Source of the DNA: Alphaproteobacteria bacterium
GTDB taxonomy: Bacteria; Pseudomonadota; Alphaproteobacteria; SP197
Length of the DNA: 64,000 nucleotides
Assembly (NCBI GenBank): GCA_965228895.1
Contig: OZ245842.1
Location: 1,120,001-1,184,000 of the forward strand
Reading direction: 5' to 3'
Part shown: positions 1 to 64,000 of the stretch, piece after piece
How the letters are laid out: every line of letters begins with the position of its first letter
How positions within the stretch are numbered: the first letter of the stretch is position 1
Notes under the pieces: model-generated
Told to the model about the DNA's origin: nothing
Databases searched by the model: none
The model's input: the letters and a program-made list of their open reading frames with translations, nothing else
Translations under genes and position numbers: made by a program

Positions 1-125
1 TTGTCCTCATCGGTCAGCGCCAGGCGGCAGCAGCCGCCTCCAGGCAGGGCGCCGATGGTTGCCATCTGCATCAGGCTATCCCACAGGCGATCGCCGTTGA
101 TGTGGAGATGTTGACCGGTTGTCAT
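1..125 (-). CDS. Zn-dependent amidohydrolase (M20, N-carbamoyl-amino acid hydrolase/beta-ureidopropionase-like), 5' portion only; runs off the window
   Basis: Hand translation from ATG at 125: MTTGQHLHINGDRLWDSLMQMATIGALPGGGCCRLALTDED, the typical N-terminus of HyuC/AmaB-like hydrolases. Not in the ORF track. Confidence 0.8.
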   Translation of the reverse strand, partial: MTTGQHLHINGDRLWDSLMQMATIGALPGGGCCRLALTDED

Positions 126-149
126 CTTGACTGTCGTCGCGATACCAAT

Positions 150-1043
150 CTAAACGGGGTCGCGGCGCAGGGCTTGGGACAAGCAGTGCACACCGCCGCC
201 ACCCAACGTGAACATGGACATGTCGGGCTCGAAGACCTCGAAGCCCAATTCACGCATCCGGTTGTTGAGTTTGGTCGCGCCCTTCATCGACAGGACCTTG
301 CCGTTGCCCAGCGCGACGAGATTCACGCCAAGGTTCTTCGCCTCTGCGTAGTCGACATCGACAAAGTCGAAGTCGCGCGCCCTCAGCCAATCGACAACCC
401 AGCCTTCCAGGGCATCGAGACAGGCGACAAGAAGTTTGGGCGCCAGCGGCACGACCAACCCGTCCATATGGACGAACTCGCGCGAGATCGGCGCGACCTC
501 GACATCCCATCCCTTGTTGCGCACCCAACCGGCGACCTGTTCGGAGCCCGCCTGCTCGGAACGCTCGCCGCAATAGCCGATCAGCGCAGTACCGGGCTCC
601 AGGATGACGAAGTCACCGCCTTCGAAATGCCCGGCGGTGACGAAGTTCCAGATCGGAATGTTGTTCTCCTGATAGAACTTGATGACGCTGACGTAGTCGG
701 CGCGCCGGCACTTGAGCTGCATATGGCAGATGATTGCGCCCCAGGGTGTCATGGCACTGGAGTCACGGGCAAAGAAGTTGCGGTGCAGCGTCTCGTCGGC
801 GTCCAGGTAGTGGCAGCGCACGCCCGCGTCCTCATAGACGCGCACCATCTCGGAATGTTGCGCCATGGCCAACTGCCGATCGAACGCGACACCGGTCTTG
901 TGCGCGTTGGCAAGCGTGCGCCCAATCAGCGGCCCGGCCTCGACCCACCGGTAGAACTCCGGTTTGCCCAGCAGAACGTCCCTTAGGGGACCGTAGTCGT
1001 TGTCGATGCCCCAGCCACCGTTCGATGCCGCATGCTCTGTCAC
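150..1043 (-). CDS. Amidinotransferase / dimethylargininase (pentein) family protein
   Basis: Motifs FARD, FEGGD, HMD and C-terminal GGGGVHCLS with the catalytic Cys. Start placed at GTG 1043 behind a GGAGA RBS; the ORF track extends it to 1112. Confidence 0.85.
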   Translation of the reverse strand: MTEHAASNGGWGIDNDYGPLRDVLLGKPEFYRWVEAGPLIGRTLANAHKTGVAFDRQLAMAQHSEMVRVYEDAGVRCHYLDADETLHRNFFARDSSAMTPWGAIICHMQLKCRRADYVSVIKFYQENNIPIWNFVTAGHFEGGDFVILEPGTALIGYCGERSEQAGSEQVAGWVRNKGWDVEVAPISREFVHMDGLVVPLAPKLLVACLDALEGWVVDWLRARDFDFVDVDYAEAKNLGVNLVALGNGKVLSMKGATKLNNRMRELGFEVFEPDMSMFTLGGGGVHCLSQALRRDPV

Positions 1044-1127
1044 AGCTTTCTCCGTTTCTGGTCTGCCAATCACCACTTGCATAGCGCCGAAGAAAGGTAG
1101 AGAAAATATCAATGAAAGTAAGTTTAG

Positions 1128-2075
1128 ATGAGTAAAACCTCACGTAATGACGCGACGTCCGGCCTTGTGCTCGCCAGGCTGGCCAAGACCGATCTGCATT
1201 TGCTCTCGGTTTTTATGACGGTGGTCGAGGCCGGCGGGTTTTCGGCCGCGCAGGTCGCCCTGAACGTGGGCCAGTCGACGATCAGCCGGCACATGGCTGA
1301 TCTGGAGGCGCGCCTTGGCATGCGTTTGTGTCAACGCGGCAGGGTCGGCTTTCGGCTGACCGACGAAGGACACATGGTCCACGGCGCGTGCCAGAAGATG
1401 TTCGGTGCGCTCGAGGAGTTTCGCACCGAGGTCGGCGCGATCAGTGGTCAGCTGGTCGGCGAACTCTCCGTCGCCGTCATCGACAACTGGGTAAGCGACA
1501 GTCGTTCGCCGTTGACCGCGGCGCTGCAGGACATCAAATCACGCGGGCCCGATCTGCACATCAACATCCATGTGTTGGCGCCCGACGAGATTGAGCTGGC
1601 CGTCCTGGACGGTCGTGTTGCTTTGGGCGTCGGTGTCTTTCACCATCACTGTCCCGGTCTGGCCTATGACGCGCTCTATGATGATCCGCTGGAGCTTTAT
1701 TGCGGGCGAGATCATCCTCTTTTCGAGAAAGCGACTAAGCGCGTGCGGCCTAGGGACCAGGAAGCCATCGACTATGTGCGCCGCGGCTATCTCGCCGAGG
1801 ACAAGATTTCACCTTTGACGGCATCGTTTCGTTCGACCGCGACGGCGCATCAGGCCGAGGGTGTTGCCTCGATGATCCTGACCGGTCTCTATGTTGGTTA
1901 CCTGCCTGTTTCGTTTGCATCGCGATGGGTCGACGATGGTTTGATGCGCAGTCTCATGCCATCGCAATTCCGCATGAACACGACAATCGAGATCGTGTCG
2001 CGCCGGTCGGCCGCCCTATCCCTTGTCGCCACGACGTTTGTCGATTCACTGAAGTCTAACGCCGCGCGCGACTAG
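1128..2075 (+). CDS. LysR-family transcriptional regulator
   Basis: N-terminal HTH (GFSAAQVALNVGQSTISRHMADLE) plus substrate-binding domain; divergent from the amidinotransferase gene. Confidence 0.95.
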   Translation: MSKTSRNDATSGLVLARLAKTDLHLLSVFMTVVEAGGFSAAQVALNVGQSTISRHMADLEARLGMRLCQRGRVGFRLTDEGHMVHGACQKMFGALEEFRTEVGAISGQLVGELSVAVIDNWVSDSRSPLTAALQDIKSRGPDLHINIHVLAPDEIELAVLDGRVALGVGVFHHHCPGLAYDALYDDPLELYCGRDHPLFEKATKRVRPRDQEAIDYVRRGYLAEDKISPLTASFRSTATAHQAEGVASMILTGLYVGYLPVSFASRWVDDGLMRSLMPSQFRMNTTIEIVSRRSAALSLVATTFVDSLKSNAARD

Positions 2076-2989
2076 ATCGCCGCCGCCTGATCGAAGAATG
2101 CCAGGCACTGACGTGCTACCGGTCGGTCGCGGCCACGGCGTGTCAGAAGGGCATAGAAGGGCCGGTTGAAGGCAACGGGCTCGTCGACGACCGGTACCAG
2201 AGTGCCGGCGTCGATATAGCGGTCGACCATGCCGAGCCAGCCCAATGCCAGACCGCGTCCGGCCGCGGCGGCTTCCAGTAGATAGACGTAGTTCTCAAAT
2301 CCGATATAGCGCGGCGGCGTTCGTGGCGTACCGTTCCGTTCGAACCACTCATCCCAGGTCGACCAGCCACGGTTGAGTTTTGTGAGGTCGAGCAGGGGAA
2401 GGGGCCCCCACCCGGCAGGTCCGCCGTCGAGCGTGTCGCGATGGGCCTTGGCAAAACCCGGCGAGCAGACGGGCGTCACAACCTCCCGGGCGGCGATGAC
2501 GTGATCGTCGTGCTCAACGCCGGACGCCTGGTAACCGAAGATTAGGTCGACCTGGGGATCGCGCATGACCTCCAACGTGTCGTAGTCGAAGGTCATGACG
2601 CGGATCGACGTCGCTTCGCCAACAGCGGTCTGCAAAGCTTCAAAACGGGGCAGCACAAACAGATGGGAGATCTCGTGGGTACAGGCCAGGGTCAACTGGT
2701 CGGCGCCTGATGTCTGCGCGATGGTCGCGGCGGCTGCTTGAATGCTCTCCAGGCCCGCAACGACGGCGCGATAGAACTGCTCGCCCTCGGCAGTCAACCG
2801 CAGGCGTTTTTTGTGGCGATCAAACAGGCGGGCTTTGAGCCGATCCTCGAGCCCAGAGATATGCCGGCTGATCGCCGATTGGGAGGTGTTCAGTTCCTCG
2901 GCCGCACGGCTGAAGTTGCAATGACGCGCGGCGCACTCAAAGGCCAGCAGCGCACTCGTCGAGGGGATCCATGGGCGATGCGCTATCAT
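2072..2989 (-). CDS. LysR-family regulator (GcvA-like)
   Basis: LLAFECAARHCNFSRAAEELNTSQSAISRHI HTH; WDEWF and AAAAGRGLALGW segments typical of the GcvA subgroup. Confidence 0.95.
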   Translation of the reverse strand: MIAHRPWIPSTSALLAFECAARHCNFSRAAEELNTSQSAISRHISGLEDRLKARLFDRHKKRLRLTAEGEQFYRAVVAGLESIQAAAATIAQTSGADQLTLACTHEISHLFVLPRFEALQTAVGEATSIRVMTFDYDTLEVMRDPQVDLIFGYQASGVEHDDHVIAAREVVTPVCSPGFAKAHRDTLDGGPAGWGPLPLLDLTKLNRGWSTWDEWFERNGTPRTPPRYIGFENYVYLLEAAAAGRGLALGWLGMVDRYIDAGTLVPVVDEPVAFNRPFYALLTRRGRDRPVARQCLAFFDQAAAI

Positions 2990-3003
2990 ATCAATTTTGA
3001 TAT
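2988..3003. promoter_or_regulatory. Probable LysR binding site (inverted repeat)
   Basis: Perfect palindrome ATATCAA-TT-TTGATAT overlapping the LysR start codon, in the divergent promoter region shared with 3109..4623. Confidence 0.6.
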
Positions 3004-3108
3004 CAACTGCTTGTCAAAATAGCAATCAACATCTGCCCGCGGTTTGACTAGACTGCATAGCCGTTGGGACACCCGTTTGCCGGCCGCTAGCCCGGCGAGG
3101 AGACAGAG

Positions 3109-4623
3109 ATGGTCCGTCTGGTTTCATTTGATGACAAAGTCGAGGAGCGGGTCCGGTTCATCGAGGACACGCCGCGCAGCGAGATCGTCGAACGAACCGT
3201 CGCGCGCCTCGCGGCAGGCGAGGACCCGCTTGCTTTCGTGACGGCCGCCGCGCTCGCCGTCTCCCGTTCGAGCGAGCTGCCGGCTGACCACCATGGCGGT
3301 CCGGTCCATCCGATCGCCGGCATTCACGCGGTATGCGGCATGCATGACCGGCTTGAAGGCAGCGACCGCTTGTTGCCGGTGTTGCAGTGTGTCGCGCTCG
3401 CCAACAAACATGTGCATCTGCCGTCCATGGGTCCGGCTGCCATGGTCGCTTTTGACGATCTCAACCGGGATGTCGACTCCGACCGCGTCCTAGCGCGTCT
3501 TGAGAAGGCGTTGTTCGATCACGAACCGCGCCTGGCCGAGCGGGCGGTGACGCTGGCGTGTGAAAAGGCGGCGCCGGGCCAGATCATCGAAAGCATGCTG
3601 ACCCAATCGATCAAGCGGAACACGCTGGACGACCACTACTTCCTCTATTCCAGCTATGCCTGTCGTGCGCTCGATGCGATCGGTTGGCAGTACGGTCCGA
3701 TCCTGCTGCGCCCTGCCGTGCGTTACCTGGCGCGCCATCATTCGTTCTCGGCGTTCGGCGAGTTCACCCAAGATTCGATTGATGAAGGCATCGCGCTCTA
3801 TCACCGCTTTCCCGAACTGGAGGCGATGATCGACACCTACGATCTGACCGAGGATCGTATCGCGTTGACGACGGGACCCGGCGAATCCGAGTCCATCGCC
3901 GCACTGGCCGACGCGATCGGTGCGGTCGACGAGATCAAGTCGTTGCCGGAGACGATTGCCCGCGCAATGGGCGCCGGTCTGTCGCTGGAGGGCACGCTGG
4001 AAGCGATGTCGGTTGGCGGCGCGCGGGTCTTTTTGCGTTCCCATACCAACAACCCGTTCGATGTCCACATCCACACGGGAACGTCGATCCGGCGTTATCT
4101 GCTCGGTTTCCCGGAGATCAGCTTCCGCCACAAGGTGCTGGCGCTTCTCGGCTGGCCGTGGACCTATGAGATCCGCTATCTCGATGAGACGCTGTCCTGG
4201 TCCTGGCAGAGCGATGCCGGCGAACTGAGCACGAAATCCGAACACGCACTGCTGGCGGAGATCGAGGAGAGTATCCTGTCGATCGATGGCTATGACGTGA
4301 CGAAACTGGAGGTCGGTATCAACGAGTTGGTGGCGCCCGATGAGGTCCGCCATGCCGGACGGTTGGCCGAGAGCTACATCAAGGCAGGCTACGACGCCGA
4401 CACGCTGTTTCGACTGACATCGCGCCTGGTGTGCCGGGAAGACGCCAGCGAGATGCACGGCTACAAGCTACAGCAGGCGGCTTACGAACAGTTTTACGCG
4501 TGTCGTGAACCGTTGCGCTGGGTCCATGCGGTAGCCGCGGTCAAACAGGCCGCTGTCAACGCGCCGACCAAGCCGCACCAGTTCTACCCAAGGATTGCCG
4601 CGGAGCTGAAACTGGCGGCCTGA
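3109..4623 (+). CDS. Hypothetical protein, His-cluster-rich, probably helical
   Basis: 504-aa ORF with RBS AGGAG and GC3-rich codons; His motifs DHHGGPVHP, DDHYF, DVHIHTG, EMHGYK. Family not recognised. Confidence 0.8.
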   Translation: MVRLVSFDDKVEERVRFIEDTPRSEIVERTVARLAAGEDPLAFVTAAALAVSRSSELPADHHGGPVHPIAGIHAVCGMHDRLEGSDRLLPVLQCVALANKHVHLPSMGPAAMVAFDDLNRDVDSDRVLARLEKALFDHEPRLAERAVTLACEKAAPGQIIESMLTQSIKRNTLDDHYFLYSSYACRALDAIGWQYGPILLRPAVRYLARHHSFSAFGEFTQDSIDEGIALYHRFPELEAMIDTYDLTEDRIALTTGPGESESIAALADAIGAVDEIKSLPETIARAMGAGLSLEGTLEAMSVGGARVFLRSHTNNPFDVHIHTGTSIRRYLLGFPEISFRHKVLALLGWPWTYEIRYLDETLSWSWQSDAGELSTKSEHALLAEIEESILSIDGYDVTKLEVGINELVAPDEVRHAGRLAESYIKAGYDADTLFRLTSRLVCREDASEMHGYKLQQAAYEQFYACREPLRWVHAVAAVKQAAVNAPTKPHQFYPRIAAELKLAA

Positions 4624-4722
4624 TCGGCCCGTGTATGTAACGGATCATGGTTCGTCGGTAGGTGGCTGAGCCGGCCGCTGCAGATCGGTAGGGCGTCAGG
4701 ACCGGCCAGATCGATCGCGATC

Positions 4723-4830
4723 TCAAATGCAAAAGTTGTGGATCGTCGCGACGATTCGATCTGTCGCCGTCGAGTAGACGATGGTGGCGATCGCCGCGCC
4801 AACCGCTATGCCGATGAAGAACTGCCGCAT
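4723..4830 (-). CDS. Possible small membrane peptide (35 aa)
   Basis: MRQFFIGIAVGAAIATIVYSTATDRIVATIHNFCI: one hydrophobic segment, lying in an otherwise empty intergenic gap; no clear RBS. Confidence 0.35.
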   Translation of the reverse strand: MRQFFIGIAVGAAIATIVYSTATDRIVATIHNFCI

Positions 4831-4975
4831 CGTAGCCCCCGGCCGAGTGAAACCTGTCAATTGCATCTTATGACCGATGTTCCTTTGAATGTCTTGAACT
4901 TCACCCATGCGATTCAAATGCCGCCATCGGATGGGCATGGGGACCGTCGCGCGCTAGAGTGATGCCCGGGCGCCG

Positions 4976-7375
4976 TTGGGGGACATGCGGCACAAAACGC
5001 ATCGGGGCGAAGGGGCCATGACAAGTTTCAATGAATTCTGGCGGCGTGTCGGCGCGCTGCTCTTTTTGGTTGCGGTTATGGCCGTTGTTACGCCTTCGAT
5101 TGCGGTCGCGCAGACATCCGATGACGGGGTCAGTGCCGAGGATGTAAGCAACCTGCCTGAGCACCTGACGCGTGCCGACGTGCGCGACCTCATGTCGCGG
5201 CTGTCGGATGACCAGGTTCGCGATCTGCTGATCCAGCAACTCGATAAGGTGGCGGATGACGAGGCTGCGGCCACGGTCGATGCCAATGCCGTCGACAGTT
5301 TCGAGAAGGGCCTTGGCCGCCTTCGCGACGGTTCTGTCGCCATGGTTGATGCCTTGCCGCGCGTCCCCACAATCTTCGGTTTCGCGATCGACCACATGAC
5401 CGCCGGCAAGGGGCCGTCCCACGTCTGGCTGGTCCTGCTGTTCCTCGCCATCATTCTGGCGGCCGGTGCGATCGGCGAATGGTTGTTTCGCCGGCTGTTC
5501 ACCAGGCTCGGCCAGTTCGCGCACGCCGGCGCGGTCGAGACAGTGGTGCAGCGCTTGTGTGTCTTTTTACTTCGCGCCGTTATCGACCTTGTGGCGATCG
5601 CGGTCTTCGGCATCGTCGCCGTCATCGTCTTTTTCATCTTCTACCAGAACCACGAGCCGACGCGCGAAGCGATGGCGGCGGTCTTCTGGGCGGTCATCGT
5701 TGTGCGTGCGATTAATGCCGTCGCGCGAGACTTTTTCTGTCCCGGCCAGCCGGCGATCCGTGCGTTGCCGCTGAGCGACACGGTTGCCACATGGGCTTAC
5801 CGGCGTCTGGTCTGGATCGCCGGCGTTATCGTTGCCGTCTGGTATTTTGGGACGCTCCTGGTCAGCTACGGCATCAACAACGATCCGGGTCTGTCGCACG
5901 CGACAGCGGCCGTCCTGACGCTCGCCGTGCTTGGCTGGGTCGTCGTGCTGGTCTGGATCGACCGGCGCACGGTGCGCGGGTTCATGTTGTCCCATGACGG
6001 TGTGGAGGATGCCGAGCCGAGCCAGGCGCGAGCGTTTCTGGCGTCCAACTGGCATGTGCTGGCGACCTGCTACATCCTCGGTCTGTGGCTGTTCACCATG
6101 GTCGAGCGGCTGATGACCGGTCAGCCACAGGGCGTGCCCGCCGTCATCAGTCTGGCCTTGCTGCCGATCGTTCCCATGATCGACTGGCTGCTGCGCGCCG
6201 GCATCAGGCGCATGTGCGAAGGCGCCGGAAAACCCGAACCCACAACGCCGGACGACGCCGAGATCGTCGAGACGCCGGACATGATCGATGCCGAGACCCC
6301 CGAAGGCATCACGGTCGAAACGATCGAACCACAGCCGCAACCGACTGTCGCCGCCGAGACGGCCGGGCAGGCGATCGAACCGGTTCTGATCCGCAACATG
6401 CGCATTGTTCTTGGCATCATGGCGATCATTTTTCTGGCCGACCTATGGGGTCTTGATCTTGAATCGTTCCTGGTCGCGGGCCTCGGTCAGCGGATTGCCG
6501 GCGCCTTCTTCGATATCGTCGTCACACTGATCCTGGCGTCGGCTATCTGGGGCATGGTGAAGGCGACAATCCGTCACTACGCGCCGGATGACGGCATTGA
6601 TGTGCAGCAGATGGTCGAAGGCGAGATCGGTGGCGCCGGTCAGTCGCGCATCCAGACCCTGCTGCCGCTGTTGCGCAAGTTCGCCCTGGTGACCCTGGGC
6701 GTCATCGTCACGCTCGTGATCCTGTCGTCGCTGGGTGTCAGCATCGGACCGTTGATCGCCGGTGCCGGCGTTGTCGGTCTGGCCATCGGCTTTGGTGCGC
6801 AGACGCTGGTGCGCGATATCCTCTCCGGCGCTTTCTTCTTGGCCGACGATGCGTTCCGCGTCGGCGAGTACATCGATGTCGGCGTCGCCAAGGGCATGGT
6901 CGAGAAGATATCGATCCGCTCGTTCCGTCTGCGCCATCATCGCGGCGCCATCAACACCATTCCGTTCGGCGAGATCCACTCCGTCATGAACTTCAGCCGC
7001 GACTGGGTGATGATGAAACTGGAAATGCGCGTTCCCTCCGACACCGATCTCGAAAAGCTGCGCAAGGTCGTCAAGAAAGTCGGCCAGCAAATCATGGACG
7101 ATCCGGAGCTCGGCGCCCATTTGCTACAGCCGGTTAAATCCCAGGGCGTGCATCGCATGGACGATGACGGTGCGTTTGTCATCCGGATCAAATTCATGGC
7201 CAAACCGGGTGAGCAGTTCGTGTTGCGCCGCGAAGTCTTTCGGCGTGTCCAGGAGGCGTTCGCCGAGAATGGCATCAAGTTCGCGCCCAAACGCGTCATG
7301 GTCGACACGCAGGGTCACGCCACCGATGCCGATGTAGCGGCAGCAGCCGTCGCCGCTGAGCCGCCGCGGGCATGA
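4976..7375 (+). CDS. Large mechanosensitive channel, MscS family
   Basis: Many TM helices; C-terminal GPLIAGAGVVGLAIGFGAQTLVRD...DAFRVGEYI...GMVEKISIRS MscS signature. True start may be the ATG of MTSFNE. Confidence 0.92.
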   Translation: MGDMRHKTHRGEGAMTSFNEFWRRVGALLFLVAVMAVVTPSIAVAQTSDDGVSAEDVSNLPEHLTRADVRDLMSRLSDDQVRDLLIQQLDKVADDEAAATVDANAVDSFEKGLGRLRDGSVAMVDALPRVPTIFGFAIDHMTAGKGPSHVWLVLLFLAIILAAGAIGEWLFRRLFTRLGQFAHAGAVETVVQRLCVFLLRAVIDLVAIAVFGIVAVIVFFIFYQNHEPTREAMAAVFWAVIVVRAINAVARDFFCPGQPAIRALPLSDTVATWAYRRLVWIAGVIVAVWYFGTLLVSYGINNDPGLSHATAAVLTLAVLGWVVVLVWIDRRTVRGFMLSHDGVEDAEPSQARAFLASNWHVLATCYILGLWLFTMVERLMTGQPQGVPAVISLALLPIVPMIDWLLRAGIRRMCEGAGKPEPTTPDDAEIVETPDMIDAETPEGITVETIEPQPQPTVAAETAGQAIEPVLIRNMRIVLGIMAIIFLADLWGLDLESFLVAGLGQRIAGAFFDIVVTLILASAIWGMVKATIRHYAPDDGIDVQQMVEGEIGGAGQSRIQTLLPLLRKFALVTLGVIVTLVILSSLGVSIGPLIAGAGVVGLAIGFGAQTLVRDILSGAFFLADDAFRVGEYIDVGVAKGMVEKISIRSFRLRHHRGAINTIPFGEIHSVMNFSRDWVMMKLEMRVPSDTDLEKLRKVVKKVGQQIMDDPELGAHLLQPVKSQGVHRMDDDGAFVIRIKFMAKPGEQFVLRREVFRRVQEAFAENGIKFAPKRVMVDTQGHATDADVAAAAVAAEPPRA

Positions 7376-7398
7376 GGCTTACGTCGCGGACGATAGGG

Positions 7399-7608
7399 TC
7401 AGGCGGCCCGCGGTGCGTTACGTGTCTGGGTGTCGGTTTCGCGGGCCAAGCGTTGGCGGGCGTCGTTGACGTAGGTCATCACGACCGTTTCGTCGATCCC
7501 GTCGCGCCGCATCACCTGTTGAATGATCGGATCGGCCAGAAGCTGGTCGATCGTCGGCTCGCCGCAAAGCATGAGGCGCTGACTGTCTGTCAACAATGGC
7601 ATTCCCAA
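7399..7608 (-). CDS. Small hypothetical protein
   Basis: EPTIDQLLADPIIQQVMRRDGI resembles a small-protein motif I recall from alphaproteobacteria; function unknown. Confidence 0.65.
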   Translation of the reverse strand: MGMPLLTDSQRLMLCGEPTIDQLLADPIIQQVMRRDGIDETVVMTYVNDARQRLARETDTQTRNAPRAA

Positions 7609-7794
7609 TCCCCGGATGATGTCTCACCGTGTTTACCGATATAGGAGCGCCCGGTGACCTCTTTAGGGCAACACAACGACTTTTCCGTGAATATGACAGT
7701 CGTCACTCTAACGGTGATCAGGTCCTTGTGTTTGGCTCGCTAATGGCGTCATCTGGTGGTCTCAGATTAGCCCCATCAATCGAGCGCTGACGTC

Positions 7795-8241
7795 ATGGCC
7801 AACGCATTCGATCTCAACCTCATTCGTCGATGCCGGCGTGGTGTTGCCGGTCTTTCGATCGGGTTCGCCAGGGCGATCGCCGTATGCGTGGTTCTGCTGG
7901 GCTGGTCGGCGATCGACGGCCGCGCACTTGCCGATGGCTGGAACTCGATTGCTGGCGGTGATGCCACGCTAGGTCACAGACTCGTCGAAGAAAATTGCGC
8001 CAGGTGTCACGGTTCGGACCAGACAGGGCTGCTATCCGGCGGTACGACGCCGTCACAGCAGGATCTGGCTGAAATCGTGACCGATCGCCAGATTCTGGTT
8101 CGCGCCTTCTACTTCGATCGCCATCCCAGCATGCCCCGTTTTTTGTTCGGCGATTACGAGATGAACAACCTTCTCGCATACTTCGCCGAATTGCGGACCG
8201 GCAACGCCCAACAACCTTTCCCGCGTTCGTGGACCCGCTAG
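7795..8241 (+). CDS. Monoheme c-type cytochrome
   Basis: Signal/TM segment, CARCH heme-binding motif, distal HPSMP Met ligand candidate. Confidence 0.8.
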   Translation: MANAFDLNLIRRCRRGVAGLSIGFARAIAVCVVLLGWSAIDGRALADGWNSIAGGDATLGHRLVEENCARCHGSDQTGLLSGGTTPSQQDLAEIVTDRQILVRAFYFDRHPSMPRFLFGDYEMNNLLAYFAELRTGNAQQPFPRSWTR

Positions 8242-8283
8242 CAGAAGCGCCGGGCGCCATGGCGACGGATTTGCACAGGCGAT

Positions 8284-8312
8284 TTGATGCGTGCTTGGCG
8301 GCAGGTTACCTT
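8284..8312 (+). promoter_or_regulatory. Predicted sigma70-type promoter of repeat protein A
   Basis: TTGATG-N17-TACCTT; same architecture, including GGCAGGT at the end of the spacer, as at 9818-9846. Confidence 0.6.
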
Positions 8313-8359
8313 GTGGTCGATGCCAGGGGATCAAACGCAGCCTTTCCAGGAGATTGATC

Positions 8360-9676
8360 ATGCCGAAGAAAGCGATCGACCGACTTCGACGTGAGGGTGA
8401 CGTGAAAGGCACGAAGCCTGGCAAAGAAGCGACCGGCGGCATTTTGCCAAGCGACCGGCGTGGACTGCTGTCGCGGGTCGGCGCTGGCCTGGCCCTCGCC
8501 CTGGGAGGTGCGCTCGGCAAGGTGATGTCATCGACGCCGGCCCATGCGCAAAACTACACCGGCATTACCGATAACGACTCTGGCGCAGCCCAGGACTCGC
8601 CGGGTTATGGCTCAGGTGGCGGCGATGGCGATGGCTACACCGGCATCACCGACAACGACTCAGGCGCAGCCCAGGATTCGCCGGGTTACGGCTCAGGCGG
8701 CGGCAATGGCTATACCGGCCTGTCGGACAACGATGCTGGCGCCAATCAGGATGCGGCAGGCTATGGCTCGGGCGGCGGCGATGGCTATACCGGCCTATCG
8801 GACAACGACGCTGGCGCCAACCAGGATGCGGCAGGCTATGGCTCGGGCGGCGGCGATGGCTATACCGGCTTGTCCGACAATGACGCTGGCGCCAACCAGG
8901 ATGCGGCAGGCTATGGCTCGGGCGGCGGCGATGGCTATACCGGCCTGTCGGACAACGACGCTGGCGCCAATCAGGATGCGGCCGGCTATGGCTCTGGAAG
9001 CGGCGACGGCTATACCGGTTTCACCGACAATGATCAGGGCACGTACCAGGACCAGGCTGGCTACGGCTCCGGCGGTGGTGACGGTTATACGGGCGTGACC
9101 GACAGCGATCAGGGAACCAATCAAGATCAGGCAGGTTATGGTTCCGGCGGTGACGGCTATACGGGTCTGACCGACAGCGACCAAGGCACGTACCAGGATC
9201 AGGCGGGCTATGGTACTGGCGGCGGTAGTGGTGATGGCTACACGGGCATCACCGACAATGATTCCGGTGCTGCCCAGGACGCACCGAACTACGGCACAGG
9301 CGGCGACGGCTATACGGGCGTAACCGACAGCGACCAAGGCACGTACCAGGATCAGGCGGGCTATGGTACTGGCGGCGGTAGTGGTGATGGCTACACGGGC
9401 ATCACCGACAGCGACCAGGGCACCTACCAAGACCAGGCGGGTTACGGCAGCGGCGGCGACGGCTATACGGGCATCACCGACAGCGATCAGGGCGCCAGCC
9501 AGGATGCCGAGGGATATGGCTCGGGCGGCGGCGGCGCCTACACCGGCATCACCGACAACGACAAGGGCGCGACGCAAGATGCCGAGGGTTATGGCCGTGG
9601 CGATGGCTACACGGGTATCACCGATAACGACAAGGGCGCTAGCCAGGACGCCGAAGGTTACGGCACCGGCGGCTAG
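8360..9676 (+). CDS. Twin-arginine-leader acidic Gly/Asp/Tyr repeat protein A (438 aa, 15 repeats)
   Basis: RBS AGGAG then ATG 8360; DRRGLL Tat-like motif, hydrophobic h-region and AHA cleavage site, followed by 15 copies of YTGx[TS]D[NS]DxGxxQDxx[GN]YG with Gly-rich linkers. Confidence 0.9.
   Translation: MPKKAIDRLRREGDVKGTKPGKEATGGILPSDRRGLLSRVGAGLALALGGALGKVMSSTPAHAQNYTGITDNDSGAAQDSPGYGSGGGDGDGYTGITDNDSGAAQDSPGYGSGGGNGYTGLSDNDAGANQDAAGYGSGGGDGYTGLSDNDAGANQDAAGYGSGGGDGYTGLSDNDAGANQDAAGYGSGGGDGYTGLSDNDAGANQDAAGYGSGSGDGYTGFTDNDQGTYQDQAGYGSGGGDGYTGVTDSDQGTNQDQAGYGSGGDGYTGLTDSDQGTYQDQAGYGTGGGSGDGYTGITDNDSGAAQDAPNYGTGGDGYTGVTDSDQGTYQDQAGYGTGGGSGDGYTGITDSDQGTYQDQAGYGSGGDGYTGITDSDQGASQDAEGYGSGGGGAYTGITDNDKGATQDAEGYGRGDGYTGITDNDKGASQDAEGYGTGG
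8555..9673 (+). repeat. Coding tandem repeat, 15 units of 22-27 codons
   Basis: Units 3-6 are near-identical 75-bp copies; 9170-9257 is identical to 9323-9410 (88 bp, 153-bp offset). Confidence 0.95.
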
Positions 9677-9817
9677 GTCACAGGGGGTCGATCGCCTGGT
9701 TGATCTGTCGTGAGCGGCGTCTTGATTGCGCCCCGCCTAACCAATCGATCCACACGAATGCGTTGCAGCTAGCCCTTTTGCGTGCCGAACACCCCATCTC
9801 GGTGCCGTTCTAGCCGA

Positions 9818-9846
9818 TTGATGAGACCGGTTTGGCAGGTTAGCGT
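9818..9846 (+). promoter_or_regulatory. Predicted sigma70-type promoter of repeat protein B
   Basis: TTGATG-N17-TAGCGT; duplicate of the 8284-8312 architecture. Confidence 0.6.
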
Positions 9847-9892
9847 ATGGGTGGGCACTGGGAGCATGGTGCCCGGTCTTTAGGGGGTATCG

Positions 9893-10765
9893 ATGTCCAA
9901 GCCATCAAATGGCCGGAAAAACGGTCGCGTTGTTGAGACGACAGAGAAATCAAAGCAAGGCACGAACGCCTTGGCGCCGAGCGACCGACGCGGCCTGTTG
10001 TCGCGGGTTGGTGCTGGCCTGGCCGTAGCGCTCGGTGGGTCGCTGACAAAGTTGGTGGCGCCATCATCCGCGTATGCTCAGGAATATACGGGCCTGAACG
10101 ACAACGACTCCGGCAGCGGTCAAGATGCCGCGGGCTACGGCACCGGCTACACCGGTGTCACCGACAACGACCAGGGTGCCTACCAAGACGCCGAAGGTTA
10201 CGGCGGCAGCAGCGGCGATGGTTATACCGGGTTGAGCGACAACGACGCGGGCAACAATCAGGACGCACAGGGCTACGGCACCGGCTACACCGGTGTCACC
10301 GACAACGATCAGGGCAGCTATCAGGATGCCGAGGGTTATGGCGGTAGTAGCGGCGATGGTTATACCGGGTTGAGCGACAACGATTCCGGCAACAACCAGG
10401 ACGCACAGGGCTACGGCACCGGCTACACCGGCATCACCGACAACGATCAGGGCAGCTATCAGGATGCCGAGGGTTATGGCGGTAGTAGCGGCGATGGCTA
10501 TACCGGGTTGAGCGACAACGATTCCGGCAACAACCAGGACGCACAGGGCTACGGCACCGGCTACACCGGCATCACCGACAACGATCAGGGCAGCTATCAA
10601 GATGGCGAGGGGTACGGCACTGGTGGCAGTGGCGGTTATACCGGCCTGAACGACAATGATTCCGGCAACAACCAAGACCAAGCGGGCTACGGCACCGGCT
10701 ACACGGGCATAAGCGACAACGACAAAGGCACCTACCAGGATGCCGAAGGTTATGGCGGCGGCTGA
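9893..10765 (+). CDS. Twin-arginine-leader acidic repeat protein B (290 aa, 10 repeats), paralog of A
   Basis: RBS AGGGGG; shares PSDRRGLLSRVGAGLA[LV]ALGG with A; AYA cleavage site; 10 repeats of the same core. Confidence 0.9.
   Translation: MSKPSNGRKNGRVVETTEKSKQGTNALAPSDRRGLLSRVGAGLAVALGGSLTKLVAPSSAYAQEYTGLNDNDSGSGQDAAGYGTGYTGVTDNDQGAYQDAEGYGGSSGDGYTGLSDNDAGNNQDAQGYGTGYTGVTDNDQGSYQDAEGYGGSSGDGYTGLSDNDSGNNQDAQGYGTGYTGITDNDQGSYQDAEGYGGSSGDGYTGLSDNDSGNNQDAQGYGTGYTGITDNDQGSYQDGEGYGTGGSGGYTGLNDNDSGNNQDQAGYGTGYTGISDNDKGTYQDAEGYGGG
10085..10762 (+). repeat. Coding tandem repeat, 10 units alternating 21 and 25 aa (138-bp super-unit)
   Basis: Alternating ...GYGTG and ...GYGGSSGDG linkers visible in the translation; the DNA repeats at a 138-bp period. 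Confidence 0.95.
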
Positions 10766-10807
10766 TCGTCTGATTGGCGTTTGATAAAACGAAACATTCT
10801 CTGCGAG

Positions 10808-10832
10808 GTGGCACCGGTAAGGTGCCACGTTT
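10808..10832 (+). terminator. Stem-loop between repeat protein B and the JmjC gene (weak terminator or mRNA stabiliser)
   Basis: GTGGCACC-GGTAA-GGTGCCAC followed by GTTT; the U-tract is short. Confidence 0.45.
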
Positions 10833-10856
10833 GACCGGTGTGTTAGGCCGTCTGCA

Positions 10857-12044
10857 ATGACCGACACGTTACATTTCTCGCGACCTGCGGATGCCGTCGA
10901 CTACCTGCTGGCGCCCTGTCCGATCGCGCGGTTTACCGACGAGGTCTATGAGCGTACGCCGTTGATCATCCGGCGCGAGGAGCCGAGCCGCTATCGGGAT
11001 TTGCTGTCGATCGAAGCGATTGACCGCCTGGTCGCTGAGGTCGAACTGCGTGGCGATACGCTTCAGATCGTGCGCGCGAAGCCAAGAATCGCGCCACGCG
11101 ACTACACGCTCTCCAACGGCATCGTCGATCCCATCCGGTTGGCGGACTTCTACGCGGACGGCGCGACGATCATCCTGAACCAGTTGCAGCGCCTGCACGC
11201 CCCGCTGGACCGTCTGACACGGGCGTTGGAGGCTGCGTTCAGCGCGCAGTTCCAGACCAATGTCTATCTGACGCCGGCGACCGGGCAGGGCTTCCCGGTG
11301 CATTTCGACAACCACGATGTCATCGTCCTGCAGGTCGAAGGCAGCAAGGCATGGCGTCTCTATGAAGCGCCGATCCACCTGGTCTATCGCGGCGAGCGAT
11401 TCGAACCCGGCGCCTATGATCCCGGCGAAACGACCGACAGTTTCACGCTCAACGCCGGCGACGCGCTCTATATTCCGCGCGGCCAAATGCACGAGGCGGC
11501 CGGTAACGAGCATGGCCCCTCGCTTCACATCACCGTCGGCATCATCACCAAGACGTGGACCGACCTGATCCTGGAAGCGGTTGCCGGCGTCGCGCTCGAC
11601 GATCCGGACTTCCGGCGCAGTCTGCCGCTCGGGTTCGCTCATGCCAGTGCCGATCTCGACGCGATGCGCACGACATTCGACGACTTGATGGCCAGACTAG
11701 CTGACAACGCCACGATGGACCCCGCGCTGGCGGTTCTGCGCGACGACTTTGTCCGCCGACGCCGGCCCCATATCGACGGCGCGGTTCTGGCGCCACGTCC
11801 GCCGGTCGAGGCGACCACACGGCTCGTCGCACGGCCCAGCCTGGTGTGGCGCTTGGCTCAGGATGAGAAGGGGTTGGAGCTGTTGGCCAACGGGCGCACG
11901 CTGCGATTTCCCGCTGAAGACCGCGACGCGTTGGAATTGGCGCTGTCCGGTGAGCCGTTTACGGCCGGCGACCTACCAAACAAGCGAGCGCTTGAGCTCG
12001 CCCGTCACCTCGTCAACAGTGTTCTCGTGACGCCAGTGGCCTAA
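10857..12044 (+). CDS. JmjC/Cupin_4 2-oxoglutarate-Fe(II) oxygenase (YcfD/RoxA/NO66-like)
   Basis: NVYLTP...GFPVHFDNHDVIVLQVEGSKAWRLY...GDALYIPRGQMHEA gives the HxD...H Fe triad and the 2OG-binding Lys; helical region plus C-terminal winged-helix-like domain as in ROX enzymes. Confidence 0.92.
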   Translation: MTDTLHFSRPADAVDYLLAPCPIARFTDEVYERTPLIIRREEPSRYRDLLSIEAIDRLVAEVELRGDTLQIVRAKPRIAPRDYTLSNGIVDPIRLADFYADGATIILNQLQRLHAPLDRLTRALEAAFSAQFQTNVYLTPATGQGFPVHFDNHDVIVLQVEGSKAWRLYEAPIHLVYRGERFEPGAYDPGETTDSFTLNAGDALYIPRGQMHEAAGNEHGPSLHITVGIITKTWTDLILEAVAGVALDDPDFRRSLPLGFAHASADLDAMRTTFDDLMARLADNATMDPALAVLRDDFVRRRRPHIDGAVLAPRPPVEATTRLVARPSLVWRLAQDEKGLELLANGRTLRFPAEDRDALELALSGEPFTAGDLPNKRALELARHLVNSVLVTPVA

Positions 12045-12047
12045 ACC

Positions 12048-12908
12048 TTACCGGCCGGCGGTACCCGTGCCGCCGGACCATGTGGCGTCGCCGCCTTCGA
12101 AGTAGTAGGCGCTTTGCTCGTCGCTGATGCGTTGCCAGGCGGCGATCGCTTCGGGCGTCAGATCCCCCTGAGGCCGGGGCATCGGTTGAAAGTGGCCGTC
12201 TTTGTCGTGGCCGCGGACCACGGTAGCGTAGTCGCGGTCGCCCTTTGTCTGGCGCGCGCTGGGCGCGAGGAAACGCATGGCAAGACCGATGCGTCGCTGG
12301 TCGGACCGGTTGGGTTCGGAGGCATGCAGCGTCAGGCCGTGATGGATCGACATCTCGCCTGCCTTTAGCGGGCCGGCGATCGCTTGTGACTCATCAATAC
12401 CGTCGCGCACAGTCTGTCCACGGGTCAGCAGGTTGGTGTCGGCATGGGTGTCGACGTGTTCCAACAGGCCGCGTTGGTGGGACCCAGGCAGAAATCGCAT
12501 GCAACCCATTTCGCCGGTCGCCGGTGACAGCGCCAGCCAGGCGGTGAAGCTCTCCAAAGGCTCGATGCCCATGTAGCGGAGATCCTGGTGCCAGCTTATG
12601 TAGCCCGGTGTGTTCGGCTCTTTGATGATGAGGTCGCTGTCCCACAGCAGAATGTCGGGACCAATCAACGACTCCATGACGTCGACGACACGGGCGTCGT
12701 GGACCAGGTCATCGACTGGCGTGAAGACAACGTGCGCGGCAGTCCGGCGGAACTCAGCGAGCGGCAGGTCGTCGGGGGCATCCCGTTCGATCGTTTCCAG
12801 GCGTTCGCGCATGCGCGCCGCGTCGGTTTCATCCAACACGTCGACAGGCGCCAGAAATCCGTCACGCGCGAAGCTTTCGGTTTGTTCGGTTGAGAGGGAT
12901 CCCGTCAT
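12048..12908 (-). CDS. PhyH-family 2OG-Fe(II) dioxygenase
   Basis: IKEP...SWHQD...WLALS...CMRFLPGSH...HASEPNRSDQRRIG motifs. Confidence 0.92.
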   Translation of the reverse strand: MTGSLSTEQTESFARDGFLAPVDVLDETDAARMRERLETIERDAPDDLPLAEFRRTAAHVVFTPVDDLVHDARVVDVMESLIGPDILLWDSDLIIKEPNTPGYISWHQDLRYMGIEPLESFTAWLALSPATGEMGCMRFLPGSHQRGLLEHVDTHADTNLLTRGQTVRDGIDESQAIAGPLKAGEMSIHHGLTLHASEPNRSDQRRIGLAMRFLAPSARQTKGDRDYATVVRGHDKDGHFQPMPRPQGDLTPEAIAAWQRISDEQSAYYFEGGDATWSGGTGTAGR

Positions 12909-12926
12909 GGCCGGAACCTCGTGCGG

Positions 12927-14258
12927 TTAGACGGCTGGTCCAAGCTGCAGCGGAGAGCCGTCGAAGAAGCGATTATAGCGGAATGGGTCGAGATCAACGC
13001 AGGTCGGCGCGTCCGTCACCATTTCCGAAACCAAACGTCCAGCACCCGGACCAATGCCGAAGCCATGGCCGCTGAAGCCGGTCGCGACGTAAAACCCCGG
13101 AATGTCGTCGATCGGCGAAATCACGGGAATGGCGTCTGGCGTGACATCGATCAGACCGGCCCAGGTGTGGTCGATCCGGACGTCTTCCATCACCGGAAAC
13201 GCCTGTTTCAGGTTGGCGAAGGTTTCGTCAATGATGGAGCGATCGGGCTTGGGTTCCAGGATGCGGGTGGACTCAAAGGGCGACGGCGTATCCAGCGTCC
13301 AGTAGCGCTGCGTGAAGAGCTCGCGCCAGAAGCGGCTACCGAATCGCATTCTGACGGCGTCGCGCTCTTCCTTCAGCGCCGGCAGGAATTTGCGGAAGTA
13401 GCGGAAGGCGTCGGGCACCAGGTCGAACTGGTTCAAGGCGCCGTGGGCGACCGTGTAACCGCCGTCGACCCGGCGGCGAACGGCGACCGGTTCGGACCAG
13501 AACGCGCCGTCGGTCACGTTGGGCGCCGCCGTCGTGCGCAGCACATTGTTCTGCACCTTCAACTGCGGCAGGGTCAGACCTTCGCGGCCGCACAGCAGCG
13601 ACGACCAGGCGCCGCCGGCCAAGACGACCCGCTCGCAGGCAACGCGTCCTTGTTCGGTCACCACACCGACGACCTGCCCGGCTTCGATATCGAGACCACG
13701 CACGGCGCAGTTGGTCACCACATGGGCGCCGATCCTTGCTGCCGCGCGGGCAATGGCCGGGGCCGCCTTCATCGGTTCGGCCCGGCCGTCGCTCGGGGTC
13801 GTCATGGCGCCTGCCCACTCGCCGGCCAGATCCGGCATCTTCTGCTTCAGCTCGGCAGCCGACAGAAGGTGGGTATCCAACTGGTACTGCTTGGCAAGCT
13901 CGTGCCATGTCTCGTACTGCGCCAGGCCCTTCTCGGTCTCGGTCGCGTAGACGACGCCGCCCTGAAAAAAGCCGGTGCTGTCGCCGATCTCCTGGTCCAG
14001 GCCGCGCCAGATGCGCAGCGATTCCATGATCAGCGGGATTTCCTGGTGCGCGCGACCCTGCTGACGCACGAAACCCCAGTTGCGGCTGGATTGCTCGCCA
14101 CCGATCACACCCTTTTCGCACAGCAGGACGGAGACGCCTTTTTTGGCGAGGAAATAGGTCGCCGACGTGCCGATGATACCGCCGCCGATCACCACCACAT
14201 CCACCTTGGCCGGAAGCTTGCTGCTTTCCGGACCCGGATCCACCTGAACCATCACCAC
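12927..14258 (-). CDS. FAD-dependent oxidoreductase, DAO / amino-acid deaminase family
   Basis: VVIGGGIIG Rossmann motif, GEQSSRNWGFVRQQGR, GFSGHGFGIGPGAG. Confidence 0.93.
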   Translation of the reverse strand: MVMVQVDPGPESSKLPAKVDVVVIGGGIIGTSATYFLAKKGVSVLLCEKGVIGGEQSSRNWGFVRQQGRAHQEIPLIMESLRIWRGLDQEIGDSTGFFQGGVVYATETEKGLAQYETWHELAKQYQLDTHLLSAAELKQKMPDLAGEWAGAMTTPSDGRAEPMKAAPAIARAAARIGAHVVTNCAVRGLDIEAGQVVGVVTEQGRVACERVVLAGGAWSSLLCGREGLTLPQLKVQNNVLRTTAAPNVTDGAFWSEPVAVRRRVDGGYTVAHGALNQFDLVPDAFRYFRKFLPALKEERDAVRMRFGSRFWRELFTQRYWTLDTPSPFESTRILEPKPDRSIIDETFANLKQAFPVMEDVRIDHTWAGLIDVTPDAIPVISPIDDIPGFYVATGFSGHGFGIGPGAGRLVSEMVTDAPTCVDLDPFRYNRFFDGSPLQLGPAV

Positions 14259-14345
14259 CCCGCGCTGAACGTGAACGAGCCGCGCCTATCTTTCTCGATC
14301 CGGGATCGACAAAGCAAGGTTTCCCTTAAGGATTCGTAGCGTGGT

Positions 14346-14579
14346 TCAGCGCCCGTCCAGCATGTGGCGGAGTTCGTCGTCTTCGGGGAAACGGTGATCG
14401 GCGAACTTGGAGAACAGCAGATCGTCGCCGACGGTGATCTCAAACGAGCCGGAGCGGCCGCCCTCGATCGTCACCTCGGCGCCGTAGGTCTCTTCGAGCA
14501 GGCTTCTCGCACGGAGCGCCCTGGGCTCATAGTTTCACTGTACGCAGTATTCGATATGAACCTTGATCGGTTCGCTCAT
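14346..14579 (-). CDS. Rdx family (SelT/SelW/SelH) selenoprotein, 77 aa, CxxU motif
   Basis: Hand translation from ATG 14579 (RBS GAGAGG): MSEPIKVHIEYCVQ-TGA-NYEPRALRARSLLEETYGAEVTIEGGRSGSFEITVGDDLLFSKFADHRFPEDDELRHMLDGR*. The TGA at 14537-14535 falls on the second redox position; the GxFEI and FSK...RFP motifs follow in frame. Confidence 0.88.
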
Positions 14580-14737
14580 CGCGACCTCTCTTCCAACCAC
14601 ATTATCCATTTGACCATACATGGCCGCCAATAACTAGGATGTGGGCTCCTTAACCTGAAGCCAAAGCCGGATGCAGCGGTTCGCTCGAGCGACTGCTATT
14701 GCCGTTTGGGTAGGGACTATGGCGGCTTGGGCGACAA

Positions 14738-15139
14738 TCACGATGGAGCGGCGTCTATCATCTCGATCAACTGAATGAGATTTCCGCAAGTGTCATCGAA
14801 AACCGCCATGCGAACAGGACCTGCATCCATCGGTTCCTGAACAAACTCTACGCCCTGCTCGCCCAACCTTTTCCGCTCTGCATCAAGGTTCTTAACCTGA
14901 AAAGAGTGCGCGGGAATGCCATCGGAAACCAGCGCATCTTTGTAGGGTTTCACTGCCGGATGATCGCTTGGCTCAAGTAGCAACTCCGTTCCTTCGGGGT
15001 CTTCGTTGGATACGACCGTCAGCCAGCGATTTTCACCCAATGGAATATTGTTCTTCACCGTGAATCCGAGGACATCAGTATAGAATTTCTCTGCTTTGTC
15101 TTGGTTATCGACAAAGATGTTAGTCACATAGATTTTCAT
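14738..15139 (-). CDS. VOC/glyoxalase family protein
   Basis: IFVDNQDKAEKFYTDVLGF...RWLTVVS...AVFDDTCGNLIQL. Confidence 0.92.
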   Translation of the reverse strand: MKIYVTNIFVDNQDKAEKFYTDVLGFTVKNNIPLGENRWLTVVSNEDPEGTELLLEPSDHPAVKPYKDALVSDGIPAHSFQVKNLDAERKRLGEQGVEFVQEPMDAGPVRMAVFDDTCGNLIQLIEMIDAAPS

Positions 15140-15444
15140 GTGTTTTTTCCGCTTCGTTTGTATCTACTGAGCCACGATGCAGCTGCGAGATGATCTTCGT
15201 TGATGGTCAACGAATGTGCTTTCGTTCGCCCCTTCCATGATGTTTCGATCAATCCGGCTTTCTCCAAGACATCGAGATGCTGAGAAACCGTCTGACGGGA
15301 CAAGGCAACACCATCCTCCGCGACTGATGCGGCGCATACCTCAAACAATGACTGACCTGGCTGCTGACTCAGACGGTCGATGATGCGACGTCGGGTGCTG
15401 TCAGAGAGAGCCTTGAAGATGAGGTCAAGCTGATCATCTGTCAC
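15136..15444 (-). CDS. ArsR/SmtB-family transcriptional regulator
   Basis: FKALSDSTRRRII...LSRQTVSQHLDVLEKAGLI; 4-nt overlap with the VOC gene. Confidence 0.92.
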   Translation of the reverse strand: MTDDQLDLIFKALSDSTRRRIIDRLSQQPGQSLFEVCAASVAEDGVALSRQTVSQHLDVLEKAGLIETSWKGRTKAHSLTINEDHLAAASWLSRYKRSGKNT

Positions 15445-15449
15445 GATGA

Positions 15450-15479
15450 CCTATATGCAGTAATTTTACTGCATGTCAA
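15450..15479 (-). promoter_or_regulatory. Promoter with palindromic operator for the arsR-VOC operon
   Basis: Minus strand TTGACA (15479-15474), N18, TATAGG (15455-15450); perfect inverted repeat ATGCAGTAA-TT-TTACTGCAT at 15455-15474. Confidence 0.75.
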
Positions 15480-15620
15480 ATCTGATCGAAAAGCGATCAC
15501 CTGACCAGAGCAGTGCAATGTCAGCAAAGTCCGCGCTGCCGACCTACAACGTCAATTGATCAGCCTCGGATGGTTTGCCGAAAGCAGTCATCCACTCTTG
15601 GTCGTTTGTGAGTACACACC

Positions 15621-18038
15621 CTAGCCGCGCAACCTCTCGTTTGCCGGATCGAACAAGGGCTCGGGTTCCACTCGGGCCGGGCGCATATCACCCAGGATCT
15701 CGATCGCGAAACCGTCGGCGGTGACGTCGACATCCGGATTGAGGTAGGCGAGCGCGATGCTTTTGTCGACCACATGGCCATAGCCGCCCGACGAGACGAC
15801 GCCGGCGACCTCGCCGTTCAGCAGCACCGGTTCGTTAGCCCAGCAGTCGGCGTCGTCGGCGTCGACGGTCATGGTGACGAGTTTCCAGCGCAGGCCCTGG
15901 TTATGGCTCGCGATCAAACCGGCGCGGCCGATGAAGTCGCCCTTGTCCAGCTTGACGAACCGGTCGAGGCCGGCCTCGAAGGGCGTGGTGTCGGCGGTGA
16001 ACTCCATGCCCCAGCGCCCGTAGCTCTTCTCGAGCCTCAGGCTATCGAGCGCCCGGCCACCGGCGAGCGACAGGCCCATATCGGCGCCGGCCTTCCGCAG
16101 GGTGTCGTAGACATGCATCTGGTATTCGGCGGGCATGTGGAGCTCGTAGCCGAGATCGCCGGTGAACGAGACGCGCATCACCCGGCACGGCGCCATGCCG
16201 ACATCCATGTCGCGGGCGGTCATGAAGGGCATGGCCTCAGCAGATACGTCGTCGCGGGTCACCGCGGACAGCAGGTCGCGCGACAGCGGCCCGGCGATCG
16301 CCAGACCGGCGCGTTCCGTTGTCTCCGAGCGAATGGTGACACCGGAGGGCGGCATGTGCTCGTCCCACCAGCGGCGGTGGAAGCGCTCGGCGGTGCCGCC
16401 GCCGACCACATAGAAGCACTCCGGCCCCAGCCGTGTCAGGGTGAAATCGCCGATGATGCCGCCCTTGGCGTTCAGCATCGGCGCCAGCACCATGCGCCCG
16501 GTCTTCTGCGGTATGCGGCAGGCGAGCACGCGGTCCAGGAACGCTTCGGCGCCCGGGCCTTCGACCAGGTATTTGGCGAAGGTCGAGATCTCCAGCATGC
16601 CGACGCCCGCGCGCAGCGCCCGGCATTCCTCGCCGACCGGTTCGAACCAGTTGGGGCGGCGGAAGCTCAGGATGTCGCGGCCTTCGACGCCGTTCTTGGC
16701 GAACCATAGCGGCCGCTCGAAGCCATAGGCCGAGCCGAACACCGCACCTTCTTCCTTGAGCCGGTCATAGACCGGCGAGGTGCGTAGCGGCCGTCCCGCC
16801 GGACGTTCCTCGGCCGGGAACGCAATGGCGAAGCGCATGCCGTAGTTCTCGGCCGACTTGACGAGGGTGTAGCTCTTGGTCGCCCATTCGCCGAAACGCG
16901 CGACATCCATCGGGAAGAGATCGAGCGGCGGGCTGCCTTCGACGATCCATTCGGCGAGTGCCCAGCCGACACCGGCGCTTTCCGAAAAGCCGGGGATCAT
17001 GCCGCAGGCAACGAAGTGGTTGCTCAGCCCCGGCATCGGCCCGATCAGCACCGTGCTATCCGGTGAATACATCATGGGCCCATTGACGACGCGCTTGATG
17101 CCGGCATTGGCAAAGCACGGCACCAGCGCGATCGCCGCTTCCATATTGGGCATCATACGTTCGATGTCGTCGGGCAAGAGCTCCTGGGCGAAATCCATCG
17201 GCGTGCCGTCGATCGACCAGTGGCGGCCGTGGCGTTCGTAGGCGCCGAGCAACAGGCCGTCGCGTTCCTGGCGCAGATAGAACTCGCCGTCCTGGTCGCG
17301 GGTCAGCGGAATTTCGAAATCCAGCGCGGCGACTTCCGGTACCGTCTCGGTCACCACGTATTGATGCTCCATGGGCACGAGCGGCAGGCGGTAGCCGGCC
17401 ATGGCGGCGACCTCGCGGGCCCAAAGGCCGGCGACATTGATGACGATCTCCGCGTGCACCGTGCCCTTGGGCGTCGCGACATCCCAGGTGCCGTCCGGGC
17501 GCTGCGACAGGGCTTCGACCGGGCACTGGCGTTCGATCGCCGCGCCGCCCATACGCGCACCCTTGGCAAAGGCGTGGGTGACGCCACTGGGATCGACATG
17601 GCCGTCGTCGGGACCGTACATGCCGCCCAAGACCCGCTCGGTATCGACGAGCGGGTTGATCTTTTTGATGTCCTCGACGCCGACCATCTCCAGATCGATG
17701 CCCAAATAGCGGGCACGGGCGCGTTGGACCTTCAGCTCGTCCAGGCGGTCCTGACTGGTCGCCAGATAAATGCCGCCGCAGCGGTGCAGCCCGACCGACT
17801 GCTCGGTCTCTTCTTCCAGCTTGCTGTAGAGCTTGAGCGTGTAGTCATGCAGCCGCGCGATGCTGGCATTGGCGTGCATGGCGTGAATGTTCGCGGCGGC
17901 ATGCCAGGTCGAGCCGGCGGTCAGCTCGGCGCGTTCCAGGAGCATGATGTCCGACCAGCCGAGTTTGGTCAGGTGGTAGAGGATGCTGCATCCAAGAACG
18001 CCGCCGCCGATGACGACGGCTCGGGTTTCGGTTTTCAT
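15621..18038 (-). CDS. Dimethylglycine/sarcosine dehydrogenase-like GcvT-family flavoprotein
   Basis: VVIGGGVLG, ELTAGSTWHAA, plus C-terminal folate-binding domain (SFTGDLGYELH, LRLEKSY); start at MKTETR. Confidence 0.93.
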   Translation of the reverse strand: MKTETRAVVIGGGVLGCSILYHLTKLGWSDIMLLERAELTAGSTWHAAANIHAMHANASIARLHDYTLKLYSKLEEETEQSVGLHRCGGIYLATSQDRLDELKVQRARARYLGIDLEMVGVEDIKKINPLVDTERVLGGMYGPDDGHVDPSGVTHAFAKGARMGGAAIERQCPVEALSQRPDGTWDVATPKGTVHAEIVINVAGLWAREVAAMAGYRLPLVPMEHQYVVTETVPEVAALDFEIPLTRDQDGEFYLRQERDGLLLGAYERHGRHWSIDGTPMDFAQELLPDDIERMMPNMEAAIALVPCFANAGIKRVVNGPMMYSPDSTVLIGPMPGLSNHFVACGMIPGFSESAGVGWALAEWIVEGSPPLDLFPMDVARFGEWATKSYTLVKSAENYGMRFAIAFPAEERPAGRPLRTSPVYDRLKEEGAVFGSAYGFERPLWFAKNGVEGRDILSFRRPNWFEPVGEECRALRAGVGMLEISTFAKYLVEGPGAEAFLDRVLACRIPQKTGRMVLAPMLNAKGGIIGDFTLTRLGPECFYVVGGGTAERFHRRWWDEHMPPSGVTIRSETTERAGLAIAGPLSRDLLSAVTRDDVSAEAMPFMTARDMDVGMAPCRVMRVSFTGDLGYELHMPAEYQMHVYDTLRKAGADMGLSLAGGRALDSLRLEKSYGRWGMEFTADTTPFEAGLDRFVKLDKGDFIGRAGLIASHNQGLRWKLVTMTVDADDADCWANEPVLLNGEVAGVVSSGGYGHVVDKSIALAYLNPDVDVTADGFAIEILGDMRPARVEPEPLFDPANERLRG

Positions 18039-18202
18039 GGGGCGAGGGGGCTCTCTTTGGTTTGATCGCGTTATGCTGCCGCAGTCGCGGGCCCACGCAT
18101 AGCCCAAAGCCGCCCTGAAGTGCCCAAACGCGCCAAAGAGATTTCCTCTCGGCCCCGATCTGCTCTAAAGCTGGAGGGTCGATCCAATCCACCCGTTCCT
18201 AT

Positions 18203-19420
18203 GTGATGCCCGATAAGCCGCACGCGATAGCCAGCGAGGATGCGCCGCCGACGCCGGCACGGCGCCCGCTGCTGATCATCCTGATCCTGGTCGCGGCGAT
18301 GGGGCCGCTGGCGCTGCAAATCCTGGTACCGTCCATGCCGGGGCTGGTCGAGGTCTTCGCGCAGCCCTATCACATCGTGCAGCTCTCTTTGATGCTGTTC
18401 CTGATCGGGTTGGCGGTGGCACAGCTTGTCTACGGGCCGCTGTCAGACCGGTTCGGCCGCCGCCCGGTCATGCTGGCGGGAATCGGAATCTATCTGGTCG
18501 GCACGCTGGTCTGCATGATCGCGCCGACGATCGAGGTCCTGCTGGCCGGACGTGTCATGCAGGCGGTCGGCGGCTGCGCCGGCATGGTGCTGAGCCGGGC
18601 GATCGTCCGGGACCTCTACGAGCGTGACAGGGCGGCCAGCATGATCGCCTATATCACGGTCGCCATGGTCGTCGCGCCGATGATCGGTCCGATCATCGGC
18701 AGCACGCTCGACCTGTGGTTCGGCTGGCAGGCGGTGTTCGGCTTTGTGCTCGCCTATGGCGTCCTGGTCATGAGCGTGTGCCTGTTCGGCCTGCACGAGA
18801 CCTTGAAGTCGCGCGCCGTGTTGTCGCGCAGCGCGGACCTGATCGGCGGGTTCGGTTACCTGCTGCGTTCGCGCGCATTCCTGGGCTACAGCCTGCAGGT
18901 CAGTTTCACGTCCGGCACCTTCTTCAGCTTCCTGGGTGGCGCCGCCTATGTCGTTGTCGATGTCCTGGGCGGCACGGCGGTCGACTACGGCATATGGTTC
19001 CTGGTCATTTCGGCGGGGTACATGTCCGGCAACTTTGTTGCCGGGCGCATCACGCCGCGCGTCGGCTCCGACCTGATGATCACGTTCGGTACGCTGATTT
19101 CGATGCTGGGTACGATCGTACTTCTGGTCGTGACGCTGGCCGGCGGACTGACCATTGCGTCCCTGTTCATCGTTTGCATCAGCGTCTCGTTCGGCAACGG
19201 ATTTGCCATGCCCAACGGCTTCGCCGGTGCGGTCAGTGTTGACCCCAATCGCGCCGGCGCCGCGTCGGGACTGTGCGGTTTCATGCAGATGACCATCAGC
19301 GCCGCCATGATGCGCTTTGTCGGCGTCTGGCTGGACGAAACTGCGCTGCCCATGGTGGCGATGATGCTGACCGGCGCGATCCTCGCTTTTCTCGTTCATC
19401 AATGGGGCACGCGACGCTGA
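18203..19420 (+). CDS. Bcr/CflA-family MFS efflux transporter
   Basis: GPLSDRFGRRPV motif A, RAIVRDLY, about 12 hydrophobic segments. Confidence 0.92.
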   Translation: MMPDKPHAIASEDAPPTPARRPLLIILILVAAMGPLALQILVPSMPGLVEVFAQPYHIVQLSLMLFLIGLAVAQLVYGPLSDRFGRRPVMLAGIGIYLVGTLVCMIAPTIEVLLAGRVMQAVGGCAGMVLSRAIVRDLYERDRAASMIAYITVAMVVAPMIGPIIGSTLDLWFGWQAVFGFVLAYGVLVMSVCLFGLHETLKSRAVLSRSADLIGGFGYLLRSRAFLGYSLQVSFTSGTFFSFLGGAAYVVVDVLGGTAVDYGIWFLVISAGYMSGNFVAGRITPRVGSDLMITFGTLISMLGTIVLLVVTLAGGLTIASLFIVCISVSFGNGFAMPNGFAGAVSVDPNRAGAASGLCGFMQMTISAAMMRFVGVWLDETALPMVAMMLTGAILAFLVHQWGTRR

Positions 19421-19479
19421 CAGCCCCGACCGGCGCCCTTATGATGCACCGCAACATAACCCTGTGAGATGGTGGCGAG

Positions 19480-20460
19480 GTGGCGATGAAGGCTGTGAGG
19501 TGTGTTGAACTGGGCGGGCCCGACAAGCTGACGATCCAGGATTTACCCGTGCCGGAGCCCGGTGTGGATCAGGTCCGGCTCAAGGTCGCCGGTTGCGGTG
19601 TCAACTTTGCCGACTCCCTGATCATCCAGGGCAAGTACCAGCATAAGCCGGACCTGCCTTTTACGCCTGGCATGGAGGTTGGCGGCACGATTACCGCGAT
19701 CGGCGCTGGTGTTGAGACGCTCAAACCCGGCCAGACGGTGATCGGCATGACGGGAACCGGCGGGTTCGCCGAGGAGGTCGTGTGTCCGGCACGCGATGTG
19801 ATGGTCTGCCCTGACGGCCTGGATCCGGTCATCGCGGCATCGCTGCCCGTGGCCTACGGCACGGCCCATCTTGGTCTCGATCACCGTGCCCGCCTGCAGC
19901 CCGGCGAGACGCTTCTGGTGCATGGTGCCTCCGGCGGCGTCGGGCTGGCCGCGGTCGAGGTCGGCAAGGCCATGGGCGCCACGGTCATCGCCACGGCGAG
20001 CAGCGCCGACAAGCTTGCGATTGCCCGGGAGCACGGCGCCGATCACCTGATCAACTATGCGGACGGCCCGTTCAAGGATGAGGTCAAGGCGCTGACGGAC
20101 GGGCGCGGCGCCGATGTCATCTTCGATCCCGTCGGCGGCGACGTCTTCGATCAATCCCTGCGCTGCATCGCTTGGGAGGGCCGTTTGCTGGTCGTCGGGT
20201 TTGCCTCCGGCCGTATCCCCGAGGCGCCGGCCAACCTGACCCTGGTCAAGAACATGGCCATCATGGGGGTTTTCTGGGGCGCCTACCGCGAGAAGGATCC
20301 GGCGGTCATGACCGCCTCGTTCGCGACGTTGTCGGACTGGCTGATGGCCGGAAAGTTGAGACCGTTGGTGTCGAAGACCTACGGACTCGACGACACCGCC
20401 CAGGCGATCACCGATTTGATGGAGCGCCGAGCGAAGGGCAAAATCGTCGTGACGCCCTAG
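19480..20460 (+). CDS. NADPH:quinone oxidoreductase (MDR family)
   Basis: GVNFAD...PFTPGME, VHGASGGVG, GKIVV. Confidence 0.93.
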   Translation: MAMKAVRCVELGGPDKLTIQDLPVPEPGVDQVRLKVAGCGVNFADSLIIQGKYQHKPDLPFTPGMEVGGTITAIGAGVETLKPGQTVIGMTGTGGFAEEVVCPARDVMVCPDGLDPVIAASLPVAYGTAHLGLDHRARLQPGETLLVHGASGGVGLAAVEVGKAMGATVIATASSADKLAIAREHGADHLINYADGPFKDEVKALTDGRGADVIFDPVGGDVFDQSLRCIAWEGRLLVVGFASGRIPEAPANLTLVKNMAIMGVFWGAYREKDPAVMTASFATLSDWLMAGKLRPLVSKTYGLDDTAQAITDLMERRAKGKIVVTP

Positions 20461-20483
20461 ACCGTCTCGTTAGCGGCGGCCTT

Positions 20484-21296
20484 CTAGCCGCGATCAGGCC
20501 ACGCTGCGATGATCGCGGACAACAGGGCGCTGACATCCTCGGCGGCAGCTGCGGCCGTTTCCATGACTTCTTCGGCGCTGGGCGGTGTGTCGACCAGGCC
20601 TGCTGCCATATTGGTCATCAGGGAGAGGCCGAGGACACGCAGGCCCGCCTGGCGCGCGGCGATAACCTCCTGCACCGTCGACATGCCGACGGCATCCGCC
20701 CCCAGGGTGCGAAAGGCGCGGATCTCCGCCGGCGTCTCGAAGCTGGGCCCGGTTACCGCCAGATAGACGCCTTCGGCGAGCGGCACGTCGTGCGCGCGAG
20801 CGACGCGGTGCGCAAGCTGACGTAGCTCGCCGTCATAGGCGTCGTTCATCGGTACAAAGCGTTCGCCGTGGGCGGGGTCGTGGGGGCCGGCCAGCGTGTT
20901 CGCGCCCTGCAGATTGATGTGGTCGTTGATCACCATGATTTGGCCCGGCGGCGTCTCGGGGTCGAGCGATCCCGCTGCGTTGGTGACGATCAGGCCCTGG
21001 CAGCCGAGGTCGGCGAGCGTGCGGATGGGAACGGCGAGTTGGGTTGGAGCGACGCCTTCATAGAGGTGGGCGCGGCCGTTGAGGCAGACGACCGCGCGCC
21101 CGCCGATCGCGCCCAGGACCAGTTCGCCCGGGTGGGTCTGGTTGGTGCAGAGAGGAAATCCATCGAGCTCGCGATAGGGAATGCGGACGATGGATTCCAG
21201 GTGTTCCGCGAAACCGGCGAGGCCCGAACCCAGGACAAGGCCGATCTCAGGGACAAGGCCTGTCGATCGATCGCGTATCTGTTCGGTGGCCCTCAT
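20484..21296 (-). CDS. punA: Purine-nucleoside phosphorylase (trimeric PNP-I type)
   Basis: [37 protein letters not shown]. Confidence 0.92.
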
Positions 21297-21775
21297 TCCC
21301 CGCCGAGGCGTTCCGCGACAGGCCGCGCATAGTGCAGCTCGGTATCCCAGGGAAAGTGAATCCAGGTGTCCTGGCTGACCTCGGTCAAAAACAGGTCGAC
21401 CAGCGGCCGGCCTTCCGGCTTGGCGTAGACGGTGGCAAAAAACGCCTTGGGCAGCATGTCGCGGACGACGCGGGCGGTCTTGCCCGTATCGACGAGGTCG
21501 TCGATCAGGAGCGTGCCTTCACCGTCGCCAACGACGCCCTTCAAGATGCTCATCTCGCCCTGGTTTTGATGGTCGTAGGACGCGATGCAGACGGTGTCGA
21601 CCAGACGAATGTCGAGCTCGCGCGCGACAATCGCCGCCGGCACCAGGCCGCCGCGCGTGATGGCGACAATGCGCGACCATGACCCCATGCCGTTCAGACG
21701 CCACGACAGGGCGCGCGTATCGCGGTGCAGCTGGTCCCAGGAAACGGCGAAATTTTTGTCCGGCGGCATGTCCAT
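21293..21775 (-). CDS. gpt: Xanthine-guanine phosphoribosyltransferase
   Basis: [32 protein letters not shown] motif, [10 protein letters not shown]. Confidence 0.95.
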
Positions 21776-21925
21776 GACCGCCTGTGTAGCGTCCCGCGCA
21801 CCGAGTCGTAAAGGTGCTGGGCCAGTTTGATCGGCGACCGCCACGAATCTGCTTTTCCCGGCCCGCATTTGGTGAAACGTTTCGAGTCTTAAGAGGCTGG
21901 GAAGACACCGGAAGGGCATTGAGCC

Positions 21926-22906
21926 ATGAGCGAACAGGCGCTATCGGCCCAGCCGCGCGACGAAACGGTCAAGGGCATCGTATTCCTGCTGGTCGCGATC
22001 GCCATTTTCTCGATCCAGGACGTGATCGTGAAAGAGATGAGCGATACCTATCCGGTGTTGGAGTTCGTCTTCGTTCGCTCGGCCGCGTCGCTGTTGCCGG
22101 TCGTTCTGCTGGTTTGGCTTGAGACACGCGGCAAGGGATTCAAGACCCAGAGGCCCTGGCTCCACACGATACGCGGCCTTGTTATGGTGCTGGCCTATAC
22201 GAACTACTACCTCGCCGTTGCCTCGATGCCGCTGGCGGCTGCCGTGGCGGTGTTTTTTGCCGGTCCGCTTTTTGTCACCGCGATTTCCGGTTTGATCATG
22301 CGCGAACCGGTCGGGCCGCGACGCTGGACGGCCGTGATTTTCGGTTTCATCGGCGTCTTGGTTATCGCCCGGCCCGGATTCGGTGTGTTCGAGTTGGGGG
22401 CCGTCTTCGCGGTCTTTTCGGCGCTCTGCTATGCGGTCGGCATGGTGATCACGCGGCAATTGGGACGCACCGACAGCGGCGCCGCCATGGTGCTGTCCCA
22501 GTCGCTTGTCTATTTGATCGTGGCGGGTATCGCCGGTCTCGCCATGCAGGATATTGCCGTCGAGCACGATGCCCACGCGGGCATTCAGTTTTTGCTGCGC
22601 GGCTGGGTCATGCCCGACTGGGAGGGCATTGGCCTCATGGTCTTGTGTGGCCTGATCGCGACGGTCGGATTCTACGGCATCGCCCAGGCCTACCGAATAG
22701 GCGCTTCCAGTGCTGTCGCGCCGTTCGAGTACAGCGGCATCCTGTGGGGCACGTTCTGGGGCTTTGCCATCTGGACGGAGGTGCCCGACTTTTGGACCGT
22801 GGTCGGCATCATCATCATTGTCGCCAGTGGCATCTACGTACTGCGTCGCGAGGCTCTCGTCGGACGCAAGGTCGTTACCGGGCGCAGTTTGCGTAACCGC
22901 ATGTAG
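21926..22906 (+). CDS. DMT/EamA-family transporter
   Basis: About 10 TM segments; EPVGPRRW and VAPFEYS motifs. Confidence 0.9.
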
Positions 22907-22918
22907 CAGGGATCTGCT

Positions 22919-23596
22919 CTAGGGCAGGCGAAACGCTTCGGGTACAAAGAAGATGTGGTCATCGCCTTGGACGTGTGCGGCAAGGTGACATGTGATGCAG
23001 TACTCGACGCGCTTGGCGCCGTCGCCCAGGGTCTGGCCATAGACCGTGCCGTCGGCCAGAACCAGCGTGTAGCGCCAGTTGCCGGAGACGTAGTTGAAGC
23101 CATCGTCCATCTTTTCCATGATGAACAGCGGTCCGGCTTCGACCACACCGTCCTCGGTGACGGTGAAGCTGTCTTTGACCAGGACCGATCCCGCCGGCAA
23201 GACGCCTGCGTCCTCGTAGAGGCCGTATGCATCCGCCTTGGCGTTTGCATAGTTGTTGACGAAACGCTGTCCGTGGGTTGCCGAACGGTAGGGCGCGGTG
23301 TTGAACCGCTGCCACGACCGGTACATCGTTGCGATGTCGAGCGGCGACATCGAGAGCACCGCCTCCATGCCGGGCGTCAGTTCATCATAGATCGCTTGAG
23401 CTTCCGGTCCACTCAGCGTCGCCGGATCGGTAACGCGGCTGTGCCGGCGTGGTTCGTCGGGATCGCCGCTGAAGTCTGAATCCGAGTACTGGATCGTGCT
23501 GCTGTCCTGCGCGGTCACGTCGACCGTAACCTGTAAAAAAACCAGGGTACCCAGGACGACCATGACTTGGCGCAAAAGCACGGTGGTTGACCTCAC
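22919..23596 (-). CDS. Cytochrome P460 / c'-beta family protein
   Basis: Signal peptide; GSVLVKDS, LFIMEK, GNWRY motifs and C-terminal CITCH heme motif. Confidence 0.8.
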   Translation of the reverse strand: MRSTTVLLRQVMVVLGTLVFLQVTVDVTAQDSSTIQYSDSDFSGDPDEPRRHSRVTDPATLSGPEAQAIYDELTPGMEAVLSMSPLDIATMYRSWQRFNTAPYRSATHGQRFVNNYANAKADAYGLYEDAGVLPAGSVLVKDSFTVTEDGVVEAGPLFIMEKMDDGFNYVSGNWRYTLVLADGTVYGQTLGDGAKRVEYCITCHLAAHVQGDDHIFFVPEAFRLP

Positions 23597-23749
23597 GAGG
23601 ACAGAGCGCCCACGACCACAACGATAGCGCGTTTACCGTTCACATAGGCTTCAACGCTTGGTAAGCGGCCCGTGACATCACGTTCGTGTGTACGAGACCC
23701 TTGACGCTCACAATCCGTGCGCCATGCTGCCGCCAGCTAGTGCGAGGAG

Positions 23750-24682
23750 ATGACCATGAGCGAACGGCCGAACGAACGCGTGGCCTATTTCAACGGCGAG
23801 ATCGTACCGGAAAGCCATGTGGTCGTGCCGTTCCGTGACAGAGGTTTCCGTTGGGGCGATGGCGCGTTCGACACCGAGCGCACGGTCAACGGCAAGATCT
23901 TCAAACTGCGGCCGCACATCGACCGCCTGTTTCGTTCGCTGCGTTACCTCAGGATCGAGATCGACGAAACGCGTGACGAAATCGCCGCGGCGACCGAGGA
24001 GGTGGTCGCCAGGAACCTGTCGCTGTTGCCGGAAGGCGAAGACTACTGGGTCTACCAAAACGTCTCGCGTGGCGCCGACTGGATCGGCGACGAACCGAAC
24101 CTGCGCAAGGGTCCGACCGTGATCGTGCATGTCCAGCCGCTGCCGCTGCGATCGCGCGCGGCCCTGTTTCGCGACGGCATTGAATTGATGGTGTCGCCGA
24201 TCCGCCGCACGCCGCCGGAAGCGCAAAGCCCGCGCGCCAAGCTGACCAACTACATCAACGTCACGCTGGCCGACATGCATGTGAAGTCGCAGAACCCGCA
24301 AGCCTGGGCGGCACTGCTCGACGTCAACGGCAATCTGAACGAAGGCACCGGACAGAACATGTTTCTGGTGCGCGACGGCGGGTTGCTGACGCCGCGCGGC
24401 GAAATGGTGCTGGAGGGCGTCAGCCGTCAGACGGTGTTCGAACTGGCCGAGACATGCGGCATTCCCGTGCGCGAGGCTGATCTCGACCTGTTCGATGCCT
24501 ATACGGCGGACGAGGCCTTTCTGTCATCGACCAGCCTGTGCATTTGCCCGGTCAGAAGCGTCGACAACCGGCCGCTCGCCAACCCGGCCATTCCGGGACC
24601 GGTCACGCGACGCCTGATGGATGCTTACAAGGACCTGCTCGACTTCGACTTTGAACAGCAATACCTGCAGTTCCTAAACTGA
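23750..24682 (+). CDS. Class IV PLP aminotransferase (BCAT/DAT-like)
   Basis: DRGFRWGDGAFDT, AKLTNY (PLP Lys), EGTGQN, LEGVSRQ, ADEAFL. Confidence 0.92.
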   Translation: MTMSERPNERVAYFNGEIVPESHVVVPFRDRGFRWGDGAFDTERTVNGKIFKLRPHIDRLFRSLRYLRIEIDETRDEIAAATEEVVARNLSLLPEGEDYWVYQNVSRGADWIGDEPNLRKGPTVIVHVQPLPLRSRAALFRDGIELMVSPIRRTPPEAQSPRAKLTNYINVTLADMHVKSQNPQAWAALLDVNGNLNEGTGQNMFLVRDGGLLTPRGEMVLEGVSRQTVFELAETCGIPVREADLDLFDAYTADEAFLSSTSLCICPVRSVDNRPLANPAIPGPVTRRLMDAYKDLLDFDFEQQYLQFLN

Positions 24683-25060
24683 CGTGTCGTCCTCGTCAGG
24701 ATCTTCTTCGTCATCCATGCCTGCCGGTGCGTTGGTGACGTAGATGTCGCCGTCCTTTTCGACCAGCAGGATGTCGCCTTCGATGCGATCGTCCGCGTCG
24801 GCGGCTTCGTTCAGCAGGAACCATACGGTTGCCGTCGCGGCGATCTGCGCTTCCAGGATGTTCTCGTCGATCAGTTCCTCGCCGATCCGGACATTGGCGC
24901 TGAGCATCGCGAGCGCCTTTTCGAACGCCTCGTCCAGGTCCGTGTCACCGCCGGAGAGATTGCTGGCGACGGTCTGGTAGTGCAGGTCGTCGACTTCGAA
25001 CAGGAAGGTCTCGCGACCTTCGTCGTCATCACCGAGGTTATAGTAAACGCGACGTGACAT
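24674..25060 (-). CDS. Acidic hypothetical protein
   Basis: 128-aa ORF with host-like codon usage, very D/E-rich. Confidence 0.7.
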   Translation of the reverse strand: MSRRVYYNLGDDDEGRETFLFEVDDLHYQTVASNLSGGDTDLDEAFEKALAMLSANVRIGEELIDENILEAQIAATATVWFLLNEAADADDRIEGDILLVEKDGDIYVTNAPAGMDDEEDPDEDDTSV

Positions 25061-25085
25061 ACGCTTTGCCTAACGCTGGCCTAGT

Positions 25086-25736
25086 CTAAGGTGCGGAGTC
25101 GGACGACTGCGCGAACGAGATGGCGGGCATCACGTCATCCGGTGACCAACCGCCCACCCAGTCGTCGAGCGCCACGATCTCCGGCGGGACGCCATTGCCG
25201 TGGAACCATGAGTCGACGACATAGAGTTCGCCGGCGTCGACCTCGGCCAGGACGGCAGTCGTGTGCGGCCAGCCGTTGATGAAGAAACCGCGCGACACCG
25301 GGACACGGGGTTCGTGCCAACGCAGCAGCCCGGCTTCCTTCAGCATCACGAGATAGGTCGTCGTGTTGATCGTCTCGTCGATGCAGTCCTGCTGACCGGC
25401 TTCGCCGAACCCTTCAAACGTGCCGCCGACGTCTTCACCGGTCGGGGTCTTTTCGCCGACCGCCAGCTCGATGCCCGCAATCACCTCGGCGATAAGCCGA
25501 CGTTCCTCGGCGGCGCTTTCCGGCGGCTCCTGAAGCGGCGCCACCAGGTCATCCCATTCCCGCGTCAGGCTGACTCGCTCACTCAGCCGGCAGCCATAGC
25601 CGTGGCAAACGTTGAAGTTCGATGGCTTGGGGTCTTTGGCGGTGTGGCGTGCCAGATATTCCTCCGCCGGCCGTGACGTGGTCACGCAGGCGGTCAGCGC
25701 CAGGGCGCACAGGAATAGCGGAATGAGACGTATCAT
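25086..25736 (-). CDS. Putative lipoprotein (possible papain/transglutaminase-like Cys-His-Asp fold)
   Basis: MIRLIPLFLCALALTAC lipobox; motifs CHGYGC, QQDCIDE, WPHTTAV, VVDSW. Confidence 0.8.
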   Translation of the reverse strand: MIRLIPLFLCALALTACVTTSRPAEEYLARHTAKDPKPSNFNVCHGYGCRLSERVSLTREWDDLVAPLQEPPESAAEERRLIAEVIAGIELAVGEKTPTGEDVGGTFEGFGEAGQQDCIDETINTTTYLVMLKEAGLLRWHEPRVPVSRGFFINGWPHTTAVLAEVDAGELYVVDSWFHGNGVPPEIVALDDWVGGWSPDDVMPAISFAQSSDSAP

Positions 25737-25811
25737 GGGAAACCGCTGAAAACCGCCTTTTTTGGAGTGCCCGGGGGCGCCGATGCTAGGCCGCCCGACC
25801 GGACGACGCAA

Positions 25812-27185
25812 TCAATGAAAAAACTCCTTCAAAATCCTCAGCGCATAACGACTCTGAAACCTCGCCTTGCGCAACGCCGGCAGGCTGAACCGCGGTAGGG
25901 GCTGTGTCATGGTCGCCGGGATGGCGGCATTGGAACGTCCGCCGATCAAACCGGCGATGGCGCGGCCCGACCAGGTCGCCATGGCGACGCCGTTGCCGTG
26001 ATAGGCCAGGCTATAGAAAACGCCGGGGTCATCCTTGACTTCGCCCAGATGCGTCATGCGGTCGGCGGTCAGGCAAACAAAGCCGCGCCAGGTGTATTCG
26101 AAATCGACATCGCGCCAGGCCGGAAACATGGTGGCGACGCGACGTTTTAGAAAGGCCGCCCAACGCTGCCCCGAACCGGGCGAACCCGACATGCCGCCGG
26201 CCCCGCCTAAGATCAGGCGCCGGTCGGGCAGGACGCGGAAATAGCTGAACATGGTTCTCGTGTCGTAAAGCGGTTCCTCAGACGACCATTGATGCGCCGC
26301 GAGTTCGTCATCGTTGAGCGGGCGGGTGGCGACGATCTGCGAAATCAGCGGCAGCAGGCATCCATCGAATGCCGGATGAAGCTCGTCGCGGGTAAAGCCG
26401 TTGGTCGCGACCAGGACTTTCGGCGCCGTCACGCTGCCGCCGGGCGTCAGCAATCGGTGTTGGCCGCCTTCGCGCCGCCAGCCGGTCACCGGGCTTCGGC
26501 CATGAATGATGGCGCCGTGACGCTGAGCGAGTCGGGCGAGTTCGCGGGCGTACTTCATCGGATGCAGGCCGAAGCCGAATGGGAACAGCATGGCGCCGTG
26601 GACCGCCGGACCGCGATAGCCGCGTTCGTAGAAGGCGTCGGCCGACAGCAGTTCACAGTCGAAACCGCCCAAGCGCTGCCACTTGGCGACTTCGTCTTCG
26701 AGATCATCGTTGGCGCGCGGCGTATGGGCGATGCAGAACTCACCGTTGCCCTGGCGATCGATCGCAAGCCCTTCGGTTGCCGCGAGGTCACCGACCAGTT
26801 CGATCGACGCGCGCTGAGTGTCGATGTTCTGGCGCGCGATGTCGGCGCCGAACTTGTCGGCGATCTCGCTTGCGCCGAGGCCTGCGCCGCCGAAACAACA
26901 ATGGCCGCCATTACGCCCTGACGCACCCCACCCGGGAACACCGGCTTCCAGAACACGCACCGACATCTGGCTGTCGCGCAGCAGATGATAGGCGGCGGAA
27001 AGCCCGGTATAGCCGCCGCCGATAATCGCGACGTCGCAAACCTCATCGCCGTCGAGCGGATTGCAATCGGTTACGGGATCGCCTGCGCTGGCTTCCCAAT
27101 AGCTGCCCACGGCCGCGTCGCGGTCGTACATGACGTCGTGATACATGGGGACCTCTATCGTGTAGAGCGCGGCGAGGTCCTGCAT
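25812..27185 (-). CDS. FAD-dependent oxidoreductase (PuuB/OrdL-like)
   Basis: SYWEAS, IIGGGYTGLSAA, GWGASGRNGG, YHGNGVA. Confidence 0.9.
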   Translation of the reverse strand: MQDLAALYTIEVPMYHDVMYDRDAAVGSYWEASAGDPVTDCNPLDGDEVCDVAIIGGGYTGLSAAYHLLRDSQMSVRVLEAGVPGWGASGRNGGHCCFGGAGLGASEIADKFGADIARQNIDTQRASIELVGDLAATEGLAIDRQGNGEFCIAHTPRANDDLEDEVAKWQRLGGFDCELLSADAFYERGYRGPAVHGAMLFPFGFGLHPMKYARELARLAQRHGAIIHGRSPVTGWRREGGQHRLLTPGGSVTAPKVLVATNGFTRDELHPAFDGCLLPLISQIVATRPLNDDELAAHQWSSEEPLYDTRTMFSYFRVLPDRRLILGGAGGMSGSPGSGQRWAAFLKRRVATMFPAWRDVDFEYTWRGFVCLTADRMTHLGEVKDDPGVFYSLAYHGNGVAMATWSGRAIAGLIGGRSNAAIPATMTQPLPRFSLPALRKARFQSRYALRILKEFFH

Positions 27186-27225
27186 AACCCATCGTGCAGC
27201 CAGCGGCTACGCGTCAGGCGCGGCC

Positions 27226-27256
27226 AAGAAAAAAGGGGCCGGCGAACCGGCCCCTT
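27226..27256 (-). terminator. Rho-independent terminator
   Basis: AAGGGGCCGG-TTCG-CCGGCCCCTT followed by a U-run on the minus strand. Confidence 0.85.
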
Positions 27257-27300
27257 GAAGTTATGCGTGAACAGGGAGGACGCTCATGAAGAGCTTCCAC
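27226..27300 (-). ncRNA. Candidate suhB/MmgR (alpha-r8)-like small RNA; 5' end uncertain
   Basis: Minus strand ...GTCCTCCCTGTTCACGCATAACTTC, GC hairpin, TTTTTTCTT: an anti-SD CCUCCC motif followed by AACUU and an intrinsic terminator, with no ORF. Confidence 0.55.
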
Positions 27301-27415
27301 AGAACATAAGGATCCCTTGGGGGTGTGCATGTGACTGCCGTCACGTTTCCCGCCATTTGCTGAAAACCGCCCTTTTTCGTCGCTTTGGGCGGTCGAGCCT
27401 TGCTAGCTTTCGGCC

Positions 27416-28321
27416 GTGATGTTTAATCCCCTCGCGTTTCTGAGCTCTGTCGGCCTTGTTTGTGGCAGCGACTCGGTCGCTGAACCCCTGGCCGGCGGTT
27501 ACTGGAACCAGGTGTTTCGCGTCCGTGGCGATGGACGCGACCTCGTCGTTAAGCATTTTGGCGGTTCATCGGTGGAGTCCAGTCTGTTTCCGGTGCTCCC
27601 GGACGACGAGGCGCGAGCACTCGAAGTGCTCGCCGGCCGCGGCGTGGCGCCGGATCCCGTGGGCTACTTTCCGGCCGGCGAGGATCACGGCCCGGTCCTG
27701 GTCTATGCGTTCTTTGCCGGGCAGATGTGGGACGGCGATGTGGCCGAGGCGGCTGACGTGCTGCGGCGCATCCACAGCGTCGACACAGCAGGGTTTCGCC
27801 AAATGCCCGCATCGCCGTCGGCGATTCTGAACGATGCCGACCGCCTGCCCAAACCGCCTGACAATGATGAAGCTTGGCGGCAGTTGGGAGAAATGCGCCC
27901 TATCGTCACGGTCGATGAGCCACCGCCCAAACGTGTTCTGGTCCACGGCGACTTCAGTGCCGGCAACATGATCGCGGGCCCGGACGGCGTGCGGTGCATC
28001 GACTGGCAGTGCCCGGGCATGGGCGATGCTGCGGAAGACCTGTGGAGTTTTCTGTCGCCGGCGTTCCAGCTCCTCTACGACCGCCAGCCCATTGACACCG
28101 TTGCCGTCGCGCGCTTCCGGCAGGCTTATGGCGACGCCGGCGTTCTGGCCAGGCTCGACCTGCTGGGGCCGTATCTATCCTATCGGTTCGCCCATTATTG
28201 CTGCTTCAGGACCCATCAACTGGTTGATGTCGATCCGGCGGGAAGCGAGCGCTACGCGCGCGCAACCGCGGCGGAACTCGACGTTCTCGTCGGCCATCAA
28301 GAGATGTCCAAAAAGACCTAA
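27416..28321 (+). CDS. APH/choline-kinase-like phosphotransferase
   Basis: LAGGYWNQVF, VVK, VHGDFSAGN, IDWQ, GDAAEDL motifs. Confidence 0.88.
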   Translation: MMFNPLAFLSSVGLVCGSDSVAEPLAGGYWNQVFRVRGDGRDLVVKHFGGSSVESSLFPVLPDDEARALEVLAGRGVAPDPVGYFPAGEDHGPVLVYAFFAGQMWDGDVAEAADVLRRIHSVDTAGFRQMPASPSAILNDADRLPKPPDNDEAWRQLGEMRPIVTVDEPPPKRVLVHGDFSAGNMIAGPDGVRCIDWQCPGMGDAAEDLWSFLSPAFQLLYDRQPIDTVAVARFRQAYGDAGVLARLDLLGPYLSYRFAHYCCFRTHQLVDVDPAGSERYARATAAELDVLVGHQEMSKKT

Positions 28322-28848
28322 ACGTCGACTTCTTCGTAGTGAAAGGTCATGCGCAGTTCGCCCGCGGTGTTCGCCACGGTCGCCAGGCAGGCGTGGGCGC
28401 GGCGTTCGGGTACAAAGACGGCGAACCGGGTGATGTAGCGGTCGCCATCGCCGCCCGGCAGCCGTTCTGAGTTCATGCGAACGATATTGGCGCCGAACTG
28501 ACCGAAGACTTCGGACATGCGTGCGATCAGGCCCGGCCGGTCTTCGCCACTGAGTTCGACGCGATGGGTGATATGGCCGCTTTCGGCATGCACCGGTCCA
28601 AGCTCGAAGCCGGTCACCGAAATCTTGCTTTCTTTCATGCCTGGCATGGCCTTCAGCTCACGCTCGATGTCGCTCAGCTTGTGCTGTTCCGGCACGTCGG
28701 CCAGGCAGGTGAACTCCGCCATTTCGCCCAGAACCGCAAAGGTCGTGTCGCCAAGGTTGACCTCCAGGTCGAACAGGCGGCCGGCGACATCGGCGATCAT
28801 GCCCTGCCGATCAGGGCCGATAACGGAAATCAAAGCGTTTTTTGCCAT
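28318..28848 (-). CDS. Double ACT-domain protein (GcvR-like)
   Basis: ISVIGPDRQGMIA and LSGEDRPGLIA ACT signatures. Confidence 0.85.
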   Translation of the reverse strand: MAKNALISVIGPDRQGMIADVAGRLFDLEVNLGDTTFAVLGEMAEFTCLADVPEQHKLSDIERELKAMPGMKESKISVTGFELGPVHAESGHITHRVELSGEDRPGLIARMSEVFGQFGANIVRMNSERLPGGDGDRYITRFAVFVPERRAHACLATVANTAGELRMTFHYEEVDV

Positions 28849-28919
28849 GGTGTCTCGCTGATTTTGTGCTCGCCCACACAATGCGGCAAAGCCGGGGGCA
28901 AATGAAGCCCCATGCGACG

Positions 28920-30371
<1,452 letters not shown>

Positions 30372-30543
30372 GCGGCCGGGAACCTAAAAGACCGCACACA
30401 GGTTTGTGAAGCCCGCGCCCCGGTTTTGCCACGAACCGAACTTAAATCGAGCGGGAAGGTGGCGCGACCTATGGACGTGCCCAAATTCATACCCGGTACG
30501 CCATCCACCGCGATGCCGGGTCAAACAAGATCTTGGAGGAAAC

Positions 30544-31941
30544 ATGCGCGTACGTTCAGCCTTTCTGACGGCGCTGGTCATCGTGTTTGGCGTAACCGGT
30601 GCCACGGTTGTCCGAGCCGATTCAGTCCTACCGTTTACCAATGCCGAAGGCGAGCCGACCCTGGCGCCGATCATCAAAGAGATCGGCCCGGCCGTCGTCA
30701 ACATTGCAACCGAGGGCACGGTCAAAGGCGGTGCCGAAAATCCACTGCTTGATGATCCATTCTTTGAACAGTTCCTGCCCAACGCGCCGCAAGGCGAGCA
30801 GCAGGGTCGACCGGCGAACAGCGTCGGGTCCGGCGTCATCGTCGATGCCGACAAGGGCTACATCATCACCAACCATCACGTCATTCAGCATGCCGACAAG
30901 ATCTATGTCACGCTGACCGACCGCCGCCAGCTCGAAGCCGAGCTTGTCGGTTCCGATCCCGAGACGGACATTGCCGTGCTCAAGGTCGAGCCGATGGCAT
31001 TGACCAACCTTGAAATCGGCGACTCCGACCGGCTTGAAGTCGGCGACTTCGTCGTTGCGATCGGCAACCCGTTTGGCCTGGGTCAGACCGTGACCATGGG
31101 TATCGTCAGCGCGGTCGGGCGTAGCGGACTGGGCATCGAAGGCTACGAGGACTTCATCCAGACCGACGCATCGATCAACCCCGGTAACTCCGGCGGCGCG
31201 CTGGTGACGCTTTCCGGTCAGGTTATCGGTATCAACACCGCGATCTTGGGCAGCTCGGGCAATATCGGTATCGGCTTTGCCATTCCGATCAACATGGCCA
31301 CCAACATCATGGACCAGATCATCGAACACGGTTCGGTGCAGCGCGGTCTTTTGGGTGTGAACATCCAGGACCTGACGCCTGATCTGGCCGGTGCTCTCGG
31401 TGTCGACGCCAACGGCGGTGCGCTGGTCGCGCGCGTCTTCCCCGAGTCCGCGGCTGCGGCTGCCGGTGTTGTCGAAGGCGACGTGATCACCCAGGTCAAC
31501 GGCGACGATGTTGCCGACGCCAGCGACCTGCGCAACGCGATCGGCCTGATGCGGGTTGGCGAGACAGCCGATCTGACGATCCTGCGTGACGGCAAGGAAG
31601 TCGATATCTCCGCTGTCATCAAGCCGCGTGCCGAAGCCGAGGTGGCCTCGATCGAGGCGCCGGCTGAGGTTGCCGAGGGTCCGTCTCTGGCAGGCGCGAC
31701 GTTTGGCCCGATCGATCCGATGCTGGGTTATCCCGACGATGTCGTCGGTGTCCAGGTCCTGTCGGTCGAACCCAACAGCGATGCTTTTCGCGCCGGCCTG
31801 CGCGAGGGCGATGTGGTGACCGAGATCAACCGCAAACCGGTTGCCGATATCAAGGAACTGATGGCCCAAGCCGACGAGGCCGGCGAGGAACTCCTGCTGC
31901 ATGTGCGTCGCGGCGAGGCGGCCTTCTACGTCCTCATCTAG
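30544..31941 (+). CDS. DegP/DegQ (HtrA) serine endoprotease with two PDZ domains
   Basis: RBS GGAGGA; signal peptide; TNHHV, DIAV, INPGNSGG catalytic triad motifs. Confidence 0.95.
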   Translation: MRVRSAFLTALVIVFGVTGATVVRADSVLPFTNAEGEPTLAPIIKEIGPAVVNIATEGTVKGGAENPLLDDPFFEQFLPNAPQGEQQGRPANSVGSGVIVDADKGYIITNHHVIQHADKIYVTLTDRRQLEAELVGSDPETDIAVLKVEPMALTNLEIGDSDRLEVGDFVVAIGNPFGLGQTVTMGIVSAVGRSGLGIEGYEDFIQTDASINPGNSGGALVTLSGQVIGINTAILGSSGNIGIGFAIPINMATNIMDQIIEHGSVQRGLLGVNIQDLTPDLAGALGVDANGGALVARVFPESAAAAAGVVEGDVITQVNGDDVADASDLRNAIGLMRVGETADLTILRDGKEVDISAVIKPRAEAEVASIEAPAEVAEGPSLAGATFGPIDPMLGYPDDVVGVQVLSVEPNSDAFRAGLREGDVVTEINRKPVADIKELMAQADEAGEELLLHVRRGEAAFYVLI

Positions 31942-31993
31942 TTTCCGGGGGAAGAAGCCCGGCGTTCACTGGGACACCTCATGTAACCCTTGG

Positions 31994-32026
31994 CGGGCGG
32001 GGTCGGTATCGACCCCGCCCGTTTTG
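31994..32026 (+). terminator. Rho-independent terminator after the HtrA gene
   Basis: 12-bp perfect stem CGGGCGGGGTCG-GTAT-CGACCCCGCCCG followed by TTTTG. Confidence 0.85.
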
Positions 32027-32122
32027 TTACGTCCATTCACGATTGATTTGATGGTGCTCTCAACGCTGTGTCGCATAACATTCGCGCCGGGCCGCAGGAT
32101 CAATCGGACAAAGGACAGGCTT

Positions 32123-32776
32123 ATGATCTCGGCGATCAAACACGCGGTGTCGCGCATGGTAAGGATCTGTCTGCTGGGATCCTTTGCAGCCGTATCCTTG
32201 GCCTTTGCTCCAGCACACGCCGAATCGATGTTTGTCCGCATACCCACCCAGTACATCGCGGCGTTGGGCGATTCATCGGCCACATCGGGCTTGGATGCGG
32301 GAACGTGGGGGCTTTGGCCCGTGGATCCGGGTCCCCGCGGGGTCTGGACCAGGGACTATGACGACCTGATCGCCAATGCCGGCATCGCACCAAGCGGCTG
32401 GCAGTTCAACAGTTCCGCATGGTGGCTGGAAGAGAATGGGCTGATTATGGAAGCGCCAACCTTTCCGCTACCGGCTGGCCAGTATGTCGTGACGGGCGGA
32501 CGCGAAGTGACGTCGATCCTGACCGTGGAGCCTGCCGATGCGACGGGTACGCAAGCCTGGAGCCTGGCCGATGGCGCGACAATCTATGACGTGACCCATC
32601 TGCGCTGCCGCGCCGCTCTTTACACGGCGCAAAGTGACAGCCAACCCTGCACGCCCGACAAAACACCGACGGGTGTCTTCCCCATGAGTCCAGGCGTTTC
32701 CATGCCCATGGTAGAAGGCTGCAGCAAGCGCGACTATCAGGTCCTCATTGTCGTGGGGATGGTCATCGAAGGGTGA
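32123..32776 (+). CDS. Exported hypothetical protein
   Basis: RBS AAGGA; signal peptide ending AHA; Trp-rich segments (WGLWPVDPGPRGVW, WWLEENG). Confidence 0.75.
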   Translation: MISAIKHAVSRMVRICLLGSFAAVSLAFAPAHAESMFVRIPTQYIAALGDSSATSGLDAGTWGLWPVDPGPRGVWTRDYDDLIANAGIAPSGWQFNSSAWWLEENGLIMEAPTFPLPAGQYVVTGGREVTSILTVEPADATGTQAWSLADGATIYDVTHLRCRAALYTAQSDSQPCTPDKTPTGVFPMSPGVSMPMVEGCSKRDYQVLIVVGMVIEG

Positions 32777-32888
32777 GATGATCAGGCTGAGGTCGCTTGC
32801 CAGGTTTTCCTTTGCAACCACACTGAACGATCCGGCACCAGACGGAGGCTCGCGCGGGCTCGGGTCTGCTAGAACTCTAGCCGACTCA

Positions 32889-32973
32889 GGGTGAGGGGAT
32901 GGGTCGCACCAACTGGATAGCTTCCCGTTGCGCGCGACCCCTCACTCAGGCCCACCCTTCTCGAACGGGAGGG
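32889..32973. repeat. Degenerate intergenic palindromic (REP-like) element
   Basis: Nested inverted repeats GGGTGAGGGG/CCCCTCACTC and GGGTCGC/GCGACCC, plus hairpin CCCTTCTCG-AA-CGGGAGGG, between convergent genes. Confidence 0.45.
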
Positions 32974-32980
32974 CGACTGG

Positions 32981-35008
32981 TTATGCCGCTTCCAACTGAC
33001 CCTTGCGGTCTTCGACAACCTGGTCGGCGACGCGCCCCGAAAGCTCCTGCAGATGGTCGTAAGATGCGGTGTAGGACGCGACACCCTGGCTCAGCGAGCG
33101 AAGCTCGGCGACCAGGTCCTGGATTTCCGACTGCGGCATATGGGCGGTCACGGTGTCCCAGCCCTTCCAACCGTCGCGCACCTCATAGCCCAAAAGCTGA
33201 CCACGCCGACCGGTCACCAATTGCTGCACCTTCGAGGTCGCCGTGTTGGGTGCGTGGATATGCACCTCCATGATCGGCTCCAGCAGGATCGGGTTGCAGT
33301 TCGGCATGCCCTCGCTCATCGCCGAGCGGGCGGCGAGCTTGAACGCCATCTCGTTGGAATCGACGTCGTGATACTTGCCGTCAAACAATTCGACGGAGAC
33401 ATCGACCACCGGGAAACCGAGCGGGCCGCGTTCCAGATACTCTTTCACACCGGCTTCGACAGCCGGGATGTACTGGCGAGGCACCGAGCCACCGGAGATC
33501 GAGTTGATGAACTCGAACCCGGTGCCGCGTGCCATCGGCTTGATGTTGACGTGGACGTCACCGAACATGCCGCTGCCGCCGGTCTGGCGTTTGAAGCGGC
33601 CATGCTGGGTTATCGGTTTGCGGATCGCCTCGCGATAAGGCACGCGCGGTCGTTCCGCACTGACCGCGACGCCATAACGTTCGCGCAGCTTTTCAAAAGC
33701 GACATTCAGATGCATGTCGCCCTGGCCCCACATGACGAGCTGGTTGATGTCGCTGTCCTGCTCGGCGATCAGGGAGGGATCCTCGTCCTGGATCTTTTGC
33801 AGCGCGGCCGACAGCTTGACCTCGTCGTCGCGCCGTTCGGCATGGATTGCCAGACCATAAAGGCGCGGCAGTTCCTCGGCGCGCGCGATTTCGTCGGCGG
33901 ACGAGGGGGCGGACCCGCCTATCAGCAGCGTGTCGCCGGTGCGCGCTTCATCAAGGCGGCCAAAGGCGACGATGTCGCCGGCCTCGGCCTTGTCGATCTT
34001 GTCCTGGTTGGCGCCCATCATGTGATACATGCCGCCGATACGCTCACCATTGACGGTTTCGCCATCCTTGATCGTGCCGGCCCAAACACGCGCGAGAGAG
34101 AGCTTGCCGCCGTGCGGTGTGTGGAAGGTCTTGAGCACCTGCGCTGACGGTTTTGTTTTTTCGATGCCGCGATGCTCCACGGTCGTGGACGCGTCCGGTG
34201 TCCACTCCGCGAGATGTTGCAACAGACGGCGCACGCCGTTCTCCTGTTCGGCGGCACCGATCAGGACCGGAACAAGGTTGCCGTCGCCCAAGGTGTCGTG
34301 CAGGTCGTTGATGATCTCTTCGACCGAGGGGACTTCGTCCTCCAGCAGCTTCTCCAGAAGCGTGTCGTCGAAGTCGGCCAGGGTCTCCAGCATCATGGTG
34401 CGCGCTTCCTGCTCGCGCTCCTTGACGGAGTCCGGCATCTCGGTTTCTTCCGAGGCGGCTCCTTCTTTGTAGTGATAGGTCTGCTCTGTCACCAGGTCGA
34501 CATAACCCGTGACATCCTCACCTTCGCGCACGGGGACCTGGTTGATCAGCAGGGGTTTGTCGGAGACTTCCTGCATTGCCGGGATCAGATCGCGCATCAA
34601 CGTGCTGGTGCGATCCATCTTGTTGATGAAGACGATATGCGGGATGTCGTTGTCGCTGAGAAAGCGGAAGATCGGAGCGAGTGTCGTGGCCCGCTCGATG
34701 ACCGGTTCGTAGACGACGACGGCGGCGTCGCAGCCGATCAGCGCGTTGCGCGCTTCGGCCTGGAACTCGATCGATCCGGGGCAGTCGAGAAAGTTGAACG
34801 TGACGTCGTCGAACGTGGCGCGCGCGGCGCTGACTTCTGTGCTCATCTGGCGCGCGCGGGCTTCCGGCGCGCTATCGCCGACCGAATTGCCGTCCTTGAC
34901 CGTGCCCTTGCGTCCGATCGCTCCGCTGACAAAGAGCATGCTTTCCAAAAGCGTGGTCTTGCCACTCAATGAGGGGCCGACAATAGCGACATTTCTAACG
35001 TCAGACAT
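32981..35008 (-). CDS. Elongation factor G-like protein (EF-G2 paralog)
   Basis: RBS GGGAGG then MSDVRNVAIVGPSLSGKTTL; DCPG, NKMD; EF-G domain III-V motifs (GQGDMHL, KRQTGG, HDVDSNEMAF, LLEPIM). Confidence 0.93.
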   Translation of the reverse strand: MSDVRNVAIVGPSLSGKTTLLESMLFVSGAIGRKGTVKDGNSVGDSAPEARARQMSTEVSAARATFDDVTFNFLDCPGSIEFQAEARNALIGCDAAVVVYEPVIERATTLAPIFRFLSDNDIPHIVFINKMDRTSTLMRDLIPAMQEVSDKPLLINQVPVREGEDVTGYVDLVTEQTYHYKEGAASEETEMPDSVKEREQEARTMMLETLADFDDTLLEKLLEDEVPSVEEIINDLHDTLGDGNLVPVLIGAAEQENGVRRLLQHLAEWTPDASTTVEHRGIEKTKPSAQVLKTFHTPHGGKLSLARVWAGTIKDGETVNGERIGGMYHMMGANQDKIDKAEAGDIVAFGRLDEARTGDTLLIGGSAPSSADEIARAEELPRLYGLAIHAERRDDEVKLSAALQKIQDEDPSLIAEQDSDINQLVMWGQGDMHLNVAFEKLRERYGVAVSAERPRVPYREAIRKPITQHGRFKRQTGGSGMFGDVHVNIKPMARGTGFEFINSISGGSVPRQYIPAVEAGVKEYLERGPLGFPVVDVSVELFDGKYHDVDSNEMAFKLAARSAMSEGMPNCNPILLEPIMEVHIHAPNTATSKVQQLVTGRRGQLLGYEVRDGWKGWDTVTAHMPQSEIQDLVAELRSLSQGVASYTASYDHLQELSGRVADQVVEDRKGQLEAA

Positions 35009-35151
35009 GGAACCTCCCTGCATCTCGTTTGTACCTGCCCCGTCCTCTATGGCGGGACTTTCCAACTGGCGGACGATAGTCTGCGGCAAACTCTTAGCCA
35101 TGGCGAGTCCTGTACGAGCCGTTTCATGCCCTCTGCTTCTTGCCCCCGACG

Positions 35152-35871
35152 ATGATTGAAAGACCCTCGCCCAATCACGGCCCGCGGCCGGCCGGAACGG
35201 CCATTTCCATGCTCGTCCTGCACTATACCGGCATGACGTCCGCGGAGGCGGCGCTTGAGCGGCTGACGGCACCGGAGGCCGGGGTCAGCGCCCATTATCT
35301 GATTGACCGGGAAGGGGACGTTTACCGGCTGGTGCCCGAGACGGAGCGCGCCTGGCATGCCGGCGTCGCCTCTTGGCGTGGGATTTCAGACGTGAACAGC
35401 GCCTCGATCGGCGTCGAGCTGGAAAACAAAGGCCATGAGTTCGGCCCGGAGCCCTATTCAGACACCCAAATGGCGGCGCTCCTGACGCTGGCCGGCGACA
35501 TTGCGGCGCGCCACGCTATCGCAGCGCGGAACGTGGTCGGCCACAGCGATGTCGCGCCATCGCGCAAAGAGGATCCGGGCGAATGGTTCGATTGGGCCGG
35601 TCTGGCAGCGGCTGGGATCGGGCTCTGGCCCACGCCGCGGCCGTCGCGCGGGCGCGTGCTGGCAGCGGGCGATCAGGGCGAGGATGTCGAGCGGTTCCAG
35701 GCCGCCTTGGCGACCTATGGCTATGGACTGGTCGCCGATGGGCGTTTCGGCCCGGTCACCCGGGACACGGTGGCGGCGTTCCAACGCCACTTTCGGCCCC
35801 GAACCGTCGATGGCGTCGCCGATTTGGAGACATTGGACCGCCTGACCGGCCTGCTCGCGATGCTGGATTGA
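35152..35871 (+). CDS. N-acetylmuramoyl-L-alanine amidase (AmpD/AmiD type) with PG-binding domain
   Basis: LVLHYT, VSAHY, AWHAG, SIGVELEN, GHSDVAPSRKEDPG, AFQRHFRP. Confidence 0.95.
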   Translation: MIERPSPNHGPRPAGTAISMLVLHYTGMTSAEAALERLTAPEAGVSAHYLIDREGDVYRLVPETERAWHAGVASWRGISDVNSASIGVELENKGHEFGPEPYSDTQMAALLTLAGDIAARHAIAARNVVGHSDVAPSRKEDPGEWFDWAGLAAAGIGLWPTPRPSRGRVLAAGDQGEDVERFQAALATYGYGLVADGRFGPVTRDTVAAFQRHFRPRTVDGVADLETLDRLTGLLAMLD

Positions 35872-35907
35872 CCCGCCCGGCCCGGATGACTACGTAGAAA
35901 GCCGGTC

Positions 35908-36302
<395 letters not shown>

Positions 36303-36360
36303 AACCGTTTCTGTTTGCGATAACTGGCAGCCAGAATAATCAATACACAGTTAAGTAACG

Positions 36361-36375
36361 GAACAAAAAAGGAAC
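36361..36375. promoter_or_regulatory. Alphaproteobacterial LexA (SOS) box candidate
   Basis: GAAC-AAAAAAG-GAAC matches GAAC-N7-GAAC exactly, with an AT-rich spacer. Confidence 0.55.
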
Positions 36376-36512
36376 ATACTAGACATCTACATGTAGTGTC
36401 TGCATAATGTCAGACTACGAGACCTTGATCGTAGGAACGAGCATCGGATGCAGCACGGCAATCAAACGAAAGAGAAAGCACCGCTAGCCCAGGGATTTAC
36501 TTGGTAATGGCA

Positions 36513-36552
36513 TTGACGCCCATGTAGTCCCATGATATCCCATGCTGTCCCA
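36513..36552 (+). promoter_or_regulatory. mraZ/dcw promoter with MraZ-box direct repeats
   Basis: TTGACG-N17-TATCCC overlapped by four (G/T)CCCA repeats at an exact 10-bp period (36518, 36528, 36538, 36548), i.e. TGGG[AC] on the minus strand. Confidence 0.75.
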
Positions 36553-36623
36553 ACGGTTAAGTGGTGTCGGCATGCGCAGCCAATACCTCACCGCCGGGAC
36601 ACGGCGGGCAAGGGGATGGCGAC

Positions 36624-37097
36624 GTGCCAATATTCGTCGGGACACACATCAACAAGATCGATCGCAAGGGACGGGTCTCTGTGCCCGCGCCCTTTCGTGC
36701 GGTCCTGGCGACCCAGAACCAGCCTGGCATCTACATCATGCGCTCAATCCGCCGGGTTCAGGCGCTTGAGGCGTTCGCCCCCGATGCCTTCACCGACCTC
36801 GCCAACAGTATTTCCAACCCCTTTGCCGCCAAGCATGAAGACGTCACCAGCGCCATTTTTGGCGCCGCGATTCACTTACCCTGCGATAGCGAAGGCCGGA
36901 TGGGCATCCCCGACCATCTGCGTGACTTCGCCGGTATTGTTGATCAGGCGTGTTTTATTGGTCGTGGTCCGTTCTTCCAGATCTGGGAGCCCGAAGCGGG
37001 CATGCGATTCCAGGAAGAGGCGTTCCAGCGGGTCTCCGACAACCCCGAAGACGTCGAACTCGCCTTCGCCAGCAAGCTGGGAGGCGGCGATGGCTGA
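36624..37097 (+). CDS. mraZ: Division/cell wall cluster repressor MraZ
   Basis: FVGTHINKIDRKGRVSVPAPFR and DSEGR...FQIWEP; GTG start at 36624. Confidence 0.95.
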   Translation: MPIFVGTHINKIDRKGRVSVPAPFRAVLATQNQPGIYIMRSIRRVQALEAFAPDAFTDLANSISNPFAAKHEDVTSAIFGAAIHLPCDSEGRMGIPDHLRDFAGIVDQACFIGRGPFFQIWEPEAGMRFQEEAFQRVSDNPEDVELAFASKLGGGDG

Positions 37098-38058
37098 CCA
37101 GCGCACAGACAACGTCCATATCCCGGTCCTGCTGGATGAGGTTCTCGCGGTCTTGGCGCCGGGTGATGGTGAAACCCATGTCGACGGGACGTTCGGCGGT
37201 GGCGGCTATAGCCGCGCCATGCTGGACGCGGCCGACTGCATGGTCTTCGGCATCGATCGCGATCCCGACGCGATCGCGCGGGGTCAGGCCATGGCGGCGC
37301 AGTACGGCCCGCGTCTGACCCTGGTGCAGGGCACTTTTTCGTCGATGGACCGACTGTTGAGCGATTGCGCGATCGAGGCCGTCGACGGTGTCGTGCTGGA
37401 CATCGGTGTTTCGTCCAATCAGCTCGAAGACGCTGCGCGCGGGTTCTCATTCCGCGTCGACGCTGAACTCGACATGCGTATGGAGCCGGTCGGCGAGGAC
37501 GCGGCCGATGTGGTCAACCGGCTCAGCGAGCGCGACCTCGCCACGATGATCGCCAAGCTGGGCGAAGAGCGGCGTGCCCGTGCGGTTGCCCGCGCCATCG
37601 TCGCGGCGCGCCAGAATTCACCGATCACACGCACCGGCGAACTCGCCGATATCGTGCGCTCCGTCGTGCGGCCGTCGGCCGATGGCATCGACCCGGCGAC
37701 GCGGACGTTTCAAGCGCTCAGGCTTTATGTGAATGACGAACTCGGCGAGTTGGAGCGTGGTTTGGCCGCGGCCGAGCGGGTCCTCAGAGCCGGTGGCCGC
37801 CTGGTCGTCGTCGCCTTCCATTCGCTTGAGGATCGTATCGTCAAAAAGTTCCTGCAGGAACGCAGCGGTGCGGCGGCGCGGCCCAGCCGGCATCTTCCCG
37901 AACTGCCGGACGCAGAGCGCGCGCCCAGCTTCCGTCTCATCGGCCGCAAGCCCGTGACGGCGAGTGAGGCAGAAGTGCGCGACAATCCGCGCGCCCGTTC
38001 GGCGCGCCTGCGCGCTGCCGTGCGTACCGACGCGCCGGCATGGGCGGAGGCGGCCTGA
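37090..38058 (+). CDS. rsmH: 16S rRNA m4C1402 methyltransferase
   Basis: HIPVLL, DGTFGGGGYS, LDIGVSS, FHSLEDRIVK, NPRARSARLR. Confidence 0.97.
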   Translation: MADQRTDNVHIPVLLDEVLAVLAPGDGETHVDGTFGGGGYSRAMLDAADCMVFGIDRDPDAIARGQAMAAQYGPRLTLVQGTFSSMDRLLSDCAIEAVDGVVLDIGVSSNQLEDAARGFSFRVDAELDMRMEPVGEDAADVVNRLSERDLATMIAKLGEERRARAVARAIVAARQNSPITRTGELADIVRSVVRPSADGIDPATRTFQALRLYVNDELGELERGLAAAERVLRAGGRLVVVAFHSLEDRIVKKFLQERSGAAARPSRHLPELPDAERAPSFRLIGRKPVTASEAEVRDNPRARSARLRAAVRTDAPAWAEAA

Positions 38059-38396
38059 TGCGGCGCAGTAGTCCAATCTGGATGGTGGCGGCTGTCGGCG
38101 CGGCCGTGGCGGCCTTCGTCATCAAGTATGAGGTGCGCAGCCTGGAAGACGAGCTGTCGCGACTGGAAAACGAACTGGTCGACCGTCGTGAGGCCATTCA
38201 CGTGTTGAGGGCCGAGTGGAGCTATCTCAACCGGCCCGATCGTCTGACCGAGCTTGCCAAGCGTCATCTTGATCTCGTGCCGATGGCGCCGGCCCAGATG
38301 AGCATTCTGGTCGATGTGCCCTATCGCACCGATGGGCTGCCTGACTATGTCCTGTCGACAGACATCTCGCTGGTGACGTTTGAGGCGGTGCCATGA
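38058..38396 (+). CDS. ftsL: Cell division protein FtsL
   Basis: TM plus coiled coil, IHVLRAEWSYLNRPDRL; lies between rsmH and ftsI. Confidence 0.88.
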   Translation: MRRSSPIWMVAAVGAAVAAFVIKYEVRSLEDELSRLENELVDRREAIHVLRAEWSYLNRPDRLTELAKRHLDLVPMAPAQMSILVDVPYRTDGLPDYVLSTDISLVTFEAVP

Positions 38397-40150
38397 GCGA
38401 TCACGTGCACACCGATCGTCAGTGGTATGGCGGTGCCATGGAACCGCAGCCGACGCTGCGCCTTGAGGGTGCCATCAAACAGGCGGCCGACGTCTGCCGC
38501 TCGCGCCTGGTCGTTCTGACTGTGGTCTTTTGCGCCGCGTTCCTGCTGATCGCCGGCCGTCTGGTCGAGGTCATGTTGATCGAGGCGGGCGACAGCGACG
38601 CGCTTGCCTACAGTACGGCGCTGGCGCCGATTGGCCGCGCCGACATCGTCGATCGCAACGGCATTTTGCTGGCGACCGACCTGCCGACCGCGTCGCTCTA
38701 TGCCAACCCGCGTGACGTGATCGATGCGGAAGAAGCGGCGGTGATGCTGGAATCGGCGTTGCCGGAACTGGACTTCGATGATGTCGTTCGCAAGCTATCG
38801 ACCGACCGTGGCTTTGTCTGGTTGAAGCGTAACCTGACGCCGCGTCAGCAAGCCGACATCCACAGCCTCGGTATCCCGGGCCTGGGTTTTGTGCGCGAGG
38901 AGCGGCGGATCTATCCGCAAGGTCACCTTGCCGCTCATGTCGTCGGATTTACCGATATCGACCGCCACGGTTTGGCTGGCGCCGAACAGGCCTTCGACCA
39001 TGAACTTCAGGCGCGCGCGGAAGCCGATGAAACACCGTTGGCGTTGTCGCTGGATCTTCGTTTCCAGCAGATCGTGCGTGAGGAGCTGACCGCCACGATC
39101 GAGCGCTTCGACGCCATCGGCGGTACCGGCATCGTCCTGGACGTGCACACCGGTGAAGTCCTCGCCATGGTTTCCTTGCCCGACTTCGACGGCAATCGTG
39201 CCGGCGAGGCCGATGGCGACACGCGTTTCAACCGGGCGACCCTCGGCGTCTATGAGGTCGGTTCGGTCTTCAAGGTCTTCACCGCCGCCATGGCGCTTGA
39301 CGCTGGTCTTGTGAACATGACCAGCGGCTACGACGCGACCGATCCGATCCGCATCTCGCAATTCACGATCCGCGACTACAAGCCGAAGAACCGCTGGCTG
39401 TCACTGCCTGAGATCCTGATCTATTCGTCGAACATCGGCGCGGCGAAGATGGCGCTTGATGTCGGTGCCGAAGGTCAGCAGGCATTCTTGCAGCGCATCG
39501 GTCTCTTGTCGGCGTCGCAGCTTGAGCTGCCGGAAAATGCCATGCCGATGGCGCCGGCGCCGTGGCGCGAGATCAACACGATGACCATCGGGTTTGGCCA
39601 CGGCATCGCCGTGACGCCGATCCAGGTCGCGAGCGCGATGGCCGCCATGGTCAATGGCGGCACGCTCTATCAGCCGACCATTCTGCGCTGGGCCTCCGAT
39701 CAGTCGCCGCCGGGTGTGCAGGTGATTCAGCCCGAGACGTCGGATGCCGTGCGCATGCTGATGCATCTGGTCGTCGAGTACGGTAGCGGCCGCAAGGCGC
39801 AGGTCGACGGTTACATGATCGGCGGCAAGACCGGCACGGCCGAGAAACTGGATAGCTGGGGCGGCTACAACGAGGACAAGCTGTTGTCGTCGTTCGTTTC
39901 CGCGTTCCCGATCGATGATCCCCGCTTCATCGTTCTGGCGATGATCGATGAGCCCAACGGCATCGAAGAGACCTACGGCTATGCGACCGGCGGCTGGACT
40001 GCGGCGCCGACGGTCGGAAACATCATTGCGCGCATCGGCCCCTTGGCCGGTATCGCGCCGGACGAAGACGCCATGCCTGACTTGCCTCGGGCCGTGGCCG
40101 GACAGGATCTGGAACTGGAGGCCATCCTTGCGGCTTACGGCGCTCATTAA
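38393..40150 (+). CDS. ftsI: Peptidoglycan transpeptidase PBP3
   Basis: RADIVDRNG, SVFK (SxxK), SSN, KTG motifs. Confidence 0.96.
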   Translation: MSDHVHTDRQWYGGAMEPQPTLRLEGAIKQAADVCRSRLVVLTVVFCAAFLLIAGRLVEVMLIEAGDSDALAYSTALAPIGRADIVDRNGILLATDLPTASLYANPRDVIDAEEAAVMLESALPELDFDDVVRKLSTDRGFVWLKRNLTPRQQADIHSLGIPGLGFVREERRIYPQGHLAAHVVGFTDIDRHGLAGAEQAFDHELQARAEADETPLALSLDLRFQQIVREELTATIERFDAIGGTGIVLDVHTGEVLAMVSLPDFDGNRAGEADGDTRFNRATLGVYEVGSVFKVFTAAMALDAGLVNMTSGYDATDPIRISQFTIRDYKPKNRWLSLPEILIYSSNIGAAKMALDVGAEGQQAFLQRIGLLSASQLELPENAMPMAPAPWREINTMTIGFGHGIAVTPIQVASAMAAMVNGGTLYQPTILRWASDQSPPGVQVIQPETSDAVRMLMHLVVEYGSGRKAQVDGYMIGGKTGTAEKLDSWGGYNEDKLLSSFVSAFPIDDPRFIVLAMIDEPNGIEETYGYATGGWTAAPTVGNIIARIGPLAGIAPDEDAMPDLPRAVAGQDLELEAILAAYGAH

Positions 40151-41597
40151 CGGACTCGACCTGACGGTCGAGCGCTGTGGCGGGGATGTCGACATCCTCG
40201 GCCTGAGCGCGGACTCGCGCGACTGCGGGCGTGACTACCTGTTCGCCGCCGTGCCGGGCGTCGAGACCGATGGTCGCGGCTTCATCGACGACGCGGTGGC
40301 GCGTGGCGCGGCGTGTGTGCTGACAACGACGGATGCCGCGGCCAAGGCGGCGAAGCATGACGTCGCGGTACTGACCAGCGATCGGCCGCGCCGTGTGTTG
40401 GCGCAACTGGCTGCCCGTTTTTTCGGCGACCAGCCGGAACGCGCTGTCGCCGTGACCGGGACGAACGGAAAAACATCGGTCGCCGTTTTCTGTGCGCAGT
40501 TGTGGCGCGCACTCGGTATCAAGGCGGCAGCCATTGGTACCTTGGGCGTTTGCGGTAACGGTTATCGCGCCAGCCTTGCGCACACGACGCCGGACCCGGT
40601 TACCTTGCACAAGGTGCTGGCCGACCTTGGCGTGCGCGACTTCAAGCGCGTCGCGCTTGAAGCGTCGAGCCACGGTCTCGATCAAAACCGTGTCGATGGC
40701 GTGCGCCTTTCCGGTGCCGGCTTCACCAACCTGACCCAGGATCACTACGACTATCATCCGAGCCTGGAGGCGTATCGCGACGCCAAGTTCGGCCTGTTCG
40801 GACTGGTCGAGACCGGTGGTGTGGCGGCACTGAACGCCGACAGCGATCAGTTCGACGCCTTGGCCGGTCTTTGCCGCGACAACGGCTTGCACGTTGTCGG
40901 CTATGGCCGTGCTGGCAAAGACCTGCGGCTTGTCGACAGCCGCTACCGCGGTCCGGTTCAGATCCTGACGATCGAGGCGGACGGTGAGCGCATCGACACG
41001 GAATTGCCGCTGCCCGGACACTTCCAGGCCATGAACGCCTTGTGTGCTGCGGCCATGGTCGCAGGTGTCGAAGGCATTGAGGTCGCACGGGTGCTGGAAC
41101 TGCTGCCGTCGCTGACCGGCGTGCGCGGACGCCTGGAGCGTGTCGCGGAACATCCCGATGGCGGCCCGATCTATGTCGACTATGCGCATACGCCGGATGC
41201 CCTGCAGACGGTGCTGGCAGAGGTGCGTCCGGCGGTGACCGGCAAGCTGTTTGTCGTCTTTGGCTGCGGCGGTGACCGCGACCGCGACAAGCGCGCACGC
41301 ATGGGCGCAATCGCCGCGCGCCTTGCCGACAAGGTGTTTGTCACCGACGACAACCCGCGCACCGAAGAAGCCGCTGACATCCGTCAGGAGATCATGGCGG
41401 GCTGCCCCGACGCGACCAATGTCGGCGGTCGGGCCGAAGCGATCCGCGCGGCGATCGGCGCGATGAGCGATGGCGATGTTTTGGTCGTCGCCGGTAAAGG
41501 TCACGAGCAGGGTCAGATCGTCGGCAAGCAGGTTCTGCCGTTTGACGATGGCGACGAAGTGCGTCGCGCGGTCGACGAGCTGGGACGCGCGGCATGA
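40128..41597 (+). CDS. murE: UDP-MurNAc-dipeptide:meso-DAP ligase
   Basis: TTG start behind GGAGG; TGTNGKTS, EASSHG, DYAHTPD, DDNPR. Confidence 0.97.
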   Translation: MRLTALINGLDLTVERCGGDVDILGLSADSRDCGRDYLFAAVPGVETDGRGFIDDAVARGAACVLTTTDAAAKAAKHDVAVLTSDRPRRVLAQLAARFFGDQPERAVAVTGTNGKTSVAVFCAQLWRALGIKAAAIGTLGVCGNGYRASLAHTTPDPVTLHKVLADLGVRDFKRVALEASSHGLDQNRVDGVRLSGAGFTNLTQDHYDYHPSLEAYRDAKFGLFGLVETGGVAALNADSDQFDALAGLCRDNGLHVVGYGRAGKDLRLVDSRYRGPVQILTIEADGERIDTELPLPGHFQAMNALCAAAMVAGVEGIEVARVLELLPSLTGVRGRLERVAEHPDGGPIYVDYAHTPDALQTVLAEVRPAVTGKLFVVFGCGGDRDRDKRARMGAIAARLADKVFVTDDNPRTEEAADIRQEIMAGCPDATNVGGRAEAIRAAIGAMSDGDVLVVAGKGHEQGQIVGKQVLPFDDGDEVRRAVDELGRAA

Positions 41598-43015
41598 CCG
41601 GCCCGGTGCTTTGGAACGATCGCGATGCGGCGGCGGCGACCGGCGGCGAGAGCCTGCAGCCGTGGTCGGCGTTCGGTGTCGCGTTCGACAGCCGGCAGAT
41701 CGCCCCGGGTGATCTCTTTGTCGCGCTCAAGGGTGAGACATCGGACGGCCATAACTATATCGGCCAGGCATTTGATGGCGGTGCGGCGGCCGCAATGGTG
41801 GCGCGCTCGTTCGACCACGACGAGCCGGCGCCACTGCTGCTGGTGCCTGACACGATGGCCGGTCTGAACGATTTGGCGCGCGCCGCCCGTGCGCGTTGCA
41901 AGGGCCGGATTTGCGCGGTGACCGGCAGCGTTGGTAAGACCGGCACGAAAGAAATGCTCCACCACGTGCTGGCGCCCCAAGGCGCAACCCATGTCAGCGA
42001 GAAGAGCTTCAACAATCATGTGGGAACGCCGCTCAGCCTGGCGCGTATGCCGGCGTCGACACGTTTTGGCGTTTTTGAGATTGGTATGAATGCACCAGGT
42101 GAGATCGCGCCGCTGGCCGGTCTGGTGCAGCCGAACATCGCCGTGATTACCGCAGTCGAGCTGGTCCATGGCGCGACCTTTGACGGTATCGACGGCATTG
42201 CCGCGGAGAAGGCTGACATCTTCACGGGTGTGGCCGATAACGCTATCGCCGTCATCAACGGCGACAGCACGTTTGCCGACTATTTGACACAGCGTGCTCG
42301 CGACGGCGGTGCAGCGCGTGTCGTGCGGTTCGGTGAGACGGACGGCTGCGATGTTCGGTTGCTGGATTGGCGGCTGGACGACGTGGGCACCGCGGTCAAG
42401 GCGGACGTCTTCGGCCGAGCGGTGAACTTCCATCTGGGAACGTGGGGCCGTCATCAGGCGCTCAACAGCCTCGCCGTGCTGGCCGTTGTCTCGCTGATGG
42501 ATGCCGATGTCGAAGAAGCTGCTGCGGCACTGAGCACGGTAACGCCGCCGACCGGAAGGGGCCAGCGCCATCGTATTGCGACCGATGGCGGCGACGTTCT
42601 CGTCATCGATGAGTCGTATAACTGCAGCCCCGCTGCGCTGCACGCCGCGCTGCGCGTCTTGCACGCGACGCCGGTTGGCGAGGGTGGTCGGCGTATAGCC
42701 GTGATCGGCGATATGCTGGAGTTGGGCGAGCGGAGTGCCGAAACGCACAAGGCGCTGGCTGAGCACATTGTCGATAACGACGTCGATTTTGTCATCCTGA
42801 TTGGTGACGAGGTCGCGCATACCAAACATGCCCTGCCTGCGAAGCGCTGTGCGGCTCACGTCGCTACGGCGAGTGATGCTATCGCGCCGGTTCTCGATGC
42901 GCTGCAGGCAGGCGACGTGGTGATGGTCAAGGGGTCGAGGCGCGTGGGTCTTGAAGCCGTTGTCGAAGAGCTGGTGCGGCATGGCGCCGTCCAGCCCATG
43001 GTCGGCAACGGCTGA
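41594..43015 (+). CDS. murF: UDP-MurNAc-tripeptide:D-Ala-D-Ala ligase
   Basis: TGSVGKTGTKE, SFNNHVG, DESYN, GDMLELG, KGSR. Confidence 0.97.
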   Translation: MTGPVLWNDRDAAAATGGESLQPWSAFGVAFDSRQIAPGDLFVALKGETSDGHNYIGQAFDGGAAAAMVARSFDHDEPAPLLLVPDTMAGLNDLARAARARCKGRICAVTGSVGKTGTKEMLHHVLAPQGATHVSEKSFNNHVGTPLSLARMPASTRFGVFEIGMNAPGEIAPLAGLVQPNIAVITAVELVHGATFDGIDGIAAEKADIFTGVADNAIAVINGDSTFADYLTQRARDGGAARVVRFGETDGCDVRLLDWRLDDVGTAVKADVFGRAVNFHLGTWGRHQALNSLAVLAVVSLMDADVEEAAAALSTVTPPTGRGQRHRIATDGGDVLVIDESYNCSPAALHAALRVLHATPVGEGGRRIAVIGDMLELGERSAETHKALAEHIVDNDVDFVILIGDEVAHTKHALPAKRCAAHVATASDAIAPVLDALQAGDVVMVKGSRRVGLEAVVEELVRHGAVQPMVGNG

Positions 43016-43027
43016 GGGGGACGAGCG

Positions 43028-44116
43028 ATGCTGTTTAATCTCCTGTCGCCTCTGTCCGAAGATATTGGTGCGCTCCGGTTGTTCTCGTTCATTACGTTCC
43101 GGACCGGCGGCGCGATCCTGACGGCGCTTTTGATCAGCCTGATCTTTGGCCCGCTGGTGATCCGGTGGCTGAAGTCGGTTCAGGGTAAGGGTCAACCGAT
43201 CCGCAGCGACGGACCGGAGAGCCACATCATTACCAAGGCCGGCACGCCGACCATGGGCGGTGTCCTGATCCTGCTGTCACTGGGCGTCGCGACGCTGCTC
43301 TGGGCCGACCTGTCGAACGGCTTCGTTTGGATCGTCCTGCTGCTGACGCTTGGCTTTGGCGCCATCGGTTTTGCCGACGACTATCTGAAGGTCACCCATC
43401 AGACCAGCAAGGGTCTGTCGGGTTACGTTAAGCTGGCGATGGAAATCGTGCTGGCATTGGTCGCAGCGTTCGCCATCGCCGCGTTGACCGAAAGCCATCT
43501 GTCGTCGCATCTGGCTATGCCGTTCCTGAAAGACGTCCTGGTTAATTTCGGCTGGTTTTTCTTGGTCGTCGTTGTCTTTGTCATCGTCGGCGCATCAAAC
43601 GCCGTCAACTTGACCGATGGGCTGGACGGTCTGGCGATTGGCCCGATCATCATTGCGGCGATGACGTTCGGTATCATCTGCTATCTCGCCGGTAACACGG
43701 TTTATGCGTCCTACCTGCAGCTTCCGTTGGTCGTTGGCGCCGGTGAATTGGCTGTGCTGTGTGGCGCGCTGGTTGGCGCTGGGCTCGGCTTCCTGTGGTT
43801 CAACGCACCGCCTGCCATGGTGTTCATGGGCGACACCGGCAGCCTTGCCAGCGGGGCCGCGCTGGGCAGCATCTCCGTCGTGACCAAGCACGAGCTGGTG
43901 CTGGCGATCGTCGGCGGTCTTTTCGTTCTTGAGACGGTCTCGGTGATTGTCCAGGTCGTCTCGTTCAAGGTCACCGGCCGCCGTGTCTTCCGTATGGCCC
44001 CGATCCATCACCACTTCGAAAAAATGGGCTGGGCTGAACCGACAATCGTGATCCGGTTCTGGATCATCGCCATTGTGCTGGCGCTTGTCGGTCTTGCCAC
44101 CCTGAAGTTGAGGTGA
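43028..44116 (+). CDS. mraY: Phospho-N-acetylmuramoyl-pentapeptide transferase
   Basis: [35 protein letters not shown]. Confidence 0.98.
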
Positions 44117-44120
44117 GCCG

Positions 44121-46031
44121 ATGATCGATCTTTCACGCCACGCAGAGTCATCGATCGCGGTCTTCGGGCTGGGACGTTCCGGCGTTTCGAGTTCCCTTGC
44201 GCTGGCCGCGGCCGGCGCACAGGTCCATGCCTGGGACGATGATCCCGCGCGGCGCCGTCTGGCCGCCGACAAGGGCGTCACGCTCAATGACCTCTATCGT
44301 CTGGAGTGGGACATCGTGCGCGCGCTCGTTCTGAGCCCCGGCGTGCCGCTGACCCATCCGGCACCACATCCGCTGGTCGCCCGCGCGATGGCGGCCGGTG
44401 TCGAAGTGATCGGCGACATGGAGCTGTTTGCCCGCTCGCGTCCGCCGGGTCGCGTCGTCGGCGTTACCGGCACCAACGGCAAGTCGACGACGTCGGCGTT
44501 GATTGCCCACCTGATCCGCGCGTCCGGCCGCTCGGTGCAACTGGGCGGCAACATCGGTACGCCGGTCCTGGACCTCGACCCGCTGGACGAAGACGGCATC
44601 TATGTTCTCGAGCTGTCGTCTTATCAGCTCGATCTGATTCGCTCGCTGGTCAGCGATGTCGCGGTCCTGTTGAATTTGTCGCCCGATCACGTCGAACGCC
44701 ATGGCGATTTCGCCAACTATATCGCAGCGAAAACGCGCATCTTCTCGCGCCGGGCATCCCATCAGACATCGGTCATCGGCGTTGATGACGACATCTGCCG
44801 GCGCATTCACGCCGAGCTCGCGGGCCGGCGCGGCCGCACCATCATTCCGGTGTCGGTACTGCGCCGTGTCGCCGACGGTGTCTATGTCAAGAAGGGCGTT
44901 GTGATCGACGAGACGTCAGGTAAACCGGACGAGGTCGTCGACCTCAGCAAGGTCAAGGTGCTGCCCGGCGTGCACAACTGGCAAAACGCCGCGGCCGCAC
45001 TTGCCGCTATTCGTGCGCTTGGTATTCCCGCCGACGAAGTGGCGAAGGCATTCAAGACATTCCCCGGCCTGGCGCACCGCCAGGAAGTCGTGTGCAAGGT
45101 CGGCCGGGTTACCTTTATCAACGACAGCAAGGCGACCAACGCGGCCGCGGCCGCGCGCGGCCTTGCCTGTTACGACCGTATCTACTGGATTGCCGGTGGA
45201 CGCGCCAAGGAGGGCGGCATTGCGACGCTCTCTCCGTACTTCCCACGGATGGCTCACGCCTTCCTGATCGGGGAGTCCGCCGGCGCATTCGCCCAGACAT
45301 TAGAAGGACGCGTGCCGTACTCCGTAAGCGGCGATCTTGCGACAGCCGTCAAGCAGGCTAGCGATATGGCGCTGGCTGACCGACGTGCCGGCGCGATCGT
45401 TTTGCTGTCACCGGCATGCGCGTCTTTCGATCAGTTCTCCGATTTTGAAGATCGGGGGAACAAGTTCCGTGAAATCGTGCTCGCAGAAAAGAGAAAGCGC
45501 GATCAGGAACTTGAGAAGGACACATCTCTTGTCCCACCCGCAACACGCAAAAGGGGGTCTGACATGGCCACGAAACGTTCTTCGGCCAAGAAGTCAACTG
45601 CCAAAAAGAAAGCTGCCAAACGCAAGGCTCCGGCCAAGCGCAAGGCCGCGACCAAGAAGAAAGCCGTCAAGCGCAAAGCGCCGGCGAAACGTAAGGCTGC
45701 GACCAAGCGTAAGGCTCCGGCCAAGCGCAAAGCCGCAACCAAGAAGAAAGCCGCCAAGCGTAAGGCTCCAGCCAAGCGCAAAGCAGCGACCAGGAAGAAA
45801 GCCGCCAAGCGTAAGGCTCCGGCCAAGCGTAAAGCAGCCAAGCGGAAGACGGCTAAGCGTAAGGCTCCGGCCAAGCGCAAAGCGGCCAAGCGCAAGGCTC
45901 CAGCCAAGCGTAAGGCAGCGAAGAAAAAAACCGCCAAGCGCAAGGCTCCGGCCAAACGCAAGGCAGCCAAGCGCAAGGCTCCGGCCCGGCGTAAGGCTCC
46001 AGCCAAGAGGAAGACCGCTAGGAAGAGATGA
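44121..46031 (+). CDS. murD: UDP-MurNAc-L-Ala:D-Glu ligase with an in-frame C-terminal histone-H1-like extension
   Basis: GLGRSG, TGTNGKST, ELSSYQL, NDSKATN, LSPACASFDQF; the ORF then continues about 180 aa into K/R/A repeats. Confidence 0.95.
   Translation: MIDLSRHAESSIAVFGLGRSGVSSSLALAAAGAQVHAWDDDPARRRLAADKGVTLNDLYRLEWDIVRALVLSPGVPLTHPAPHPLVARAMAAGVEVIGDMELFARSRPPGRVVGVTGTNGKSTTSALIAHLIRASGRSVQLGGNIGTPVLDLDPLDEDGIYVLELSSYQLDLIRSLVSDVAVLLNLSPDHVERHGDFANYIAAKTRIFSRRASHQTSVIGVDDDICRRIHAELAGRRGRTIIPVSVLRRVADGVYVKKGVVIDETSGKPDEVVDLSKVKVLPGVHNWQNAAAALAAIRALGIPADEVAKAFKTFPGLAHRQEVVCKVGRVTFINDSKATNAAAAARGLACYDRIYWIAGGRAKEGGIATLSPYFPRMAHAFLIGESAGAFAQTLEGRVPYSVSGDLATAVKQASDMALADRRAGAIVLLSPACASFDQFSDFEDRGNKFREIVLAEKRKRDQELEKDTSLVPPATRKRGSDMATKRSSAKKSTAKKKAAKRKAPAKRKAATKKKAVKRKAPAKRKAATKRKAPAKRKAATKKKAAKRKAPAKRKAATRKKAAKRKAPAKRKAAKRKTAKRKAPAKRKAAKRKAPAKRKAAKKKTAKRKAPAKRKAAKRKAPARRKAPAKRKTARKR
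45564..46031 (+). repeat. Lys/Arg/Ala/Pro repeat region (about 10 x [KR]RKAPA); possible independent 155-aa histone-like protein
   Basis: In-frame ATG 45564 preceded by AAGGGGG; MATKRSSAKKSTAKKKAAKRKAPAKRKAAT... Confidence 0.85.
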
Positions 46032-47152
46032 CAACTTTCGCCCGCACGGACCGCAGCTTACTAGGAAGATGGTGGTGGACCGTCGACCGGTGGACGCTGG
46101 CCGCGCTCGTGATCCTGATGCTCTGCGGAGTCATCTTGATCATGGCGGCCAGTCCGCCGGTCGCGGACCGCATTGGTGCGGACTCGTTCTATTTCGTGCG
46201 GCGACAGTTCATCTTTTTACCGATTGCACTGGCCGTGTTGATGGCCGTTTCCCTGCTATCGCCGCAGGGCGTGCGTCGGCTTGCTGTTACTGTATTCGGA
46301 ATCTCGGTCGTGCTTTTGGTGCTGACCCTCTTCATTGGGGCCGACATCAAGGGTTCACGTCGTTGGATTGCTTTGCCGGGATTCTCATTGCAGGCGTCGG
46401 AGTTCGTAAAGCCGGCTTTTGCCGTCGTTGTCGCCTGGATGTTTGCCGAACAGCGTACCCGCCCGGGATTTCCGGGCGACCTTGTAGCTCTTTGCCTGTT
46501 CATCTTGGTTGTCAGTCTTATCGTGCTGCAACCCGACTTTGGCATGGCCGCCACGGTTACGGCGATCTGGGGCGGCCTATTTTTCCTCGCCGGCATGCCG
46601 CTCATCTTGGTAGCCGGCGTGGCGGGGGTCGTCGTGGTCGGGCTGATAGCCGGCTACACCTTCCTGCCGCATGTCGCGGATCGGATCGATCGCTTTCTCG
46701 ATCCGACATCCGGTGACAGTTTTCAGGTGAACACGGCATTGAGAGCGTTTGAATCCGGAGGAGTCTTTGGACGGGGGCCGGGCGAAGGCGTCGTTAAGGA
46801 CGTCCTGCCCGATGCCCATTCGGACTTTATCTTCGCCGTCGCCGGCGAGGAGTTTGGTCTGCTCGTCTGTTTGCTGATTGTCGCGTTGTTCGCCTTCGTC
46901 GCATTACGCGGATTGATCCGCTTGATGTCGGAGAAGGATCTTTTTGTCTTGTTGGCTGTCGCCGGACTGCTGATTCAGTTCGGGGCCCAGGCGGTGGTCA
47001 ACATGGGCGTTACGCTGCGTCTGGTGCCGTCGACCGGGATGACGCTGCCGTTCATGTCCTATGGCGGGTCGTCGCTGGTGGCGATTGCCATCGCCATGGG
47101 CATGGTGCTGGCGCTGACACGGCGCCGGCCCGAACACGGGAGGCCGTCATGA
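46028..47152 (+). CDS. ftsW: SEDS glycosyltransferase FtsW
   Basis: RWWWTVD, IKGSRRW, SEFVKP, QPDFG, HSDFIF, SYGGSS. Confidence 0.97.
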   Translation: MTTFARTDRSLLGRWWWTVDRWTLAALVILMLCGVILIMAASPPVADRIGADSFYFVRRQFIFLPIALAVLMAVSLLSPQGVRRLAVTVFGISVVLLVLTLFIGADIKGSRRWIALPGFSLQASEFVKPAFAVVVAWMFAEQRTRPGFPGDLVALCLFILVVSLIVLQPDFGMAATVTAIWGGLFFLAGMPLILVAGVAGVVVVGLIAGYTFLPHVADRIDRFLDPTSGDSFQVNTALRAFESGGVFGRGPGEGVVKDVLPDAHSDFIFAVAGEEFGLLVCLLIVALFAFVALRGLIRLMSEKDLFVLLAVAGLLIQFGAQAVVNMGVTLRLVPSTGMTLPFMSYGGSSLVAIAIAMGMVLALTRRRPEHGRPS

Positions 47153-48285
47153 CCGGCCCCGTGATGCTGGCAGCTGGCGGAACGGGCGGACATTTGTTCC
47201 CCGCCCGCGCGCTAGCCAGTGTGCTGCTTGACCGTGGCCGCGACGTGGTCTTTGTAACCGATCGTCGCGGTGTCAACCTCGGCGCTGGTCTGGAAGGTGT
47301 GCCGGTCCACACCGTGCGTTCGGCCGCCATGGCCGGGCGCAAGCTGACCGGCCGAGTCACCGGCGTGGTTGACCTGCTGCGTGGTACCTGGGAAGCGCGG
47401 CGTCTGACCAAGAGCCTCGGCGCATCCTGTGTCGTCGGTTTTGGTGGCTATCCATCAGTGCCGCCGGTGCTTGCTGCGACCCGGTTGGCGTTGCCCACGG
47501 TCATTCACGAACAGAACGCGGTGCTGGGACGGGCCAATCGCCTCCTGGCACCCCGTGTCGATGTGATTGCAACGTCGTTCCTCGATACGGCGCGGCTTGA
47601 TGTGTCGGGCCACGCACGTGTGGCGCTGACCGGCAATCCCGTGCGTCCGGAAATCACCGCGCTGGCTAACCAGCCCTACGTACCGCCAAACGGCGACGGT
47701 CGGTTGCGTGTCCTCATTGTCGGCGGCAGCCAGGGCGCCAGCATCCTGAGCCGCGTGCTGCCTGAAGCGCTTGCCACCATGCCGTCCGGCGCGCGTCGTC
47801 TTCTGGTCATCACCCAGCAGTGCCGGCCGGAAGACCTGGATGGCGTACGTGCGGCCTATGAGACGCTGGGCGTGCAGGCGACGCTGAAGAGTTTCTTTGA
47901 CGATATGGCTGATCGCCTGGGCGAAGCCCAACTGGTCATCGGGCGCGCCGGCGCGTCGACGGTCGCCGAGATCGCCGCGGCCGGTAAGCCTGCGATTCTG
48001 GTTCCCTATCGTTATGCTGCCGATGACCATCAGACCGTAAACGCCATGGCGGTTGAGGCTGATGGCGCGGGGTGGTTGATGCCTGAGCAGGCGTTTACCG
48101 CCGAAGCCCTGGCTGCGCGTTTGGAAGCGTTGACGGCGACGCCGCAGACGCTTCAGGCGGCCGCCGAGAGCGCGCGCCAGCGTGCCCGCCTTGATGCCGC
48201 ATCGGCATTGGCCGATGTGGTCGAGCGACTGGTGCCCGGCAATGGTGACAGCCACGACGCTTTGATGCGTCCGGAGGCCGCATGA
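47149..48285 (+). CDS. murG: Lipid II GlcNAc transferase
   Basis: [29 protein letters not shown]. Confidence 0.97.
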
Positions 48286-49721
48286 GAGCGCTGCCTCGTG
48301 AGATAGGGCCGATCCACTTCATCGGCATGGGCGGCATCGGCATGAGCGGCATCGCCGAGGTGCTGCACAATCTGGGTTATAGCGTCCAAGGTAGCGACCT
48401 TGCCGAGAGCGCCAACGTGCGCCGGCTGCGCGCCATGGGTATCACGGTGCATATCGGCCATAGCGCGGAAAATCTGGACGAGGCGGCGATCGTTGTAACG
48501 TCGTCGGCGGTCAAGCCCGACAATCCTGAAGTGCTTGCCGCGCGCGACCACTGGATTCCCGTCGTGCGTCGCGCCGAGATGCTGAGCGAGTTGATGCGCT
48601 TGCGCTGGTCTGTCGCTGTTGGCGGCACCCACGGCAAGACGACGACGACCTCGATGATCGGCTGGGTCATGGAGTGTGGCGGATTTGATCCGACGGTCAT
48701 CAATGGCGGCATCATCAACGCTTACGGGACCAACGCCCGGCTTGGCGCCGGCGAATGGATGGTGGTCGAGGCCGATGAATCCGACGGCAGTTTTGTCAAG
48801 CTGCCGGCGACCGTGGCCGTCGTCACCAACATGGATCCCGAGCACCTGGAAAACTACGCCTCGTTCGACGAGGTGCGTCAGGCCTATGACGCCTTTGTCG
48901 GCAACGTGCCGTTCTATGGTTTCGCCGCGCTGTGTCTCGATCATCCGGAAGTCCAGGCACTGATCGGCCGCATTGCCGACCGGCGAGTCGTGACCTACGG
49001 CATGACGCCGCAGGCTGATGTCTACGGGACTAACCTGCGGCCGACCGGCAATGCCTATGAGTTCGACGTCGTCATCCGCGACCGCATCTCCGAGACGACG
49101 CGCCAGGTCGACAACGTCTTCCTGCCCATGGTCGGGCGCCACAACGTGTCGAACGCGCTTGCCGCGATCGCCGTCGCCCAGGAGATGCGCATTCCTGATG
49201 CTGCGATTGTCGACGCGCTCAAGCGTTTCGAAGGTGTGAAGCGGCGCTTCACCAAGACAGGCGAGGTCGGCGGCATCACGGTGATCGATGATTACGGTCA
49301 TCACCCCGTCGAGATTTCGGCCGTGCTGTCGGCTGCGCGCGATGCCTATGAAGGGCGCATCATCGCGATCGTCCAGCCCCATCGCTATACGCGCCTGCGC
49401 GACCTGTTTGATGACTTCTGCACCTGCTTCAACGATGCGGACGCCGTGATCGTGGCCGACGTCTATCCTGCCGGCGAGGCGCCGATACCAAACTTCGATC
49501 GCGACGCCCTGGCACAGGGATTGAGCACCCACGGTCACCGTGAGGTCGAGGTCTTGGACGATCCCGCCGACTTGCCGGCCATGGTCGCGAGCAAGGCGCG
49601 GTCGGGCGATGTCGTGATTTGTCTGGGCGCCGGGTCCATTACGACCTGGGCGAACGACCTGCCGCAACAATTGGAGGAACTGGTTGGCGACAAGGCTGTG
49701 TGCGCGGGAGGTCGGACATGA
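48282..49721 (+). CDS. murC: UDP-MurNAc:L-Ala ligase
   Basis: [39 protein letters not shown]. Confidence 0.98.
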
Positions 49722-50656
49722 TGGCCGCATCCAAGCATAACGGTCTGGCCGACCGTCTGCCCGAGGTGCGTGGTCGTTACAGCTTCAATGTCGAACTGTC
49801 GAAGACCACGTGGTTCCGCGCCGGCGGTCCCGCGGAGGTCGTCTTCAAGCCGGCAGATGAAGAAGACCTGGCGGCATTCCTGCAGAACCGACCCGAAGAT
49901 ACGCCGGTGATGGTCATCGGCGTCGGCTCCAATCTATTGATCCGCGACGGCGGCATCCCAGGCGTTGTCATCCGCTTGGGCCGTGATCTCGCGCGCGTAA
50001 CGGTCGACGGCGAGACGGTCGTGGCCGGTGCCGGCGCGCTTGACGTGAACGTCGCGAAGACAGCGCGCCTTGCCGGCCTTGCGGGACTGGAGTTTTTGGT
50101 TGGTGTGCCCGGCACGATCGGCGGTGCGCTGCGCATGAACGCCGGCGCCTATGAGCGCGAACTGAGCGATGCACTGATCGAAGCACGGGCGATCGATCCG
50201 CGTGGTGAGGTTCAAGTCCTGACGCCCGAGCACCTTGGCCACGGCTATCGCTTCTGCAGCCTGCCCGAAGGGTGGATCTTCACCCAGGCGATCTTGCGGG
50301 GCGAGCCCGGTGACGCGGCGGCCATCGAAAAGCGCATGGCGGCGATCCAGTCGCAGCGCAGCAGCACACAGCCCGTGCGTTCGCGCACCGGTGGCAGCAC
50401 GTTCAAGAACACGCCCGATGCCAAGGCCTGGGAGCTGATCGACCGCTCGGGTTGTCGCGGCCTGACGCGCGGCGCGGCCATGGTGTCGGAACAGCACTGC
50501 AATTTCCTGATCAACACCGGCGGGGCGACGTCGGCGGATCTGGAAGGGCTCGGCGAAGAAGTGCGGCGCCGGGTCTTCGAAAAAACCGGCGTTCGGTTGG
50601 AGTGGGAGATCCGTCGCATCGGGCGGCACGCAACGGGGCCCGAGGAAGTCGCATGA
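49718..50656 (+). CDS. murB: UDP-N-acetylenolpyruvoylglucosamine reductase
   Basis: [34 protein letters not shown]. Confidence 0.97.
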
Positions 50657-51573
50657 GCCGGCATGTCGCCGTTTTGATGGGTGGATGGAATTCCGAACGC
50701 GAGGTCTCGCTGGTCAGCGGGCGCGAATGCGCCGACGCGCTGGAAGCCAGTGGTTACCGCGTAACGCGGATCGATGTCGATCGCGACATCGCCCATGTGT
50801 TGATGGAGATGGACCCCAAGCCGGATGTCGTCTTCAACGCGCTTCACGGCCGCTTTGGCGAAGACGGCTGCATTCAGGGTCTCTTCGAAATCCTGCAGCT
50901 GCCCTATACCCATTCCGGCCCGCTCGCTTCGGCGCTTGCGATGAACAAGCAGGCGGCCAAGCGCGTCTTTCGCACCGCTGGTATCCCGTGTGCTGAGAGC
51001 GAGATCGTCACCCGCGAGGCGATCGGGCAGTCGGCGCCGATCGAGCGGCCGTTCGTCGTCAAACCGAACCGTGAAGGCTCCAGCGTCGGTGTCCGGATCG
51101 TCGAGAAGAACGACAACGACGACCGGCTGCAGCCCGAAGACTTCCGCTATGGCGACGAGGCGATCGTCGAGCGTTTCGTGCCCGGCCGCGAATTGACCGT
51201 GGCGGTGATGGGTGATCGCGCGCTGGGTGTCACCGAGATTACGACGCCCCAGGGTTTCTACGATTACGACAACAAGTACACCGAGGGTGGCTCCGTCCAC
51301 ACAATCCCTGCGCCGGTCCACGGCGACGTCTACCGCGAAGCATCGGCAATGGCCGTGAGCGCGCACGAGGCGCTGGGCTGCCGCGGGGTGACACGTTCGG
51401 ATTTCCGCTATGACGATACCGATGGCGAGCCCGGCGAGCTCGTCATGCTCGAGGTCAATACGCAACCCGGCATGACGCCGCTGTCGCTGGTGCCCGAACA
51501 AGCGGCCTATGTCGGCATCGACTTTGGCGAACTCGTCTCCTGGATGGTGGAGGAGGCGCAATGCGGTCAGTGA
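50653..51573 (+). CDS. ddl: D-alanine--D-alanine ligase
   Basis: GGWNSEREVSL, LHGRFGEDG, EGSSVG, EVNTQPGMT. Confidence 0.97.
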   Translation: MSRHVAVLMGGWNSEREVSLVSGRECADALEASGYRVTRIDVDRDIAHVLMEMDPKPDVVFNALHGRFGEDGCIQGLFEILQLPYTHSGPLASALAMNKQAAKRVFRTAGIPCAESEIVTREAIGQSAPIERPFVVKPNREGSSVGVRIVEKNDNDDRLQPEDFRYGDEAIVERFVPGRELTVAVMGDRALGVTEITTPQGFYDYDNKYTEGGSVHTIPAPVHGDVYREASAMAVSAHEALGCRGVTRSDFRYDDTDGEPGELVMLEVNTQPGMTPLSLVPEQAAYVGIDFGELVSWMVEEAQCGQ

Positions 51574-52415
51574 AGTCACGACAGACCCGGAAGAACGCGC
51601 GCAACCGCAGTCCTGCGCAACGCTGGCGTGCGGCCGCAAAACGCTGGTGGCCGCTGGTTGGTTCTATTGCTGTCGCGACAGTTGCGGTTGTTGTACTTTT
51701 CGTGAGTGGCGCCGCCGACAGGCGTTGGGCCGAGACACGCTACGTGTTCGCCAACGCCACCGCGGACATGGGATTTTCGGTTGAGCGTGTCTACGCGACG
51801 GGGCGGTTCCAAACCGACCGTCAGACGCTGATCGAAGCCCTTGGCGTCGATATCCACCAACCGATCTTCGAGGTGTCGCTGGAGACGGCGCGTCAGCGTG
51901 TCGAGGCCTTGCCCTGGGTTAGTGAAGCGTCGGTCGAGCGGCGGCTGCCGGATACGATCATCCTGCGCATCGATGAGCGCACGCCGCTGGCGTTGTGGCA
52001 GAACGACGGGCGGCTCGCGGTCGTCGATGACAATGGCGACGTGATTGACGGCGCCCGCCCGCAAGACTTCCGCGAGTTGCTGCTTGTGGTTGGTCCCGAC
52101 GCCGCCGACGTTGCTGCCGACCTGATCGCCGTGATGAACCTGGTCCCAGAAGTAAGGGATCGCGTTAGGGCCGCCGTCAGGATCGGCAACCGGCGCTGGA
52201 ACCTGAAACTTGACGACGGCATTGATGTCCAGCTGCCCGAGGACGACCTGGACGGCGCCCTCTACCGGTTGGCAGACCTCGACAAGGCCGAACAATTGCT
52301 GGCGCGCGATGTCCAGACTGTCGATTTGCGCCTGCCCGACAAACTGGTGCTGCGCCTGACACCCGAAGCGCAGGCACGCATGTCTGTCGACCCCGAAGAG
52401 GGCGAAGACACATGA
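51561..52415 (+). CDS. ftsQ: Cell division protein FtsQ
   Basis: TM plus POTRA (LPWV...RRLPD), RRWNL, DLRLPD; synteny. Confidence 0.93.
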   Translation: MRSVKSRQTRKNARNRSPAQRWRAAAKRWWPLVGSIAVATVAVVVLFVSGAADRRWAETRYVFANATADMGFSVERVYATGRFQTDRQTLIEALGVDIHQPIFEVSLETARQRVEALPWVSEASVERRLPDTIILRIDERTPLALWQNDGRLAVVDDNGDVIDGARPQDFRELLLVVGPDAADVAADLIAVMNLVPEVRDRVRAAVRIGNRRWNLKLDDGIDVQLPEDDLDGALYRLADLDKAEQLLARDVQTVDLRLPDKLVLRLTPEAQARMSVDPEEGEDT

Positions 52416-52428
52416 GGACACGGAAACC

Positions 52429-53676
52429 ATGACACCGCGCTCAGGGCTCGTCGCAGCCATCGACATCGGCAGCACCAAGGTGTGCTGTTTCGTCGCGCGT
52501 CCGGACGACAACGGTGGCCTGCGTGTCACCGGCATCGGTTGCCAGGCGTCGCGTGGCGTTCACGCCGGCACCGTCGTCAACATGGAAGCCGCCGAGGAAT
52601 CGATCGCGGCGGCCGTCAACGCGGCCGAGGAAATGGCCGGCGAGACCTTGCGCGATGCCTGGGTCAACATTACCGCTGGCCAGCCGCGTTCGCACACGGT
52701 CGCCGTCGACGTCACCATTGCCGGCCATCAGGTCGGCGAGGCCGACCTGCGCCGCGTGATGATGCAGAGCCGTCAGACGATCGACACGGTCGATCAATCG
52801 ATCATTCACGCCATGCCGGTTGGCTACAGCATCGATGGCAACCGGGGCATTCGCGATCCCCGCGGCATGGTCGGCGATCGGTTGGGCGTCAACGTGCATC
52901 TGGTGACGACGGGCGAAGGCCCGCTGGCCAACCTCGAGACCTGCGTCACCCGTTGTCACCTGGATGTGGCGGGCCGGGCGTCGACTCCCTATGCGTCAGC
53001 GCTCGCGGCCCTGGTCAAGGACGAGATGGATCTGGGCGTCACCGTGGTCGACATGGGCGGCGGTACGACAACCGTGGCCGTCTTCTTCGACGGCGACTGC
53101 ATTCACGTCGACGCGGTGCCGGTTGGCGGCATGCACGTCACCAACGATATCGCGCGCGTGCTGTCGACGCCGGCCGAAATGGCGGAGCGGCTGAAGATCC
53201 TCTACGGCAGCGCCTATGGCTGCAGCGACGACGACCGCGAGATGATCGATGTGCCGATGATCGGCGAGCACGACAACGGCAACGTCAATCAGGTGCCGCG
53301 CTCGATGCTGGTCAGCATCATCCGGCCGCGGATTGAAGAGACACTAGAGATGGTGCGCATGCGCCTGGCGTCGGTTGGGCTGGAAAAGCTCGCCGGACGC
53401 CGGCTGGTTCTGACCGGTGGCGCGTGCCAACTCCATGGCGTGAGAGATCTTGCCGGCCAAATCCTCGGCAAGCAGGTCCGCGTCGGCAACCCCCTTTGGC
53501 TCAAGGGCCTTGCCCAAGCAACGTCAGGCCCGGCGTTTACCACCTGCGCCGGTCTTCTGCGTTACGCGGTCAAGGAACACGACGAAGTCGAGATGAGCTT
53601 TTCCCACTGGCCCGCCCATGGCGGCCTGCTCGGCCGGTTCGGTCGGCTGGGACAGTGGTTCCGGGAGAACTTGTGA
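52429..53676 (+). CDS. ftsA: Cell division protein FtsA
   Basis: IDIGSTKV, DMGGGTT, GGMHVTNDIA, LTGG, C-terminal WFRENL. Confidence 0.97.
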   Translation: MTPRSGLVAAIDIGSTKVCCFVARPDDNGGLRVTGIGCQASRGVHAGTVVNMEAAEESIAAAVNAAEEMAGETLRDAWVNITAGQPRSHTVAVDVTIAGHQVGEADLRRVMMQSRQTIDTVDQSIIHAMPVGYSIDGNRGIRDPRGMVGDRLGVNVHLVTTGEGPLANLETCVTRCHLDVAGRASTPYASALAALVKDEMDLGVTVVDMGGGTTTVAVFFDGDCIHVDAVPVGGMHVTNDIARVLSTPAEMAERLKILYGSAYGCSDDDREMIDVPMIGEHDNGNVNQVPRSMLVSIIRPRIEETLEMVRMRLASVGLEKLAGRRLVLTGGACQLHGVRDLAGQILGKQVRVGNPLWLKGLAQATSGPAFTTCAGLLRYAVKEHDEVEMSFSHWPAHGGLLGRFGRLGQWFRENL

Positions 53677-53773
53677 TGAAGGTGTGGGTTCGGGCGGGCG
53701 CGGTCCGGACCGGCGGTGGTAGGCCAAGCGGCCAACAGAAGATGGGCGTCATTCTTTGTGCTGGAGGCAACAT

Positions 53774-55633
53774 ATGACAATCAACTTAGGCGTTCCCGAA
53801 ACGCAATGCCTGAAGCCGCGTATCACCGTTATTGGTGTTGGCGGTGCCGGCGGCAACGCCGTCAACAACATGATCGCCTGCGGGCTTAACGGCGTCGAGT
53901 TCGTCGTCGCCAATACCGATGCGCAGGCCCTTAACCAGACGATTTCCGAGCGCAAGATCCAGCTGGGAACGTCAATCACGCAAGGTCTGGGCGCCGGTTC
54001 CAGGCCTGACATCGGCAAGGCCGCGGCCGAAGAAGCGATCGAAGAGATCATGGAGCAGCTGATCGGCTCGCACATGGTCTTCATCACTGCCGGCCTTGGC
54101 GGTGGTACAGGTACCGGTGCGACGCCGGTGGTGGCGCGCGCCGCCCGTGAGCAGGGCATGCTGACGGTCGGCGTCGTCACCAAGCCGTTCCACTTCGAAG
54201 GTGGTCAGCGCATGCGCTTGGCCGAAGAAGGTCTGCGCGAGCTGCAGCAGTTTGTCGACACGCTGATCATCATCCCGAACCAGAACCTGTTCCGGGTGGC
54301 CAATGATCAGACGACGTTCGCCGATGCCTTCAAGATGGCGGACGATGTGCTGCACGCCGGTGTCAGGGGTGTCACCGATCTGATGGTGCAGCCCGGCCTG
54401 ATCAATCTGGACTTCGCCGATGTGCGTTCGGTGATGAGCGAGATGGGCAAGGCCATGATGGGCACCGGCGAGGCCGGTGGCGACCGCCGGGCGCTGGAAG
54501 CGGCCGAGGCGGCAATCGCCAATCCGCTGCTGGACGAAGTGTCGATGCAAGGCGCCAAGGGTGTTCTGATCAACATCACCGGCGGTCCCGACATGACGCT
54601 GTTCGAAGTCGACGAAGCGGCCAATCGGATCCGCGAAGAGGTCGATACCGACGCCAACATCATCTTTGGCGCCGCCTTCGACGACAGCATGGAAGGGTCG
54701 ATCCGCGTTTCGTTGGTTGCCACCGGTATCGAAGCCGAAGGTATGGCTGTTGGCACACCGGGTCGCCCGTCGTTGACCGCCATCGAAGGTGGCCAGTCGA
54801 TCAGGACGCCGGTCGCCGGCGGCGGTATCACGGCCAGTGCCGGTCAGCACGCTCTGGCGCTGAACACACAGCGTCAGGCCGAAACGGAAGAGCCGCAGTC
54901 CATGTTGAACCCGGCGGAGAACCTGGCGCCTGAGCCGGTCACTGTCCGTCCGGCCATGCCCCAGCAGGCGGCTAAGCCGACTTATGCCGCCCAGCCGGCC
55001 GTGCAGGCGAAGTCGTTGTCGGAAACGATGGCGGCAACGCAGCCTCAGGCTGCGGTGCAGCCCCAGGTCTCTGTACCGTCCGCCATGCCGGCGCAGGCTC
55101 CGACGCAGGTGCAGGCACCGGTTCAGCCCCAGGCGCCGGTGCAGCCCCAAGTGCGTACGCAGTTGGAGCCGCAAGCCAAGCCTGTTCCTCAGGCGCCGGC
55201 TATGCCAAAGGCCACCGCAATGCCAGCGGCTCCGGCCCCGGCTCAACCCGCCCAAGCAGCGCAACCGGCCAAGGAGGCAAGTTTCATTGCCCCGGCGCCG
55301 GTCGAGCCGCAACGTCGGCGGGAGCCCGAGGCCACGGCCGATCCCTCGGCGGCGGCGGCACTCGCCAACGGTACAGGGGAGTCGCGTCGTCCGAGCTTGT
55401 TCGAACGGATGACAGGTACCGGCCGCGCCAAGGACACGCGACCCGAGACCAAGGTGCGTTCGGAACCGGCCATGCGTGCCGAACCAAAGGTCGAGCAGCC
55501 GGCGCCTGAGCCGGCGCGTCCGGCCCGCTCGGAACCGTCGCTCTCCAGCGGTGCCGACACCAGTATGGAAATCAGCTCTGTCGAAGACGATGTGCTTGAT
55601 ATTCCAGCATTTTTGCGTCGTCAGGCCAACTGA
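53774..55633 (+). CDS. ftsZ: Cell division protein FtsZ with a long P/Q/A-rich linker
   Basis: [24 protein letters not shown]-terminal [12 protein letters not shown]; RBS GGAGG. Confidence 0.98.
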
Positions 55634-55816
55634 TCGACGGTTCCTGCAGGACTGAAACATCCTGTAACAAAGAGTGACTTGAGGGCTCCAGAGGCGGTTG
55701 TTAGGTAACGTCTCTGGAGCGCTCGCCCGCAGGACAAATGTTTTTCCGCTGGTGACCGGGTGCGATGGGGATCCGGGGGGTGGATCCGTTGGACCTATTT
55801 TAAGGAGGGCCAGACC

Positions 55817-56728
55817 TTGGCCACAACACAACAAACGACGCTGAAGACGCCGATTTCATGCACAGGCATTGGCCTGCATTCCGGCGAGAAGACGTCGATG
55901 ACGCTGCGACCTGCTCCAGCCAACTCTGGCATCGTCTTTGAGCGCACCGACCTTCAGAATGGTGGCCGGCTGTTTCCGGCTCGCTATGACTATGTCTCCG
56001 ACACGTTTCTATGCACGACCCTGACCAATGCCTCCGGCGCCACGCTGGCGACGATTGAGCATGTCATGGCTGCGTTGGCTGGCTGCGGTATCGACAACGC
56101 GGCGGTCGAAGTCAACAGCGCCGAGCTGCCGATCATGGATGGCAGTGCGTCGCCCTTCGTCTTTTTGATCGAGTGTGCCGGTATCGAGACGCTTGATGCG
56201 CCGCGCCGCGCCATTCGCATTCGCAAGCCTGTGGCCGTCGAAGACGGTGACAAGCGCGCCAGCCTGATGCCGTTTGACGGGCGTCAGGTCAGTTGTGAGA
56301 TCATTTACGACAACAGCCGGATCGCCCGTCAGCGCGCGACCGTCAATGTGTCATCCGAGACGTTCAAGAACGAGGTGTCGCGTGCCCGCACGTTCGGCTT
56401 GATGGAAGACGTCGCGGGACTGCAGGCGAACGGCCTCGCGCTTGGTGGTTCGCTTGACAACGCCATCGTCGTCAGTGGCGACAAGGTGCTGAACGATGGC
56501 GGTCTGCGCTTCGACGATGAGTTTGCCCGCCACAAGGTACTCGATGCCATCGGTGACCTTGCGCTTGCCGGTGCGCCGGTGATCGGTTCGTTCGACGGCC
56601 ATTGTTCGGGCCACGCGCTGAACATCGAGTTGCTGAAGGCCGTATTTGCCGATGACAGCGCTTGGGAATGGTCGGACTACGTGGAAGCGAGCGATTGGCC
56701 TGAGATGCCGATGGTGGCCAGCGCCTGA
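55817..56728 (+). CDS. lpxC: UDP-3-O-acyl-GlcNAc deacetylase
   Basis: TTG start behind AAGGAGG; GIGLHSG, TIEH, IMDGSA, ARTFG, RHKVLDAIGD. Confidence 0.97.
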   Translation: MATTQQTTLKTPISCTGIGLHSGEKTSMTLRPAPANSGIVFERTDLQNGGRLFPARYDYVSDTFLCTTLTNASGATLATIEHVMAALAGCGIDNAAVEVNSAELPIMDGSASPFVFLIECAGIETLDAPRRAIRIRKPVAVEDGDKRASLMPFDGRQVSCEIIYDNSRIARQRATVNVSSETFKNEVSRARTFGLMEDVAGLQANGLALGGSLDNAIVVSGDKVLNDGGLRFDDEFARHKVLDAIGDLALAGAPVIGSFDGHCSGHALNIELLKAVFADDSAWEWSDYVEASDWPEMPMVASA

Positions 56729-56866
56729 TTACTCTCCTTGTATCTCTCTGCCCTACAGGCCGTCATTCACCGTGATACGTGACGACGGTCTCAAGCAGAT
56801 CCCAACACATTGGGATCTGCTGTTTCTTTTGGGTGCCGTTCGGATTCACGCCGATCGGCTGTACCC

Positions 56867-57553
56867 TTGACGGGTTCAGCCGATCTACGATCCCGACTGA
56901 TTGTTTTCGATTGTGATGGCGTTCTGATCGACAGCGAACCGGTGTCGTGCGTCGCCACGTCGGCCGAACTGCACGATGCGGGCTTTCCCATCAGCGCGGA
57001 GGTCATCGGTGAGCGTTTTACCGGCATGTCGACTGACAGCATGTTGGCGACCATCGAACGTGAGGCCGGGCGGCCGTTGCCGGATGATATCGCCGAGCGC
57101 ATCCACGACCGAGAGATGGCCCTTTTCCGAGAGGACCTGGAGGCCGTTGCGCATGTCGCCGACGTGCTGGACCACCTGGATGCCTCAGGCATGGCCTATT
57201 GCGTGGCGTCGAGCAGTACGCCGGAGCGGCTCAAGGTGACCCTGGGCCATGTCGGGCTTTACGATCGATTTCCCAAGATCCTGAGCGCCACCATGGTGAA
57301 GAACGGGAAGCCGGCGCCTGACTTGTTCCTGCTGGCTGCCCGGGAAATGTACGTGCCGGCAGAGGCCTGCATTGTCATCGAAGACAGCGTGCCTGGCGTG
57401 CGCGGCGCGCGGGCTGCGGGGATGGTGGTTCTGGGTTTTTGCGGTGCCAGCCACTGTCAGGCTGGCCATGGCGACGACCTTGTCGCTGCTGGGGCCAAAA
57501 CGGCATTTGACACGATGCGCGATCTGCCCAAATTGCTCTCAACTTTGCTGTAA
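56867..57553 (+). CDS. HAD-IA family hydrolase (start uncertain)
   Basis: FDCDGVLIDSE, VASSS, GKPAPD, IEDSVPG. Confidence 0.9.
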   Translation: MTGSADLRSRLIVFDCDGVLIDSEPVSCVATSAELHDAGFPISAEVIGERFTGMSTDSMLATIEREAGRPLPDDIAERIHDREMALFREDLEAVAHVADVLDHLDASGMAYCVASSSTPERLKVTLGHVGLYDRFPKILSATMVKNGKPAPDLFLLAAREMYVPAEACIVIEDSVPGVRGARAAGMVVLGFCGASHCQAGHGDDLVAAGAKTAFDTMRDLPKLLSTLL

Positions 57554-57592
57554 CGGCCGAACGTCGTATAGGACGGCGCGCCCTCCGGTGCT

Positions 57593-58462
57593 ATGATCCA
57601 ATGCTTGGAAATATGGCGGATGTCACAATTGTCTCTACGCACCTTGATTGAACGGTCCAGCCGCGGCGGCGCAATGCTTCTGGTCGCCACCGCGCTTGTG
57701 CTCGGCGCCTGTGAATCTGAACCGGAGCCCTATGTCGAACGGCCTGTCGACGACATCTACAACGGTGCGCTCAACCTTCTGATCGCCGGCCAATACGCGG
57801 ATGCCGCCCGGGAGTTTGACGAAGTAGAGCGCCAGCACCCCTATTCCCAGTGGGCGACGCGCGCGCAGCTGATGTCGGCGTTCGCTTACTATCAAAACGA
57901 CAATTACGACGACGCGATCTTGGCGGCCGACCGCTTCATTCAGCTTCACCCCGGCCACAAAGACGTCGCCTATGCCTACTACCTGATCGGTCAAAGCTAC
58001 TATGAGCAGATATCGGATGTCGCGCGCGATCAGCGCATGACACAGCTGGCGCGCCAGGCGTTCACCGAGGTCCTGCGGCTGTTCCCCAACACCGAGTATG
58101 GCCGAGATGCGCAGTTGAAGCTGGAACTGACCGACGACCACCTGGCCGGCAAGGAAATGGCCATTGGGCGCTGGTATCAGAATCGCAACCAGTGGATCGC
58201 CGCGCTTAACCGTTACCAGGTGGTTATCGTCAACTACCAGACAACAAGTCAGGTGCCGGAAGCGCTGATGCGCCTGACCGAGACCTATCTGGCCATCGGC
58301 GTGATCAGCGAGGCCCAGACGGCCGCCGCGGTGCTGGGTCATAACTTCCCCGGCAGCGTCTGGTACGAGGACAGTTACAACCTTCTCGCCGAGCACAACC
58401 TGGTTCCCCAATTGTATGAAGACTCCTGGATCGCCGAGAAGACCACCGAGTTAGAGGGCTAG
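57593..58462 (+). CDS. bamD: Outer membrane protein assembly factor BamD
   Basis: Lipobox LGAC; EVERQHPYS, FIQLHPG, LAGKEM, VLGHNFP; synteny. True start is probably downstream. Confidence 0.95.
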   Translation: MIQCLEIWRMSQLSLRTLIERSSRGGAMLLVATALVLGACESEPEPYVERPVDDIYNGALNLLIAGQYADAAREFDEVERQHPYSQWATRAQLMSAFAYYQNDNYDDAILAADRFIQLHPGHKDVAYAYYLIGQSYYEQISDVARDQRMTQLARQAFTEVLRLFPNTEYGRDAQLKLELTDDHLAGKEMAIGRWYQNRNQWIAALNRYQVVIVNYQTTSQVPEALMRLTETYLAIGVISEAQTAAAVLGHNFPGSVWYEDSYNLLAEHNLVPQLYEDSWIAEKTTELEG

Positions 58463-58536
58463 GGGTCATGCGCATGCGTGGTGCGGACTGGTGATGTCAG
58501 CCCATCCAAGATCGCGATAGCGGCGGCGGGCTTGCC

Positions 58537-62321
<3,785 letters not shown>

Positions 62322-62403
62322 GCTGCTCGCGCAATGGTGACTGGCCTTATGCCGTGCCCGCGTGTTTGGTTTTCGACGGGGGCGTGCTGCCGAGGACGAA
62401 ATT

Positions 62404-63036
62404 ATGGCGCCAACACAAGACCGATTGTCGCGACGATCCCTCATGGCCACGGGGCTGGCCGCCGGCGGTGCCGCTGCGTCGCCGGCCTGGGCCTCTTTGG
62501 TGGCGACACCGGGTCAAACGTCCGGACCGTTCTATCCCCTTGAGCTGCCGCTCGACGATGACAACGACCTGACGTCGGTTGACGGCTCATCGGTTGGCGC
62601 TACGGGTGAAGTGATCCACGTGGCCGGGCGTATCCTCGGGATCGACGGGACACCACTGGAAGGTGCCCGTGTTGAGTTATGGCAGGCCAACGCGGCTGGT
62701 CGCTATCACCATCCCCTGGACTCCAGCAGTCGCGACGTCGATGCCGGGTTCCAGGGTTTCGGTCACACGATGACGACGGCAGACGGCGCGTATCGCTTCA
62801 AGACCATCAGACCCGGATTGTATCCCGGCCGTACGCGGCATCTGCACTTCGCGGTTCTGGCGCCCGACGGCAGAGAGTTGGTGACACAGATGTACTTTGC
62901 CGGCGAACCAGGCAATGCCAAGGACGGGCTCTTGCGCCGCATCGGTGATCCCGCGCAACAGCAAAGTGTCATTGTCGACTTTGCACCGGCTGATGATGGC
63001 AGCGCGCTCGGCCAGTTCGACATGGTGCTGGCTTAG
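62404..63036 (+). CDS. Tat-signal intradiol ring-cleavage dioxygenase-like protein
   Basis: SRRSLM Tat signal; GPFYP, ELWQANAAGRY, TIRPGLYPGRTRHLHF (Tyr/Tyr/His/His Fe ligands). Confidence 0.88.
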   Translation: MAPTQDRLSRRSLMATGLAAGGAAASPAWASLVATPGQTSGPFYPLELPLDDDNDLTSVDGSSVGATGEVIHVAGRILGIDGTPLEGARVELWQANAAGRYHHPLDSSSRDVDAGFQGFGHTMTTADGAYRFKTIRPGLYPGRTRHLHFAVLAPDGRELVTQMYFAGEPGNAKDGLLRRIGDPAQQQSVIVDFAPADDGSALGQFDMVLA

Positions 63037-64000
63037 CTAGGCAGGCCAGGAGGCTCGACCCAGCGTTTGTGATCCTTCAGCACCTCGACGAGACGGTCGC
63101 GGTCGAGCGCCTCGGCCGGGTTGCCGTTGATGCCGGTCATCGGCTCGCTCACCGCCAGAACATTCATGATCGCCTCATCCACAGACTGCACGACCGCGTC
63201 GAAGAACGGATCGAGCCGGTGGTCGGGAATGCAGGAGAGCTCCAGATAGCTGCCGCCGGCCATCAACGCGTCCGAGCCTGCCGTCGTGAAGGCCAAAAAG
63301 ATATCGCCGGAACCGTGACCGGAATAGGAACCGCCCCGGCCGATACCCAGGCTGATACGCCGCGCCAGGCGCTTACACTGATGCGACAGAAGTGGCGCGT
63401 CGGTGCCAACGATGGCGATGATGGAGCCGGTGTCGAAGTCGTAGGGTTCCGGGCCCGGCAGCAATTCAGCCATCGGGATGCCGGCGATCATCAGATCCCT
63501 GCGCAAGCCGAAATTTGCCTGGACGAACGCGCCGACCGTATAGCCGGTGCCGTCGTGATCGACGACACGTGACGCCGTCCCCGATCCACCCTTCATGCCA
63601 TAGAGCATCATGCCGGTGCCGCCGCCGATGCTGCCTTCCTCGATCGGACCGGATTGCGCGCCGTCGATGGCTTCGAAGACGTGCTCGCGCTTGATGTGGA
63701 AGCCGTTGATATCATTGAGATATCCGTCATAAGTCTCACCCGCCACCGGCAGGCCCCATGACGGCCCGTCGCCGTAGCTGTTGGCGTTCTGATACAGCCA
63801 TTCGATGGTCGCATCGCGCGCCACGCCACAGGAATGGGTGTTGGTGATGGTGATCGGCCCGTCACAGTGGCCGGCTTCGTCAACCCACCAACTGCCCGTC
63901 AGTTCGCCGTTGCCGTTGAGGCTGAACATACCGGACCAGACGGGGAAGGCCGCCTTGGCGCGGCCACGCGGAATGATCGCGGTGACGCCGGTTCGGACCG
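63033..64000 (-). CDS. DmpA-like (P1/S58) aminopeptidase; 5' end outside the window
   Basis: VRTGVTAIIP...NGNGELTG, ETYDGYLND, GGGTGM, GSII autocleavage site, GSGDIFLAF. Confidence 0.92.
   Translation of the reverse strand, partial: VRTGVTAIIPRGRAKAAFPVWSGMFSLNGNGELTGSWWVDEAGHCDGPITITNTHSCGVARDATIEWLYQNANSYGDGPSWGLPVAGETYDGYLNDINGFHIKREHVFEAIDGAQSGPIEEGSIGGGTGMMLYGMKGGSGTASRVVDHDGTGYTVGAFVQANFGLRRDLMIAGIPMAELLPGPEPYDFDTGSIIAIVGTDAPLLSHQCKRLARRISLGIGRGGSYSGHGSGDIFLAFTTAGSDALMAGGSYLELSCIPDHRLDPFFDAVVQSVDEAIMNVLAVSEPMTGINGNPAEALDRDRLVEVLKDHKRWVEPPGLPS

What the first reader, a model, noticed from the sequence alone, without database searches (positions are those of the whole stretch)
8284..12044. 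Candidate new system: two Tat-leader multi-repeat acidic proteins plus a dedicated JmjC protein hydroxylase (RiPP-like or ribosomal metal chelator)
Seen: two paralogous ORFs (8360-9676 and 9893-10765) share the leader core PSDRRGLLSRVGAGLAxALGG and an AxA cleavage site. After it they consist only of 15 and 10 copies of YTGx[TSN]D[NS]DxGxxQDxx[GN]YG joined by Gly-rich linkers. Three Asp, one Gln, two Tyr and one Thr are invariant in all 25 copies, and the mature parts lack Cys, His, Met and Trp. A co-oriented JmjC oxygenase with intact HxD...H and 2OG Lys starts 91 bp downstream. Established: ROX/Cupin_4 and related JmjC enzymes (YcfD, NO66, FIH) hydroxylate protein side chains; 2OG oxygenases beta-hydroxylate Asp in RiPPs such as cinnamycin; beta-hydroxy-Asp is an Fe(III) ligand in siderophores; Tat exports proteins matured in the cytoplasm. 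Inference: the JmjC enzyme modifies the Asp/Asn-rich cores before Tat export, giving either a multivalent periplasmic metal-binding protein (Ca, Fe, lanthanide) or multicore peptides. I do not recognise this as a described family, but I could not search to confirm that.
Basis: partly seen in the sequence, partly recalled or inferred. Interest (0 to 1): 0.88.

Follow-up and report, generated by a model that had tools for sequence, protein, structure and literature searches.

The report
Exported repeat proteins with dedicated JmjC oxygenase
Two genes for exported proteins made almost only of a short aspartate-rich repeat sit next to an oxygen-dependent protein-modifying enzyme, and this pairing recurs in many proteobacteria (mostly alphaproteobacteria), pointing to an undescribed system that modifies a protein before export.

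Summary

The pairing is real and conserved.
- A scan of about 186,000 species genomes found 303 relatives of the repeat protein. In 66 of the best 80 loci a JmjC orthologue lies directly downstream on the same strand.
- In an even sample of 401 alphaproteobacterial genomes, all 7 genomes with repeats carry the close JmjC. None of the 392 genomes without it has repeats.
- All 143 repeat ORFs carry an RR leader.

The JmjC is a ribosomal-oxygenase (ROX) type enzyme closest to NO66/MINA53. It is distinct from the genome's own YcfD orthologue.

No protease or exporter is conserved nearby. The multicore-peptide (RiPP) reading is therefore unlikely.

Most likely the enzyme hydroxylates the units, probably an invariant Asp, in the cytoplasm before Tat export. 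The chemistry and the metal-binding role remain inference. Strong acidity is peculiar to this genus.

No family model (Pfam, NCBIfam) and no paper describing the system was found.

The parts
8284..8308 (+). Promoter- or operator-like motif TTGATG-N10-GGCAGGTTA upstream of gene A
   Evidence: The same motif with the same spacing lies upstream of A and B, here and in the same-genus locus L012 (alignment; sequence). Its function was not tested.
8360..9676 (+). Repeat protein A (438 aa): leader of about 63 aa plus 15 units
   Evidence: Start ATG is preceded by AGGAG. No Pfam, NCBIfam or PDB match.
8360..8548 (+). Leader of A: long basic n-region, R33-R34 twin arginine, hydrophobic core, AHA|Q
   Evidence: Read from the translation. 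Every one of 143 family ORFs has an RR motif before its first unit. The cleavage site is inferred.
9818..9842 (+). Second copy of TTGATG-N10-GGCAGGTTA, upstream of gene B
9893..10765 (+). Repeat protein B (290 aa): leader of about 62 aa plus 10 units
   Evidence: AlphaFold2 with an 84-row alignment gives pLDDT 44.5 and no secondary structure.
9893..10078 (+). Leader of B: R32-R33 twin arginine, hydrophobic core, AYA|Q
   Evidence: The cleavage site is inferred.
10808..10828 (+). 8-bp GC-rich hairpin in the B-JmjC spacer
   Evidence: RNA fold. The whole spacer gives z = -1.41, which is not significant, and the T-run is short. A role as a partial terminator is speculative.
10857..12044 (+). ROX-type JmjC Fe(II)/2OG oxygenase (395 aa), no signal peptide
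   Evidence: Pfam JmjC_2 E 1.1e-25. PDB matches: MINA53 4e-31 and NO66 1e-28. Model pLDDT 95.9, and Foldseek gives NO66 TMq 0.79 over the full length. Catalytic residues are invariant. dN/dS is 0.061 against the same-genus orthologue.

Best explanation
This is a dedicated enzyme-substrate module.

The repeat proteins A and B are made in the cytoplasm as largely unfolded, Gly-rich precursors with twin-arginine leaders. The cytoplasmic ROX-type JmjC oxygenase, using Fe(II), 2-oxoglutarate and O2, oxidises a residue in each 19-22-residue unit. The most likely reaction is beta-hydroxylation of one of the three invariant Asp of the [ST]-D-x-D...D kernel.

The modified precursor is then exported post-translationally by Tat and its leader is cut off. 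It stays a protein in the periplasm or envelope. There its many hydroxy-Asp/Asp loops most plausibly bind cations.

Shown here:
- the conserved gene pairing;
- the Tat-type leaders;
- the ROX fold and intact catalytic residues;
- the separate YcfD housekeeping enzyme.

Inferred, with my odds:
- the two genes are functionally linked, 0.9;
- the relation is enzyme and substrate, 0.75;
- Asp is the target, 0.45;
- the role is metal binding, 0.35.
For: Gene neighbourhood:
- In 66 of the best 80 of 303 repeat loci a JmjC orthologue (37-46% identity; 92% in the same-genus locus L012) lies downstream on the same strand. The gap is -14 to +250 bp, with one at 788 bp, after 1-4 tandem repeat genes.
- The loci span at least 9 named orders.
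- Of 10 genomes holding an unlinked repeat locus, 9 have the JmjC elsewhere. Repeats lie next to it in 8 of those 10 JmjC loci.

Even sample of 401 genomes of the class:
- A close JmjC (E <= 1e-52) is found in 9 genomes, and repeats in 7, all among those 9.
- An eighth genome has a variant RR-leader repeat gene upstream.
- None of 21 loci with distant JmjC paralogues has repeats.

Enzyme:
- The repeat-linked JmjCs form one side of a branch, with SH-aLRT 92.7 and one change of state.
- The enzyme has the full NO66-like three-domain fold and invariant H149/D151/H212/K164.
- dN/dS is 0.061 in this lineage.
- The genome has its own YcfD orthologue, E 5e-59.

Export:
- All 143 repeat ORFs carry an RR motif, and 75 of them read SRRSFL.
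- Of 84 members, 40 match the Tat-target model TIGR02811.
- tatC is present in this genome.

Target residue:
- D0, D2 and D8 are 100% conserved in 963 units.
- Mature B has no His, no Arg and one Lys. Among residues that JmjC enzymes are known to hydroxylate (Lys, His, Asn, Asp; PMC11575548, passage), only Asp and Asn remain. Asn is not conserved in the family.
- The Ser that holds the substrate His in MINA53/NO66 (PMC9994133, passages) is a nearly invariant Gly228 here.
Against: - No biochemical or expression evidence exists. No RNA run was listed.
- The residue modified is a guess by elimination.
- In most of the family an Arg at unit position +14 is 91.5% conserved. YcfD-type enzymes hydroxylate Arg, so Arg could be the usual target and this genus an exception.
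- No known Ca-binding or other metal-binding repeat model matches the units. No solved structure is related.
- Typical family members are near charge-neutral, which weakens a polyanion or chelator picture.
- Thirteen of the 80 loci lack an adjacent JmjC.
- I saw only the best 80 of 303 loci, and 34 of those are Maricaulaceae, so the counts overstate independence.
- The window's own leaders (RRGLL) match no Tat model (member 1).
Confidence: 0.55

Rival explanations
1. Same enzyme-substrate module, but a different chemistry. The JmjC acts on another residue: the Arg of the GxGRG tail in most members, Thr/Ser at -1, or Tyr/Asn at +6. Alternatively it performs a reaction other than stable hydroxylation, such as a cross-link or oxidative cleavage.
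For: - Arg at +14 is 91.5% conserved and Thr/Ser at -1 is 99% conserved.
- The bacterial ROX enzyme YcfD is an Arg hydroxylase (PDB titles).
- Known ROX substrate peptides have a Gly-rich stretch just before the target residue (PMC9994133, Experimental passage), as the GxGRG tail does here.
Against: - The window's proteins have almost no Arg (A has 1, B has 0).
- Yet their JmjC keeps all invariant residues and is under strong purifying selection.
- The variant 12-residue unit of L097 keeps only [ST]-D-x-D...D.
Confidence: 0.2
2. The link is functional, but the relation is not enzyme and substrate. The JmjC would hydroxylate a ribosomal or other cytoplasmic protein and be merely co-regulated with the exported repeat proteins. 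Alternatively it would act as a binding chaperone for their Tat leaders.
For: - All characterised ROX enzymes act on ribosomal proteins (PMC6006756, passages).
- Substrate-like peptides can bind ROX enzymes without being turned over (PMC9994133, abstract).
Against: - The genome already has a YcfD orthologue.
- The pairing is tight, with overlapping or abutting genes in many loci.
- Genome-level co-occurrence is perfect: 7 of 7 against 0 of 392. That is hard to explain for a housekeeping ribosomal enzyme.
- The catalytic residues are invariant, so a pure chaperone role is unlikely.
Confidence: 0.12
3. Multicore RiPP. The repeat proteins would be precursors whose 25 cores are modified and then cut into short secreted peptides.
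For: - The layout is a leader followed by many near-identical cores joined by short linkers.
- JmjC oxygenases are known RiPP tailoring enzymes: CzlI in curacozole (PMC11575548) and BipG in biphenomycin (PMC12707348; passages).
Against: - Clustering the ORFs of 80 loci found no protease, exporter or other maturation gene conserved with the pair. Only lineage synteny (ruvCAB, tolQRAB, tkt) recurs.
- The leader is a general Tat signal in 143 of 143 ORFs.
- 42 of 143 have a lipobox-like site.
- Some members are fused to a peptidoglycan-binding domain, PF01471.
- Together these point to a protein retained in the envelope.
Confidence: 0.05
4. The adjacency is inherited synteny without any functional link.
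For: - Many loci come from related Maricaulaceae (34 of 80).
- Other neighbours there, ruv and tol, are also syntenic.
Against: - The pair persists where all other neighbours differ, including this window. Its flanking cytochrome c, MscS and PhyH genes are shared only with the same-genus locus L012.
- The pair occurs in Sphingomonadales, Caulobacterales, Rhodospirillales and two gammaproteobacterial orders.
- Distant JmjC paralogues never have repeats nearby, 0 of 21.
Confidence: 0.03

Closest known systems
Ribosomal oxygenases NO66 (RIOX1) and MINA53 (RIOX2)
   Same: - JmjC fold with iron triad and 2OG lysine.
- Full three-domain architecture: Foldseek TMq 0.79 to NO66 and phmmer E 4e-31 to MINA53.
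- The active-site Tyr (MINA53 Tyr167) is retained as Y137.
   Different: - Bacterial, and only 23-26% identical to NO66/MINA53 in the Foldseek alignments.
- Its neighbour and presumed substrate is an exported repeat protein without His, not a ribosomal protein.
- The Ser that binds the substrate His is Gly228 here.
YcfD/RoxA, the bacterial uL16 arginine hydroxylase
   Same: The only bacterial ROX enzyme described in the papers I read (PMC6006756, passages). It belongs to the same Pfam family.
   Different: - The match is weak, E 6e-5.
- The genome has a separate true orthologue, E 5e-59.
- That orthologue lies on the other side of the tree split.
FIH (JmjC Asn/Asp/His hydroxylase of ankyrin repeats) and AspH (Asp/Asn beta-hydroxylase of Ca-binding EGF domains)
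   Same: Precedent for 2OG oxygenases that beta-hydroxylate Asp/Asn in many copies of a repeated protein module. FIH is a JmjC enzyme (abstract of PMC9189129, search listing). The AspH/EGF facts are recalled.
   Different: - FIH is only a distant fold match, TM 0.37.
- AspH belongs to a different 2OG family.
- Both are eukaryotic, and their substrates are folded domains.
JmjC tailoring enzymes of RiPP clusters (CzlI of curacozole, BipG of biphenomycin) and the Asp hydroxylase SmaO
   Same: A bacterial 2OG oxygenase encoded beside the ribosomal peptide it hydroxylates (PMC11575548, PMC12707348 and PMC12186529; passages or abstract).
   Different: - Those clusters carry proteases, transporters and further enzymes, and yield small peptides.
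- Here only the oxygenase is conserved, and the substrate carries a Tat signal.
Tat substrates matured in the cytoplasm (for example redox enzymes with NapD/TorD-type chaperones)
   Same: Twin-arginine leader and export after a cytoplasmic maturation step. The profile weakly matches the NapA signal peptide.
   Different: The maturation step would be a covalent side-chain oxidation of an unfolded repeat protein, not cofactor insertion.

Membership tests
JmjC / ROX (ribosomal oxygenase) subfamily | JmjC double-stranded beta-helix with HxD...H iron triad and 2OG-binding Lys | tested here: met
   Pfam JmjC_2 at 90 bits against a cut-off of 22. H149, D151, H212 and K164 are invariant in 73 sequences and align to the MINA53 ligands.
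JmjC / ROX (ribosomal oxygenase) subfamily | Three domains: JmjC, helical dimerisation domain, C-terminal winged helix | tested here: met
   AF2 model with pLDDT 95.9. It aligns over 442-460 columns to NO66 chains of 447-461 residues, TMq 0.76-0.79.
JmjC / ROX (ribosomal oxygenase) subfamily | Substrate is a ribosomal protein | not testable with these tools
   Context argues otherwise: the conserved neighbour is an exported repeat protein.
NO66/MINA53 histidyl hydroxylases | Tyr and Ser pair that hydrogen-bonds the substrate His (MINA53 Tyr167/Ser257; PMC9994133) | tested here: not met
   The Tyr is kept as Y137. The Ser position is G228, nearly invariant in the clade. The window's mature repeat proteins contain no His.
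YcfD/RoxA uL16 arginine hydroxylase | Orthology to E. coli YcfD | tested here: not met
   E 6e-5 and 25 bits over the JmjC core only. The genome's other JmjC scores E 5e-59.
Tat (twin-arginine) substrates | S/T-R-R-x-F-L-K motif, hydrophobic core, AxA site; Tat machinery present | tested here: met
   143 of 143 family ORFs have RR, and 75 read SRRSFL. TIGR02811 matches 40 and TIGR01409 matches 16 of 84 members. tatC is present. Caveat: the window's own leaders read SDRRGLL and match no Tat model themselves.
Tat (twin-arginine) substrates | Export depends on TatABC | not testable with these tools
   Needs a tatC mutant.
RiPP biosynthetic cluster | Leader protease, dedicated exporter or recognition element conserved with the precursor and enzyme | tested here: not met
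   Clustering of 4273 ORFs from 80 loci: only the repeat genes (80 loci) and the JmjC (67 loci) recur with the pair. The rest is lineage synteny. Recognition-element domains were not searched specifically.
Known Ca-binding repeats (EF-hand/DxDxDG, thrombospondin type 3, RTX) | Match to the family's sequence model | tested here: not met
   No Pfam family at E <= 0.1 for A or B. None of these at E <= 0.01 in 84 members. No PDB relative. The idea that it works like a cation-binding loop stays an inference.

The most novel reading that the evidence does not exclude
This would be a widespread bacterial pathway in which a NO66-like JmjC oxygenase uses O2 to install many beta-hydroxy-aspartates on an unfolded repeat protein in the cytoplasm. 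The Tat system would then export the protein to the envelope as a multivalent metal-binding, siderophore-like or Ca-binding protein. It would be the first non-ribosomal substrate of a bacterial ROX enzyme. It would also be the first oxygen-dependent side-chain hydroxylation of an exported bacterial protein.
Probability: 0.35. Interest if true: 0.88.

Novelty: new variant of a known kind. Interest (0 to 1): 0.78.

Why it matters
- In the reviews and papers I read, bacterial protein hydroxylation by JmjC enzymes is known only for the ribosomal protein uL16 (YcfD). A second bacterial ROX clade with a genetically obvious, non-ribosomal, exported substrate would widen that picture.
- The substrate is easy to work with: a short repeated unit, many sites per molecule, and a clean two-gene co-expression test.
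- It would also give a concrete reason why an unfolded protein uses Tat, namely to wait for a cytoplasmic, O2-dependent modification.
- If the product carries beta-hydroxy-Asp, it is a genetically encoded polyvalent chelator, common in marine oligotrophs such as Maricaulis, Erythrobacter and Hyphomonadaceae.
- The repeat family has at least 522 clusters at 90% identity, nearly all unnamed or called hypothetical. It has no Pfam or NCBIfam model.

Tried and rejected
- Complex prediction with the JmjC plus units 1-3 of B (residues 62-131) gave 'no answer', score 0.00. This is neither for nor against binding.
- AlphaFold2 of B gave pLDDT 44.5 and no usable model, so I ran no fold search on it.
- The look-up of sequencing runs listed no RNA holder. 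Read laying was therefore not used, and there is no expression evidence either way.
- The search of earlier findings returned nothing.
- The ESM Atlas returned only unnamed hypothetical clusters.
- PDB searches with B and with the family profile gave only two chance-level rows, E 0.43 and 0.83.
- The long JmjC homologues P0104, P0118, P0156 and P0123 were checked for fusion to repeats. None has one.
- PhyH, cytochrome c and MscS were tested as possible members of the system. They are shared only with the same-genus locus L012 (MscS gives only weak partial matches, 24-29% identity, in six other loci), so I rejected them.
- A strictosidine-synthase-like gene lies downstream in 20 loci; I took it as lineage synteny, but I did not tabulate which loci carry it.
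- The consensus scan found no sigma-70 promoter in the region and no terminator between B and the JmjC gene; its one + strand terminator-like site between the genes (9706-9719) follows gene A.
- Literature searches that found no description of the system: JmjC + twin-arginine + bacteria gave 0 papers. JmjC + Alphaproteobacteria + hydroxylase + signal peptide gave 0. Twin-arginine + RiPP + precursor + repeat gave 22 papers, with none of the 10 listed relevant by title or abstract. Searches also found nothing. Supplementary files were not consulted.

Full report
**Observation**

The window encodes, on the + strand:
- ORF A at 8360-9676 (438 aa);
- ORF B at 9893-10765 (290 aa);
- a 395-aa ORF at 10857-12044.

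A regex count finds 15 units in A and 10 in B, all of the form YTG..D.D.G..QD...YG. Ten of the 19 positions are invariant in all 25 copies. The Gly-rich linkers are 2-8 residues long.

The mature parts lack Cys, His, Met and Trp. B also has no Arg and only one Lys. Both leaders share PSDRRGLLSRVGAGLA[LV]ALGG and end in AHA|Q or AYA|Q. Tandem Repeats Finder confirms the arrays at DNA level. The spacer between B and the third gene is 91 nt.

**The enzyme**

The third ORF matches Pfam JmjC_2 at E 1.1e-25. Among solved structures its best sequence matches are:
- MINA53, E 4e-31;
- NO66, E 1e-28;
- B. subtilis YxbC, E 2e-12;
- E. coli YcfD, only E 6e-5.

An AlphaFold2 model built on 73 homologues has pLDDT 95.9. 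It superposes on NO66 over the whole length, with TMq 0.76-0.79 across 442-460 aligned columns. YcfD reaches only TMq 0.52-0.56. The protein therefore has the complete ROX architecture of JmjC domain, helical domain and winged helix.

H149, D151, H212, H224, K164, N135 and Y137 are invariant in the 73 sequences. Through the MINA53 alignment, the iron ligands are H149/D151/H212 and the 2OG lysine is K164. The MINA53 residue numbers are recalled. The spacing Tyr167-Ser257 given in PMC9994133 (passages) fits the alignment.

That paper states that Tyr167 and Ser257 of MINA53 hold the substrate histidine. Here the Tyr is kept as Y137, but the Ser position is Gly228, nearly invariant in the clade.

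The protein has no signal peptide, as read. The same genome encodes a separate, true YcfD orthologue, with E 5e-59 to E. coli YcfD and 6e-69 to the Rhodothermus enzyme. The window's JmjC is therefore an additional paralogue and not the housekeeping uL16 hydroxylase.

**The repeat proteins elsewhere**

A and B match no Pfam or NCBIfam model and no solved structure.

A first protein search found 10 relatives. These showed a wider family: an RR leader followed by units of consensus [ST]-G-[VI]-T-D-S-D-[ST]-G-x-[YN]-A-D-P-x-G-x-G-R-G. Two of them are fused to a peptidoglycan-binding domain, PF01471.

A profile search then found at least 522 clusters at 90% identity. Almost all are unnamed or called 'hypothetical protein'. 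One UniRef name is 'Tat pathway signal protein', and members occur in Sandaracinus (Myxococcota).

A scan of one genome per species (185,579 species) found 303 encoding stretches. I received the best 80. Of those, 71 are Alphaproteobacteria and 2 are Gammaproteobacteria. By order, 34 are Maricaulales and 14 Sphingomonadales. The remainder include Hyphomonadales, Caulobacterales, Rhodospirillales and others.

**The pairing**

The 80 loci were selected only by similarity to B.
- 67 of them contain a tblastn match to the JmjC.
- In 66 the match lies downstream on the same strand, after 1-4 tandem repeat genes. There are 38, 24, 15 and 3 loci with 1, 2, 3 and 4 genes respectively. The gap runs from -14 to +250 bp, with one at 788 bp.
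- In L025 a weak JmjC-like gene lies upstream instead.
- 13 loci have none. One of these ends about 110 bp after the repeat gene.

I searched 10 of the genomes behind those 13 loci. Nine hold the JmjC elsewhere, at E <= 1e-45. In 8 of those 10 JmjC loci repeat ORFs lie beside it. Two of the three untested loci belong to MAGs whose other locus is linked, according to the titles.

Clustering all 4273 ORFs of the 80 loci shows no other conserved partner. The next most frequent genes are ruvA/B/C, ybgC, tolQRAB and transketolase, on the opposite strand. That is synteny of Maricaulales and relatives. The window's own neighbours (cytochrome c, MscS channel, PhyH dioxygenase) are shared only with the same-genus locus L012; MscS also gives weak partial matches (24-29% identity) in six other loci.

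**The test from the enzyme's side**

In an even sample of 401 genomes of the class, JmjC matches are bimodal.
- Nine genomes, including this one, score E <= 1e-52 over the full length.
- The rest score E 4e-33 or weaker, over the JmjC core only.

Of the eight other close-match genomes:
- six have D.D.G...D repeat ORFs beside the gene;
- one has an RR-leader gene with a shortened 12-residue unit, [ST]-D-[ST]-D-G-D-P-x-G-x-G (L097);
- one has only 596 bp of contig upstream and a 58-aa ORF (L099).

None of 21 loci around distant JmjC paralogues has repeats.

Searching the same 401 genomes with the repeat profile gives 7 positives. All 7 are among the 9 close-JmjC genomes, and none is among the other 392.

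In a quick maximum-likelihood tree of 96 JmjC sequences, the 73 repeat-linked ones form one side of a branch against the 23 others. Support is SH-aLRT 92.7, below the tool's 95 mark, and the linkage label needs a single change. The tree used LG+G4 and is rooted on one very long outgroup, so it is supportive rather than conclusive.

Relatives are not independent. I also did not see 223 of the 303 loci.

**Leaders and localisation**

- All 143 repeat ORFs in the 80 loci have an RR motif before the first unit. SRRSFL occurs 75 times, and the window's DRRGLL form occurs 3 times.
- Of 84 members, 40 match TIGR02811 and 16 match TIGR01409, both Tat-signal models. The window's B itself matches none.
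- tatC is present in this genome.
- 42 of 143 ORFs have a lipobox-like motif, by a rough regex.
- Some members carry PF01471.
- Some units are bracketed by Cys pairs (P0011, L077).

These features point to a protein that stays in the periplasm or envelope, and to units that behave as separate loops.

**What is conserved in the unit**

An HMM-based extraction gives 963 near-full units. The seed was regex-chosen, which biases toward the kernel. Conservation by position is:
- D0, D2 and D8: 100%;
- G4: 99.4%;
- G13: 99.9%;
- T/S at -1: 99%;
- R at +14: 91.5%.

In this genus R+14 is Ser or Thr, A+7 is Gln, and P+9 is lost. The window's proteins are therefore extremely acidic: A has 61 acidic against 3 basic residues in 373 aa. 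The family median is 13.9% acidic and 11.3% basic. 'Acidic' is thus a local trait.

The JmjC of this Arg-poor lineage keeps all invariant residues. It evolves under strong purifying selection against L012, with dN/dS 0.061 at dS 0.74.

**Mechanism**

Shown here:
- a cytoplasmic, catalytically intact ROX-type oxygenase;
- its tight and lineage-independent coupling to Tat-leader repeat proteins.

Inferred: the proteins are its substrates, and modification takes place before export. The enzyme needs Fe(II), 2OG and O2 and has no signal peptide. Post-translational Tat export would give it time to act.

The target residue is inferred by elimination. JmjC hydroxylases are reported to act on Lys, His, Asn and Asp (PMC11575548, Discussion passage), and on Arg in the case of YcfD. 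Mature B has no His, no Arg and one Lys. Asn is not conserved in the family. The three Asp are invariant in every variant, including the 12-residue unit of L097. I therefore favour beta-hydroxylation of Asp.

A cation-binding role follows only from the invariant Asp/Gly kernel. It has some support by analogy with hydroxy-Asp in siderophores and EGF domains, which I recall and did not test. No known metal-binding repeat model matches.

The structure model of B is disordered, with pLDDT 44.5. That fits an extended substrate and possibly metal-dependent folding, but it proves neither.

**Rivals**

A multicore RiPP is unlikely. No protease or exporter is conserved, and the leader is a general export signal.

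A different target residue, above all the Arg of GxGRG in typical members, remains a serious alternative.

A non-substrate relation, such as co-regulation or a chaperone role, is possible but fits poorly with two facts. The co-occurrence is perfect, and the genome has a separate YcfD.

**Comparison with what is known**

- The papers I read treat YcfD as the prokaryotic ROX counterpart (PMC6006756, passages).
- JmjC enzymes occur in RiPP clusters: CzlI (PMC11575548) and BipG (PMC12707348) (passages).
- An Fe/2OG Asp hydroxylase, SmaO, acts on a RiPP (PMC12186529, abstract).
- None of these involves Tat-leader repeat proteins.
- Searches combining JmjC with twin-arginine, signal peptide or Alphaproteobacteria returned nothing. 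The library excludes most subscription journals, and supplements were closed.

**Verdict**

The modification chemistry and the function are reasoned but untested. I rate this a new variant of a known kind, a JmjC protein hydroxylase with a new class of substrate and a new compartment. Interest is high.

Noticed in passing
window 8284-8308 and 9818-9842; L012 upstream of both repeat genes: The motif TTGATG-N10-GGCAGGTTA is conserved at the same spacing upstream of A and of B, in this genome and in the same-genus locus. It suggests each repeat gene has its own promoter or a shared regulator site.
   Followed up: partly
window 12048-12908 (-): A PhyH-family Fe/2OG dioxygenase (Pfam E 3e-31) is convergent with the JmjC gene and ends 3 bp after its stop. 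It is shared only with the same-genus locus L012, so it is not part of the conserved module.
   Followed up: partly
G000:C1 about 2344785-2345978 (L005:970-2163, -): This is the genome's true YcfD/RoxA-type uL16 arginine hydroxylase orthologue (E 5e-59 to E. coli YcfD).
   Followed up: yes
L097:925-1461 (+): A variant family member beside a close JmjC orthologue. It has an RR leader followed by a shortened 12-residue unit, [ST]-D-[ST]-D-G-D-P-x-G-x-G. It also has an N-terminal L-T-[ED]-E-[ED]-I motif that several other members share.
   Followed up: partly
P0011; L077:1971-2549; L051: In some members each unit is bracketed by a pair of Cys, which suggests disulfide-closed loops. In Allosphingosinicella the repeat genes are convergent with the JmjC (L122, L126) or unlinked (L049, L051, L077).
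   Followed up: no
P0006, P0008, P0175, P0177; P0193: Repeat proteins fused at the C-terminus to a peptidoglycan-binding domain (PF01471). One is fused to a SnoaL-like domain (PF12680).
   Followed up: no
L012-L091, upstream on the opposite strand: In about 40-48 of the 80 loci the module lies next to ruvC-ruvA-ruvB. In about 22-31 loci ybgC-tolQ-tolR-tolA-tolB follows. I take this as lineage synteny (34 of the 80 loci are Maricaulaceae) rather than part of the system, but I did not tabulate which lineages carry it.
   Followed up: partly
P0235, P0251: Family members occur in Sandaracinus amylolyticus and in a Sandaracinaceae MAG (Myxococcota). A source named one of them an RNA-binding RRM protein, presumably because of its Gly/Arg content. 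Their gene neighbourhood was not checked.
   Followed up: no
window 7795-8241 (+): A small c-type cytochrome-like ORF (CxxCH; Pfam Cytochrom_C at 22.2 bits against a cut-off of 21.3) lies 118 bp upstream of gene A. It is conserved only in the same-genus locus.
   Followed up: partly
The distribution is patchy. In this organism's own family the repeat proteins were found in no genus other than its own (0 of 30 genomes), and neither gene in the 3 family genomes of the class sample. This hints at horizontal gain or repeated loss.
   Followed up: no
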